Shown one piece after another: positions 1 to 45,156 of a stretch of DNA of 45,156 bases (positions are counted from its first letter, which is position 1; each line of letters begins with the position of its first letter). The stretch spans positions 1-45,156 of the forward strand of contig JAWOEX010000027.1 of assembly GCA_046482545.1 (NCBI GenBank), in the 5' to 3' direction. Position numbers and translations under genes: made by a program. The stretch comes from Candidatus Thorarchaeota archaeon. GTDB taxonomy: Archaea; Asgardarchaeota; Thorarchaeia; Thorarchaeales; Thorarchaeaceae. The notes beneath the pieces were generated by a model that saw nothing but the letters and a program-made list of their open reading frames with translations, was not told the DNA's origin and did not search any database.

Positions 1-8
1 TTTCTGGA

Positions 9-575
9 ATAACGAAAATCTTACAGATTCATAAGAAATCCGAGTAAAAAAAGTGTAAAACAAATGTAAGACTTCCTGCAAGTGCTGTTGTGACTGAAGG
101 CGGTATGACTTTATTAGGCCCAGTATGAGACCTGATTTCAGTAGGACTAGGCAAGTGGGCTAGTGTTAAACACGACGCACGCGGCCGAAAGCTGTGAGGT
201 GGACTCGTTCCACTAAGCAGAAGTCCCCACTCTCCACACAAAGGGCTTCATCAAGCCCTGGAGAGTCCGCGGCTGTTCACCTTGTCTGTAATGGGCCATC
301 TCGGCGGCGGTGACAATGTTGAGGTGGGTGATCATGACCACGCCGTGGTAAGAACTGTGGAAAGCCTCACTGTCGCCGGAATGATGACCCGGGACAAGGA
401 CAGGAGTAAGAAGCCAGGACCGCGGGAGGAATCCCATTCCTGTGAACGTGGACAAAGCCCCTGCTGACTCACGGGCCTTCGGGTACCGTGGGGGCGGCGA
501 CGCTGGCAGGGGAAGGGTGGAACACAGAAGTTTCCTCAGTTGGGTTCACTCACTCAACTGTAAGAAATGGGTTAT
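9..575 (+). mobile_element. Non-autonomous ~570-bp element (copy 1) carrying a structured-RNA-like interior
   Basis: Starts ATAACgaaaaTCTTACAG (9-26) and ends CTGTAAGAaatggGTTAT (558-575), an imperfect 18-bp inverted repeat. Flanked by direct repeat CTGGA (4-8, 576-580). Colinear homolog on the opposite strand at 2272-2828. Strand given is the inferred RNA-sense strand. Confidence 0.85.
111..560 (+). ncRNA. Putative large structured RNA inside element copy 1 (family unknown)
   Basis: Helices GTGAGG(194-199)/CCTCAC(365-370), GTGGA(199-203)/TCCAC(209-213), CACGG(470-474)/CCGTG(486-490) capped by c-UUCG-g, and CCCCTGCT(458-465)/GGCAGGGG(505-512). Several covary in copies 2 and 3. G-U pairs and UUCG/GAAA loops work on this strand. 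Boundaries approximate. Confidence 0.65.
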
Positions 576-3054
576 CTGGAGAACTTGATTGACAAAAACA
601 ATGAAGGATTCTCTCTTCAACTTTCGGGAGCCTGTATACTACAGAATAACACCTTCATCGACGATGCTTTGTCAATCCAGGGCCGAGCGAAGAGCAATTG
701 GGAGCACTCAATCCTAGGAAATACAATTGATGGAAGTCCGCTTGGTTACTTCCTAAGGGAAAATGATACAATCATACACGCGAGTCAATATGGACAGATT
801 ATTCTTGTTAGCGCTAACGGAACAAGAATAAGTGACGAAACATTCCAAAACAAACCCAGAGGAATCGTTCTTGCATACTCTGAAAATTGTAGATTGGTGA
901 ACATCACTGTTGCGGAATCGCAATCGAACGGTTATAGTCTCTACTCTTGTGCAAACTGTACCCTCGAGAACTCTACAGCAATTCAAAATGCAGGACATGG
1001 CGTCTACTCAAAATATTCGCCCTCCTGTGGATTTGCCAACAATAACGCCAGTAGTAACTCGGGGCATGGTTTCGTTCTGTTTCATTCTGAGAAATCTTCA
1101 ATCGTCAATAGCAGGATTGGAGCGAACTCGGAACAGGGAATAGAACTAGTCCATTCATCAAATTGCATCGTCGAAAATAACACCTTGAAAGACAACTCGC
1201 TAATGATAACCGGCATTAACGGGAGTTGGATGCATAACATATCTGGCAACACGATAGATGGAGCACAGCTGGGATACTTCAGGGGAATCACGAATAGAGC
1301 GTTTGATGCTGACGAGTTTGGGCAACTGATTCTTGTCGATTCCCATGGTGTTATAGTGGAGGATGGTGTTTTGAACAAGACTTGCGGCGGTATTCAACTG
1401 GCCTATTGCACACAAGTCACAATAACGAGAGTCACAGTAATCGGAAGCTCGACTCGTGCATTCTTCCTGTGGCACACTCTCAGCGTCACGCTATCTGACA
1501 ATGTAGCCGCTGACTGTAGAGGCGATGGGTTTGTCCTTGCCTCAGGCACAGGATGTTCATTCCTGAGAAATACTGCCAACGGGAATGAGGGAAATGGCTA
1601 TTTTCTCGGATTGCCCACTGGTTGTGTGCTCGCGGACAATGCTGCCCTTGATAACGGTGACTCTGGGTTTGTAACGAGGTTTGGCAAGAGTTGTACTTTC
1701 GACGGTAATACTGCTGGTACGAACGTGAATGACGGATTCGATGTGTCTGCCTCAGAAACTCTGATCACACGGAACGAAGCTCATGGGAATGGGAGAGATG
1801 GCTTTCATCTCAGTATATCTGATAGCGATGTTATGAAAAATGTGGGTACAGAGAATCAAAGATATGGAGCATATTTGGATAGTGAAAGCTATGGGAATCT
1901 CTTGTTCCTGAACCGGTTAGGGTTCAATGGCATAGCTGATGCTATAAATAACGGACATGCAACCCTCTGGCACAACGACGTTTTTGGGAATTATTGGGGC
2001 GCATATGATGGGCGTGGTACTTATTCTGTACCTGGAGCAGAGGAAAGCATTGATTTTCATCCCTACGAATACTATCGTGCTTCTCCTGTTATAGGCCATC
2101 CAGATGACATCTCCTACTCCTATGAACCGAATGGAAATGGAACTGCCCACGCAATTATTTGGAGAGCTTGGGATTGGGGTCATACCGCTTACCGCATATG
2201 GAGAGACTCTGCTTTGGTTTCGGCAGCCACTCTTCATGGATCGCATATCATTATCCATGAGATCTATCGAGATAACCTGTTTCTTACAGTTGTAGTAACT
2301 GTCTGAAACCTCTGTGTTCCACCCTTCCCCTGCCAGCGTCACCGCCCCCAAGGCTACCCAATGGGCCCTTGAGTCAGCAGGGGCTTTGTCCGCGTTCACC
2401 GGAATAGGATTCCTCCCGCGGTCCTGGCTTCTGTCTCCTGCCGTTGTCCCAGCACATCACTCCGGCGACAGTGAGGTTTTCCACAGTGCTTGCCACGGCG
2501 TGGTCATGATCACCCACCTCAACGTTGTCACCGCTGCTGAGGAGGCCCATTACAGACAAGGTGAACAGCCGCGGACTCTCCAGAGTTCGATGAAGCTCTT
2601 ACGTGGAGAGTGAGGACTTCTGCTTAGAAGGGCGATCCTTCCTCACAGCTTTCGGCCGCGTGCGTCATGAGGGATCACTAGCCCACTTGCCTAGTCCTAC
2701 TGGACCGGGGTTTCGCACTGGGACTAATAAACTCCCCACTGGGGTGATAAGAATCGTTGCAAGAAATCTTACAGATATTTTACACTTTTCCCCTCGGATT
2801 TTTTAGGATTATTGTAAAACTTGGCTATTCGAGAATTAACTCCTGGTGTTTACAACTATACTGTTGTTGTCACGGACGAAGAAGAAAATTCAATCAGTGA
2901 TACGGTATCCGTGACTATTGAATGGCCTGAGGGATACGAACCTGGGATTTTTAACTCAATAGATGTCCACCTCCTATTGACCGTTGTAGGGGCAGTTTCT
3001 GCGGTAGTTGTGATAGCCGTACTTGCTGTGGAAGGTTTTGAGAAACGAAGTTGA
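576..3054 (+). pseudogene. Right-handed beta-helix (NosD/pectin-lyase-like) cell-surface protein with C-terminal Ig-like domain and TM anchor, interrupted by two insertions; 5' part lies upstream of the window
   Basis: ORF 567-2306 has PbH1-type N/G-rich repeats, a duplicated GNTIDG.LGYF...GQ.ILV module and a GNYW motif. ORF 2821-3054 continues with PGVYNYTVVVTD...DTVSV, a hydrophobic helix and KRS. Deleting 2272-2833 gives in-frame HEIYR-ELTPGVYNYT; deleting 9-580 gives F-L-E-N-L-I-D-K. Confidence 0.85.
2272..2828 (-). mobile_element. Non-autonomous ~560-bp element (copy 2), inverted relative to copy 1
   Basis: On + it begins ATAACctgttTCTTACAG (2272-2289) and ends TTGTAAAActtgGCTAT (to 2828). 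Flanked by TCGAG (2267-2271, 2829-2833). Aligns end to end with the reverse complement of 9-575. Confidence 0.88.
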
Positions 3055-3250
3055 GCCGATTTTGGATACATTTCATATGGATAAAGCAAATCCCTACCGT
3101 AAATCCTCTGAGAGCCTAATCCTCGTGGTCACTAATTGGCAGAAAATCAGTAGAGATAATACTAGGATTTCTGTAAGGCATATTGCAATTGTGTGATTAA
3201 TCCAGCTGACTTGGTGAACACGCTTGGACTCCCTAAACGGAGTGAATGAT

Positions 3251-3516
3251 ATGACTGCTGAACACACTATAAGAAAAGTGCCAACAGATCGGAAGGAGCG
3301 CGTTGGCTGGTAGTTGTATGATTCTTGCAAATACAAGCTTCACAGTGTTGATAGTCACAGCCCTGTTCCCGCTTTTCTTTCGTCTTTTGGTCGGAAATGA
3401 GACGCTTGGAGACGCTATGTGGGGGTATGCTGGAAGTATAACGATGATAGTTATCGCATTGAGCTCGCCGGTGCTGGGTGCGATAGCCGATTTTGGAGGA
3501 TTGAAGAAGAAGTTCA
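3251..3516 (+). pseudogene. N-terminal remnant of a UMF1/ATG22-like MFS transporter
   Basis: ATG 3251 reads MTAEHTIRKVPTDRKERVGW*LYD, then a frameshift into LANTSFTVLIVT..FP.FF...SPVLGAIAD.GGLKKKF, the typical family N-terminus. In-frame stop, frameshift and truncation. Confidence 0.7.
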
Positions 3517-3683
3517 CTTGGAATATGACGTTCCATTCGCGGTGGAATAGCCAGCTAAGATGGAGGGTTCTACCCTCTTTCTCTATTTTTCCTTCCTTTC
3601 TCAGTTATATTTATCACTACTACACCACAAGAGACCACTTGACTGAGCAGTAATCAGATAATTGCGGAAAGGATAGACATATC

Positions 3684-4091
3684 ATGACTAAACAAGACCT
3701 TTTTGAATTCTGTGAAGAGTGGCTTTCAGCATGGACTGGAAATCGTCCAGAAAAACTAATCGAGTTCTATGCCGAGGATGCTCAGTACATGGATCCCAAG
3801 CACCGTCAAGGACTTCAAGGACGAGATGAAATTCTTGAGTATTTCAGGAAACTCTTACGAAAATATGATGACTGGGTATGGACACCGATTGAGGTTTTCT
3901 CAATCGAAGGTGGCTTCATTGTCAAATGGCAATGTGAAATTCACGTAGGCACTGAGGAGCTCACTGAAATGGGTGTAGACATAGTTGAGTTAGAAGACCA
4001 CAGAATAACCAGAAACGAGGTCTATTTCGACAGAACTAGGATGATGCAGGCCGTTCACAATGAGCGAAAGCGACAGAGATTAATCCGATAA
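3684..4091 (+). CDS. SnoaL-like / NTF2-fold protein
   Basis: 135 aa; W..AW....PE.L..FYAEDA.Y.DP.....GR.EI..YF, and G.DI.E.....I.R..VYFD pattern. Confidence 0.8.
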   Translation: MTKQDLFEFCEEWLSAWTGNRPEKLIEFYAEDAQYMDPKHRQGLQGRDEILEYFRKLLRKYDDWVWTPIEVFSIEGGFIVKWQCEIHVGTEELTEMGVDIVELEDHRITRNEVYFDRTRMMQAVHNERKRQRLIR

Positions 4092-4829
4092 GGCCAGTAT
4101 TCTGTTAGCCCACTCTCGGATTGCAGTATTCATTTTGCTAGGCTGTTCTACCATAACACCGTGGCCTGCATCGGGAATAATTTCCAGCTCCGAGTTCTGC
4201 ATCTTGTCATGCAAATACTTCGCATATTTTGTTGGGGTCATGACATCATCTTCCCCCACCAGAACAAGTGTAGGTACATCGATGTTTTCCACTAGTTCCA
4301 TGATATCGAATTCATCACACATTTTGAAATCGCGTTTGATTACGTGTGTTGGGCATTGGCGCACCTCTCTGAGAGATGCTTCAATCACTTCATCTGAAGT
4401 TTCATTACTGAACATGAAGTTCTCTACGAGATTGAGATATTCATCGATGCCGGAATCAATGGCAGCAAAGACATCGGGATGAACCTTCAACTTGGCACCG
4501 GTTCCTATGAGAACTAGGCCCGAAAGTTGGTTCGGATGGTCAAGAGCGTACAACTGAGCCAGAGCGCCACCCATTGAATGCCCTGCTAGAATAGGATTCT
4601 CAGATTCATCGACAGCTTCTGTAATGTCTTCCAAGTAGGCTTCCTTTACGTTATCAGGATTTCGATCCGGAGTGTTTCCGTGCCCATTCAACTCCAAAGC
4701 TATTACCCGAAAAACCTCTGACAATCCTCGAAGCTGCATCATCCATGTGGCTGCTGAGCCACCTGCTCCGTGTACAAAGATGATTGCACGATTGTTTTCA
4801 TCACCTCGGATGAGTCTTGAGATTGTCAT
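4080..4829 (-). CDS. Alpha/beta hydrolase
   Basis: FVHGAGG oxyanion motif, GHSMGG nucleophile elbow, G.DD and AGH catalytic motifs. Confidence 0.9.
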   Translation of the reverse strand: MTISRLIRGDENNRAIIFVHGAGGSAATWMMQLRGLSEVFRVIALELNGHGNTPDRNPDNVKEAYLEDITEAVDESENPILAGHSMGGALAQLYALDHPNQLSGLVLIGTGAKLKVHPDVFAAIDSGIDEYLNLVENFMFSNETSDEVIEASLREVRQCPTHVIKRDFKMCDEFDIMELVENIDVPTLVLVGEDDVMTPTKYAKYLHDKMQNSELEIIPDAGHGVMVEQPSKMNTAIREWANRILALSD

Positions 4830-4999
4830 AGCAATGAAATAATTTGGTTGTCCCTATCAGTGTTTTGAAAGAGCCTTTGCGCGCAAACCTGATATTAGGC
4901 ACTATACTTTTTAGGGGCATTGAACAAGAGGTAACAAAGGGAGCCTCGATATCGGGGCACTTGAATAATACGCTAATAAGCGCGTAAGGAGAGTAGAGA

Positions 5000-6052
5000 A
5001 TGAGTTCAAATACTAAAACAACAGCCATAGTCGTTATCATTGTGCTTATTGTGGCTATAGGTGCCGGAATTGTATTCCTCGGACCTATGCTTTTTCCCGC
5101 ACCCACCAATGTTGCCATTGTTTTCGCAACAGGTGGATTAGGCGATAAGTCATTTAATGACGCCGCTTATGAGGGAGCACAACAGGCCAAGACCGAGTTA
5201 GGCTGGGATTTCACCTACGTCGAGCCGACGGAGATTTCAGAGTACGAAGGTTATCTCCGGGATTATGCAAATCCTGAATCCGGAGACACTTACGAACTGA
5301 TTATATCCATCGGTTTCGATCAGGCAGAAGCACTGAATAAAACGGCGCAAGACTACCCCAACCAGAGATTTGCTATAGTCGATATGGTAGTTGACCAGCC
5401 CAACATTTCCAGCCTTGTCTTCTCAGCCAGTGAAGGATCAGCCCTTGTTGGTGCCATAGCAGGCATGTACACAGAAACCAATCACATCGGCTTTCTGGGC
5501 GGGATGGATATCCCTCTAATCAACGAATTTGCTGCGGGGTATCTATGGGGCGCTAACTACACCAATGAAGGAATAGACTACTCAGTCAGTTATGTGGGTG
5601 ACTGGGCAGACACGACAGCAGGTCAGAACTTAGCCAACGGAATGTATACTGATGGCGCTGACATTATTTTCGCTGCAGCTGGCCGGTCTGGATTAGGTGC
5701 GTTTACCGCTGCAAAGGACAACGGTACTGATCACGGTACCTACGTTATTGGTGTCGATAGCCCTCAGATGTATCTAGGTTGTGAAGACCCAGAAAATCCT
5801 GAGCCTCCAACCGCCTGCATCACGTCGATGCTGAAGCGGGTAGATGTCGCCGTATACGAAACAATCAAGGATGTCTACAATGATGACTTCCAGCCTGGAA
5901 TCCGGGTTTGGAATCTTGCTAACGGCGGAGTTGGTTACGAAACCAACGAAGAGTTGTTGACCCTACCAGACGACATCATAACCGAGGTTGAGGATCTTAA
6001 GCAGAAAATCATTGATGGCGACGTTACTGTTCCAACGAGCAAGTACTGGTAA
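5000..6052 (+). CDS. BMP-family ABC transporter substrate-binding protein (nucleoside/purine type)
   Basis: N-terminal TM anchor; GGLGDKSFND, GADIIFAAAG.SG.G, IGVDS.Q, TSMLKRVD motifs. Confidence 0.92.
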   Translation: MSSNTKTTAIVVIIVLIVAIGAGIVFLGPMLFPAPTNVAIVFATGGLGDKSFNDAAYEGAQQAKTELGWDFTYVEPTEISEYEGYLRDYANPESGDTYELIISIGFDQAEALNKTAQDYPNQRFAIVDMVVDQPNISSLVFSASEGSALVGAIAGMYTETNHIGFLGGMDIPLINEFAAGYLWGANYTNEGIDYSVSYVGDWADTTAGQNLANGMYTDGADIIFAAAGRSGLGAFTAAKDNGTDHGTYVIGVDSPQMYLGCEDPENPEPPTACITSMLKRVDVAVYETIKDVYNDDFQPGIRVWNLANGGVGYETNEELLTLPDDIITEVEDLKQKIIDGDVTVPTSKYW

Positions 6053-6070
6053 GCTAGTGTAACACGAGAT

Positions 6071-6102
6071 GAGAGGCATTTGCCTCTCTTACTACTTTTT
6101 TT
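6071..6102 (+). terminator. Hairpin plus T-tract after the BMP gene
   Basis: GAGAGGCA-tt-TGCCTCTC followed by ttactacTTTTTTT. Confidence 0.6.
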
Positions 6103-6174
6103 GGTACCCTTTCTTTACATTTCGATGTATATAGTCAGGTTTCTCTCTCTGACCCGTACCATTAAATACCATTT

Positions 6175-7824
6175 TTGACAGCCACAAACGCAAACAGGTC
6201 GTTTCAAGGCAGCAAGCTACTCAAAGAAAAGGAGGCAACAGCCATTTACGCGATTGAGCTTGAAAACATCAGTAAAACTTTCCCTGGCGGTGTACAGGCT
6301 AACAAAGACATCACACTGCAGATTGAAGAAGGGGAAGTGCACGGACTACTCGGTGAGAACGGAGCAGGAAAGACCACTCTGATGAATGTTTTGTATGGAC
6401 TCCTTTCCAGAGATAGCGGAACCGTAAAGATTCAAGGCGAAGAAGTCGACTTGGAATCACCCCACGGAGCAATAGCGCGAGGTGTGGGAATGGTTCACCA
6501 GCACTTCAAGCTCATTCCGCCTCTGACAGTCGTTGAAAATGTTATTCTCGGGCTAGAGCCAACCATAGCCAAATTCGAAACATTTCAGAGTAGAATTGGG
6601 CAAGAAGCCGGACTGCTTATGCCCACGGATATAAACGGAGCCGCAGAGAGAATCAAGGAAATCGCAGAAGAAAATGGCATGCAGATTGATCCCTTCGCCA
6701 AAATTCAAGACCTGTCCGTTGGCCTTAGACAGCGAGTTGAGATTCTAAAGACGCTTTATCGGCATGCGGAAATCCTGATACTAGACGAGCCTACCTCGGT
6801 GCTTACACCACAGGAAGTTGATGACCTTTTCGTGACTCTTGATAAATTCAAAGAACAAGGCAGAACCATTATCCTCATAACGCACAAATTGAGAGAGCCT
6901 ATGGCTCTTTGTGATAGAATAACAGTCCTCCGAGAAGGCGAGCTGGTGGGAACTGTTGATAAGGATGATACAAGTCCAAAAGAACTTGCAAAAATGATGG
7001 TTGGAAGACCGGTTGTCTTCAGAATCAAGAAGAAAGAATCACATCCTGGAGAAGAGATTCTTCGAGTAGAGAACCTCACGGTGAAAACTACCCTAGGCCT
7101 TGTTGCAGTCGACAGAGTCAACCTGACTGTGCATGAAGGTGAAATTCTAGGAATTGCGGGGGTGGAAGGAAATGGACAAACCGAACTCATTGAGGCAGTT
7201 GCTGGCATCAGGAGAGCCGACGGTGGCTCAGTTATTGTCGATGGAAATGAAGTCACGAACCATAGTGCAAGAAAGGTCCGTGAGTCGGGTGTATGTCATA
7301 TCCCAGAAGACCGACACCGAAAAGGCTTGGTCCTAGATTTCACAGTCAAAGAGAATTTAGTTCTTGGCAGACATTACTATGAGCCTTTTGCTACTGGTCC
7401 GAGAGATTCCTTCTTGGATTTGCAGCAGCTCTCTTCCCTTTCTGAGAATCTTGTCAATGAATACTCAATTATGGTTTCCTCGATCGATGCCCCGACGAGA
7501 ACATTATCTGGAGGCAATCAGCAAAAGGTCATAGTTGCCCGGGAATTAGCCTACAATCCCAAGCTTGTCCTGGCTGCCCAGCCTACACGAGGACTTGACG
7601 TAGGAGCAACTGAATTCATACGAAATATTCTCATTGACATGAGAGACAAGGGAGCAGCTATTCTGTTGGTATCCGCAGAGCTCGATGAAATCACCAACCT
7701 GGCGGATCGAATTGCGGTGATTCATGAGGGTAGAATAGTTGCGAAAGTCAAACCGGAAGAGACAACATATGAAGAGCTAGGCTTGCTTATGGCAGGACAT
7801 GAAGAACGCGTGAAGGGGGTATAA
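6175..7824 (+). CDS. Nucleoside/sugar ABC transporter ATP-binding protein (two NBDs); start uncertain
   Basis: Walker A GENGAGKTT, LILDEPT, ITHKL; second domain GVEGNGQ, LSGGNQQK, QPTRGLDVGA. Confidence 0.93.
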   Translation: MTATNANRSFQGSKLLKEKEATAIYAIELENISKTFPGGVQANKDITLQIEEGEVHGLLGENGAGKTTLMNVLYGLLSRDSGTVKIQGEEVDLESPHGAIARGVGMVHQHFKLIPPLTVVENVILGLEPTIAKFETFQSRIGQEAGLLMPTDINGAAERIKEIAEENGMQIDPFAKIQDLSVGLRQRVEILKTLYRHAEILILDEPTSVLTPQEVDDLFVTLDKFKEQGRTIILITHKLREPMALCDRITVLREGELVGTVDKDDTSPKELAKMMVGRPVVFRIKKKESHPGEEILRVENLTVKTTLGLVAVDRVNLTVHEGEILGIAGVEGNGQTELIEAVAGIRRADGGSVIVDGNEVTNHSARKVRESGVCHIPEDRHRKGLVLDFTVKENLVLGRHYYEPFATGPRDSFLDLQQLSSLSENLVNEYSIMVSSIDAPTRTLSGGNQQKVIVARELAYNPKLVLAAQPTRGLDVGATEFIRNILIDMRDKGAAILLVSAELDEITNLADRIAVIHEGRIVAKVKPEETTYEELGLLMAGHEERVKGV

Positions 7825-7827
7825 CTT

Positions 7828-9312
7828 GTGAACGATGAAAATAATAATGTGAGTAGTTCTGGGGAAGGAGAATCAATGGAAAGAACGCCGATAGATGTTC
7901 TTCTGGAGGGCATCGAAAACAAGATTTCCAGCCCAGAGTTCCAGAAGACAGTCATTTCTACAGTAGGATCAATAGTCCTTGCGATGCTTATCGCTGCCCT
8001 TGTCATGATAATGACAGGTTACAATCCTCTCCTTGCTTACGTAGCGTTGATGAGAGCCGCTATGGTCCAGTGGGCTCAAGTCTTCTTCAGTGCTACTCCA
8101 CTCATCTTTACAGGGTTATCGGTAGCTTTCGCCTTCAAATGTGGGCTCTTCAATATTGGCGCTGAGGGACAGGTTTACGTTGGTTCACTGGCTGCGACCA
8201 TCACTGGCTATGCAATCAGCCTACCGGTGGTTATTCATCCAATTATAGCACTTGCTGTTGGGGCCTTTGTCGGGGGTTTGTGGGGATTCTTGCCGGGTCT
8301 TCTCCGGGCATATAGAGGAGCTCATGAAGTAGTTACAACGATGATGCTCAGCTATATAGCTATTCTGCTCACTCATTGGTTAGTTGCTGGTCCATTCTTG
8401 GAACCCGGAAATGAGTACATCCTTCAAACCCGTTTAATCAATACAACTGCTGAACTTCCGTTTCTGCTCGGCAATTTCTTGAGCTGGGGCTTCATTATTG
8501 CTCTGCTGGCTGTTGTGGCGGTAGATATTCTGATAAACAGAACCGTCCTAGGATATGAAATGAGGGCAGTAGGATCCAACTTGGAAGCAGCAGAATATGC
8601 GGGCATTAATGCCAAGGCGAAGATGGCCCTTTCATTAGCCATCGCTGGTGCCCTTTCGGGGCTAGCTGGCGCCGGTCAAATCCTAGGATATCATCATCGG
8701 TTCATTGATGGGTGGTCTTCCGGACTCGGATGGGATGGCATAACTGTAGCTGTACTCGGGGCAAACAACCCTTGGGGTGTTCTCATGGGCGCGCTATTCT
8801 TTGGAGCTTTGAATGTTGGTGGTAGGAGTATGCAAAGACTTGCAGGAGTTCCAAGCGAAATGGTCAGCCTCATTCAGGGACTGATAGTTGTTTTTGTTGC
8901 AGCGCCAAGAATAATGGATTGGCTTGCTGATAGAGGAATCGAACAGGCAAAATGGATGAAAGAAAAGCCGAAAATGGGTATGACGCACTTCCTCTCTATT
9001 GCCATTACTCTAGCTGCTTCTTTAATTGGATTCACTCTTGTCGGGCCGTACGGGACAGTTCATTTCGCTGCTTCGGGACTTGTCATGGTTGCTGCTGGAA
9101 TTGGAGTTTCGGGAGCCGTACTAATGCTCACTAACAAGAGACTTGGGCTTAAAGTTGGAATTGTGTCTGGTCTATTCTGGCTATCAGTGGGTGCGGTAGG
9201 TTTAGCAACAGGCGATTTGGCTATGATTCTAGCCTCTATGATTCTTGGTGGCCTGACTATGATTTTCGATTTGATATCCTATTATCTGATAGGACCAGAG
9301 GAGGAGGTCTGA
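7828..9312 (+). CDS. Nucleoside ABC transporter permease with extra C-terminal membrane segment
   Basis: GLFNIGAEGQ, HEVVTTMML, GWDGITVA.LG motifs; about 130 additional hydrophobic residues at the C-terminus. Confidence 0.9.
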   Translation: MNDENNNVSSSGEGESMERTPIDVLLEGIENKISSPEFQKTVISTVGSIVLAMLIAALVMIMTGYNPLLAYVALMRAAMVQWAQVFFSATPLIFTGLSVAFAFKCGLFNIGAEGQVYVGSLAATITGYAISLPVVIHPIIALAVGAFVGGLWGFLPGLLRAYRGAHEVVTTMMLSYIAILLTHWLVAGPFLEPGNEYILQTRLINTTAELPFLLGNFLSWGFIIALLAVVAVDILINRTVLGYEMRAVGSNLEAAEYAGINAKAKMALSLAIAGALSGLAGAGQILGYHHRFIDGWSSGLGWDGITVAVLGANNPWGVLMGALFFGALNVGGRSMQRLAGVPSEMVSLIQGLIVVFVAAPRIMDWLADRGIEQAKWMKEKPKMGMTHFLSIAITLAASLIGFTLVGPYGTVHFAASGLVMVAAGIGVSGAVLMLTNKRLGLKVGIVSGLFWLSVGAVGLATGDLAMILASMILGGLTMIFDLISYYLIGPEEEV

Positions 9313-9316
9313 TAGA

Positions 9317-10273
9317 ATGCAACTTACACACTTTACGATTTTGATGCTCGGATGGTTGGTTAAATCTACCCTGCAGATGGGCACTCCGTTAGTTCTCACA
9401 GCACTGGGTGGTATGTTCTCAGAGAGGTCAGGCGTGGTCAACATTGGACTTGAGGGAATGATGCTTACCGGGGCGTTTGCTGGCGCGGTTGGTACCTATT
9501 ATTCTGGAAATCCGTGGCTGGGTGTTTTTATTGGAATAATAGGCGGAGGAATTCTAGGATTGCTCCACGCAATCATTTGTGTCAAGTTCAAAGGAAATCA
9601 AATCGTCAGTGGTACGGGTTTAATACTCATAGGCTTCGGACTGAGTACGTTGGGTCTTCAAGTGGTGTGGGGAAGGAAGGGACGATCCGATGAAGTACCA
9701 GGTATTCCCCCTGTGGAGCTACCATTCATAAGGAGCATACCAGGCATAGGAACTGCGATTGGTAACCTCTCCCCCATTATCTATCTGATGTTTGTGGTTG
9801 TGGTGATTTCTTGGTATGTGCTTTACAAGACTCCTTTTGGGCTCCGAATCAGAGCTTCGGGAGAAGATCCAAGCACCCTCGATACAGCAGGCGTTGACGT
9901 TGAATGGGTTAGATTAGTAGCCGTAGTTATCAGCGGTTGCTTGGCTGGACTTGCTGGTGCCTATCTATCACTAGGATTCGAAAACGCCTTTGCGAAGAAC
10001 ATGACCAGTGGAAGAGGATTTATCTCATTGGCAGCCATGATTTTTGGTAACTGGACACCCATCGGTTGTTTCCTCGCGGGGATGTTCTTCGGTTTCCTCG
10101 ACGGTCTCCAGTATGCCTTACAAATCACACTCGGAATGGAAGTTGTCTCTCAATACCTAAGTTTCATTCAGATGATACCGTACGTTCTTGTCATCATAGC
10201 CCTGGCAGGTATTCGCAGGGCTGTACCGCCAGCATCCGTTGGTGAGGCCTATGAGAAGGAGGCGCGTGTGTAG
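9317..10273 (+). CDS. Nucleoside ABC transporter permease
   Basis: SERSGVVNIGLEGMML, TPFGLRIRA.GE.P, GRGFI.LAAMIFG.W.P motifs. Confidence 0.92.
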   Translation: MQLTHFTILMLGWLVKSTLQMGTPLVLTALGGMFSERSGVVNIGLEGMMLTGAFAGAVGTYYSGNPWLGVFIGIIGGGILGLLHAIICVKFKGNQIVSGTGLILIGFGLSTLGLQVVWGRKGRSDEVPGIPPVELPFIRSIPGIGTAIGNLSPIIYLMFVVVVISWYVLYKTPFGLRIRASGEDPSTLDTAGVDVEWVRLVAVVISGCLAGLAGAYLSLGFENAFAKNMTSGRGFISLAAMIFGNWTPIGCFLAGMFFGFLDGLQYALQITLGMEVVSQYLSFIQMIPYVLVIIALAGIRRAVPPASVGEAYEKEARV

Positions 10274-10275
10274 AA

Positions 10276-10725
10276 GTGGCACGTATTCACAATCAGACGC
10301 CGCTCATGTTATGTGTGCTGGGCGGCATCTTGATAGTCTTCTCGGGATTTAGCGGCACAATAGGCTTTATTGGGGGCGTGGCATATGGCTTCGACGAACT
10401 ATTTGGTCCAGACGGTGTTCTCACTCTGGAAATAATGGCGGGAATCCTAGCGATATTCACCGTACTTGGCGGAATAGGAGTGATAACAACGGGCTTTGTT
10501 CTAACTACTAAATACGTTCGTCAAGCGAGAATGGCAATAACAGTTTTCGTAGCGATGACTATTTCTGGTCTCGTAGTGACACTGGCCAATTTAACGCTGT
10601 CTGGACAATTTGCGATGGGGCTTATGTTCCAATTCATGCAGTCCCTTGGATGGTTAGGTGCCACACTCGCAGTTGTCGCTCGAATAATCTCTCAACAGAA
10701 ACCTATTATTTCACCATCCACTTAG
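10276..10725 (+). CDS. Hypothetical 4-TM membrane protein
   Basis: 149-aa hydrophobic ORF 2 nt after the permease stop. Confidence 0.7.
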   Translation: MARIHNQTPLMLCVLGGILIVFSGFSGTIGFIGGVAYGFDELFGPDGVLTLEIMAGILAIFTVLGGIGVITTGFVLTTKYVRQARMAITVFVAMTISGLVVTLANLTLSGQFAMGLMFQFMQSLGWLGATLAVVARIISQQKPIISPST

Positions 10726-10799
10726 AAGCTGAACATAGAAGTAGTGCGCTCGATGCTCTTCTGGAGCTCGCCTGCATTCTTTGAGTATGCCGTTCTTAT

Positions 10800-11096
10800 C
10801 TGTGTCCACGGTGATTTGAATGGTATCCATCCCGCGGCCCTAGTTTCTGTATCCTGTCGGGTTCCTGGGTCATCACTCCGGCGACAGCGAGGCCTTCCGT
10901 GAAGAAGCACATGTCTTCCTCGCAGCTTTCGACGACATGCTTCGTGTCACAGCACTAGGCCACTTGCCTAGTTCTGATGGAACGGGGTTCCGTACTGGAA
11001 CTAATAACCTCGCCCGTTTTTGGCCCTTAGAAGACTTGCAGGAATTCTTACATTTTTCTAAGCTGATTATTTAGCATTCTGAAATATTTTTGTTAT
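10800..11096 (-). repeat. Compact/diverged third copy of the structured element
   Basis: Shares GTCCACG..CCCGCGG.CCT.G.TTCT, CATCACTCCGGCGACAG.GAGG, CAGCTTTCG, CACTAG.CCACTTGCCTAGT.CT, ACTGG.ACTAATAA and TTGCA.GAA.TCTTACA with copies 1 and 2. Ends GTTAT (11092-11096) followed by TCAGG. Lacks ~140 nt internally; no recognisable other terminus. Confidence 0.85.
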
Positions 11097-11386
11097 TCAG
11101 GAAGGCCTGTTTATTGTTACTTCAACCAACAAGACTTTTCTTGTTTTGAAGAACGATGACTCTGTCGGGTGCCTTTCTGTGGTCAATACAATCAAACGAA
11201 CGACGCGGATTATGCAAAGGGATTACTTTTCAATAAGTGGAGTATACCTTCAGCTGTGAAAACCCATAACTGCTTCTGCAACGGAAAACATGAAACTGGG
11301 GTCAGATGTGCCAAAGATGTTGGTAGTACGGCAACAGAACAAACAAGACTCTACAATCAAGATAATAAGATTCCTCAGCAATTGTA

Positions 11387-11989
11387 CTAGGAAGGGGGTG
11401 ACCTGGCGATCTTGATAGCTTTGGCAAAAAGGAAAGATCTCAAATGGAGTTCGTCGTTGGTTATAGTGGTCTTCAGACGATTATTGTCTACCGAGAACCC
11501 ATGACGTAAGGCGACGTTTTTCAGGCGAGGTGATATTATCTCTGAACTCTTTAGCTTGTAGTTGAACCATTCATCGGGTGAATCACCGCGAATCCTGCAT
11601 TTGAGTTGGATATCCACATCCTCTAGAGTAACGTTGAACTTCTTGCCAATCTGGTGACGTATGGGCGTATTTCGTCCGAAAACCCCATGTAGGACTGATT
11701 CTGTGTAATCGACTGCTGGAGCTGGTAGGAAAGCCCATGACCAGAATGCATAGCCGAAGAACAAAAGTGCACAAGCTAGGAAAAAACCGACAGTGTTGTA
11801 GGAGACCACAACTTCGAGACCTTCCGCCCAACCAGGTGGAACCCAGTCGGGAGGAGGGGTATCAAAGCGGTAAATACCCGGACTATAGAACAAGTAGAGT
11901 GTAACACAGAAGACGGCTATTGATGCTGCTAGCGCAAGACGTTGTCTGTCTATGTATAGGCCCCGTGCACGTTCAAGGAGTCTGTTCAT
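11387..11989 (-). CDS. Hypothetical membrane protein (2 TM plus soluble domain)
   Basis: Long ORF with two hydrophobic helices. ATG at 11989 follows a GGAGG and overlaps the upstream gene's stop; the ORF track extends it to 12049. Confidence 0.65.
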   Translation of the reverse strand: MNRLLERARGLYIDRQRLALAASIAVFCVTLYLFYSPGIYRFDTPPPDWVPPGWAEGLEVVVSYNTVGFFLACALLFFGYAFWSWAFLPAPAVDYTESVLHGVFGRNTPIRHQIGKKFNVTLEDVDIQLKCRIRGDSPDEWFNYKLKSSEIISPRLKNVALRHGFSVDNNRLKTTITNDELHLRSFLFAKAIKIARSPPS

Positions 11990-12342
11990 CAGCTTTCCTC
12001 CAGCGAATTGAGGTAGAGCTCGCGTGCTGTCTCTCCATACTCTCGACACATTTTCACCAGCACCTTCAAGAGGGGGTGCTCGTTGTTGATGCGTATAGCA
12101 TAGAGTCTAGGTGTTAACTCATCAACCATGATTAACTCGTCCTCTTGGAGACGATCCAGGACCCCTCTGTACAGGCTCCTCGATTTTCCGCTGTAGCCGA
12201 TGAGTCGACTGAGCTGAACTCCACTGACGCTCCGCGGATAGATGTGGGCCAGTGCCAAGAGGATAGCCCGTTTTGTTTGATTCAACGAAGACATCAATTG
12301 GATGACCTCGTAAGCGGAGCGAAGCATATCCTCATCATCCAA
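11989..12342 (-). CDS. Winged-helix DNA-binding protein (putative regulator)
   Basis: LNQTKRAILLAL....SVSGVQLSRLIG.S....LY..VL.RL....LI wHTH-like pattern. Confidence 0.6.
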   Translation of the reverse strand: MDDEDMLRSAYEVIQLMSSLNQTKRAILLALAHIYPRSVSGVQLSRLIGYSGKSRSLYRGVLDRLQEDELIMVDELTPRLYAIRINNEHPLLKVLVKMCREYGETARELYLNSLEES

Positions 12343-12569
12343 TTGTAATCATCCCTCTATCTACTTGCTTGTGCATCATTATACACAATGCTGATCCTTT
12401 GTGCACCCAGTTTTTGATATCTCTCATACATTTGTTTTTGTTAATGCATTAGATATATCGTTAACTCGGTATCTGTAGAATGGCCTATTTCTACTTTTGG
12501 AACCAAGACACCAAAGTGTTAATAGCCTGAACGTAAGGAATACCTTAGAACTGAATTATCTAGGAGGAT

Positions 12570-13145
12570 ATGACAATTAGCACATTCGGATCGAAATACT
12601 TCGGATGGCTTGCCGCGCTAGGTATAGTATTAGCCTTAGGTTGGTTCTTGCTTCCGGAAGGTTACAATACACTTGTCCTATGGCTCGCTCCGCAGCTTGG
12701 AAATTACATCCGTCCCTTACTGGTTATGATTAACATATTGCTCGTTAATCCACTGAATAACATAACCATGGTAGTTGTATGGGCGGGGGCTGGTTTTATT
12801 GGAGGTGTTATGGCAGGCACTAAGAAGGGCGCTTTTGTTGTTGGAATTATGACTTGGATTAGCTGTGTGCTGATCACCGTATTTTGTGCGTTTCAGCTAT
12901 TCATGTCAGGAGTCGAAATGGGAACCTTACCACCAATTCCCCAAGGTACATCCATAACGGACGTCCTAAGCATCCCGCTTGTTCAGTCTATGATTGATGA
13001 AGTAATTGGGATGATTGCAGGCTCCTCTGGTGGCACACCAGATATTTCTGCTATTCTTACGCCACTTCTCATTTACCTATTAATCCCAGTAGTTATCGTG
13101 ATAGTGGCTGGGATCGTCGGGGCAATGGTTAGGCCAAAGGAGTGA
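12570..13145 (+). CDS. Hypothetical membrane protein
   Basis: 191 aa, several TM helices, AGGAGG upstream. Confidence 0.75.
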   Translation: MTISTFGSKYFGWLAALGIVLALGWFLLPEGYNTLVLWLAPQLGNYIRPLLVMINILLVNPLNNITMVVVWAGAGFIGGVMAGTKKGAFVVGIMTWISCVLITVFCAFQLFMSGVEMGTLPPIPQGTSITDVLSIPLVQSMIDEVIGMIAGSSGGTPDISAILTPLLIYLLIPVVIVIVAGIVGAMVRPKE

Positions 13146-13157
13146 GTGTGATAGAAC

Positions 13158-14801
13158 ATGAGATTAGAACGGAAAATCATAACAATTAGTTTCATAGTAG
13201 CATTTCTGGTTATTCCATCAGTTGTCGCAGCAGCCAGCACGTCTCCGGCTTTTGCTCCGGCACAAAATCCAGAAGAGATTATGGGTGAGCTTCTTGATGA
13301 AGGAGCAGAGATCCTGTTGAGTAGCATCGATCAAGAGGGAGTCCCTCGTGTGCTCTACGGTCAGCTCGGTCTTCCTTCCGATGCTCTTGCTATTGAAGAC
13401 GAGATGTACGATGATTGCATGGCGCTGGCTCTTGTGGCGACCCAAGGTGAGTTCTTGAATTATGTGTTCGAGCTTGTAGGACTGTCGGAGATGACCGGCG
13501 GCGGTGGGCTTGGAGAAGATGGATTTACTCCTTCCCAATTCGACGGAGGCATGGACATGAGTGGAATCATGGACTATCTGGGCGATGAATTCACATTGAT
13601 GTTTGGTGCTTATCTGAACATTGATGAATCAACAGCCCAAAGCCGCATGGCCTCTGTTCGCAGTCATCTTCACAGCGCAGACGGATTTGGATTCAATTTC
13701 GCTGAGCTGCTCACTCTAAGAATAGATGAAAGCACGATTCCGGAGGAGGAGAACGTTACTTTACCGTTCGATTCAATTGACCTCTTTCTCTATGAGGTGT
13801 CGAACCCATTCGATGATGCGGTTTCCGCTGTATTGGACGGTCTTTCCCATGATGGTTTGCTCGGTTCAATTGATGAAACGGTCTTCACCAATGCTCGAGG
13901 GTCTGCAGCTGGAATGCTTGCAATACCAGATATCGCCAATTTGGTTCAGGTGTTTGAAGGTAGTTCACAGCCGGCGACCTTACCCGACTTTGCAATAGCT
14001 CAGAATCCTTTTGAGAACGTTACAGGTCCGATCGCTATCGCGGCTGCAGGCTATGTAGGTGAACAACACCTTGCCCTCGGAGATACTGAACTGAAACTAT
14101 CCAGCCTTGTCGGTTCTCCAACTGAGTTCAGTCCCCTTCCAGATGGACTCTCAGTGGTGATGGCTGATATGCCAGTTACGAGCAATATCACTGGCTATAG
14201 CCCGAACGTTGCCAACATGAGCTTCTATGATAATAGTTCCAAAGCAGTATTCTGGAATTCCACTGGTATTGGTACAGTGTCTGATTACATTCTCTATTTC
14301 GAGAGCGATTCCTTCCCGCCGAACGTGACCATCTCAAGGAGTTTCAGTCCCGAGGCGGTTGCGGTTGGAGGAACCACCACGGTCACGGTTACCGTAACTA
14401 ATAATGGCGACAGTCCAATCACTAACATCACTGTCAGTGATACTGGCCTGAGTACAATATATGATACCGTAACAGTCGACGGGAATACACAAACGACCGC
14501 TAGTTCAGTTTCACCTGGTGACAGTATGACCATGGAGTATACAGTCACATTCCCCAACGAAGGAAGTTACTCCTTCTCAGGTGCTGCGGTGATGTACGAA
14601 TACGATGGCACGTTGTATGACAAGAATACTGATAGACAAAGCGTAATCGTAAAGGCGGAGATTGGGTCTCTATTCATGCAAGGACTGCAGGATGGATGGC
14701 CTTATACACCCATAGCACTAGGATTAGTAGGTCTCGGTGCAGTCTTCAACCTCGTGAGGCTCGTTCGCGGTAGAGGCGGCACAGAAACATACGAAGTTTA
14801 A
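13158..14801 (+). CDS. Secreted, membrane-anchored acidic surface protein with C-terminal DUF11/BatD-like Ig domain
   Basis: Signal peptide; V..GGTTTVTVTVTNNG..PI.NITVSD Ig-like motif; many N-x-S/T sequons; C-terminal TM followed by basic residues. Confidence 0.75.
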   Translation: MRLERKIITISFIVAFLVIPSVVAAASTSPAFAPAQNPEEIMGELLDEGAEILLSSIDQEGVPRVLYGQLGLPSDALAIEDEMYDDCMALALVATQGEFLNYVFELVGLSEMTGGGGLGEDGFTPSQFDGGMDMSGIMDYLGDEFTLMFGAYLNIDESTAQSRMASVRSHLHSADGFGFNFAELLTLRIDESTIPEEENVTLPFDSIDLFLYEVSNPFDDAVSAVLDGLSHDGLLGSIDETVFTNARGSAAGMLAIPDIANLVQVFEGSSQPATLPDFAIAQNPFENVTGPIAIAAAGYVGEQHLALGDTELKLSSLVGSPTEFSPLPDGLSVVMADMPVTSNITGYSPNVANMSFYDNSSKAVFWNSTGIGTVSDYILYFESDSFPPNVTISRSFSPEAVAVGGTTTVTVTVTNNGDSPITNITVSDTGLSTIYDTVTVDGNTQTTASSVSPGDSMTMEYTVTFPNEGSYSFSGAAVMYEYDGTLYDKNTDRQSVIVKAEIGSLFMQGLQDGWPYTPIALGLVGLGAVFNLVRLVRGRGGTETYEV

Positions 14802-14813
14802 AACACATGGTAT

Positions 14814-14853
14814 GGTTCTCAGGCTATCCTGAGAGCCCTTCTTCTCTTTTTTT
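14814..14853 (+). terminator. Hairpin plus pyrimidine/T-tract
   Basis: GGTTCTCAGG-ctat-CCTGAGAGCC followed by cttcttctcTTTTTTT, directly after the stop at 14801. Confidence 0.65.
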
Positions 14854-14903
14854 CAACACCTCATTCAGCACCTTTATGAGAATTGGGCGACTGCTAAGAC
14901 CTA

Positions 14904-15857
14904 GTGACGACAATGGCACTGAGAGATGAATTGGATGGCTATCTCAAACTACCGGAAGCATTCTGGGGTATCCCCCCTCCTACTTCTGGAGAACCGGATG
15001 TTGGTATCCTTGGAGTACCTCATGATCTAACCTCAAGCTATCTTCCAGGATGTAGATTTGCCCCCCGTGAAATACGAAAGGTTACAACAATCAGATGGAC
15101 CCACAGCTATCCTCTGGCTGTTGGCTATAACGAATTCAGAGAGTTCGAGCCTCTAACTGAATCATTGACCCTTGAAGATATCGGTAATCTGGAAATTGAA
15201 CTGAGACTACCGGAACAGGCTATGTATGATATGGCAGGAGCAGCAGAACGACTAGCGTCTTGCTCTAGTAGCATCTACTTCATTGGTGGTGACCATTATA
15301 TCACCTATCCGCTGCTCAAAGGTCTCAGGAAGGGCAATCAAGGGGACTATGGCATCGTCTATCTAGACGCTCATGCTGATTTCAATCCTGATTACGGAGG
15401 CTACCAGCTATCTCATGCTACAACGTTGCGAAGGATTCTTGATGAAGGAATCGTAGAACGGGAGAACATTATTGCGCATGACTTGAGATCAGCTCCTCCG
15501 AGTCATAGAAAGGAGCTTGCTGGAGGAGACAATGTTCCTATTCATACGCTCCAGAGCTTCTCAGATGCAATACAGGAGATTGCCAATAGAACCGATTACG
15601 TATACCTCTCAATCGATATCGACGTACTCAAACCGCATGTCGCTCCGGGAATAAGCCACCCCGAGGCAGGGGGACTTGACTTGGTTGAGTTACTTCAATT
15701 CATACGAGCTTGCTTTGAGACCAACAGAGTGAAGTACGCTGACTTAGTTGAGCTCAATCCGATGAGAGACCCAAACAACATCGCTGCTGTTGCAGCCAGA
15801 GAAATTACAAAGGAAGTACTCACGGGGTTTGCGTTGCACAAGTATAACGCTGAATAA
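14904..15857 (+). CDS. Ureohydrolase (agmatinase/arginase family)
   Basis: G.P.D.TSSY.PG.RFAP, GGDH, DAHAD, SIDID, VELNP motifs. Confidence 0.9.
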   Translation: MTTMALRDELDGYLKLPEAFWGIPPPTSGEPDVGILGVPHDLTSSYLPGCRFAPREIRKVTTIRWTHSYPLAVGYNEFREFEPLTESLTLEDIGNLEIELRLPEQAMYDMAGAAERLASCSSSIYFIGGDHYITYPLLKGLRKGNQGDYGIVYLDAHADFNPDYGGYQLSHATTLRRILDEGIVERENIIAHDLRSAPPSHRKELAGGDNVPIHTLQSFSDAIQEIANRTDYVYLSIDIDVLKPHVAPGISHPEAGGLDLVELLQFIRACFETNRVKYADLVELNPMRDPNNIAAVAAREITKEVLTGFALHKYNAE

Positions 15858-15938
15858 AGCGTAATCCTTAATGCTTTACATCCTTTCAATTGCTGTGTCA
15901 TCGTTCACCACATTCACGGATATATTCACCGGGTAACA

Positions 15939-17324
15939 ATGGAGCCATATTCAATGTCAGATTACGAAGTCATTATTGCTGGAGCAGGAACTGCGGGCTG
16001 CACGACTGCATACGCTCTTGCCAAGGAAGGCCATTCAGTTCTTCTCCTAGATAGGAAAGAGAGAGATCTCATTGGAAAGAAAACATGTGGTGATGCACTT
16101 GGGTATCATCACATTGATGAGCTTAAAGAGCTCATAGGATTTCCGGACCTGCCAGAGGGTATTGTCGAGCATCAAGTCAAAGGGATGCATCTTTGGGCTC
16201 CTGACAGAAAACACAAGCTTCGTTTGGAAGGCCCCACAACCAGGGGCTGTTCATTCAACAGGCTCAAACTCGGTCAGTGGATGGTTTCACTTGCAGAAGA
16301 GCAAGGAGCTGAGGTCAGGGCAGAGACAAGTGCAGTAGCCCTCGTATTCGATGATGACCGTGCAGTAGATGGGGTAACAATCCGGGGACCTGAAGAAACA
16401 GAAGTCCTCCGTAGTGATATTGTCGTAGATGCAACAGGTGCTGCTGGTGTGCTCCGAAGACAGGCTCCAGATTCCTCCCTCATTGAAAAGAAAGTCCTAA
16501 AGCAGGACCAAATGGCTGCTTGGAGATGTATCTATGAGACCCCTTCATATGAATTCGAAGAGCCAGATATTCTTGACATTTACTGGAATCAAGATGTGAC
16601 ACGGGGTGGCTATACCTGGGTATTCCCACAGGGAAAACATCGTGTTAACGTTGGTCTTGGCCTGATGATGTTTGCCGGCTATGGTAATCCAAGAACAATT
16701 TACCAAGACTGGGTGCCAGAGACCTGGGAGTTCATGAAAACCGATAAAGTGGTTCTAGATTGCAGCGGAGGGACAGCTCCTGTTAGAAGACCAATCGATA
16801 CGATGGTGGATGACAGCTTCATGCTGGTTGGCGATGCGGCCTGCCAGGTTAATCCGGTACATGGTGGAGGAATAGGCTCTTCCATGCTGGGGGGTGCACA
16901 CGCTGGCCGTACAGCATCACGGTGTCTCAATGAAGGAGACACATCGAAAGAGAACATGTGGTCGTACAACATTGATTACATGGAGAGTTACGGGATCAAA
17001 CAGGCGTCACTAGACCTGTTCCGCTGGTTCCTTCTCAACATCGAGAATGAAGACATCAATTACGCCTTTAGGAAAGGGATTATCAAATCCGATGATTTAC
17101 TTCAGGTTAGCATGACAGGGGGGCTGCAGATTGGAATAGCTGAGAAATTGAAAAGACTCGTATCCGGCTTAGGCAGGATTGGTCTAGTGCGGAGGGTGAA
17201 CAAAATCGCCAGCTTGATGGATGAAATTAAGGCCCTTTACCGACAGTATCCTCGAAATCCTGAGGATTTGAAAGCGTGGAAACTGAAACTAAATCCCCTC
17301 TATGATGCAGCGAAGGTCCTGTGA
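15939..17324 (+). CDS. Geranylgeranyl reductase-family flavoprotein (DGGGPL reductase-like)
   Basis: GAGTAG Rossmann motif, K.CGDA, GGY.WVFP, VGDAA.QVNP.HGGGI. Confidence 0.88.
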   Translation: MEPYSMSDYEVIIAGAGTAGCTTAYALAKEGHSVLLLDRKERDLIGKKTCGDALGYHHIDELKELIGFPDLPEGIVEHQVKGMHLWAPDRKHKLRLEGPTTRGCSFNRLKLGQWMVSLAEEQGAEVRAETSAVALVFDDDRAVDGVTIRGPEETEVLRSDIVVDATGAAGVLRRQAPDSSLIEKKVLKQDQMAAWRCIYETPSYEFEEPDILDIYWNQDVTRGGYTWVFPQGKHRVNVGLGLMMFAGYGNPRTIYQDWVPETWEFMKTDKVVLDCSGGTAPVRRPIDTMVDDSFMLVGDAACQVNPVHGGGIGSSMLGGAHAGRTASRCLNEGDTSKENMWSYNIDYMESYGIKQASLDLFRWFLLNIENEDINYAFRKGIIKSDDLLQVSMTGGLQIGIAEKLKRLVSGLGRIGLVRRVNKIASLMDEIKALYRQYPRNPEDLKAWKLKLNPLYDAAKVL

Positions 17325-17325
17325 T

Positions 17326-18309
17326 ATGCGACTCGTAGCTGAGGCAGAAGGTGTTCCGCTTTATGCTCCCGAAAGCGCGTATCTTTCCTTCTGCAATAGC
17401 CCCTATGTTGGTCATAGGCGAGCTAGCGCCGTCGATGTGTATCCACATCACTCTACCTGGAATGGGCCATGTTACTCACCTTGTGCAGGGAGGGTAACCC
17501 AAGTACGGCGGCTGAAAATGGGAAAACCCAAAGAGTTTCCCACGGCTGACGATGATTATGCGATAGGTTTGCAGCCTTATGGTTTTGAGGATTTGAGGGT
17601 TAGAATACTGCACTGTGATCCTCGTGTCGATTTGGGTGACGATGTTGAACGGGGCGATTTTCTTGGAGAACTTCTCAGGTCTAGGTTTTTCAATTACTGG
17701 ACCGGTCCCCATTACCATGTCGAAATCGTGCAGAAGGCTTACTTTAATCGATCCAGAATGTCCTCACTCTTGAAACTGGACTTGCCTTCGATTGAATACG
17801 AAGCAACAGATTGCGGAAATGAGCTCTCTTGTGAAATACAAAAAGTAACGAGTGACGTCGTCGTATGCATTTGCCACGACTCTCCTGAAGCTCATGCAGG
17901 AGAGCTATTTGGACACCTAGCGCTTACAACCGAAGGCCAAGCACTTGGAATATTGGACGGAGGAATACCACATTATACACAAGGATGTGTAATCGGCGGC
18001 CAACCCGAGAAAAGCTCGATACAATCTGGTTCATCTGTGATGGCATGGAATGAGATGATAGGTAACGGAATAAGAGTCTCCTCAAGCAGATTTCAATACG
18101 AGACGAATGATTCTCTGTACGTCTCTTTGGACAATATTCCACTGAGAGGGCTTTCTTGTTACGTGTTTACCGCACGTCAGAAAATCAAAGGTCATGTGCC
18201 ATTAGTATGCATCCCAGAACGGTATAATTCGCTTAGCGGCCGGTTCCGTCAGGGTGATATGGTCACAATGAGAATAGAAGATGCTGGCAATGCCACGAAA
18301 GACCGCTAG
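17326..18309 (+). CDS. Hypothetical protein with N-terminal M23-peptidase-like (duplicated hybrid) domain
   Basis: H...AVD.Y, SP..G.V, ILH.DP.V..GD.V..GD.LG, WTGPHYHVE. Start placed at ATG 17326 just after the GGR stop. Confidence 0.6.
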   Translation: MRLVAEAEGVPLYAPESAYLSFCNSPYVGHRRASAVDVYPHHSTWNGPCYSPCAGRVTQVRRLKMGKPKEFPTADDDYAIGLQPYGFEDLRVRILHCDPRVDLGDDVERGDFLGELLRSRFFNYWTGPHYHVEIVQKAYFNRSRMSSLLKLDLPSIEYEATDCGNELSCEIQKVTSDVVVCICHDSPEAHAGELFGHLALTTEGQALGILDGGIPHYTQGCVIGGQPEKSSIQSGSSVMAWNEMIGNGIRVSSSRFQYETNDSLYVSLDNIPLRGLSCYVFTARQKIKGHVPLVCIPERYNSLSGRFRQGDMVTMRIEDAGNATKDR

Positions 18310-18327
18310 CATAATAGGTGCAATGGT

Positions 18328-19293
18328 ATGGTAAACTTGGTGCGTCTGTCTATAGGAACCGCTGTGAAGCTTGGTCTAAAGGAAGGTGCAGAAACCGAAG
18401 GCTTCACAACATCTTTTTTGATGACCTATCATGACGGTAAGTGTACAGCAAATTGCGCTTTCTGCCCGCAAGCACGTTCGGCATCTTCTGACGGAGAGAA
18501 ACTATCCCGCATCCGCTGGCCCGCCCTGCAATTAGAAACAGTGGTGGAAAAGCTTGGAGCAACAGATTTCCAGAGAGTGTGCATACAGTGTTTGAATTAC
18601 AGTGCAGTTGTGGATGATGTTGTGGATATCATCAAGGGCGTTACGTCTGTTACTGACACTCCTATTTCTGTCTGCATACAACCCATCGACACAGAGGATA
18701 TGCGCCGACTGAAGAAGGCTGGAGCCGATAGAATTGGCATATCTATGGATGCATGCACAGAGGATCTGTTCCACGAAATCAAGGGCGAGAAAAGACGCTC
18801 TAGCTATAGGTGGGATTCACATCTTGAGAGCTTGGAAGCGGCTCAAGGAATCTTCGGAGAGGATGCAGTTACAACTCACTTGATTGTTGGGCTTGGTGAA
18901 ACCGAAGAAGAAGCTATAGACTTCATTTTTGACATGCTAGAACACAGTATCTCAGTTGGCCTGTTTGCCTTCACAAATGTACGAGGCACTTCTCTAGAAG
19001 ACAAACCACAACCAGAAGTGGGCAAGTACCGGAGGATACAGGCAGTCCACTACTTAGCTAGAAAGGAGGTAATCGAACGTGATGATGTTCGCTTTGAAAA
19101 GGGGAGAAGCAAGCTTGAGACCAGTGCAATAAATCTGAGAGAAACCTTATCAAGTGATACTTTCAGAACCACAGGTTGTACGGGTTGCAACAGGCCTTTT
19201 TATAATGAACGTCCTGCAGGACCGTTGTACAACTATCACAGACCGCTCAGTGAGGATGAAACTCAACAAGCAATCACTGAGCTGGATTGGTGA
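18328..19293 (+). CDS. Radical SAM protein, LipS2-like / biotin synthase-related
   Basis: CTANCAFC cluster motif, THLIVGLGETE, C-terminal TTGCTGCNRPFYN; immediately upstream of a lipoate ligase. Confidence 0.8.
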   Translation: MVNLVRLSIGTAVKLGLKEGAETEGFTTSFLMTYHDGKCTANCAFCPQARSASSDGEKLSRIRWPALQLETVVEKLGATDFQRVCIQCLNYSAVVDDVVDIIKGVTSVTDTPISVCIQPIDTEDMRRLKKAGADRIGISMDACTEDLFHEIKGEKRRSSYRWDSHLESLEAAQGIFGEDAVTTHLIVGLGETEEEAIDFIFDMLEHSISVGLFAFTNVRGTSLEDKPQPEVGKYRRIQAVHYLARKEVIERDDVRFEKGRSKLETSAINLRETLSSDTFRTTGCTGCNRPFYNERPAGPLYNYHRPLSEDETQQAITELDW

Positions 19294-19299
19294 ATCGAA

Positions 19300-20067
19300 A
19301 TGGATGAAATAAGATTCCTTGACCTCGAGGTTCATTCGGCTTATGAGAACATGGCTATTGACGAAGCAGTACTTGGTTCAATAGCCAAGGGGAAATCTCC
19401 TCCCACCCTTCGCTTCTATAGATGGAGGCCTTCTGCCGTTTCTATAGGTATCTTTCAAAGCTTGAGTGATGAAGTTGACACAGTATATTGCAGTAAAACG
19501 GGTGTTGATTATGTTCGAAGGCTGACTGGCGGTGGAGCAGTCTACCATGACTATGAAGGAGAAATCACCTACAGTATCATAATCCCCAAGGATCATCGAC
19601 TCTATGAGGACGATATCCTCAAATCGTACAGGCAAATCTGCAAAGGTATTATCCGCAGCTTGCAGATTCTTGGGATAGACGCAGAATTCAAGCCAATCAA
19701 TGATGTTGTTACAAATGGAAGGAAGATTTCTGGTAATGCACAGACTCGTCGGCAGTCATGCTTACTGCAGCATGGTACCACCTTACTAGACCTCGATGTA
19801 GCCACTATGTTTTCTGTCCTACGAGTCTCAGAGGAGAAGATTTCTGACAAGATGATTGCAGGAGTTCACGATAGGGTCACATCTGTTAGACGAGAACTAC
19901 AGAGTCAAACCGGTATAGAAGAGATGAGGGATGCGCTGGAACAGGGATTTTCAGAAGCATTGAATTTCGATTTTATTACTGGAGCTCTGACCAGGGAAGA
20001 ATGGGAAACAGCTCAACGCTTGAGTGAAGAGAAGTACAGCTCTTCCGAGTGGAACGAATCAAGGTGA
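19300..20067 (+). CDS. lplA: Lipoate-protein ligase catalytic domain
   Basis: NMAIDEA, PTLRFY.W, VRRLTGGGAVYHD, NDV..NGRKISGNAQ, LQHGT. Confidence 0.9.
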   Translation: MDEIRFLDLEVHSAYENMAIDEAVLGSIAKGKSPPTLRFYRWRPSAVSIGIFQSLSDEVDTVYCSKTGVDYVRRLTGGGAVYHDYEGEITYSIIIPKDHRLYEDDILKSYRQICKGIIRSLQILGIDAEFKPINDVVTNGRKISGNAQTRRQSCLLQHGTTLLDLDVATMFSVLRVSEEKISDKMIAGVHDRVTSVRRELQSQTGIEEMRDALEQGFSEALNFDFITGALTREEWETAQRLSEEKYSSSEWNESR

Positions 20068-20072
20068 GGAAA

Positions 20073-20351
20073 ATGAAAACTGGGGAATACAAAATTCCGG
20101 GGGGCAAGCTCGTTAGAATCGAACTGGATGTAAAGGAACAAAAGATTGATTCCATCAAAATAACTGGAGATTTCTTCTTGCATCCTGAAAGAGCTTTGGA
20201 GCAAATTGAACTACAGCTCCTGGGAACACCTCTTGGCAAAAAGAAATTGGAGGACAAGCTCAATGCTGTTCTCGAGCAATTCAATGCTCAGCTTCTGGGT
20301 GTTAATAAAGCTCAGCTCGCTGAGTGCATCATGTCAACTGCTCAAGGCTAG
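20073..20351 (+). CDS. Lipoate-protein ligase accessory (LplA C-terminal / LplB) subunit
   Basis: K.PGGKL, I.ITGDFF.HPE..LE.IE..L.G. ATG 20073 follows GGTGAGG. Confidence 0.85.
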   Translation: MKTGEYKIPGGKLVRIELDVKEQKIDSIKITGDFFLHPERALEQIELQLLGTPLGKKKLEDKLNAVLEQFNAQLLGVNKAQLAECIMSTAQG

Positions 20352-20430
20352 TGGGTTACTTTATTGACCCATACTTCTGACGAGTAACAATGAAATAGCA
20401 CCGTTTCTGACTGCTGCCAAAGACATCCGG

Positions 20431-21423
20431 ATGTCGGTGAGGTCAGTGAATGCATACTTTGTCACAGTTCTGTTAGCAGTGGGTCTTTTCTATGTTGTAT
20501 GGTTCTTGGGTTGGGTATTAGAGGGGCTTTCACGTACCTTTCTGACTGAAACTAGTACGCCCGGGTCCAGAGGCTGGTACTTCCTTATTGGTCCCGGGGT
20601 GGCGCTTCATGAATCCTCTCACGCACTCGGCTGTTTGATTACAGGCGCAGAGATTGTTGAGTTCAAGCCAATCAGTGTTGAGAAAATGGGAGATGAATAT
20701 AGACTCGGATATGTCAAGTACAGAAACCCCGCGAGTGATTTCAAGAAAGCAGTAATCAATCTTGCTCCAGTCGCGGTTTCATTGGTCCTATTGACTCTCT
20801 TCGCAGTAGCTGTAACCTATTTGGTACCCGGCTCTCTTGGAATAGGAGGTCAAGCATTAGACCTGATTGCAGATCTCATCACAATCAAAGCCAACCCTAT
20901 TCTGCTTGCAGATACCTTCTATCCCATTGGGAAAATTTTTGGCTTCATCTATACCTTTCTGTACACCCTGGCAGGACTGTCAGTTCTGCATCCAGCATTC
21001 TGGCTTATTGCTTTCATTGCGATGACCGTTATGTTCAGCAATGCTCCATCCAATGTTGACATGGCAAACGCAGCAAACGGATTGATAGGAATCATTCTTT
21101 TTGACATCATCTGGTTGGCAATCAGTTTCTTCGCTCCTATCGCGGGGTGGTTCTTGCCAGGCGTGTTCGAAATTCTGGCAGTGCTCTTTGCTCTCGCACT
21201 CGCCTTTGCATTGGTTGGATATGGGTTCTTTGTGCTGGTAGTTGGAATGTCGCGAATCAAGAAACCCTTGCAGATTGTTCCCTTCGCCCTCTGTCTGTTC
21301 ACGGGTGGAATCCTCATGTATCTAGGTGTAAGAACAGTGCAGTTCCAGACTCTCCTATCTCTCGCGATGTTTGCGGCTACAAGCTTCCTCCTAGTGCTTG
21401 TTAGCAGGACTACAGAGCAATAG
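20431..21423 (+). CDS. Membrane zinc metalloprotease-like protein (M50-related)
   Basis: PGVALHESSHALGC HExxH motif, LGYV, INLAP, APS..D; multiple TM helices. Confidence 0.7.
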   Translation: MSVRSVNAYFVTVLLAVGLFYVVWFLGWVLEGLSRTFLTETSTPGSRGWYFLIGPGVALHESSHALGCLITGAEIVEFKPISVEKMGDEYRLGYVKYRNPASDFKKAVINLAPVAVSLVLLTLFAVAVTYLVPGSLGIGGQALDLIADLITIKANPILLADTFYPIGKIFGFIYTFLYTLAGLSVLHPAFWLIAFIAMTVMFSNAPSNVDMANAANGLIGIILFDIIWLAISFFAPIAGWFLPGVFEILAVLFALALAFALVGYGFFVLVVGMSRIKKPLQIVPFALCLFTGGILMYLGVRTVQFQTLLSLAMFAATSFLLVLVSRTTEQ

Positions 21424-21520
21424 AAGCCAGCAGAGCTTTGCAGGCGGGGGGAATTAGTGCAGACCCAGTAATACGTGGAGTTTTTACCTATTCGTTACCT
21501 TTAGTAGCCGGTCGTTATTC

Positions 21521-21868
21521 ATGCCCAAAATCAACCTTGTAAGAAGACCGTCGCTCATAAGTCCCAAACATTTGTTGAGGTATCTATTCTTCACAGAAAT
21601 GCAGGTTGATCAGGCCGCAAAAATCCTGAATACCATTATCCAGTCAGATGGTGTCGTACCTGATTCTGAATGGAGAGACTTCGTACTTTCAAGCCGAGGG
21701 CTCTACGTGAAAGTCATGCGTAAACTGAGGGATCTAGGACTGGTAGAAAAGGAATTGGGCAAATACCGGCTTTCGAGTACATTCTCGCGGGCACTCCGCA
21801 ACATAGCAGATTACTGGGATGAAATAAAGAAATCCTTTGCGAAAGGCGACCGGAGCATCGAGTTCTAG
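21521..21868 (+). CDS. Small winged-helix-like protein
   Basis: SRGLY.KVMRKLRDLGLVEK..GKYRLS..FS..L pattern. Confidence 0.6.
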   Translation: MPKINLVRRPSLISPKHLLRYLFFTEMQVDQAAKILNTIIQSDGVVPDSEWRDFVLSSRGLYVKVMRKLRDLGLVEKELGKYRLSSTFSRALRNIADYWDEIKKSFAKGDRSIEF

Positions 21869-23463
21869 CCTTCTTCTTCCTCGTCTACGACAATCTCACC
21901 TTCTACTATATCAAATTCATCCAAAGTGGAGACTGCTTTGTCCCCTTCAATTTCCAGAACACCAAGTTTCTCCAATTCCCTCACATATTTGGTGACAAGG
22001 CCAACGGGTTTCCCCAGAGACTTGGCCAGTTCTTTGAAAGTCACCGCACCCACTTCGTCAACCAAGAGCAAGGTTTTGGTTCTGGCTTCGCTTTTGATGA
22101 CTTTGATGTAACGTTTCATACGTTCCTCTGCAAGATCACGCTGGTCAAGCGCCATATCCCGCTCCTTTTCCATAAGCTTGCTTGCTTTTTTGAAGCCCTC
22201 CTTCTGCTGTTCAAGAGTCGAAATCTCTTCCGTAGCGCTCTCAAGTTCCTGCTTGAGGTTGTATATTTGTTCCTCGAGCTGCGTTACCTCGTCTATTCTA
22301 TCTTGGACCGATTCCAGCTCTTTGAGTCGCTTTCGTGCCATCTCTTCTGCTGCTTCTCTTTCTTTGATTTGTTCATTCACTTTTTCTTCTAATCTAGTGA
22401 TGCGCGACAAATGCTCCTCATTTTCCTCCCTCTTTTGTTTGAGCCTTTCTTCCAGCATTTCAATTTTGGATTCGTATTCTGCAGCTTCTTCTTCACTAAT
22501 TTCAGCTGCTTCACTGGGTTGCTCCAGTTCGGTCTTGTAGACCTCAAGCTGGCTTTGTACTTCGCCAAGTTCGACCCTGAGTTCCTCTATCTGTGAATTG
22601 GCTTTTCGTAGTTCTTCACTCTTCTGCTCAAGTAAGTCATCTTTCTGGAAAACCTGATCTTCTAGTGATGAAATCTCATCCTCCAGAGAATCTATCTTGC
22701 GTTCGAATTCCTGAGTTATGTCATCAACAGTTTTCCCTTCTCCAACTTGCTTTTGGAGTTCTCGTATTTGCTGTTCTAGCTCAGCAATCTCTTCCTCTTT
22801 CTCCGCCAGTTGCTTGCTTTGAGCAGCTGCTTCTTCCTCCAGAGTTTGCATGAAGGAACGGACAACTTCTTGTTGTTCCACAATGGTTGTTCTGAGATCG
22901 ATTTCTGACTCTCTCACACGAGTAGCAAATTCTTTGAACCGGCGCTGTGTCTGCTCGACAATCTTGTCAACCAGAGTTTTTTCTAAAGCGGAGAATTCAT
23001 CATCTACAATGTCGACGAAAGTTGTCTCGATAAAGCTCTTGAAGAATTGCATCTTCAAACGTTGAACCATTTCCTCGGAAATGCGTGACTTCATCTCAAC
23101 GATTTTGCCCCTGAATGTCAACAACTGGGTTGCGAACACACTGACAACGCCTCGTTGAAGAGAAGAAATGTCGGCGCGAAGATTTTCAAGTTTGTTCAGG
23201 AGAGCATCATATCCTTTGACAGCTTCATCTGTATCTATTTGATCAGATAGGCGCTCTTCATCCCCAATGCTATCCACGAATTCTAAAGCCGAAGCAGCCG
23301 AGGAAACAATATCGGATGAGCCCTGAACAGGAGGCACTATTTCTCCGTCAATACTCGCACCGCTAGCCAGAGCGCGTATCTCGTCCTCAGACAGCGTTGC
23401 ATTCCTAAGTTGGCCTTGTAATGCCTCTTTCTCTTTATCAGTCAGTTTATCCTCAGCAGGCAT
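21865..23463 (-). CDS. Long coiled-coil protein with C-terminal winged helix
   Basis: About 300 aa of E/K/Q/L heptad-rich sequence followed by VTFKELAKSLGKPVGLVTKYVRELEKLGVLEI. Start placed at ATG 23463; ORF track gives 23505. Confidence 0.75.
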   Translation of the reverse strand: MPAEDKLTDKEKEALQGQLRNATLSEDEIRALASGASIDGEIVPPVQGSSDIVSSAASALEFVDSIGDEERLSDQIDTDEAVKGYDALLNKLENLRADISSLQRGVVSVFATQLLTFRGKIVEMKSRISEEMVQRLKMQFFKSFIETTFVDIVDDEFSALEKTLVDKIVEQTQRRFKEFATRVRESEIDLRTTIVEQQEVVRSFMQTLEEEAAAQSKQLAEKEEEIAELEQQIRELQKQVGEGKTVDDITQEFERKIDSLEDEISSLEDQVFQKDDLLEQKSEELRKANSQIEELRVELGEVQSQLEVYKTELEQPSEAAEISEEEAAEYESKIEMLEERLKQKREENEEHLSRITRLEEKVNEQIKEREAAEEMARKRLKELESVQDRIDEVTQLEEQIYNLKQELESATEEISTLEQQKEGFKKASKLMEKERDMALDQRDLAEERMKRYIKVIKSEARTKTLLLVDEVGAVTFKELAKSLGKPVGLVTKYVRELEKLGVLEIEGDKAVSTLDEFDIVEGEIVVDEEEEG

Positions 23464-23653
23464 TTTACCACCACATCTATCGGGGCTACTAGAAGATATT
23501 AACACGTAGGTATAAGGTTTGTGCGGTTGGAACGGAGTCTCCTTGCCGCTAGTTGGTCGTGATTACAAACGATACTCTATTTCTCTGGCTGGAAGACAAA
23601 GCTATATCAGAATTCACGTATATATAAAATCGGCTGAGATGTAGTTAACACGC

Positions 23654-24733
23654 TTGAGAGTGAATGTTCCAGTGAGGATATGCGAGAACTGTGGAAAAGC
23701 TAACCAGGTTACTAGAAGATACTGCATCCGATGCGGCAAACGACTAGTTTCACCTAGTAGACCATCTGATTCAAGGGATGTACGAGCCGAACCACAACCA
23801 AGGAGCAAGGAGCAAAAAGCGGCCCAGACGCAAGAAGCGGAGGCTCCTTCACAACCCACACCTGAGGAACCTGAGACAACCTCGTCGACCATCACCTCAG
23901 GGGATGAATGGGTCAGACCCAGTGAGGTTGTCCGGAACCGGGTCAGACATGGTCGAGCCGCAGCGAAAACCGAGCTTGAGAAGGCCCAAGAAGCATTTGC
24001 TAAGGGAGATGAGGCTCTTATTGATGATGGCAACCCTGGTATTGTAGAGACTAGGATGCTCAGGGCAAGCGAAATCCATGAATTGATGAAAGAGCCAGAG
24101 GATATTTCTCAACCGGAACCGCAAGCCGTACCTGAATCAGGGACTCAGACTGAACGTCAATCTAAAGATAGGGCTGAACGGGAAGCTTCAACAGCTGCCT
24201 ACGAAGAAGAAATGGAACGTAACATCCTTGGTTCTGAGTCTGAATTCGTAAAACAAAAGCAAGGAGAATCTAAGGCGGAGAGTACCAGTGCCGAGGAAAA
24301 ACAGGCCCCACAGGGTGTTCCGCGAAAGATATCCTCTGAATTTCAGTCTTCTAGATACAAGGAAAAAGGAGCCCAAGACGCTGGCTCGTCACAGGAAGTT
24401 GAAGAATTCAATACCGTACCGGAAGGTGAGGAAATCGCCACTGATACGAGCCCCCCACAGAAGCCGATTACGGAAGAGGAGGGCAAGCATGTGACAACAT
24501 GTCCAGAATGTGGAAACGTCTTTGGCGTCGATGACTTCACGTATCCAGACGAAGTGTACAGGATTATGGGCGAAGCCCGCCTGAAACAGGCAAGATTTTT
24601 CGTGGTACAGGGGAACGATGAGAAAGCCCAAGAAATTCTTAGAATTGCAAGATCCCTCTTCAAGAAGACTGAAGACGAGGATGGACTGAAGCAAGTTGAG
24701 AAACTGGTCGATAGCCTAGCTGGTTTAGACTAG
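23654..24733 (+). CDS. Zinc-ribbon protein with low-complexity acidic linkers and helical C-terminus
   Basis: CENCG..N....RYCIRCG at the N-terminus, CPECG near the C-terminus, TPR-like helical hairpin at the end. Confidence 0.7.
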   Translation: MRVNVPVRICENCGKANQVTRRYCIRCGKRLVSPSRPSDSRDVRAEPQPRSKEQKAAQTQEAEAPSQPTPEEPETTSSTITSGDEWVRPSEVVRNRVRHGRAAAKTELEKAQEAFAKGDEALIDDGNPGIVETRMLRASEIHELMKEPEDISQPEPQAVPESGTQTERQSKDRAEREASTAAYEEEMERNILGSESEFVKQKQGESKAESTSAEEKQAPQGVPRKISSEFQSSRYKEKGAQDAGSSQEVEEFNTVPEGEEIATDTSPPQKPITEEEGKHVTTCPECGNVFGVDDFTYPDEVYRIMGEARLKQARFFVVQGNDEKAQEILRIARSLFKKTEDEDGLKQVEKLVDSLAGLD

Positions 24734-25521
24734 CTCCCTTCCCAGAGTTCCCGAAACGTCTCCCGTTCCTCAGGGAATCGGGCTGGGTCCTTCGCCATAA
24801 GCAGGAATCTGCCATCATAGGCCTTCTCCTTCAGTCGGTGTAGTATGGGTTCAAAATCTACCTCACCTTTTCCAAGCGGAAGGTGAGTATCAAATTCACG
24901 AGCCATAGCTCTCATTTCTTCGCGGGATACCGCACGTTCCTTTCGAACTTTCAAGACTTCTTCCACCATCTTACTACCATTGTTGTCATGCATGTTTACC
25001 ATTGCCACACGATCCATATACGATTCAATAATCGGTATGGCACGGTTTTTCATTGCAAATATCTCGCCGTGTCCGACATCTAGGGCAATCTGCACATCGG
25101 GACACCTATCAAATAAGAGAGTGAGCTCAGTATAATACAGGCCTAAGGTCTCTATGGCAAGAGTAACGCCATCTTCCTTCGCGGCTTCACATGCAAGAGG
25201 TACAGCTTGAAGAAAGTGGTCGATAGCCTTGTCCGAATAGAATAATGGGGAAAGCGCCGAATGCATGGTCACTAGCTCAGCACCAATACTAGCTCCGATG
25301 TCTATGAACGGAATCACACTTCCCGGCAGATCCATCGGACTCCACTCGGGGCTGGAGGGGAGGTGAAGAGTGCACGGTGTATCATGTTCTTCCAAGATCT
25401 TCTTTGTATCAGAGAAATCTATGCTGTGATTCAAATCCATTCTAAGGTCGATGAAATCTGGCTCATATTCCAGGGCTTCTCGTACCTGCTCAGTTTCTCT
25501 AGCAAATGTCCCTATTTTCAT
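24730..25521 (-). CDS. Sugar phosphate isomerase/epimerase-like TIM barrel (AP endonuclease 2 family)
   Basis: LHLP, GAELVT.H, LAIE, LDVGH, HDN.G, DTHLPLG.GEVDF. Confidence 0.8.
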   Translation of the reverse strand: MKIGTFARETEQVREALEYEPDFIDLRMDLNHSIDFSDTKKILEEHDTPCTLHLPSSPEWSPMDLPGSVIPFIDIGASIGAELVTMHSALSPLFYSDKAIDHFLQAVPLACEAAKEDGVTLAIETLGLYYTELTLLFDRCPDVQIALDVGHGEIFAMKNRAIPIIESYMDRVAMVNMHDNNGSKMVEEVLKVRKERAVSREEMRAMAREFDTHLPLGKGEVDFEPILHRLKEKAYDGRFLLMAKDPARFPEERETFRELWEGS

Positions 25522-25669
25522 CCTGTGGCGACCTATATTGGAAAAAACGTCTCCCCTTTTCTCAGTTTTGGTACTAACTTAACCTGCATATATTTGCTTA
25601 CTGAAAACACCCTGAATAATACTCCAGAGGAGATTATGGTACATATTTATTAGAAGTGACCGTTCTGCT

Positions 25670-26242
25670 ATGCTAAGTCACCAAAAACTGGAGTCTTGGA
25701 GAGTTAAATCACTGTCTGATTCGGTAGCATATCTATTCAAAATTGTCTTCTTGGGTGACCCAGCAGTAGGCAAGACAAGTCTGGTCGGTAGGTACGTCTA
25801 CGATAGCTTTGAGCGTGATTATTTGACGACAATCGGCACGGACATTCATGTCAAATTAGTCGATCTGGGTGATATCTCCGTTAAGCTCGTCATATGGGAC
25901 ATTGGAGGACAGGATGACTTCAAACAGCTCAGGAAAGCATACTATCAGAATGCGTCCGGCGCGTTTTTTGTTTTTGACACCACGCGACCCGAGACACTTG
26001 ATCGTTTTGATAACTGGCTCGGAGCATTGTTTGAAGTTACCGAAAAGATTCCGCTCGTCATGTGCGAAAACAAAATCGACCTAGTCAGTGAGGTTTCAAG
26101 AGACCGAGTAGACAAACTGGTGGAACGCTATGATATCGATTTTGTACGAACAAGTGCAAAGGAAGATACCAACGTAGAAGCGGCATTTACCAAGATGACC
26201 AAAGAAATGATAGAACGAGCCAGGAAACGCAAGCGTGTCTGA
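25670..26242 (+). CDS. Rab-like small GTPase
   Basis: G1 GDPAVGKTS, G2 Y.TTIG.D, G3 WDIGGQ, G4 NKID, G5 TSAK. Confidence 0.93.
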   Translation: MLSHQKLESWRVKSLSDSVAYLFKIVFLGDPAVGKTSLVGRYVYDSFERDYLTTIGTDIHVKLVDLGDISVKLVIWDIGGQDDFKQLRKAYYQNASGAFFVFDTTRPETLDRFDNWLGALFEVTEKIPLVMCENKIDLVSEVSRDRVDKLVERYDIDFVRTSAKEDTNVEAAFTKMTKEMIERARKRKRV

Positions 26243-26292
26243 CTTCTATTTTAACAAAGCTTTAAGTCAGATTGTCATAATATGAATACAAT

Positions 26293-26817
26293 ATGTCGCG
26301 TAAACCTGATTTTGTATGGAAGATTATCCTGTTGGGCGATACAGCTGTAGGAAAAACCAGTTTGGTTCAGCGATACGTGTACGATACATTCAATCAGGAC
26401 GCTGGCCGTACCATCGGGGCTATTCTTCATGTCAAGACTATCAATCTAAAGGGAAGAACCTACAAGCTCGTGATTTGGGACCTCGGTGGTGAGGAGTCAT
26501 TTTCAGAATTGCGGGAGCAGTACTGCCAGCACGCATCAGGTGCGATATTCGTATTCGATACTACATGCCCAGAAACATTGCAGAATATTGATATCTGGCT
26601 GTCCGCTCTACACTCAGGAGCGGGAAGGGTCCCGGTTATTATGGTCGAAAATAAAATTGATCTCGAAACGAAAATCCCGCGCAAGCAAGTTCAAGAAGCC
26701 CAATCTCCAGATACCATTAAGCTAGTTCGGACAAGCGCACTTGAAGACCGCAATGTTGACGATGCATTCCATGACCTAGTTCGTGCAATCTCCATCAAAG
26801 CAGTTGCGCAGGGATAG
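26293..26817 (+). CDS. Rab-like small GTPase
   Basis: G1 GDTAVGKTS, TIG, G3 WDLGGE, G4 NKID, G5 TSAL. Confidence 0.92.
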   Translation: MSRKPDFVWKIILLGDTAVGKTSLVQRYVYDTFNQDAGRTIGAILHVKTINLKGRTYKLVIWDLGGEESFSELREQYCQHASGAIFVFDTTCPETLQNIDIWLSALHSGAGRVPVIMVENKIDLETKIPRKQVQEAQSPDTIKLVRTSALEDRNVDDAFHDLVRAISIKAVAQG

Positions 26818-26847
26818 TGTATCAATCTCCATGTTTTCTTCACTGTG

Positions 26848-27534
26848 TTAATGTGGCATATCCATCGGTTCGCTCTTGTATGCTAGACCGAGCTTGACCC
26901 GTTCGCCTTTTACCATGTATACCGCTCGTTCTGCAATCATAAATGCCTGGTCGGCTGCCCTTTCGAAATACCTTCCTACAATAATGTACATCAGAGACAT
27001 CTGTGAAATATCCGTTCGCTTGCGGAGGAATTGCACTATTTCAGCAAACATCTCCTCTGTCTCTTTGTCACTTCTGGCTTCGAGCTCTTCCAACTGACTG
27101 ATTTCTGAAAGATTCTCCTCAAGAATTGCCTTGATGCTTATGTGAAGGGTCTTCTTTGCGAGTTCCGCCATGTACGGAAGTGACTCCATCTCCTTATAGT
27201 GCTCGGAATCCTCAACTAGGTAAACGATACGGGCAATTTTGCAAGCGTATCTTCCAACTCGGTGTAGGTGATGGGCAACGAGTAGATAGGTTGATAGCTT
27301 TCTCAGGTCCGAAGCTACAGGTTGTCTTCGAGCTATTGTCTCGAATACATTCTCTTCCACTTTCTGGGCCAATTCCTCAATATCGCTGGACATTGCTTTG
27401 GCTTCTTCTGCAATACCAGTATCGAGCTGTCCAAAAGCGTCCATTGCTGTCATGAGGGCCTTGGTGGCTAGTTGTTCCATTCTTTCAAGCTTTCCGGCGA
27501 TTTCATCCAGATAGAATTCTAGTTGACTTCTCAT
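26848..27534 (-). CDS. phoU: Phosphate signalling protein PhoU
   Basis: IARRQPVASDLR, RYFERAADQA..IAER..YMV.G; follows pstB. Confidence 0.9.
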   Translation of the reverse strand: MRSQLEFYLDEIAGKLERMEQLATKALMTAMDAFGQLDTGIAEEAKAMSSDIEELAQKVEENVFETIARRQPVASDLRKLSTYLLVAHHLHRVGRYACKIARIVYLVEDSEHYKEMESLPYMAELAKKTLHISIKAILEENLSEISQLEELEARSDKETEEMFAEIVQFLRKRTDISQMSLMYIIVGRYFERAADQAFMIAERAVYMVKGERVKLGLAYKSEPMDMPH

Positions 27535-27541
27535 TCTTACA

Positions 27542-28303
27542 CTATCCTATCCTGCCTGTAATGAAGGCTTCAGTTCGTTCGTCTTCAGGATTCTCCGCAA
27601 TCTTACTAGTTTCATCGAATTCCACGAGTTCACCCAAATACAGAAAAGCGGCCAAATCCGATACCCTGAACGCTTGCTGGACATTATGGGTGACTAGAAT
27701 AATCGTATAATCCTCTTTGAGATTTGTTATCAGGTCTTCAATCTTTCCAGCGCTTATAGGGTCAAGCGACGAAACTGGTTCGTCCATGAGTAACACCGGG
27801 GGATCTACTGAAAGGGCCCGTGCTATGCATAGACGTTGCTGTTGCCCACCAGAGAGATTCGGCGCGGGCTTGTCCAGGTCATCCTTGATTTCATCCCACA
27901 AAGCAGAACGTCTCAGGGTATCCTCAACTATCCTATCGAGTTCATCATTATCTCGTACACCGTGCAGGCGCGGACCGTAGGTGATGTTGTCTTTCACGCT
28001 CATGGGAAATGGATTAGGTCGCTGGAAAACCATGCCAACCCTGCTCCGAAGACTGTATACGTTTGCATGGCGGTTGTAGATGTCTTCACCCTCAATGTAG
28101 ATGTGGCCTGTCATTTTGAAATCATCAACAACATCATTGAGCCGGTTGATGGTGCGTAAGAATGTAGACTTGCCGCAGCCCGATGGTCCCATAATCGCGG
28201 TTACCGAGTTGTCCTCGAAATAACAGGAAATATTCTTGAGGATTTGTTTTCTACCAAACCATGTTGACAAATTTTCAACCTCTATTTTGTGTTCTCCTGG
28301 CAA
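27542..28303 (-). CDS. pstB: Phosphate ABC transporter ATP-binding protein
   Basis: GPSGCGKST, VGMVFQRPNPFPMS, LSGGQQQRLCIARAL, VTHN.QQA.RVSD, T..FITGR.G. Confidence 0.96.
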   Translation of the reverse strand: MPGEHKIEVENLSTWFGRKQILKNISCYFEDNSVTAIMGPSGCGKSTFLRTINRLNDVVDDFKMTGHIYIEGEDIYNRHANVYSLRSRVGMVFQRPNPFPMSVKDNITYGPRLHGVRDNDELDRIVEDTLRRSALWDEIKDDLDKPAPNLSGGQQQRLCIARALSVDPPVLLMDEPVSSLDPISAGKIEDLITNLKEDYTIILVTHNVQQAFRVSDLAAFLYLGELVEFDETSKIAENPEDERTEAFITGRIG

Positions 28304-28305
28304 GT

Positions 28306-29295
28306 TTACCCTAGTCTCCTGGTAAATTTCATTGAAATGTAGTTGGCGATTAAGTCAATAGTAAGCACTATCATCATCAGCGCAAGAGCCGCTGCATGAG
28401 CCTTCGGATGTAGATAAGACCTAGGATCAATCGTATACAGGTAGATTGTGTACGGAACACTAGCAACCCATGAACCAGCCCCGAAAAGCTCTGTTGGGGC
28501 ACGAAGTGAGTTTCCAGCTGTAAATATGAGTGGTGCTGTTTCTCCAATAACCCGACCAAAAGCAAGTAGGATTCCGGTCACAATCCCTGGAAATGCTGAG
28601 CGAACAGTCACTTTCCATGTCGTGGTCCATCGAGTAGCTCCTAGCGCAAGCGAAGCTTCTCTAAGCGACATCGGTACGGCTTTCAGAGATTCTTGAGTTG
28701 TTCGCAAAATAGTAGGAACCATCATGAAAGCGAGAGTAAGCCCGCCTGCCATAACTCCTTTTCCAAACTGTAGTACGTCCACAATCAAAGCCAGACCGAA
28801 AGCGCCGAACACAATGGATGGAATGCCGGCAAGAACATCGGCTGCAAACTCGATAGATGACCTCAGGATTCCATCGTCAGTGTATTCATTGATGTAAACT
28901 GCACCAAGAACTGAGATGGGTATCCCTGTTATGCCCGCAACACCAGCGAGAGACAATGTACCGATGAATGCATGGGCAAGACCGCCTTTCAGACCTCCAC
29001 CGGGATAGGTAGTGAAAAACCCAAGCCCTTCACCGTCTCCCCCTCCCAATAGAACAGTCAGCCCTGTTGAGGATACCTCAAGAAGGATCAGGAAGAAGGG
29101 CGCGATAACAAGAAGAATACACAGACCAAGACCAATCTTAAAAAGAAGATCCTTGAAATGTCGCTTTGACCGCGCGTACGTTCGTATGTGACAGGCAACC
29201 TTTAGCGTAAGGGGAATCTCAGGAGCTCGTTGCCCGGGTCCGCCTTCTTCAGGGTAGGCCTCATCTTCACATGAGCGTAGTCGTTTATCTCCCAT
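28306..29295 (-). CDS. pstA: Phosphate ABC transporter permease PstA
   Basis: LAGIPSIVFG.FG, LREASLALGATRW, GRVIGETAPLIFT. Confidence 0.93.
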   Translation of the reverse strand: MGDKRLRSCEDEAYPEEGGPGQRAPEIPLTLKVACHIRTYARSKRHFKDLLFKIGLGLCILLVIAPFFLILLEVSSTGLTVLLGGGDGEGLGFFTTYPGGGLKGGLAHAFIGTLSLAGVAGITGIPISVLGAVYINEYTDDGILRSSIEFAADVLAGIPSIVFGAFGLALIVDVLQFGKGVMAGGLTLAFMMVPTILRTTQESLKAVPMSLREASLALGATRWTTTWKVTVRSAFPGIVTGILLAFGRVIGETAPLIFTAGNSLRAPTELFGAGSWVASVPYTIYLYTIDPRSYLHPKAHAAALALMMIVLTIDLIANYISMKFTRRLG

Positions 29296-29305
29296 TCATA
29301 CCACC

Positions 29306-30370
29306 TCATACCATACCTCTCGTTTTGAGTCCCCAACGAATGAAAATCTTAGCAATGAGCGTGAATACCACACTCATGATCATCAAGACTAGTCCAACTG
29401 AGAAGAGAGCCGAACGCCATATTGGTCGGTTGTATGCAGCCCCGAGTTGATTCGCAATGATGCTAGTCATCACGTAGCACTGGTCAAAGAGAGTGTACGG
29501 AATGCCGAAATTATTGCCTGTTACCATAAGCACCGCCATTGTTTCTCCAACTGCACGACCAAGTGAGAGAACAACAGCAGCTCCTACTCCGGGTAATGCT
29601 GCAGAAAGAACGATCTTTTTTGCAGTCTCCGTCTTTGTTGCCCCAAGAGCAAGTGAAGCCTCACGATAGGTAGATGGAACCGATTGAAGCGCATCATACG
29701 AAACGGTCACCACTGTGGGTAGAAGCATTATTGCCAAAATGATACCTCCAGTCAACAGAGAATATCCATTCTTCAAATTCCCCTGAAACCATGGCATCCA
29801 GCTGGTAAGTGGGTTGGTTTGAACGAATGGTGCGAACACATCATCCATATAGGGGCGTAGAACGACAAAAGCCCATAGACCGTAAACAATTGACGGAATT
29901 GCCGCCATCATTTCTACAATCATCTTCAGAGGGGTTCTGAGTGTCGCCGGGCAGAATTCACTTAGATAAATAGCGCCACCCAGTCCCAACGGAACAGCCA
30001 GACCAATTGCTAGAAACGTTGTTGTGAACGATCCAACAATGAAAATGAGGATTCCATATGAGGGGTTGTCAGGAATCTGGGGCGCCCACGTTGAATCAGT
30101 GATTATTCCGAGACCTCCATCGGGATGAGCAAAAATGGGGAGGGCTTCGTACACGAGGAGAATGAGAATCATGAGTATTGTAAATACGCTGGCAAGAGCA
30201 GGCGCAAGAAGAATGAGGCTACCAACGAGGTCTTTTCGCGCAGGCCCTTTCGCCATGCGTACTTCATCAACAAAATCTTGAAAGCTTCTGCGGAGACGCT
30301 CGAAGATACCAATAGTGGCTTCTATGCGAGAATCGATTTCATATGCTTGATTTTTTTCTTCGAAGGTCAA
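29306..30370 (-). CDS. pstC: Phosphate ABC transporter permease PstC
   Basis: AIYLSEF, E.MAAIPSIVYGLW, GRAVGETMAVLMV.GN. Confidence 0.93.
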   Translation of the reverse strand: MTFEEKNQAYEIDSRIEATIGIFERLRRSFQDFVDEVRMAKGPARKDLVGSLILLAPALASVFTILMILILLVYEALPIFAHPDGGLGIITDSTWAPQIPDNPSYGILIFIVGSFTTTFLAIGLAVPLGLGGAIYLSEFCPATLRTPLKMIVEMMAAIPSIVYGLWAFVVLRPYMDDVFAPFVQTNPLTSWMPWFQGNLKNGYSLLTGGIILAIMLLPTVVTVSYDALQSVPSTYREASLALGATKTETAKKIVLSAALPGVGAAVVLSLGRAVGETMAVLMVTGNNFGIPYTLFDQCYVMTSIIANQLGAAYNRPIWRSALFSVGLVLMIMSVVFTLIAKIFIRWGLKTRGMV

Positions 30371-30462
30371 TGTTTGTCTCCCACCTTTCTTGTTTGTAAG
30401 TGGAATTCTTGCAGCTGTGTCGAAATCTGTTAGATTGTTATCGCGTCATCTTGTCATTGATT

Positions 30463-30522
30463 GAAATGAAGAAGCTAAGGAGAAGCATGGGAAAATCCCC
30501 ACTTTTTCTCCTATTTCATTTC
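30463..30522 (-). terminator. Long imperfect stem-loop between pstS and pstC (terminator/attenuator or mRNA stabiliser)
   Basis: Nested GAAATGAA/TTCATTTC, GGAGAA/TTCTCC and TGGG/CCCA pairs directly after the pstS stop. Confidence 0.5.
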
Positions 30523-30528
30523 TTTTTG

Positions 30529-31590
30529 CTAGGTTGCCGGAGTCATCCCCCCTAGAACACCAATCGAATAGTCCCAGGCGGCAGTTCCTGCAATCGAGAG
30601 GTAGCCCACGTCGTCAATATACTGCTGACCTTGGGAAAGACACCAATCAAGGAAGATGATTGTGTACCAGTCAAGAGTATCTTGTGGAACTAAGTAGAAC
30701 AGAAGCCTAGCGATTGGATATGCGCCGTTACTCTCCGAGTTGAAGAGATTGACGCCTGGATCATCTATTGCGTTTGGAATTGCTTTCAGGGCATTTTCGG
30801 CAGAAGCGTCCACCCACTCTTCGTTGCCCGGGTTGTACAGGCTAATAGAGGTGAGTCCTTCAGTGAATGCAAATCCTACATAGCCAATCCCGTTATTATC
30901 TTCCTTAACCGAGTTAGCAACGCCAGGATTGCCCTGAGATCCTGTAAGTCCTTCAGCCCAACTCATGGCTTCGTCGTGACCATATGTCCAGTAGTAGTCT
31001 TGACCATTCATGCCTTCAGTGTCATTGACTGTTTCTAACCATTTGGTGAAGGTCGCGGTCGTGCCGCTCTCGTCGGAGCGAACATAGACGTTGATATCGC
31101 CAGTTGTTTGAATGCTCACACCGAAGGTTGTCTCGAAGTCATCCCAGGTAGTAATCTGCGCACTGAAGACGGCTACCACCATATCGCAGTCCATCTTGAA
31201 TGTACTGCCGTTGACATTCTCGTTTGCAACGATTGCCAATGCGTCGGCTGAGATTGGTAGAATATCCACGTTTGGATTATTGGTAGCATAGTCCTCACCG
31301 GGGTAGGAACTTGATGCACCAATGTCAACCTCGGCGACCGCGGCATCGGCCTGACCTTGACCGGACCCACCACCCATTGGATTAAACTGGATATTGGGAT
31401 ATGTCTCCGTAATCCTCTGAGACCATTCCTGCGAAAGCGGTAGAACGGTTGTCGAACCGGAACTGGTGATAGTGTAGTTCGGTGTACCGCTCTCTGCACC
31501 GGGTACGAGGAAGAGAACGCCGGTACTGCCCACAATCAAGCCAATTATTAGCCCGATGACGAGTTTAGATGTCTGATTTGATAGTGACAT
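30529..31590 (-). CDS. pstS: Phosphate ABC transporter substrate-binding protein
   Basis: SGSTTVLP, GGGSG.G, DIGASS, RSD.SGTT..F, IGYV, YPIAR.L. Confidence 0.93.
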   Translation of the reverse strand: MSLSNQTSKLVIGLIIGLIVGSTGVLFLVPGAESGTPNYTITSSGSTTVLPLSQEWSQRITETYPNIQFNPMGGGSGQGQADAAVAEVDIGASSSYPGEDYATNNPNVDILPISADALAIVANENVNGSTFKMDCDMVVAVFSAQITTWDDFETTFGVSIQTTGDINVYVRSDESGTTATFTKWLETVNDTEGMNGQDYYWTYGHDEAMSWAEGLTGSQGNPGVANSVKEDNNGIGYVGFAFTEGLTSISLYNPGNEEWVDASAENALKAIPNAIDDPGVNLFNSESNGAYPIARLLFYLVPQDTLDWYTIIFLDWCLSQGQQYIDDVGYLSIAGTAAWDYSIGVLGGMTPAT

Positions 31591-31869
31591 TTTTTCTCAC
31601 TTTTTCCATGTTTCTTGAAAACATGCCACTAAGCATACTAGTTAAGGCGTATCCATATTTTTCAGCTGTTGAGAATTGTTGCAAATGTTTCATATGTATT
31701 AAGACGATATGTGAGTAGGACAGCGTAGTCGCAGGGGGCATTTGGTAAGATGTGCAGCTATATACGCTAAATGTCACATGTTCAATATGATTTGGTGGAA
31801 AGCAAATGCATTAAATATGTACCTGCCGCTCGTCCACAAAGGCATTTGAGATCACAAGGAGTTATCCAA

Positions 31870-32907
31870 TTGACCTCCACAACCACAAGAAAACTAAACA
31901 AGGTTCGGAATTCATTCTATGTATATTTGCCAAAGCAATGGTGTGACAAGTATAATCTGAATCAGGACTCCGAGGTTAAAATCAAAGAGACAGGAGAAGG
32001 GACTCTTACGGTGTTTCCACCAGATTTTCAGCATCAGAAGTCCAGCGGAATCAGATTCAATATCGATAAAGATTTCTTGCTTAATCTGCAGAATATTCTG
32101 ATAGGCGCCTATGTTGTAGGGGCAACAAAACTTGAACTTAATTTCAGTAAATCGCTTGATATGGCAGAACGACAGGAAATCAGTCAGTCAATCCGGAGAC
32201 TTCCCGGTTTCGAAATCCTAGAGGAGCACTCCAATAGCATATCTATCAGGGATACGAGCGAGAAGCAGATGGTAGTCTCCATTCTAAAGAGACAGTTTGC
32301 AACAACAAAATACATGTTATCCGAGCTTGTTGCTGGGATCGCAACCGAGGATTATAGTGACGCTCAGCATATACTCATGCGAGACGAGGATGTCGACCGC
32401 CATCGCTACTTCGTAGAACGCCTCTGCCATCTAGCGCTTCGAGATCCGTCCTACGCGAGGAAGATTGGGATACCTCCTTCCGACTGTCTGCATTTCAGCC
32501 TGGCTGCAAAATATGTTGAACGGATGGCTGATCACGTGTGTGGAGCGGTAGAACATCTCTGCGAGTCTACGCTGTCACTCGAATCGATTGCCGAAACGGC
32601 AAAATATCTTCTTGATGTGTACAACAGAACAAAAAGTGCATTCTTTGCCAATGAGGGTGCTATGGAGCAGGTGCAAGAAAACGGAAGTGTTACTTACAAA
32701 ACGGAAGAGACTTTCGAAGCCCTGCACGCTGCCGAGGCGATTGCTGAAAAACTCTCCAAGATGGGTACTGAACCAAACGGACTGGAGGCGAAACTTGCAC
32801 TGTTACTGCTTCATATGGAGCGCATTGCGTCGTACTGCTCCGATGTTGGTGAAGTTGCCATCAATAGGAGCATCGAGGTAAGTATTGAGAACCCACAATC
32901 CGACTAG
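31870..32907 (+). CDS. Archaeal phosphate uptake regulator (AbrB N-domain plus PhoU domains)
   Basis: TRKL.KV.NSF.V.LPK.W AbrB motif; DEDVDR, ERMADH, ERIA.Y PhoU motifs; divergent from pstS. Start placed at TTG 31870 after AGGAG; ORF track gives 31771. Confidence 0.85.
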   Translation: MTSTTTRKLNKVRNSFYVYLPKQWCDKYNLNQDSEVKIKETGEGTLTVFPPDFQHQKSSGIRFNIDKDFLLNLQNILIGAYVVGATKLELNFSKSLDMAERQEISQSIRRLPGFEILEEHSNSISIRDTSEKQMVVSILKRQFATTKYMLSELVAGIATEDYSDAQHILMRDEDVDRHRYFVERLCHLALRDPSYARKIGIPPSDCLHFSLAAKYVERMADHVCGAVEHLCESTLSLESIAETAKYLLDVYNRTKSAFFANEGAMEQVQENGSVTYKTEETFEALHAAEAIAEKLSKMGTEPNGLEAKLALLLLHMERIASYCSDVGEVAINRSIEVSIENPQSD

Positions 32908-32939
32908 TATGTTTCATTAAGGAGCTGCGAAAAAGGAGG

Positions 32940-33791
32940 ATGGGACTTTCATTGAGTAACCATGACGACTCAGACTCAAATAGGCTGAATGAGCTGAACG
33001 GAAAAGAATGGGTAAAATCCACTAAGTCTTGGTTCATCATAAACCCGAGATCCCGGAACACAAAGCAAGTAGAACATCCAGGCAAGTTTCCCGAAGAACT
33101 TGTGGAAAGGTTCGTTCAATTTTTCACTCACAGAGAGAACTGGGTGCTAGATCCATTTGGTGGTGTTGGAAGCGCTGCATTGGCCTGCAAGAGTTTGGGC
33201 CGTAATTCTGTCAGCATCGAGCTGGTTCCGAAGTTCGCCACAATAGCAAGAGAACAAATTAGGGAACATGAGGGCTCTGGAAGGCACGAAGTAATTACTG
33301 GCGATTCCAAGAGGGGTGTTTCTCTGATTGAGGAACGCTTCGATGGTAAGCCACCCGAATTTGACTACCTCATAACGAGTCCGCCTTACTGGAATATGCT
33401 GAGGAAATCGAGAGGGGGAAACATCACTACGCACAAAGAGCGAAGGGAAGAAGGGCTGAGCGAATACTACAGTGAATCGAATCGTGACATCGGGAACATC
33501 GAATCCTATGATGCATATCTCCAATCCGTTACGGAGATTCTTGAAGGATACTACGGATTGCTGAAAAATGGAGCATACCTAACAGTTGTTGCACAGAATA
33601 TGAGGGATATCGATGGTGATTTGAAGGCCATTGCGTGGGATTTGGCCAGACTGCTTTCGGAGACTTATGATCTCAAGCAGGAGCAGATATGGTGCCAGGA
33701 CAACAAACGACTTGGATGTTGGGGCTTCCCGACAACATATGTTTCCAATGTGCATCATCACTACTGTATCATTCTCAGGAAACCGAAATGA
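32940..33791 (+). CDS. Amino-methyltransferase (N4-C/N6-A DNA methylase family), orphan
   Basis: HPGKFPEEL, VLDPFGGVGS (motif I) preceding ITSPPYW (motif IV). Confidence 0.85.
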   Translation: MGLSLSNHDDSDSNRLNELNGKEWVKSTKSWFIINPRSRNTKQVEHPGKFPEELVERFVQFFTHRENWVLDPFGGVGSAALACKSLGRNSVSIELVPKFATIAREQIREHEGSGRHEVITGDSKRGVSLIEERFDGKPPEFDYLITSPPYWNMLRKSRGGNITTHKERREEGLSEYYSESNRDIGNIESYDAYLQSVTEILEGYYGLLKNGAYLTVVAQNMRDIDGDLKAIAWDLARLLSETYDLKQEQIWCQDNKRLGCWGFPTTYVSNVHHHYCIILRKPK

Positions 33792-33880
33792 TAACAGCCG
33801 AGGCATTTGCCAGTTGTTGACTTTGGCCGTAAATGCATGTATCTCCGGTATTCATAAAGCCAGCAGTTGACCAGAATACT

Positions 33881-34753
33881 ATGACTTCTGAAATTCGCCC
33901 GCTCAGAGAAGAGGACCAGAACCTCGTGGATGATCTATGCTCCGGCATTTGGAGCGGCAACGATTACGTGCCCAACCGATTCAGCGAATGGGTAGACAAC
34001 GAAGACACAGTTCCGCTTGGAATGATTGAAGACGGCAAACTGATTGGCATCATAGCGCTGGTCCCGGTATCAAGTGGAGGCATTGCTTGGGCGAAAGGAT
34101 TGCGAGTACACCAAGACCACCAAGAAGAAGGAAAGGCAACCAAAATGGTGGCACAGTTAGTTGAGACAGCTCGAACCGAAGGTTACGAACGGATCTGGTA
34201 CGCAACGAGTTCAAGAAACAAGGCTTCAATACGGGTTGCGGAGAAAACAGGTTTCCACCTGACAGAAGAAGCAGGTTATTTTCGTTTGGATGCTCCATTT
34301 CCAAAGCGTCCCAAACCGAGTCCTATCGTTCATCCGCTGAAGGTAGATGCAAAACGTCTCAATGATATGGCGACAAAAGCCGGCCTATTTCAGGATTCCA
34401 AAATTCCGTCCGCTTGGGAGTTTGAACCTTCCAACCTAGAAGGTCTGAAGAGGCTCAGTGAGCATACCGAATTCTATGTGATTGTGGACGATAAGGGCTC
34501 ACTGGAAGCGATGTACTTCAGTCAGGATGTCAGCAGAAATGGAGAAAAACGCGAGGCTGTTACGATTTTTGCACTCGACAGAGGTATATTCATTGACACC
34601 ATAGCTCGTCTTCTTGAGAGGTTCGAGAAAGACAAGCTCGATCAGGCTGCGTTCTTCTTGGGACCCAATGCAACCGAATGGTCGGAGACTATGCTCATTA
34701 TCCCTGAGAAATACGAGGGGAGGAAGTTCATTCTATACGAGCGAGAATTATAG
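33881..34753 (+). CDS. GNAT-family N-acetyltransferase
   Basis: IRPLRE.D, W.G.DYVP, GLRV..DHQ.EG.AT, N.ASIRVAEK.GF. Start placed at ATG 33881. Confidence 0.82.
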   Translation: MTSEIRPLREEDQNLVDDLCSGIWSGNDYVPNRFSEWVDNEDTVPLGMIEDGKLIGIIALVPVSSGGIAWAKGLRVHQDHQEEGKATKMVAQLVETARTEGYERIWYATSSRNKASIRVAEKTGFHLTEEAGYFRLDAPFPKRPKPSPIVHPLKVDAKRLNDMATKAGLFQDSKIPSAWEFEPSNLEGLKRLSEHTEFYVIVDDKGSLEAMYFSQDVSRNGEKREAVTIFALDRGIFIDTIARLLERFEKDKLDQAAFFLGPNATEWSETMLIIPEKYEGRKFILYEREL

Positions 34754-34917
34754 AAGAGGCTTTGAATGATTCGCTACTGCCGTTGCTATTTCGCACACTG
34801 ACTTTGTATCATGAGATATGAGACACTCAATTTAGAAGGTCGACAACTATAAATGAAATCACATGCAGCCATACCCGTTTAGAATGATATCTGGGTCAAC
34901 TGGGGAGTGTATCATCG

Positions 34918-35751
34918 GTGAGTACTGAACCATCAACGAAAAGAAAAATCAAGTGCCCCAATTGCGGAGCTGTATATGCCTATCCCGAGGAGAAATTGCA
35001 GTCAGACATGCATGTGCACTGTCAAAATTGCGGAAAGAAACTGGAGATTGAACGAGAGAAAATAGATACCTATTCCAAAGTCACGGTTTCAGATGAACCT
35101 GAGGAATACGTACCTTGGGATAAACGCAAAGACACAGAAGAAGGTCTTTCTGCATCGGAAATTCCACGATTGCTTCTTCACGGGTTTGCCTTCTGGGTTG
35201 TCTTCGGCCCTGCGAGCCTTATTTGGATTCCACTCATACTGATAGCTGCAGCGTTTGGAGGAATCATTGGGCTTATCCTCATCCTTCTAGCACAACTGGT
35301 GTTCGCTGGATTCATAAATCTCAGTCTCGGACATTACTTGTGGGAAATACATTGCAAGGATGATTGGAAGCATCTGTTTGCCCATGGCATCTTGCTTTCG
35401 GTTGTTCTAGACGCAATCATGTTGGTCCTCTTTGTAATTAACGCAGCTGCAATTCGTATTAATGTCGTGCTGTACGTTCTACTCCAGCTGCTGCAATTGA
35501 TTGTTCTCACCCCCATATACGGCTATGCTGGATGGTGGATTGCATTGCAGTTTGAAATAGGAACGGAAGAGGATACTAGCAGACAAATTGACACCTCTCG
35601 AAGGGCTATATGCCCGAGCTGTGGTGCAACATATTCCTATGATGAATCATCGGTTGACTCCGAGGGGAATGTCCGTTGTCAAAACCGTGGAGAGGAATTC
35701 GCTTTCCCCGAGGAGCCAGTCCCTTCAACTAGCGTAGATGAATTGCAGTAG
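34918..35751 (+). CDS. Membrane protein flanked by two zinc-ribbon domains
   Basis: CPNCG..CQNCG at the N-terminus, about 4 TM helices, CPSCG..CQNRG at the C-terminus (last Cys replaced by Arg). Confidence 0.72.
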   Translation: MSTEPSTKRKIKCPNCGAVYAYPEEKLQSDMHVHCQNCGKKLEIEREKIDTYSKVTVSDEPEEYVPWDKRKDTEEGLSASEIPRLLLHGFAFWVVFGPASLIWIPLILIAAAFGGIIGLILILLAQLVFAGFINLSLGHYLWEIHCKDDWKHLFAHGILLSVVLDAIMLVLFVINAAAIRINVVLYVLLQLLQLIVLTPIYGYAGWWIALQFEIGTEEDTSRQIDTSRRAICPSCGATYSYDESSVDSEGNVRCQNRGEEFAFPEEPVPSTSVDELQ

Positions 35752-35804
35752 AATTAATTAAGAAGCCATCTCTGGGTTTTTTCTTTGAGGTAATTCCTAG
35801 GTAT

Positions 35805-36503
35805 TCAAACAAAGAAGACCGCTAGCAGACCGGCTAGAAACACGCCGTCCCAAGTTCCTGCCCCACCAATTGATGCGCTGCCTGTCTGTAGTTCTGAGAT
35901 TTTATTGAGGTTGAGAAGATCAGCACCAATCAACGTACCCAAGGTACCCGAGACGTAGGCCAGTACATGTGGGCTAAACATTCCGGGAATCAGTAACATG
36001 AGCGCAGTTGAGGCTATCCCGGCAATGAGTGGAGGAAGCAGTCCCGGGGTTACGATTCCAACATTGGGTTCGACTCTGGCAATAGCTTTGACGAACAATG
36101 AAACGATGAGGATGCCCAGTAAGGCTACGGGAATGGTTTGCGGGTGGATAATCAAAAGGTATGCACTGACAACGACCGGAATCACCGCGCCGCCTAGATT
36201 CACGCTGATGAGGGTCTCACCCGGGCAGTCGGGCGATACGATTCGGTAAGTCAGGCCCCACAGTTTCATGTATTGCTGCTCCGGGCACTTACTCGATTGC
36301 GACTGGATAGTGGTCACAGGTATGTTGACGGCGCTGCCCACTAGTGACCCGATTACGATAACCACCACAAGCCATGGCGGGATCCCTAGCTGCACAAAAA
36401 CAATGCCTGCGAACTGAAAGAAGAGAATCCCCATCATGAGCATTGCCAGTATGGCGAAGACGGAGAAGCTCCGTTTGCTGTACCGGAGTCTTGAATCGCT
36501 CAT
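35805..36503 (-). CDS. DUF1614-family membrane protein
   Basis: GS.VNIP, .NLGGAVIP, AY.SGTLGTLIGADLLNL, SIGGAGT.DGVFL.G. Confidence 0.88.
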   Translation of the reverse strand: MSDSRLRYSKRSFSVFAILAMLMMGILFFQFAGIVFVQLGIPPWLVVVIVIGSLVGSAVNIPVTTIQSQSSKCPEQQYMKLWGLTYRIVSPDCPGETLISVNLGGAVIPVVVSAYLLIIHPQTIPVALLGILIVSLFVKAIARVEPNVGIVTPGLLPPLIAGIASTALMLLIPGMFSPHVLAYVSGTLGTLIGADLLNLNKISELQTGSASIGGAGTWDGVFLAGLLAVFFV

Positions 36504-36540
36504 TGGTATACACTATGGAAGGTGAAGGCGGACTATTTAT

Positions 36541-37194
36541 TCTTCTGCAACGCGAGCAGTCCTACTCAACATAGGGAAAAACAAGGTTATATACAAATGT
36601 GCATTCTTGATGGAACCGTTTACAATTGTTGGCACATTGATTGGCGTGCAATTGAACATGTTCCTTCCTGAGACAATCCTGTTAGTACTATTGGTTCTGG
36701 TGTTGGCTCTAACCGGACTCAAGACACTTTGGTTTGCCAAGGAGAAGCGGCATCATATACTGAATGGCGATGATTGCAGTCAAGTCCCTGAATCCTCAGC
36801 AGAAACAGAGAAGTCTGATGCCACATGTGAACCCACATCACTCCGAAAGAAATGTTTCGGGATAGTGGGTGCCTTATGTGTAGGTATCGGGGGTGGCTTA
36901 TTGAAGGTTCCATTGATATTGGAGTTAAGGGTTGCCGCTGAATTTGCGGCTGGAACCGGTAGTTTGATGGTCCTTTTTACTTCATTATCTACTGTTACTC
37001 AGTTTATAATTCTCCAACGACTTGGGCTCTTAGTGGCTTTGGGATTTCTCATGATTGGTTTCCTAGGCTCTTTGATTGGATTCTATTGTTCCTATTTTCT
37101 TAGTGAGGGGTATAAGCTGCAGATGGTCGTAGCGGAGTTGGTTTTGCTCTCTACTGGAATGATATCTATGCAATGGGTATTTGTTGCTGCTTGA
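36541..37194 (+). pseudogene. 5'-truncated TauE/SafE (sulfite exporter) family protein
   Basis: EP.TI.G.LIG, GIGGG.LKVP, A.GT.S.MVLFTS. The frame is open upstream of ATG 36610 but the first TM repeat is missing, with no room for it before the divergent DUF1614 gene. Confidence 0.6.
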
Positions 37195-37281
37195 AGGAAT
37201 GGTCATCCTATGCACGATATCGAGTAGCAACTGGGTGTTTATGGGTCTTCTCTGGCTGCGATTATATGTGAGCCCCTTTCA

Positions 37282-37614
37282 TCATTCACATTCAGCATTT
37301 TCTCTTGAAATTGCTACTCTACGACTTATCCAGATTGACGAGATTAACAAGATTGCAGCTAACATAGCATTGTGCATAATAATCGGAAAATCGGCAATCA
37401 AATCATCGAAGTAACTATTGTGGTAAAACCAGATGTAACCTGAAGGCAACGCATAGATAGACACAGACGTCCCAAGGAGTACAATTGCAGTCCATTTCGA
37501 TCCAAACCATTCCAGTTCGATAAATCCGGCTATTAGTTGGCTCACAAAAAAGCCCACGATTGTTGCGGCCATTGTTGTAAGAGAAACAACCACAAGTATC
37601 TCAGCAGGAAGCAT
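37282..37614 (-). CDS. Small hypothetical membrane protein
   Basis: 110 aa, 3 hydrophobic segments, AGGTGA upstream of the ATG. Confidence 0.55.
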   Translation of the reverse strand: MLPAEILVVVSLTTMAATIVGFFVSQLIAGFIELEWFGSKWTAIVLLGTSVSIYALPSGYIWFYHNSYFDDLIADFPIIMHNAMLAAILLISSIWISRRVAISRENAECE

Positions 37615-37971
37615 AAGGTCACCTTCAGAAAATCAACATTATGATGGTTGTAGTTGCATAACCTTATAGCTATTCGGTTTTTCTGTTTTATCTCTTATGA
37701 TTAAAAGGGCCCTGTGTAAAAAGTCATACCAACATATCGGAATGATTCATATTATTGTTCCTGATTGTCAGGATCCGTGCGTTTGAATAGCGAATTGACA
37801 GCTCATTTGATTTTCTCACAACAATTCCGTCTACTTATTCCACAGAGCCCATATTTCAAGAAAACTTATTAGTAAGTAAGCAGGCTCCGTTACGGAGTAT
37901 GGTAATTGTTTTGCATCAATTGTGAGCAGGGGGTTACTTATTTCCAGATTTATTCAAAATGGTGAATCATA

Positions 37972-38769
37972 ATGAATAAAAGAAATAGGGGGATCACAGC
38001 GCTAACTTTAGGCATTCTCGTTACTGTTCCACTTTTTGCTTTTGCAGCTACATCTTATGCTCAGGAGTTTTATGATGGGACTGCTAGAGATATTTGGGTT
38101 AAGACTCCACTCGATATGTGGTATATTGATGAAGGAGGAATCACGGAGTTCCCGGTATTCGTTAAAGCTCAAGGATATCAGGAACAGGGAACTTGGGGTT
38201 GGCATTATGAGCCTCGAGAGCTTCTAATTGATGTATATGTTAGGGATCTTACTCTGGAAGAAGGAGCAGATTGGATGGAGCTATCTGATTATGACCTGCA
38301 TACTTCAACACTAGGAACAATTCTAACTGTGGAAGGTCACGCGAATGTATTTGGATCATTTGGTGATGGTGAAACATACGAGATAGGCGGCGAAATTGGA
38401 TGTTCCTGGTCTGGACAAACTTCAGACTGGCAACATCATTCTATGTCACGTGATACCTACGGATATTATTGGCACCACTTGGGTCAGGTTCAGGTTATAT
38501 TGGTAACGGGTGGCGTCACCCAGAACAACTGGGGTGTCACCCTGAAGGTTGGAATTCCCAATAGTGATGCACCTGACTACGATCAACACCGATATGCAAT
38601 ACGTGTCGAGGCCAAAATGTGGTTTAAGGCCTATTGGTACAGCATTGGATACGCTGATAGAGAATACTCATACAGTAATGCTTTCATAATGGGGAATAGT
38701 AATCCATCGTCTGACTGCAGTTTATACCTTCTAGAAGCTCAAGACTATGATAATAGTCTTGGTAATTAG
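37972..38769 (+). CDS. Secreted hypothetical protein (W/Y/G-rich)
   Basis: Basic N-terminus plus hydrophobic signal peptide ending SYA; GGTGA upstream. Confidence 0.7.
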   Translation: MNKRNRGITALTLGILVTVPLFAFAATSYAQEFYDGTARDIWVKTPLDMWYIDEGGITEFPVFVKAQGYQEQGTWGWHYEPRELLIDVYVRDLTLEEGADWMELSDYDLHTSTLGTILTVEGHANVFGSFGDGETYEIGGEIGCSWSGQTSDWQHHSMSRDTYGYYWHHLGQVQVILVTGGVTQNNWGVTLKVGIPNSDAPDYDQHRYAIRVEAKMWFKAYWYSIGYADREYSYSNAFIMGNSNPSSDCSLYLLEAQDYDNSLGN

Positions 38770-38842
38770 CTGAAGAATGGGTTTTATATGAAAAAGAGTA
38801 TCCTAGCTACCACTCTTTTTTAGCTCAAGAAAGCGGCTTGAT

Positions 38843-41482
38843 ATGATGATTGGCGTATCCCTGAGAATAGTAAAAAAGCAAAAAGTAAGAACCATAATCA
38901 CAATTCTTGCAATTGCGACATCCATTTCTCTTCCACTGAATGTTTCAGTGGTAACGGAAAATGCTTCGAGAAATGTAATAATTGAATTAGATAATCGAGG
39001 TATTGATGACATATCAGTCATTTGGAATGAGTTCAGACCAGTTACTGATGTTATCAATGAAGTCGAAGCTATAGACAATGCATGCATTGAGCGGTTCGAA
39101 CCGCGAATCAAAGCCTACAGCAGAATTACCAATGAATTTACAGGAAGTGACCGTTCTTGTAGTTTTGTTGCTTCAAATGATGAAGACACTTGGTTCAATG
39201 GATTAGTGATAGATAATGGAACGTTACCAAACGATAATCTAAGTATTGCAATTGAGTCTAAAGTTGCGTCAGTTCTATTGTTAGATGTGGATGATGCAAT
39301 TCAAATCGAAATCGATGCCTTGAATATCACTAGAGCTGCTGTAATCTCAGGTATTTTTCACGAAGTTGGGCAACCCGCACGTATGCTGTGTGTGGCGAGC
39401 ACCTCGTTCATAAATACAACCTTTGATACAAATCTAACAAATTATCTCGGTATGAAACTTAAACATCACATTCCGTCAGGTAATCAATATGTAACAGAAT
39501 TTGCATCGAGTATTGAAAATAAATTGACTTTTGCAACTGTGATTACGCCCAAAATTAATCATGCTCAACCAGTACTGAAATCATTGAGGGACTCAAGGTT
39601 ATTTCTGACACTATTACTATGTTGCTCATTAATATCTGCATCTGCTGCGATATATAGTTTGATGACAATCAGTATATATGAGGTAATCCACGAAGTAGGT
39701 ATTTTACAAGCTATTGGTTTTTCGAAGAATCAAATAAAGAGAATCTTCTCTTACATTCCATTGATTATTGCACCCCTGGGTATTCTATTCTCTCTGATAC
39801 TATCAATGATTACCTCCAGTTTATTCGTTGGTCTATTCATCAATATATCAAGTACAATCTTTTTGGATATGCCTTATTCCATTATTAGTGAATTTGGATT
39901 AGCATCTATGTCCATTTCACCAATCTCATTCTCAATCACTTCTTTGGCAGTCATTCTAATTGGTTTCATTGTTGTTTTCATATCCGGTGTATATCCATGT
40001 ATCAGAGGGGTACTAGCAACTCCGCGAAAAGCATTGCATCCACGAACAACTAAACCAAAAAGAAATAGCCATTCGATTATATTTATTCTTCTCTTTTCTC
40101 TCTATATTGTCCTTAATTTCTTCGGCAGAGTTCTTAATATCCCGTCCTCATTTACATTCGCGATACCAATCCTTGCTGTCGTTTCGAGTATCTCCCTTAT
40201 GCTATATGGTCTATGGTTTCTAGTGTCATTAGTTCTATCCAAAAGAAGTACCTGCAGTTTCGCTGAGTCATATGGATTTACAACAACCACCGTTGCTGTT
40301 CAATCTGCCAAATCCAATAGAGAGCATGTACAATCCAACATTGTTGCTATATCCATCTGTATCTTATTGGTGATTCTATCCTCTACAGCTGCCACTGGAA
40401 TCCGATACCAGCAGATTTCAAATGTCTATATGCGAATTGGAAGTGATATTCAATTAAGCGGGATCAAGAATGAAACCGTCATAGAATCGATTGAAGCTAT
40501 TCCAGATGTTGATGAACAAAGTATCATTCATAGAAGTTATCTTTCGTACACCTTTGTAGATAATATATCAGAAATATCTGGGACGGGAAGTATCCTTTCT
40601 TATTTTTTCTCGGGACCGAGGTATAAGGAAACAACAAGGCCTGAATATACTCAGAATGAAACCGTAGAAAATGCGCTAGAAGTTTTGAGTAGTAATGATT
40701 CTATCGTCATAACCACAAATCTTGCTCGTTATCTGGGTAAAACCAAAGGCGACTTGGTTTCAATTAGTTTCGCGGATACGTCCGAAACAGGATTTGTTAC
40801 AATCTTCTCGATGAATGCCACTATTGGTGCTATTGTTGATTACTTGCCTGGTATACCCTCAAAAAATCCTGCAATCTATTTGAATTATCAAATCATAGAG
40901 AGTTTCAGAATATCTCAGACGTACAAAGTATTAATCAAATTGAAGAATCCATCACAATATGAAGTGGTTCTTAAAGAGATTGCCAAATTGACTGACTCAT
41001 TTGATTATTCATGTGCTGAGGAAGAATTAATCGCTTACGAAGAACGTTTTCTATCCATTTACAAGCTCATGAACCTAGTCATAATTGTCACAATGATTGG
41101 TATTCTGATAATAATAGGAACATCTCAAGTATCTAGAGTAATAACAAATCAGTATGTATATGGAATTATGAGATTTGTCGGATTCAGCTCCCTTCAAATG
41201 TACCACATCATTTTCCTTGAAAGCCTGATACCAATTCTTCTTAGCTTTATGGGCGGTCTACTCGCTTCCCTAGTATTGTATTTTCCTTTGATTCTTGGAG
41301 AAATTACCAATCACCCAGTGGTTCAAATTCCTTTAGTTACTCTAAGCCCAATAATCCCAATACCTGAACTGCTAGGTGTTTTTGGGCTTTGCCTATGCAG
41401 TACAATTATTATCTCAGTAATAGCTATAGCATTTCTTCGAAAAAAGAATCTAGTTGAATTGATTAGGGATGAACTGCAATGA
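38843..41482 (+). CDS. FtsX/MacB-like ABC transporter permease (two repeats)
   Basis: RTIITILAIA, E..HEVGILQAIGFSK.QI, second YGIMR.VGFS..Q...I.FLE; two large extracellular domains. Confidence 0.85.
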   Translation: MMIGVSLRIVKKQKVRTIITILAIATSISLPLNVSVVTENASRNVIIELDNRGIDDISVIWNEFRPVTDVINEVEAIDNACIERFEPRIKAYSRITNEFTGSDRSCSFVASNDEDTWFNGLVIDNGTLPNDNLSIAIESKVASVLLLDVDDAIQIEIDALNITRAAVISGIFHEVGQPARMLCVASTSFINTTFDTNLTNYLGMKLKHHIPSGNQYVTEFASSIENKLTFATVITPKINHAQPVLKSLRDSRLFLTLLLCCSLISASAAIYSLMTISIYEVIHEVGILQAIGFSKNQIKRIFSYIPLIIAPLGILFSLILSMITSSLFVGLFINISSTIFLDMPYSIISEFGLASMSISPISFSITSLAVILIGFIVVFISGVYPCIRGVLATPRKALHPRTTKPKRNSHSIIFILLFSLYIVLNFFGRVLNIPSSFTFAIPILAVVSSISLMLYGLWFLVSLVLSKRSTCSFAESYGFTTTTVAVQSAKSNREHVQSNIVAISICILLVILSSTAATGIRYQQISNVYMRIGSDIQLSGIKNETVIESIEAIPDVDEQSIIHRSYLSYTFVDNISEISGTGSILSYFFSGPRYKETTRPEYTQNETVENALEVLSSNDSIVITTNLARYLGKTKGDLVSISFADTSETGFVTIFSMNATIGAIVDYLPGIPSKNPAIYLNYQIIESFRISQTYKVLIKLKNPSQYEVVLKEIAKLTDSFDYSCAEEELIAYEERFLSIYKLMNLVIIVTMIGILIIIGTSQVSRVITNQYVYGIMRFVGFSSLQMYHIIFLESLIPILLSFMGGLLASLVLYFPLILGEITNHPVVQIPLVTLSPIIPIPELLGVFGLCLCSTIIISVIAIAFLRKKNLVELIRDELQ

Positions 41483-41492
41483 GGGTTGTTAC

Positions 41493-42161
41493 ATGACTAT
41501 GATTGAAATCAAAAATGTGACAAAGAGATACAAGACAGGTGAAAACGTTATCCATGCATTGAATGATGTTAGTATGTCATTTGATCAAGGAGACAGTATA
41601 GCAATAACTGGTCCTTCCGGTTCTGGAAAAACTACTCTTCTCTCTCTGGTTGGTGCCTTAGATATGCCTACAACGGGGGATATTATAGTTGAAGGGAAAT
41701 CAATAGCACAATTGGGTGACCGAGAAGCGACTGTCTATCGACGGAATAAAGTTGGATTTATTTTTCAAATGCACAATCTTATCTCATATCTTACTGCATT
41801 TGAGAACATCGAACTCCCCCTAGTGGCTTCGGGAGTAAAGAGTACTATTCGAATAGATAAGGTGAATTCTCTGCTCAAATCAGTCGATCTTCCAAATCGA
41901 AGTACCCATCTTCCAGGTGAGCTATCTGGTGGTGAACGACAAAGAGTTGCATTAGCTAGAGCTTTGGTGAACAACCCAATTGTTGTATTAGCTGATGAAC
42001 CCACCGGGCAATTGGATTCAAAGACCGGTCTAATGGTTGTCGAATTGATGCAGCAGCTTGTTCGCGAAAATAAAGGGATACTGATCATGGCTACACATGA
42101 CTTGGCGATGGGACAACACATGGATAGAGAGGTTCAACTTCGTGATGGTAAAACCATCTGA
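41493..42161 (+). CDS. LolD/MacB-type ABC transporter ATP-binding protein
   Basis: GPSGSGKTT, VGFIFQ.HNL, LSGGERQRVALARAL, LADEPTG.LD, ATHD. Confidence 0.93.
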   Translation: MTMIEIKNVTKRYKTGENVIHALNDVSMSFDQGDSIAITGPSGSGKTTLLSLVGALDMPTTGDIIVEGKSIAQLGDREATVYRRNKVGFIFQMHNLISYLTAFENIELPLVASGVKSTIRIDKVNSLLKSVDLPNRSTHLPGELSGGERQRVALARALVNNPIVVLADEPTGQLDSKTGLMVVELMQQLVRENKGILIMATHDLAMGQHMDREVQLRDGKTI

Positions 42162-42177
42162 TTAACAGCGAATTGCT

Positions 42178-42900
42178 TCATATTGTCAGCTCAATCAATT
42201 GTAAAGTAGCTGGATTTGAATGATTAGCACCATTCACTATTGAATTACCGCTTAGAACCACAATAAACGCCACCCGTATGTAGTACTCACCCCCTGGAAT
42301 GAAGTGATAGCGCAACACTTCACCATCCTCTCTTTCAATTGATTTGTTGACTGAGTCATCTTGAATCGAACAGTGGAACATGAAGGATTCTCCAAGAAGC
42401 GTCATATCGGGATTATATACATAATATTTCAGAGCTATGGTTGCATTTCCTAGGAATCCTGCTGTCAATGAATAATTGAGAATCCATGATGAGTTTATAT
42501 ACCGATGCCCCTCTTCTAATGGATTATAATACACAGAATCAGATAGAACTATGCAGTATCTTTGATCTAAGAGAACATTATGTCTTCCTCGGATTGACGC
42601 GACTCTGGTACTACTGTTGAAATTTGCAACAGTAAAAACACGGGTGTCTTGATTAAGATGATTATCCTTGAATTCCGATGCAGGTGCAATCTCCCATATA
42701 AGCCATGCAGAAAGCATGACAGCTATCAACAATAAAGCCAAGATTCTGCGCGAGTCTGACGCGATAATGCGACTTAGAATTGGCATTCGTCTCTTCTTCG
42801 ACATTAAAGCTAAAATTAGGATGATAATAACACTCGCTAGCGATATAGAAAGAATGCCAGTATATTGAAAAGAAACAAATTGGCTCATATTTCCCACCAT
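42178..42900 (-). CDS. Hypothetical membrane-anchored protein
   Basis: Two N-terminal TM helices and a beta-rich domain with N-x-S/T sequons. Confidence 0.6.
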   Translation of the reverse strand: MVGNMSQFVSFQYTGILSISLASVIIILILALMSKKRRMPILSRIIASDSRRILALLLIAVMLSAWLIWEIAPASEFKDNHLNQDTRVFTVANFNSSTRVASIRGRHNVLLDQRYCIVLSDSVYYNPLEEGHRYINSSWILNYSLTAGFLGNATIALKYYVYNPDMTLLGESFMFHCSIQDDSVNKSIEREDGEVLRYHFIPGGEYYIRVAFIVVLSGNSIVNGANHSNPATLQLIELTI

Positions 42901-43345
42901 TCTATTCGGGTTTCTTCTTTTTCACCTTAAGTATTCCGATACTATAGCAATCACGAATCGGGCGGGCATGGCTACACATTCATTTGGAATCTCCTGAAGC
43001 TGCGGAAAAAGTGCAGTTTCTGCTCATATGTATGATTATACTAACTTGCGAGAGGAATCCATCATACTAGGCTTGCGCAGTCATGTTTATCGAAACATTG
43101 AGGCTAGTCGTATCTATATTGAGATAGTGATACGAAATATGAACAGCAGCACAACACAACTATGCGTGCATTATCGCCGCTTATGATAATGTGGAGATGC
43201 ATGCGTGGGGCGAAAATGGTGAGTCGATGCTCTATGCGGTGCAGCGGAAACACAGCTGACCTGTGGTGCATCATACACTCACCAAGGCGTTCACATGTTA
43301 AGAGAGACAATCAGATATTTCAGGCTTAAAGTGCCATGAAACACC

Positions 43346-43945
43346 ATGCACTCCTCTGAAAACGATTCTATTTGTTTGACATACCAATCTAAGGAACAGT
43401 CAAAGAAGATGGAACTGAGAAAGGACATTGAAGTTATTGATCTGAAGCAGCTATCCATTGACAAGATAGACTTAGCACCTCTCAGTTCGTGTAAGAGGAT
43501 TCACACTCTGAAATTGGGTTCCAACAATCTTTCGCAAATTGATATCACACCACTGGGTGAGTGCACAAACCTTCGATATTTGCATCTCTATAGAAACCGA
43601 CTGAAATCAATCGACCTCAATGCTCTTGCTTCCTGCGAGAATTTCACAGCACTCTCACTCAATGAGAACCGAATCCATGCAATCGACCTGAGTCCTCTAG
43701 GAGAATGCAGGAAGCTACGAGGGTTCTACATCAAGGAAAACCGACTTGAGCAGATTGATCTCGAACCCCTTCAGAATTGTCCAGACCTGCGAGAACTTAA
43801 CTTGAGCTCCAACCACCTGCATAGCGTCGACCTTGCTCCCTTGAAGGATTGTGACCATCTTGAAAGAATCGATTTCAGAGATAATCCAATCGAAAAGCTG
43901 GACCTGAGTCATATCGGAGATAGCGTCGAAGTTATGCTTGATTAA
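43346..43945 (+). CDS. Leucine-rich repeat protein
   Basis: About seven 22-aa repeats L..IDL.PL..C..L..L.L..N. Confidence 0.9.
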   Translation: MHSSENDSICLTYQSKEQSKKMELRKDIEVIDLKQLSIDKIDLAPLSSCKRIHTLKLGSNNLSQIDITPLGECTNLRYLHLYRNRLKSIDLNALASCENFTALSLNENRIHAIDLSPLGECRKLRGFYIKENRLEQIDLEPLQNCPDLRELNLSSNHLHSVDLAPLKDCDHLERIDFRDNPIEKLDLSHIGDSVEVMLD

Positions 43946-43959
43946 GGCTGCATTAAGCC

Positions 43960-44313
43960 TCACAAAAGGTCCTCTAAGGGAACTCCACCAAACTCCACCT
44001 CGTCTGCACACTCATCAACGATAGTAAGTGCGTTCTCGATAGATCCCTTCTTGGCATAGACCTTCATCATGTCTATCGCAGCCAGTCGTGTCTCGAAGGC
44101 CTCGATGGCCCACATCTCCTCCATAAGAACGGGTAGCTCATTGGGCGCCAATGGTTTGATGTGACTTTTGACAATGCGATGGATATCAGGTAGTTTGACT
44201 CCTATGAAGGCAAGATTGGATGTCTTTATACATCCTGAAATCTTCACCTTTCTCTCAGCATCGCTGGCGGCACTGGGTTCGTTGTGGATCAGTTCGACCA
44301 CTGACGAATCCAT
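43960..44313 (-). pseudogene. Truncated DNA alkylation repair (AlkD-like) protein
   Basis: FIGVKLPDIHRIVK and L.EEMW....FETRLAAI resemble the family N-terminus; only 117 aa, about half the usual length. Confidence 0.5.
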
Positions 44314-44458
44314 GCTCTACGCAGACCAGTGAGAGGAATCCTAGTGTATTCGCCTGTTGTAATATCTTATCTAGCTGCTGGCTCGGGCCGTCGTGTATGG
44401 TTCAGATTTGAAGGTGCGTATCAAGGGGTTGGGGAATTAGTAATGCGCCTTTTCTAAT

Positions 44459-45121
44459 CTATGTTATCCGTTTTACACCTTTCCTGATCCATCCACCCTC
44501 CTCCATTCCTCCAGTCATTGTGAGAAACAGGAGAATACTGATAATCGACAAAATAACGAATGATCCAATAGTCTCAGGAGGCACTGAAGTGGGTGATGAC
44601 AGAATAAAATCCAGTGTGGGCCAAGTGTATGTAAGAATTACGTGTAGAGTAAGCACACCCCAAGTCAATTTCCCTGCAATGAATTTAACAATATACTCAT
44701 AGGATTCTTCTTCTACAATTTGAGACTTCATGAATGCAAAGGCCGTGAAAAAGGCAGCACCAAGAGATGCCACCGGCTCTAAGCCAATACCTATGACAGT
44801 AGAGTAGTATACCAATACAAATCCTATAACGAAGCTGCCAAGAAAGCCAAGGGCAAACAGAGACGTCTTAGTGGTCTGTTTCGTTACGGAGGCTATCCGA
44901 AAACCCAAGTTAAGTCCAAGAACGATAAAAAAGAGATATAGACTCCAAAGAGGCAGCTCCTCCGCACCTTGCTGTCGAACAAGTGGAAGAACAACCAAGT
45001 AGAAGATTAAGCTTAGTGAAATTCCCGCCACAAGAGCGTATACAGATTGGGTCTTGACTCCCGACATATCTTCAGGAGTTGGTTCTGTTGACTTCTTCGA
45101 TTTCTTCGATGATTTAGACAT
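44459..45121 (-). CDS. Hypothetical multi-TM membrane protein
   Basis: 220 aa, about 6 TM helices, GGAGG upstream. Confidence 0.7.
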   Translation of the reverse strand: MSKSSKKSKKSTEPTPEDMSGVKTQSVYALVAGISLSLIFYLVVLPLVRQQGAEELPLWSLYLFFIVLGLNLGFRIASVTKQTTKTSLFALGFLGSFVIGFVLVYYSTVIGIGLEPVASLGAAFFTAFAFMKSQIVEEESYEYIVKFIAGKLTWGVLTLHVILTYTWPTLDFILSSPTSVPPETIGSFVILSIISILLFLTMTGGMEEGGWIRKGVKRIT

Positions 45122-45156
45122 TTCTCACTATTCCTCCCTATGCCGAAAAACGTCCG

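Follow-up and report, generated by a model that had tools for sequence, protein, structure and literature searches.

Gene-less omegaRNA-bearing repeats in a Candidatus Thorarchaeota genome are probable miniatures of an aCas1-TnpB transposon

Two gene-less insertions at a surface-protein gene

The stretch of DNA analysed (45,156 nucleotides; hereafter, the window) opens with two copies of a short repeat in inverted orientation (Table 1). Positions 9–575 and the reverse complement of 2272–2828 align end to end with 81.9% identity over 551 nt (E = 1e-147), and each copy is enclosed by its own exact 5-bp repeat (CTGGA at 4–8 and 576–580 for copy 1; TCGAG at 2267–2271 and 2829–2833 for copy 2). Both observations had been made in a preliminary description of the locus, which also considered the copies to be protein-free. 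This is correct in that neither contains an intact gene, and a Pfam scan of the ORFs in the first ~10 kb of the window identified no transposase, recombinase or RT inside either copy. The interior is, however, not wholly non-coding in origin, as positions 149–430 match the last ~95 codons of a tnpB gene, with seven stops.

In the called ORF at 567–2306, the ATG is supplied by the end of copy 1 and the stop lies inside copy 2; the C-terminal part of the host gene regains its reading frame only on deletion of copy 2 together with exactly one of the 5-mers. An invertible cassette bounded by the inverted pair was ruled out, because each copy is flanked by a duplication of its own and a single host gene continues across copy 2. 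The copies were correctly recognized as non-autonomous elements from an Asgard archaeon (Thorarchaeota), inserted separately with 5-bp flanking duplications and dependent on a transposase in trans.

Table 1. Features of the two complete copies, the interrupted host gene and a decayed third copy in the window
Feature	Position	Strand	Remarks
Copy 1, left 5-bp target duplication	4..8	+	CTGGA, preceded by T; target consensus RRWT^CNNGA
Copy 1, left end	9..80	+	Variable 7-nt spacer 9-15; TCTTACAG 19-26; repeated TGTAAAA 54-60 and TGTAAGA 65-71
TATA-like box TTTATTAG	110..117	+	34 nt upstream of omegaRNA start; putative promoter
Copy 1, TnpB omegaRNA scaffold (~430 nt)	144..575	+	Overlaps relic tnpB 3' end (149-430)
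Copy 1, terminal stem	530-568	+	With GTTCACTCA at 544-552
Copy 1, right end	571-575	+	...GTTAT
Copy 1, right 5-bp duplication	576..580	+	Also probable start of omegaRNA guide
Host gene segment between copies	581..2266	+	Right-handed beta-helix (NosD-like) surface protein
Copy 2, right 5-bp duplication	2267..2271	-	CTCGA on element strand
Copy 2	2272..2828	-	Antisense insertion in host gene
Copy 2, parts	omegaRNA 2697 down to 2272; TATA-like box 2731-2724; left end 2828-2757	-	
Copy 2, left 5-bp duplication	2829..2833	-	
Stranded C-terminal part of host gene	2834..3054	+	Ig-like repeat end and membrane anchor, by eye
Third, decayed copy	10800..11091	-	Internal deletion, right end missing

Full-length elements and distribution of the family

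The preliminary description had suggested that the repeats may be an undescribed family without a known parent and proposed a search for longer, ORF-bearing elements with the same ends. Such elements exist. The same ends enclose 7.6–8.3-kb elements in which tnpB is divergent from a gene for a 1,400–2,000-aa protein (aCas1), and the autonomous parent, combining this giant Cas1-fold protein with TnpB, is present in the same genome and matches published aCas1-TnpB loci (PMC10691335), so that the orphan claim falls. The order of parts is left end, aCas1 (on the reverse strand), divergent promoter region, tnpB, omegaRNA over the tnpB 3' end and right end. Two full elements of the source genome (G000), C20 (8.2 kb) and C28 (8.3 kb), lie between CTGGA/CTGGA and CAGGA/CAGGA, respectively, and possess the left and right ends of the miniatures (minis), the left end of copy 1 being common to the left ends of the 8.2–8.3-kb elements; a third, in the sister-species genome G001, is flanked by CTGGA/CTGGA. 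Full elements carry aCas1 and TnpB and no Y1 TnpA or DDE transposase gene, and their ORF maps contain no extra polymerase-sized ORF. The divergent pair of giant ORF and TnpB was found at 4 loci in the source genome and 20 in its relatives, and in loci chosen for an aCas1 match alone a divergent TnpB was present in all six.

The source genome contains ~100 related loci, which account for 1.1% of the genome. Element DNA was detected in 17 of 24 family genomes and aCas1 likewise in 17 of 24, the two occurring together in 15, and neither was found in the 16 other Asgard genomes searched. Homologues carry the name Ca. Thorarchaeota, and no aCas1 relatives were found in viral contigs. A 17-base right-end pattern, which is too short for this use, gave chance matches in genome and metagenome collections, and no such locus fits the element HMM. 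Since all genomes are MAGs, chimeric joins between copies are possible.

Minis consist of a ~72-bp left end, a ~60-bp segment with an archaeal TATA-like box replacing both genes, the ~430-nt omegaRNA and the right end. The segment bearing the TATA-like box is mini-specific, being absent at that position in the parents, and the box lies 34 nt before the omegaRNA in all 31 scorable minis; minis of three other genera have a different TATA-bearing segment, 28–36 nt before the omegaRNA. A sigma-70 promoter scan, which is not applicable to archaea, gave counts at chance level. Minis interrupt surface-protein genes and other genes. With both parental ends, no intact gene, many dispersed copies and empty sites elsewhere, they have the features of non-autonomous derivatives.

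TnpB, its RNA and the aCas1 protein

The parental TnpB scores above the PF07282 cut-off and retains D242, E403 and D437, whereas the RuvC-II E is replaced by G. In this loss of the RuvC-II E with other residues kept, it resembles the rearranged-site TnpB class (PMC10691335). As in the published loci, two types of TnpB adjoin aCas1, one of ~560–620 aa and the other of ~730 aa.

The covariation reported earlier for the interior of the copies is real: two-sided changes occur in 42 of 100 pairs, amounting to 241 such cells compared with 69 after shuffling and at most 64 after sliding. By position and covariation, this interior is the ~430-nt TnpB omegaRNA, a structured RNA that lies over the tnpB 3' end and ends at the right end, with conservation stopping at GTTAT; gene-less omegaRNA derivatives (PATEs) were already known. 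Rfam yielded no match of any intron, ribozyme or other family. The GTTCACTCA motif is found downstream of tnpB in copy 1 and in most long-hairpin copies, and copy 2 is a short-hairpin variant without it. The variable stretch before this motif may be an internal guide, as suggested in PMC10691335, but at most of the loci inspected it forms the 5' arm of the terminal stem, and the guide is therefore more likely to be the right flank.

The domains of aCas1 model as Cas1, a Cas4-like nuclease and a RecA fold. For residues 1–330, the 12 best structural matches are all Cas1 or casposase (Z 9.2–13.0, rmsd 3.5–4.3 Å, 152–200 residues) and the next unrelated match has Z 6.0, although the assignment concerns a model of a mostly helical domain for which the Foldseek E-value is only 0.05 and the best Pfam Cas_Cas1 E-value 0.009. 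Residues E92, H204, D211 and D214 are invariant. A sequence search of the Cas1-like domain against the PDB gave no match, the likeness to Cas1 being visible in the folds alone. The RecA fold lies behind the Cas1 domain (Z 12.3, rmsd 3.2, 171 residues; Foldseek E = 2e-6), and the PD-(D/E)XK domain was recognized by its motifs and one match to Cas4 (Z 7.4).

Ends, target sites and duplications

Across the family, conservation is limited to the right end (GAAA-N3-GTTAT) and a repeated TGTAAGA/TGTCAGA motif, whereas the left end varies strongly in its first 5–8 nt. A subterminal TCTTACA/TGTAAGA pair is confined to this genus, minis of other genera lacking the outer TCTTACA. The terminal inverted repeat ATAAC-N5-TCTTACAG of the preliminary description is consequently a feature of copy 1 and not of the family, and conserved TIRs at both tips, as in a classical MITE, were not found. 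The statement that the ends are not of Tn7, Mu or IS type holds.

Flanking 5-mers are identical in 27 of 53 two-ended copies (permuted mean 6.5, p < 1e-4), a number that rises to 30 of 53 if an extra AT at the right end is allowed. The target consensus is RRWT^CNNGA, used in one orientation with a net 5-bp duplication. Empty sites, another check proposed earlier, were found at four loci in the sister-species genomes G001 and G002 and are gapless at two. Departures from CNNGA are commoner in the right 5-mer (12) than in the left (1; p = 0.003), an asymmetry not accounted for by a plain staggered cut. The nearest left-end neighbour has the same 5-mer in 15 of 30 concordant copies (6.2 expected, p = 4e-4), the eight TAGGC-spacer copies whose core is CAAGA or CTTGA all carry CAAGA and none the inverse CTTGA, and three copies match the target 4–5 nt past the core (0.64 expected, p = 0.02); because related copies are non-independent samples, all of these p-values overstate.

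At the three loci with differing left and right 5-mers and a readable empty orthologue, the orthologue has the left 5-mer or one nearest to it. The change therefore took place in the right copy once the element was in place, and the left copy does not represent a mismatched donor core. A mismatched donor core on the left had seemed favoured, as the left 5-mer is nearer to the lineage in 17 cases against 3, and is contradicted by these orthologues. The extra AT lies on the element side at the single readable +2 locus. A 7-bp duplication for the copies with this AT was ruled out by its absence from the left flank in four of five, and a casposon-like duplication of 12–16 bp as the rule was ruled out by 37 of 53 copies matching 0 nt past the 5-mer.

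Comparison with known systems

Transposons combining aCas1 and TnpB in Asgard archaea (Cas1H-Asgard-1/-2) were proposed by Altae-Tran et al. 2023 (PMC10691335). The elements described here likewise have a Cas1 homologue adjoining tnpB in an Asgard host, a repeat-flanked locus and GTTCACTCA downstream of tnpB after a variable stretch; the main text of that paper, by contrast, is silent on the ends, the target, the length of the duplication, empty sites and gene-less copies. PATEs, the omegaRNA-bearing derivatives of IS200/IS605 (Meers et al., bioRxiv 10.1101/2023.03.14.532601), are similarly gene-less, with two ends and an omegaRNA, and depend on TnpB and transposase in trans. In contrast, the parents of the minis lack Y1 TnpA, the scaffold is longer (~430 nt), a dedicated TATA-like promoter segment is present, and the net duplication is 5 bp, whereas IS200/IS605 elements make none (bioRxiv 10.1101/2023.03.14.532601).

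With casposons, which move by a Cas1-family casposase (PMC9939771), the elements share a Cas1-fold integrase as probable transposase, a target duplication and a sequence-biased target. However, they have no family B polymerase (no polymerase-sized extra ORF) and no true TIRs, their duplication is 5 bp rather than ~15 bp, and ~100 copies are dispersed instead of occupying a single site; in addition, the N-terminal beta domain is missing from the Cas1 domain, which forms a fusion with nuclease-like and RecA-fold domains, and TnpB and omegaRNA are carried. The aCas1 group itself is attributed to Makarova et al. 2020.

The IS607 family combines a serine TnpA with TnpB and has a core GG dinucleotide. 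IS607 and our elements have in common the position of TnpB/omegaRNA at the right end, ends that are asymmetric and contain short binding motifs repeated several times, and a short core on both sides, whereas the core here is 5–6 bp with a variable NN, and no serine recombinase (PF00239) was found in the element or the genome, which is 98.9% complete. The element RNA lies over tnpB and no PF01548 DEDD recombinase was found, unlike in IS110/IS1111 elements with bridge or seek RNA.

Proposed mechanism and alternative explanations

The two repeats are quite probably non-autonomous miniatures, of PATE/MITE type, of a Thorarchaeota aCas1-TnpB transposon. In the most likely scenario, the minis are moved in trans by aCas1 and their RNA serves TnpB. 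aCas1 from the full elements would probably bind the repeated TGTAAGA motifs at both ends and perform Cas1-type strand transfer with a 5-nt stagger. We also lean towards a model in which a mini transcribes its own omegaRNA, with host DNA to the right as guide, and alleles without the element are cut by TnpB provided in trans, homologous repair then restoring or spreading the copy; this is by analogy with IS605 elements, for which such cutting and repair have been shown. The target NN may track element lineage because the donor's previous junction pairs with the new target, to which we give slightly less than an even chance; alternatively, it may reflect a protein preference specific to the subfamily.

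A somewhat unlikely alternative, which leaves the origin of the minis unchanged, is conservative, homology-matched recombination, in which the element departs as a circle with the junction GTTAT-CNNGA-left end, takes this core with it and recombines with a look-alike site, perhaps with pairing aided by the RecA-fold domain; the 5-bp repeat would therefore be a matched core and not a duplication made at the target. The lineage-linked 5-mer with its uniform TAGGC-spacer copies, the three matches beyond the core, the absence of a conserved terminus at the left end and the RecA-like domain in the presumed transposase all favour it, whereas the orthologues that side with the left 5-mer and the element-side AT argue against it. 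Under strict core matching, this model and the duplication model yield an identical product.

The remaining alternatives do without aCas1 as transposase or give the RNA another role. It is improbable that the minis are moved by a conventional transposase encoded at another locus (Y1 TnpA or a DDE IS), with aCas1 as cargo. TnpB/omegaRNA modules are usually mobilised by Y1 or serine TnpA, the genome has one Y1_Tnp gene and 4–5 DDE_Tnp_1 genes, and CTGTAAAA in the TIR of a 985-bp DDE IS loosely resembles CTGTAAGA. Against this, the Y1 TnpA and the 985-bp IS lie outside the element ends, Y1 insertion yields no duplication, the IS ends in its own GGCTCTGT repeats and lacks the ends of the aCas1-TnpB elements, no resolvase, tyrosine recombinase, IS110 (PF01548) or RT was found in the genome, and the full elements hold aCas1 and TnpB and no such gene. 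The RNA might also double as a self-splicing, IStron-like intron rescuing interrupted genes, an idea suggested by the unusual length and rich structure of the scaffold and by sense insertions of some copies; it is very improbable given the lack of an Rfam intron or ribozyme match, genic insertions without sense-strand bias (3 sense, 3 antisense) and the antisense position of copy 2. Scarcely tenable, finally, is an orphan TIR-bounded MITE family that is moved by some DDE-type transposase and unrelated to described systems, despite the 5-bp repeats, the imperfect inverted repeat of copy 1 and the absence of an ORF. The left terminus is not conserved, the parent matches a published class, and this reading is refuted because the minis and the aCas1-TnpB elements have their ends in common.

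Implications

Gene-less omegaRNA-bearing derivatives are, as a kind, ordinary. In the literature, we came across no description of the precise ends, of sister-species empty sites, of the oriented target RRWT^CNNGA and its net 5-bp duplication, of the lineage-linked NN or of the minis' own putative promoter. The role of Asgard aCas1 as a transposase is still conjecture in the published work that we found. As the minis reveal where the transposon starts, stops and inserts, this idea becomes testable, and they supply the material: a 560-bp natural substrate with exact ends, the oriented target, the duplication length and empty sites. They also offer a candidate TAM, a candidate guide boundary and a very long scaffold for the rearranged-site TnpB. 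If aCas1 is a transposase, Cas1 would have been put to this use a second time independently, here in one element with the Cas12 ancestor TnpB, which would bear on how the CRISPR adaptation and effector modules met.

A more far-reaching view, which we regard as unlikely but worth stating, is that aCas1, as a Cas1-nuclease-RecA-fold fusion, represents a transposase of a new type that chooses its target by pairing of the donor junction with the target DNA, and that the minis are self-promoted omegaRNA genes providing ~100 dispersed guides for a few TnpB genes. If true, the self-promoted minis with their ~100 guides would constitute a mobile, array-like guide system outside CRISPR, in one Asgard genome.

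Two insertions in one gene and the spread of the family

Copies 1 and 2, both ~560-bp gene-less repeats (hereafter minis), are insertions. As the preliminary description had it, they align end to end (81.9% identity over 551 nt), and each is flanked by its own 5-bp repeat (5-mer; Table). A single beta-helix surface-protein gene (PF13229, PF05048) hosts both, and a 641-aa frame ending in a membrane anchor is regained on removal of copy 2 plus exactly one 5-mer, but not when 0, 4, 6 or 10 nt are removed instead of the 5-mer. A similar surface-protein gene without the insert is present in the sister-species genome G001, and three other loci have empty sites, two of them gapless, in G001 and a second sister-species genome, G002. 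Genic insertions were found in both orientations (3 versus 3).

An HMM built from 25 near-full copies identified 104 matches in the 3.05-Mb source genome (33 kb, 1.1%), with pairwise identities of 62-95% between copies (median, 75%). Of 24 genomes from the same taxonomic family, 17 yielded element matches, as against none of 16 further genomes searched from the order and phylum; homologues of the proteins linked to the elements carry the name Ca. Thorarchaeota, which makes a Thorarchaeon the probable host.

Coordinates of the minis, related elements and neighbouring features (G000, source genome; C, contig; L, locus label)
Feature	Position	Remarks
Copy 1	window 9-575	CTGGA at 4-8/576-580
Copy 2	window 2272-2828, reverse complement	TCGAG at 2267-2271/2829-2833
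GTTCACTCA motif	window 544-552	
Right end of copy 1	window 567-580	gives in-frame ATG (ATG GGT TAT CTG GAG) to downstream part of broken host gene
Non-coding-looking stretch	window 3135-3516	77% conserved in G001 and G002, level with the genes beside it; possibly a small gene or an RNA
Internally deleted minis, 270-410 bp	G000 C20 117287-117702; C10 14857-15128; C22 210919-211202	both ends retained; 5-mers near-matching; deletions end near element position 440
Shorter derivative (L025)	G000 C41 16772	TCAAGA joined directly to omegaRNA start, apparently via microhomology TAGGCAAGT, common to one left-end subfamily and RNA 5' end
Separate DDE insertion sequence, 985 bp	G000 C4 40640-41624; C9; C18; C29	terminal repeats begin GGCTCTGTAAAATAA
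Conserved tnpB-leader unit, ~80 nt	G000 C20 230330-230420; C23 122320-122410; C28 135190-135290; C34 114450-114550	before tnpB TATA box; GAGTTCA...GAGTGAACTC...GAAAC(A/G)GGTTAG
Second TnpB type, ~730 aa	L275:526-2703; L276:375-2573; L277:441-2621	divergent to aCas1
Two nested left ends in 8.2-kb element (L029)	G000 C20 236200-236750	outer end adds ~490 bp, ending in C-terminal codons of another aCas1
Left-end fragments similar to those of L029	C20 190500-190990; C33 20230-20640	
tRNA-Gly gene or tRNA-like 3' halves beside ends of some full elements	L031:10700-10803; right flanks of L264, L266, L267	confirmed by ARAGORN only for tRNA-Gly, plus a tRNA-Ala on the left side of L266
Gene pair directly upstream of C34 solo tnpB	L032:7010-8829	by eye, looks like AbiEi/AbiEii-type toxin-antitoxin

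Parent elements encoding TnpB and a giant Cas1-like protein

Several element matches begin abruptly at element position ~134, and upstream of these lies a 545-560-aa ORF, the last ~85-100 codons of which overlap the element interior. This ORF is TnpB (PF07282 over the cut-off); D242, E403 and D437 are conserved, and a glycine occupies the position of the RuvC-II glutamate, a pattern described as a rearranged, probably active site (PMC10691335). On the opposite strand, between the left end and tnpB, is a 1,400-2,000-aa ORF with 64 relatives and no Pfam match. The best 12 structural matches for a model of its residues 1-330 (pLDDT 86) are all Cas1/casposase chains (Z 9.2-13.0; next, Z 6.0), and E92, H204, D211 and D214 are invariant. 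Within residues 385-930 (modelled, pLDDT 86), a PD-(D/E)XK-type motif, matched weakly by Cas4 (Z 7.4), is accompanied by a RecA fold (Z reaching 12.3), the Walker A of which looks degenerate.

The divergent pair of this giant protein (aCas1) and tnpB was seen in 24 loci, 14 of which had been chosen for nearby RNA; TnpB was present in 6/6 loci chosen for aCas1 only. The full units on C20 and C28 span 8.2-8.3 kb from left to right end and are flanked by CTGGA/CTGGA and CAGGA/CAGGA; that of G001 spans 7.65 kb (CTGGA/CTGGA). The tnpB on C34 lacks aCas1. The tnpB-leader unit is similar to the right-end hairpin loop GTTCACTC and in part complementary to it; perhaps the unit is autoregulatory or an internal end letting tnpB move alone. 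The loci of the ~730-aa TnpB type, probably the other published Asgard group, gave no match to the omegaRNA model of the present elements.

aCas1-TnpB loci have been reported in Asgard archaea, with aCas1 proposed as the transposase and a GTTCACTCA motif noted after tnpB (PMC10691335). Copy 1 also carries this motif. The parent, and with it the minis, therefore belongs to a transposon class already in the literature but uncharacterised. The mobile family proposed as new thus consists of real inserted elements with 5-bp repeats, but its parent class is not new; the minis are a real feature, a non-autonomous omegaRNA-bearing derivative of a known kind. A literature search with partial journal coverage found no published account of these ends, the target, the duplication or the minis.

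A presumed omegaRNA with its own putative promoter

Copies 1 and 2 share only positions ~7-72 and ~135-567 with the parents. In copy 1, the stretch from window position 144 to the mini end corresponds to an RNA that is structured on the plus strand (z -2.8 versus -1.5 on the other strand), with two-sided changes in 42 of 100 pairs (30 copies, several genera), far over shuffled and slid controls, although relatedness inflates these counts. Because it is positioned over the tnpB 3' end and stops at the right end, this RNA is, by analogy with known TnpB systems, presumably an omegaRNA. A stretch before GTTCACTCA that varies has been proposed as a possible internal guide (PMC10691335); at most of the loci inspected this stretch pairs in the fold with bases that follow the motif, which makes the right flank the more probable guide.

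The ~60 nt between the parent-matching parts are absent from the parents at that place, their best match outside the elements being the leader of one tnpB gene (weak, E 2.6). TTTATTAG lies exactly 34 nt upstream of the RNA start in 31/31 scorable minis, and in three further genera the middle segments of the minis differ, bearing TTAAATAG, CTATATAG or CTTATTAG at a distance of 28-36 nt. Archaeal TATA boxes lie ~25-30 nt upstream of the start site, and these TATA-like sequences suggest that the minis express the omegaRNA by themselves. The minis resemble PATEs, gene-less elements carrying omegaRNA for TnpB in trans (bioRxiv 10.1101/2023.03.14.532601).

Ends, target and duplication

The right end is conserved, its final five bases being GTTAT (49-53 of 53 at each position). 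At the left end, 5-8 variable bases follow the 5-mer, and the terminal inverted repeat described earlier is therefore peculiar to copy 1. TGTAAGA motifs, several at the left end and one at the right, give way to TGTCAGA in other genera; the change affects both ends, as would be expected if a transposase bound these sites.

The target consensus reads RRWT^CNNGA: position -1 is T in 49/53, and position -2 is W in 43. Of 53 copies, 27 have the same 5-mer on both sides, versus 6.5 by permutation (30 when an AT added at the right end is allowed); because T precedes both 5-mer copies, duplications of 5 and 6 bp are indistinguishable. The NN follows lineage: among 30 concordant copies, 15 have the same 5-mer as their nearest left-end neighbour, versus 6.2 expected, and one subfamily uses CAAGA but not the inverse CTTGA.

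Departures from CNNGA affect 12 right 5-mers versus 1 left. A donor-borne core as the cause of the mismatch is contradicted by orthologues at three readable loci, where the left 5-mer is the original target or nearest to it and the right one was altered later. At these loci the left 5-mer lies within the retained host gene, so host selection may explain part of the asymmetry; alternatively, the right junction may be nicked and repaired over and over, or the guide seed may be lost.

Proposed mechanism

Ordinary transposases are unlikely helpers of the minis, because genome searches found no IS110, tyrosine, serine or RT types, and the only Y1 gene, like the DDE insertion sequences present, lies outside element ends. 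Most likely, aCas1 of the full element would bind the TGTAAGA motifs and join the 3' ends of the element to RRWT^CNNGA with a 5-nt stagger, much as casposase joins ends, albeit with a longer stagger (PMC9939771). The lineage link of the NN suggests that the donor's old junction may help choose the new target, possibly via the RecA-fold domain; this is the least certain step. TnpB loaded in trans with mini RNA would cut element-free alleles, so that retention would be favoured, as shown for IS605 elements (bioRxiv 10.1101/2023.03.14.532601). The minis make the question of aCas1 as a transposase directly testable.

Follow-up and report, generated by a model that had tools for sequence, protein, structure and literature searches.

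The interior of the repeated elements in the window (the whole stretch of 45,156 nucleotides that was analysed) is a real structured RNA which, judged from its sequence, works like a TnpB omegaRNA and on most of the tested features is one. With a probability of roughly 0.88 we assign it as the TnpB omegaRNA of Thorarchaeota aCas1 transposons, carried on gene-less derivatives, and we extend this assignment by a model of loading in trans. In this model, to which we give somewhat better than even odds, one large scaffold would be used in two modes, as an omegaRNA in cis and as a tracrRNA for a single leader crRNA repressing its own promoter, and promoter-bearing mini-copies with or without an anti-repeat loop would tune the system in trans.

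A total of 96 HMM matches of the element were detected in the 3.05-Mb genome, where a preliminary description of this DNA had counted three copies, and the scaffold resides on gene-less mini-transposons in about 60 to 90 genomic copies. The window contains the following elements and flanking features:

9-574, + strand: copy 1, complete non-autonomous (MITE-like) derivative of an aCas1-TnpB transposon, 566 bp (end alignment, parent comparison)
3-8, + strand: target duplication left of copy 1, TCTGGA, equal to 575-580 (direct reading)
575-580, + strand: target duplication right of copy 1, identical to 3-8
9-81, + strand: left end of copy 1, common to the 8.3-kb parents, imperfect terminal inverted repeat (TTACA at 21-25)
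54, 65 and 77, + strand: three TGYAA motifs in the left end of copy 1
110-116, + strand: TATA-like box of copy 1
2273-2828, - strand: copy 2, complete derivative, 556 bp (end alignment)
2267-2272, - strand: target duplication of copy 2, TCTCGA on the - strand, twin at 2829-2834
2829-2834, - strand: target duplication of copy 2, left-end side
2725-2731, - strand: TATA-like box of copy 2
2697 down to 2272, - strand: scaffold of copy 2
10800-11096, - strand: copy 3, decayed, left end present, internal deletion of about 150 nt, right end missing (HMM match)
575-3054, + strand: host gene, NosD/beta-helix surface protein with C-terminal membrane anchor

The window copies are composed of the left end, a linker with the TATA-like box, the scaffold and the right end. 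Like MITEs, they have both ends of an autonomous partner, lack an ORF, occur in many copies and are flanked by a target duplication. When the flanks were aligned, both ends of the element proved conserved, with an imperfect inverted repeat, and each was bordered by a hexamer TCNNGA. Left and right hexamers were identical in 21 of 37 end-to-end elements, compared to 3.8 (maximum 11) with shuffled flanks; alternatively, the outer T and A could be element ends, leaving a duplication of 4-5 bp. The left-end repeat and the TGYAA motifs are putative transposase binding sites. Each base of the TATA-like box is present in 26-29 of 30 mini-copies at a fixed distance of about 28 nt before the scaffold, and the box is a putative promoter of the mini-copies' own. 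The linker (82-143) had no BLAST match in two parents. Copy 1 lies in sense orientation at the 5' part of the NosD/beta-helix gene and copy 2 is inserted antisense; excision of copy 2 together with one hexamer restores the reading frame through to the membrane anchor. ORFs near the copies at 3303-3653, 10276-10725 and 11387-12049 of the window are without Pfam match.

The parents were found by pairing element ends over longer distances. Two of them, C20 (8226 bp) and C28 (8297 bp), have exact duplications, as does one of 7.6 kb from a sister genome; in their ends and in the kind of 6-bp duplication the parents agree with the window copies. Their TnpB of 545-560 aa (in L001 encoded at 569-2203, - strand) matched the guided_TnpB family with an E-value of 4.8e-26 and a score of 91.9, just below the NCBIfam cutoff of 100. 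It contains a zinc finger and a rearranged RuvC triad, in which the aspartate of RuvC-I is kept, the glutamate of RuvC-II is replaced by glycine and an alternative glutamate occurs in 120 of 120 homologues checked; the same rearrangement of RuvC-II is described in the main text of PMC10691335.

Head-to-head with tnpB, mostly at a distance of 260-310 bp, lies a gene for a large protein of 1,400-1,650 aa. By sequence it matched nothing in Pfam, NCBIfam and PDB, and Foldseek returned weak Cas1 rows only. In the structural model, residues 18-275 adopt a Cas1 fold: the top 12 VIA hits were all Cas1 or casposase (Z 8.8-12.8), among them 8flj_A with Z 12.8, an rmsd of 3.9 and 177 aligned residues. 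The model further suggests a RecA-type fold (Z about 11) and, more weakly, a Cas4/RecB-like nuclease fold (Z 7-8). Named homologues of this protein come from Thorarchaeota, bar one with a Lokiarchaeota label. No RT, HUH or IS110 protein was found in the parents, nor a DEDD recombinase partner as in IS110 bridge RNA systems. A family B DNA polymerase was absent from the ORF lists of two complete parents and from Pfam and NCBIfam scans of one; coverage of the large protein's C-terminal half past the RecA fold was slight. Small ORFs differ between parents, e.g., L001:2867-3541 (+), 224 aa, without Pfam or NCBIfam match, and L002:6824-7444 (-), 206 aa. At G000:C28:1097-2656 lies a third tnpB, divergent (46% identity) and accompanied by a Cas1-like gene of its own; this tnpB has a different scaffold, and its leader unit matches a promoter over 13 nt.

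From position 144 onwards, the whole of copy 1 aligns with the parents, covering their final ~85 tnpB codons and their right end. The interior is thus placed as an omegaRNA by its position, since in 35 parent loci it overlaps both the tnpB 3' end and the element's right end. At about 430 nt the scaffold has roughly twice the size of usual TnpB omegaRNAs. Its elements are as follows:

144-575, + strand: TnpB omegaRNA (reRNA) scaffold, ~430 nt (parent alignment, fold)
144-148/222-226, + strand: 5' helix of the scaffold
335-339, + strand: pseudoknot loop TGACC, pairing with the terminal 570-574
537-560, + strand: terminal hairpin; 530-534 pairs with 564-568
576-595, + strand: predicted cis guide in the host flank (boundary deduced from leader units and pseudoknot)

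The preliminary description had proposed a single-stranded fold under selection, possibly an omega-like guide scaffold, with the + strand of copy 1 as the folded strand, and this is supported. In 62 sequences, 18 of 136 proposed pairs covary (E<0.05), and in 35 parent loci with a mean identity of 71% it is 12 of 141, in both cases against a tree-based null, which is our own R-scape-like implementation, the kin not being independent. Covarying pairs include 200/212, 285/295, 286/294, 309/314, 423/448, 459/511 and 468/492 in window numbering. The + strand folds better than its reverse in copy 1 (z -2.3 vs. -1.2) as well as in the alignment (-184 vs. -144 kcal/mol for the reverse complement). The paired segments quoted earlier (199-213/2627-2641, 470-490/2349-2371, 242-259/2582-2599, 2692-2726/10969-11003 and 537-560/2287-2302) were all retrieved, as were the UUCG loop at 477-482 and the GAAA at 187-190, and an Rfam search matched no family, either at the gathering threshold or at E<=10. 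Two of the proposed helices fared less well. The long-range helix 194-199/365-370 holds for mini-copies (70-100% per pair) but not family-wide, as two of its six pairs are formed in only 6% and 17% of the parents, and its counterpart in copy 3 is in fact a local hairpin left by the internal deletion. The hairpin at 2692-2726, likewise not family-wide, covers the TATA-like box in a part upstream of the homology with the parents, and copy 1 has mismatches in it. Its 3' arm is paired with 222-226 instead, in 93-100% of all sequences. Among mini-copies alone, two parent lineages are mixed in blocks, and this mosaicism accounts for much of what looks like covariation; the module at 149-186 stems from lineage A or B whatever the origin of the remainder.

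Candidates discarded on the way were group I and II introns, RNase P and other Rfam RNAs, for which no covariance model matched; RNase P had been prompted by P4-like words. Retroposition had been suggested by many 5'-truncated matches; the commonest start (model position 95) coincides with the start of the parents' homology, and no RT was found.

The conserved fold ends in a 3'-terminal pseudoknot ahead of a variable guide. Relatives show compensation in this pseudoknot (TGATC/GATTA, AGACC/GGTCT), double changes having occurred in two or more lineages, and it matches the TnpB-type 3' pseudoknot (PMC13639567). The guide is therefore expected just beyond the element end. For the guide of copy 1 (576-595) no TAM-flanked target was found in its own genome, nor any convincing target of the flank guides in general: only 2 of 191 off-site 11-mer matches had a TAM-like flank. 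At the critical position of the TAM, a motif deduced here, T was present in 0 of 42 empty insertion sites. In the left flanks of 42 elements of G000 the third base before the hexamer is never T (A 20, G 14, C 8); it is at this base that the deduced TAM requires T. At the mirror position on the right side T is not excluded. Flank guides should therefore not cut empty sites, unlike those of standard TnpB, and the usual TnpB role of cutting the empty site is not supported by these sequences. The missing T might reflect either a preference of the integrase or avoidance of self-cutting.

A second guide appears to be encoded upstream of tnpB. Of 49 tnpB leaders, 45 contain a repeat whose end resembles the right end and, after it, a stretch that matches the promoter of the very same locus, with the target 64-66 nt upstream of the leader repeat. 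The guide of this crRNA-like unit comprises 12-15 nt. At least 12 of 13 nt matched in 86% of the cognate pairs, compared with 2% of the non-cognate ones, and identity is at least 0.91 at positions 1-12 and at background after position 15; one promoter background comparison drew on 80 sites, a crude set. In front of the target stands (C)TTAAT, and position -4 is T in 45 of 45 cases. The leader repeat is complementary to one arm and the loop of the terminal hairpin:

537-551, + strand: anti-repeat arm and loop of the terminal hairpin in copy 1, duplex with the parent leader unit -26.8 kcal/mol

Cognate duplexes between leader repeat and anti-repeat average -19.3 kcal/mol versus -18.05 ± 0.26 kcal/mol for permuted ones, again among kin that are not independent, and compensations are visible in L012, L034, L041 and L055. 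Computationally, pairing of an anti-repeat with a separate crRNA is thus present as in TranC. Copy 1 retains the anti-repeat loop; in copy 2 the terminal hairpin is shortened, the loop is lost and the duplex with the leader reaches -14.6 kcal/mol. No CRISPR array with several spacers was found: strict-pattern matches in 86 genomes were single units, never in tandem, and viral contigs contained none. Taken from these patterns, the scaffold probably also acts as tracrRNA for tnpB self-repression. A leader-like unit at G000:C38:60510 (-), without tnpB behind it and without matching promoter, is probably a relic. The terminal pseudoknot strand looks degenerate in L005, L040 and L044, so the scaffold there might work only with the leader crRNA.

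On these grounds the following course is proposed. In the parents, a protein with Cas1 fold, Cas4-like and RecA folds is encoded head-to-head with tnpB; the Cas1-fold protein would move parents and, in trans, mini-copies into TCNNGA sites. The RNA, whose fold is borne out by covariation, forms the 3'-terminal pseudoknot and would in cis take the host flank as guide. For loading in trans, the leader unit would invade the terminal hairpin via its loop and supply the pseudoknot strand together with the 12-15-nt guide to the tnpB promoter. With a guide of seed length TnpB may bind without cutting, resulting in negative feedback on its own promoter. Most single mini-copies would be passengers with an inherited fold; those keeping the loop, e.g., copy 1, could add scaffold for repression, and loop-less ones, e.g., copy 2, could titrate TnpB. 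The earlier idea of a scaffold for the mobilising enzyme would then hold as far as the guide scaffold is concerned and fail for the partner, as the RNA is predicted to serve TnpB and the Cas1-fold protein to mobilise.

The main competitor, which we consider doubtful, is an omegaRNA acting in cis only; the leader unit would then never pair with the scaffold but represent either a duplicated promoter or a self-contained hairpin. The leader can indeed self-fold, a TATA box lies within its guide, some 25 nt ahead of the ATG, the distance of a leaderless promoter, and the anti-repeat loop, kept in 33 of 67 right ends, is absent from the other 34. The promoter identity, however, begins sharply after a fixed motif and does not stop at the TATA box (positions 11-14: 3.2/4 vs. 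1.15/4). Leader repeats co-change with terminal hairpins within loci, and the ATG is preceded by a Shine-Dalgarno-like GGCGA/GGTGA, which points to a leadered mRNA. The leader guide may be a second promoter as well. A slightly less probable view has the mini-copies under selection as guide-RNA cassettes that address targets of their own or regulate the host, in line with the conserved, correctly spaced TATA-like box, the full scaffold in 31 of 35 short end-to-end elements and a double change at 200/212 found in mini-copies only. Against it stand the scarcity of TAM-like flanks at off-site guide matches and the pattern of substitutions: singletons of mini-copies amount to 0.40 per paired versus 0.43 per unpaired column and break pairs in 63%, and variants shared exclusively among mini-copies break pairs more often than they keep them (12 vs. 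9). Shared variants in general keep pairs more often (66% vs. 37%, p 1e-4), largely because they derive from the parents. Single mini-copies thus seem to decay near-neutrally, and the compensations would mostly record selection in the autonomous elements.

That the large RNA additionally serves the Cas1-type transposase, as a bridge-like target or donor guide or as a scaffold, appears improbable. It would explain the extra domains and fit the unusual length, the hexamer's tendency to be common within subfamilies and the recurrent target sites in relatives, tRNA genes included; yet flanks beyond the hexamer are not shared, and elements lacking 140-400 internal bases keep both ends, one of them with an exact duplication (C10, 280 bp). 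Hardly credible at all is a self-splicing or self-cleaving ribozyme that rescues interrupted genes in the manner of an IStron. Size, helix density and copies inside genes were in its favour, but no Rfam intron or ribozyme matched even at E 10, genes are hit in both orientations (three ORF-interrupting insertions antisense, copy 2 being antisense in its host gene, and two sense), and the RNA starts about 135 nt inside the element and therefore could not remove the left end. Together with the missing RT, HUH and IS110 proteins, the insertions in both orientations also speak against the RT-template, ssDNA-intermediate and bridge-RNA readings offered initially.

The designation aCas1 reportedly goes back to Makarova et al. 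in 2020. The transposon type as such, which we place with aCas1-TnpB, is already published: aCas1-TnpB loci of Asgard archaea were presented as Cas1H-Asgard-1/-2 (Altae-Tran et al., 2023; PMC10691335), and the main text of that paper agrees with our elements in the Cas1-like protein beside TnpB, the flanking repeats, the Asgard host and a conserved GTTCACTCA motif downstream of tnpB, which was found here, too. It suggests that the variable stretch 5' of this motif may be the guide; in our elements, by contrast, this stretch corresponds to the anti-repeat arm, and the guide would come after the pseudoknot strand, at the end of the element. This main text contains neither mini-derivatives nor the TCNNGA duplication, the fold or a leader crRNA. 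The putative self-targeting leader crRNA and the dual use of the scaffold were absent from the literature searched, and among papers available without subscription none was found on a Thorarchaeota TnpB transposon or on TnpB autoregulation with reRNA.

TnpB omegaRNAs of IS200/IS605 elements (ISDra2 type) likewise overlap the tnpB 3' end and the right end, carry a 3'-terminal pseudoknot and have a guide beyond the end, a T-rich TAM-like motif and a ~12-nt seed. Unlike these, the present scaffold measures ~430 nt, belongs to elements without Y1 or serine TnpA that have inverted-repeat ends and a target duplication, faces empty sites without the deduced TAM and has a detachable crRNA-like 3' part. 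In TranC, as summarised in PMC13639567 and PMC13565253, the reRNA is split into tracrRNA and crRNA (Jin et al., 2025); the system studied here resembles it, computationally, in a TnpB scaffold usable with a separate crRNA, and differs from that summary in that no CRISPR array was found, a single leader unit targets its own promoter and the transposon is of Cas1 type, not IS605/IS607. Matches of 11-15-nt guides to the effector's promoter, implying repression without cutting, are shared with Cas9 tracr-L and crRNA-like autoregulators (bioRxiv 10.1101/2023.03.03.530964) and TldR repressors (PMC10705468), but tracr-L and TldR are CRISPR-Cas loci or nuclease-dead domesticated proteins, and the TnpB described here is mobile and apparently catalytically intact. 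With casposons the parents share a Cas1-fold integrase, inverted ends, target duplication and tRNA targets in relatives, and they differ in TnpB as cargo and in that no family B polymerase was detected. Casposon target duplications are longer than the 4-6 bp seen here.

For the aCas1-TnpB of Asgard archaea, a guide RNA together with its boundaries and a candidate TAM have now been identified, which makes these nucleases directly testable and argues against the published guess of guide location. If the leader circuit is true, it would represent a pre-CRISPR, tracr-L-like feedback loop inside a Cas1-type transposon, tuned by dozens of mini-copies; Cas1, a Cas4-like nuclease, a Cas12 ancestor, a tracr-like RNA and a crRNA-like unit would coexist in one array-less transposon, and RNA splitting may first have served self-regulation, not defence.

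Relatives of the element occur in 17 of 24 other genomes of the same family, and none were found in the other families searched. Inverted element pairs 1-2 kb apart are frequent, as in the window, and head-to-head, nested or tandem copies were observed at G000:C20:181317-182443, C41:25041-25599 and C9:359460-359777. At G000:C28:231812 (-) the right end carries a terminal hairpin that is apparently inverted. The same downstream flank recurs across different genomes for the right flanks of L035, L042, L048 and L050, for L026 and L053 and for L020 and L021, which suggests site-specific subfamilies or old shared insertions. Parents in relatives often end beside tRNA genes (right ends of L005, L040, L044, L052 and L075), with further tRNA matches for L036, L045 and L050.
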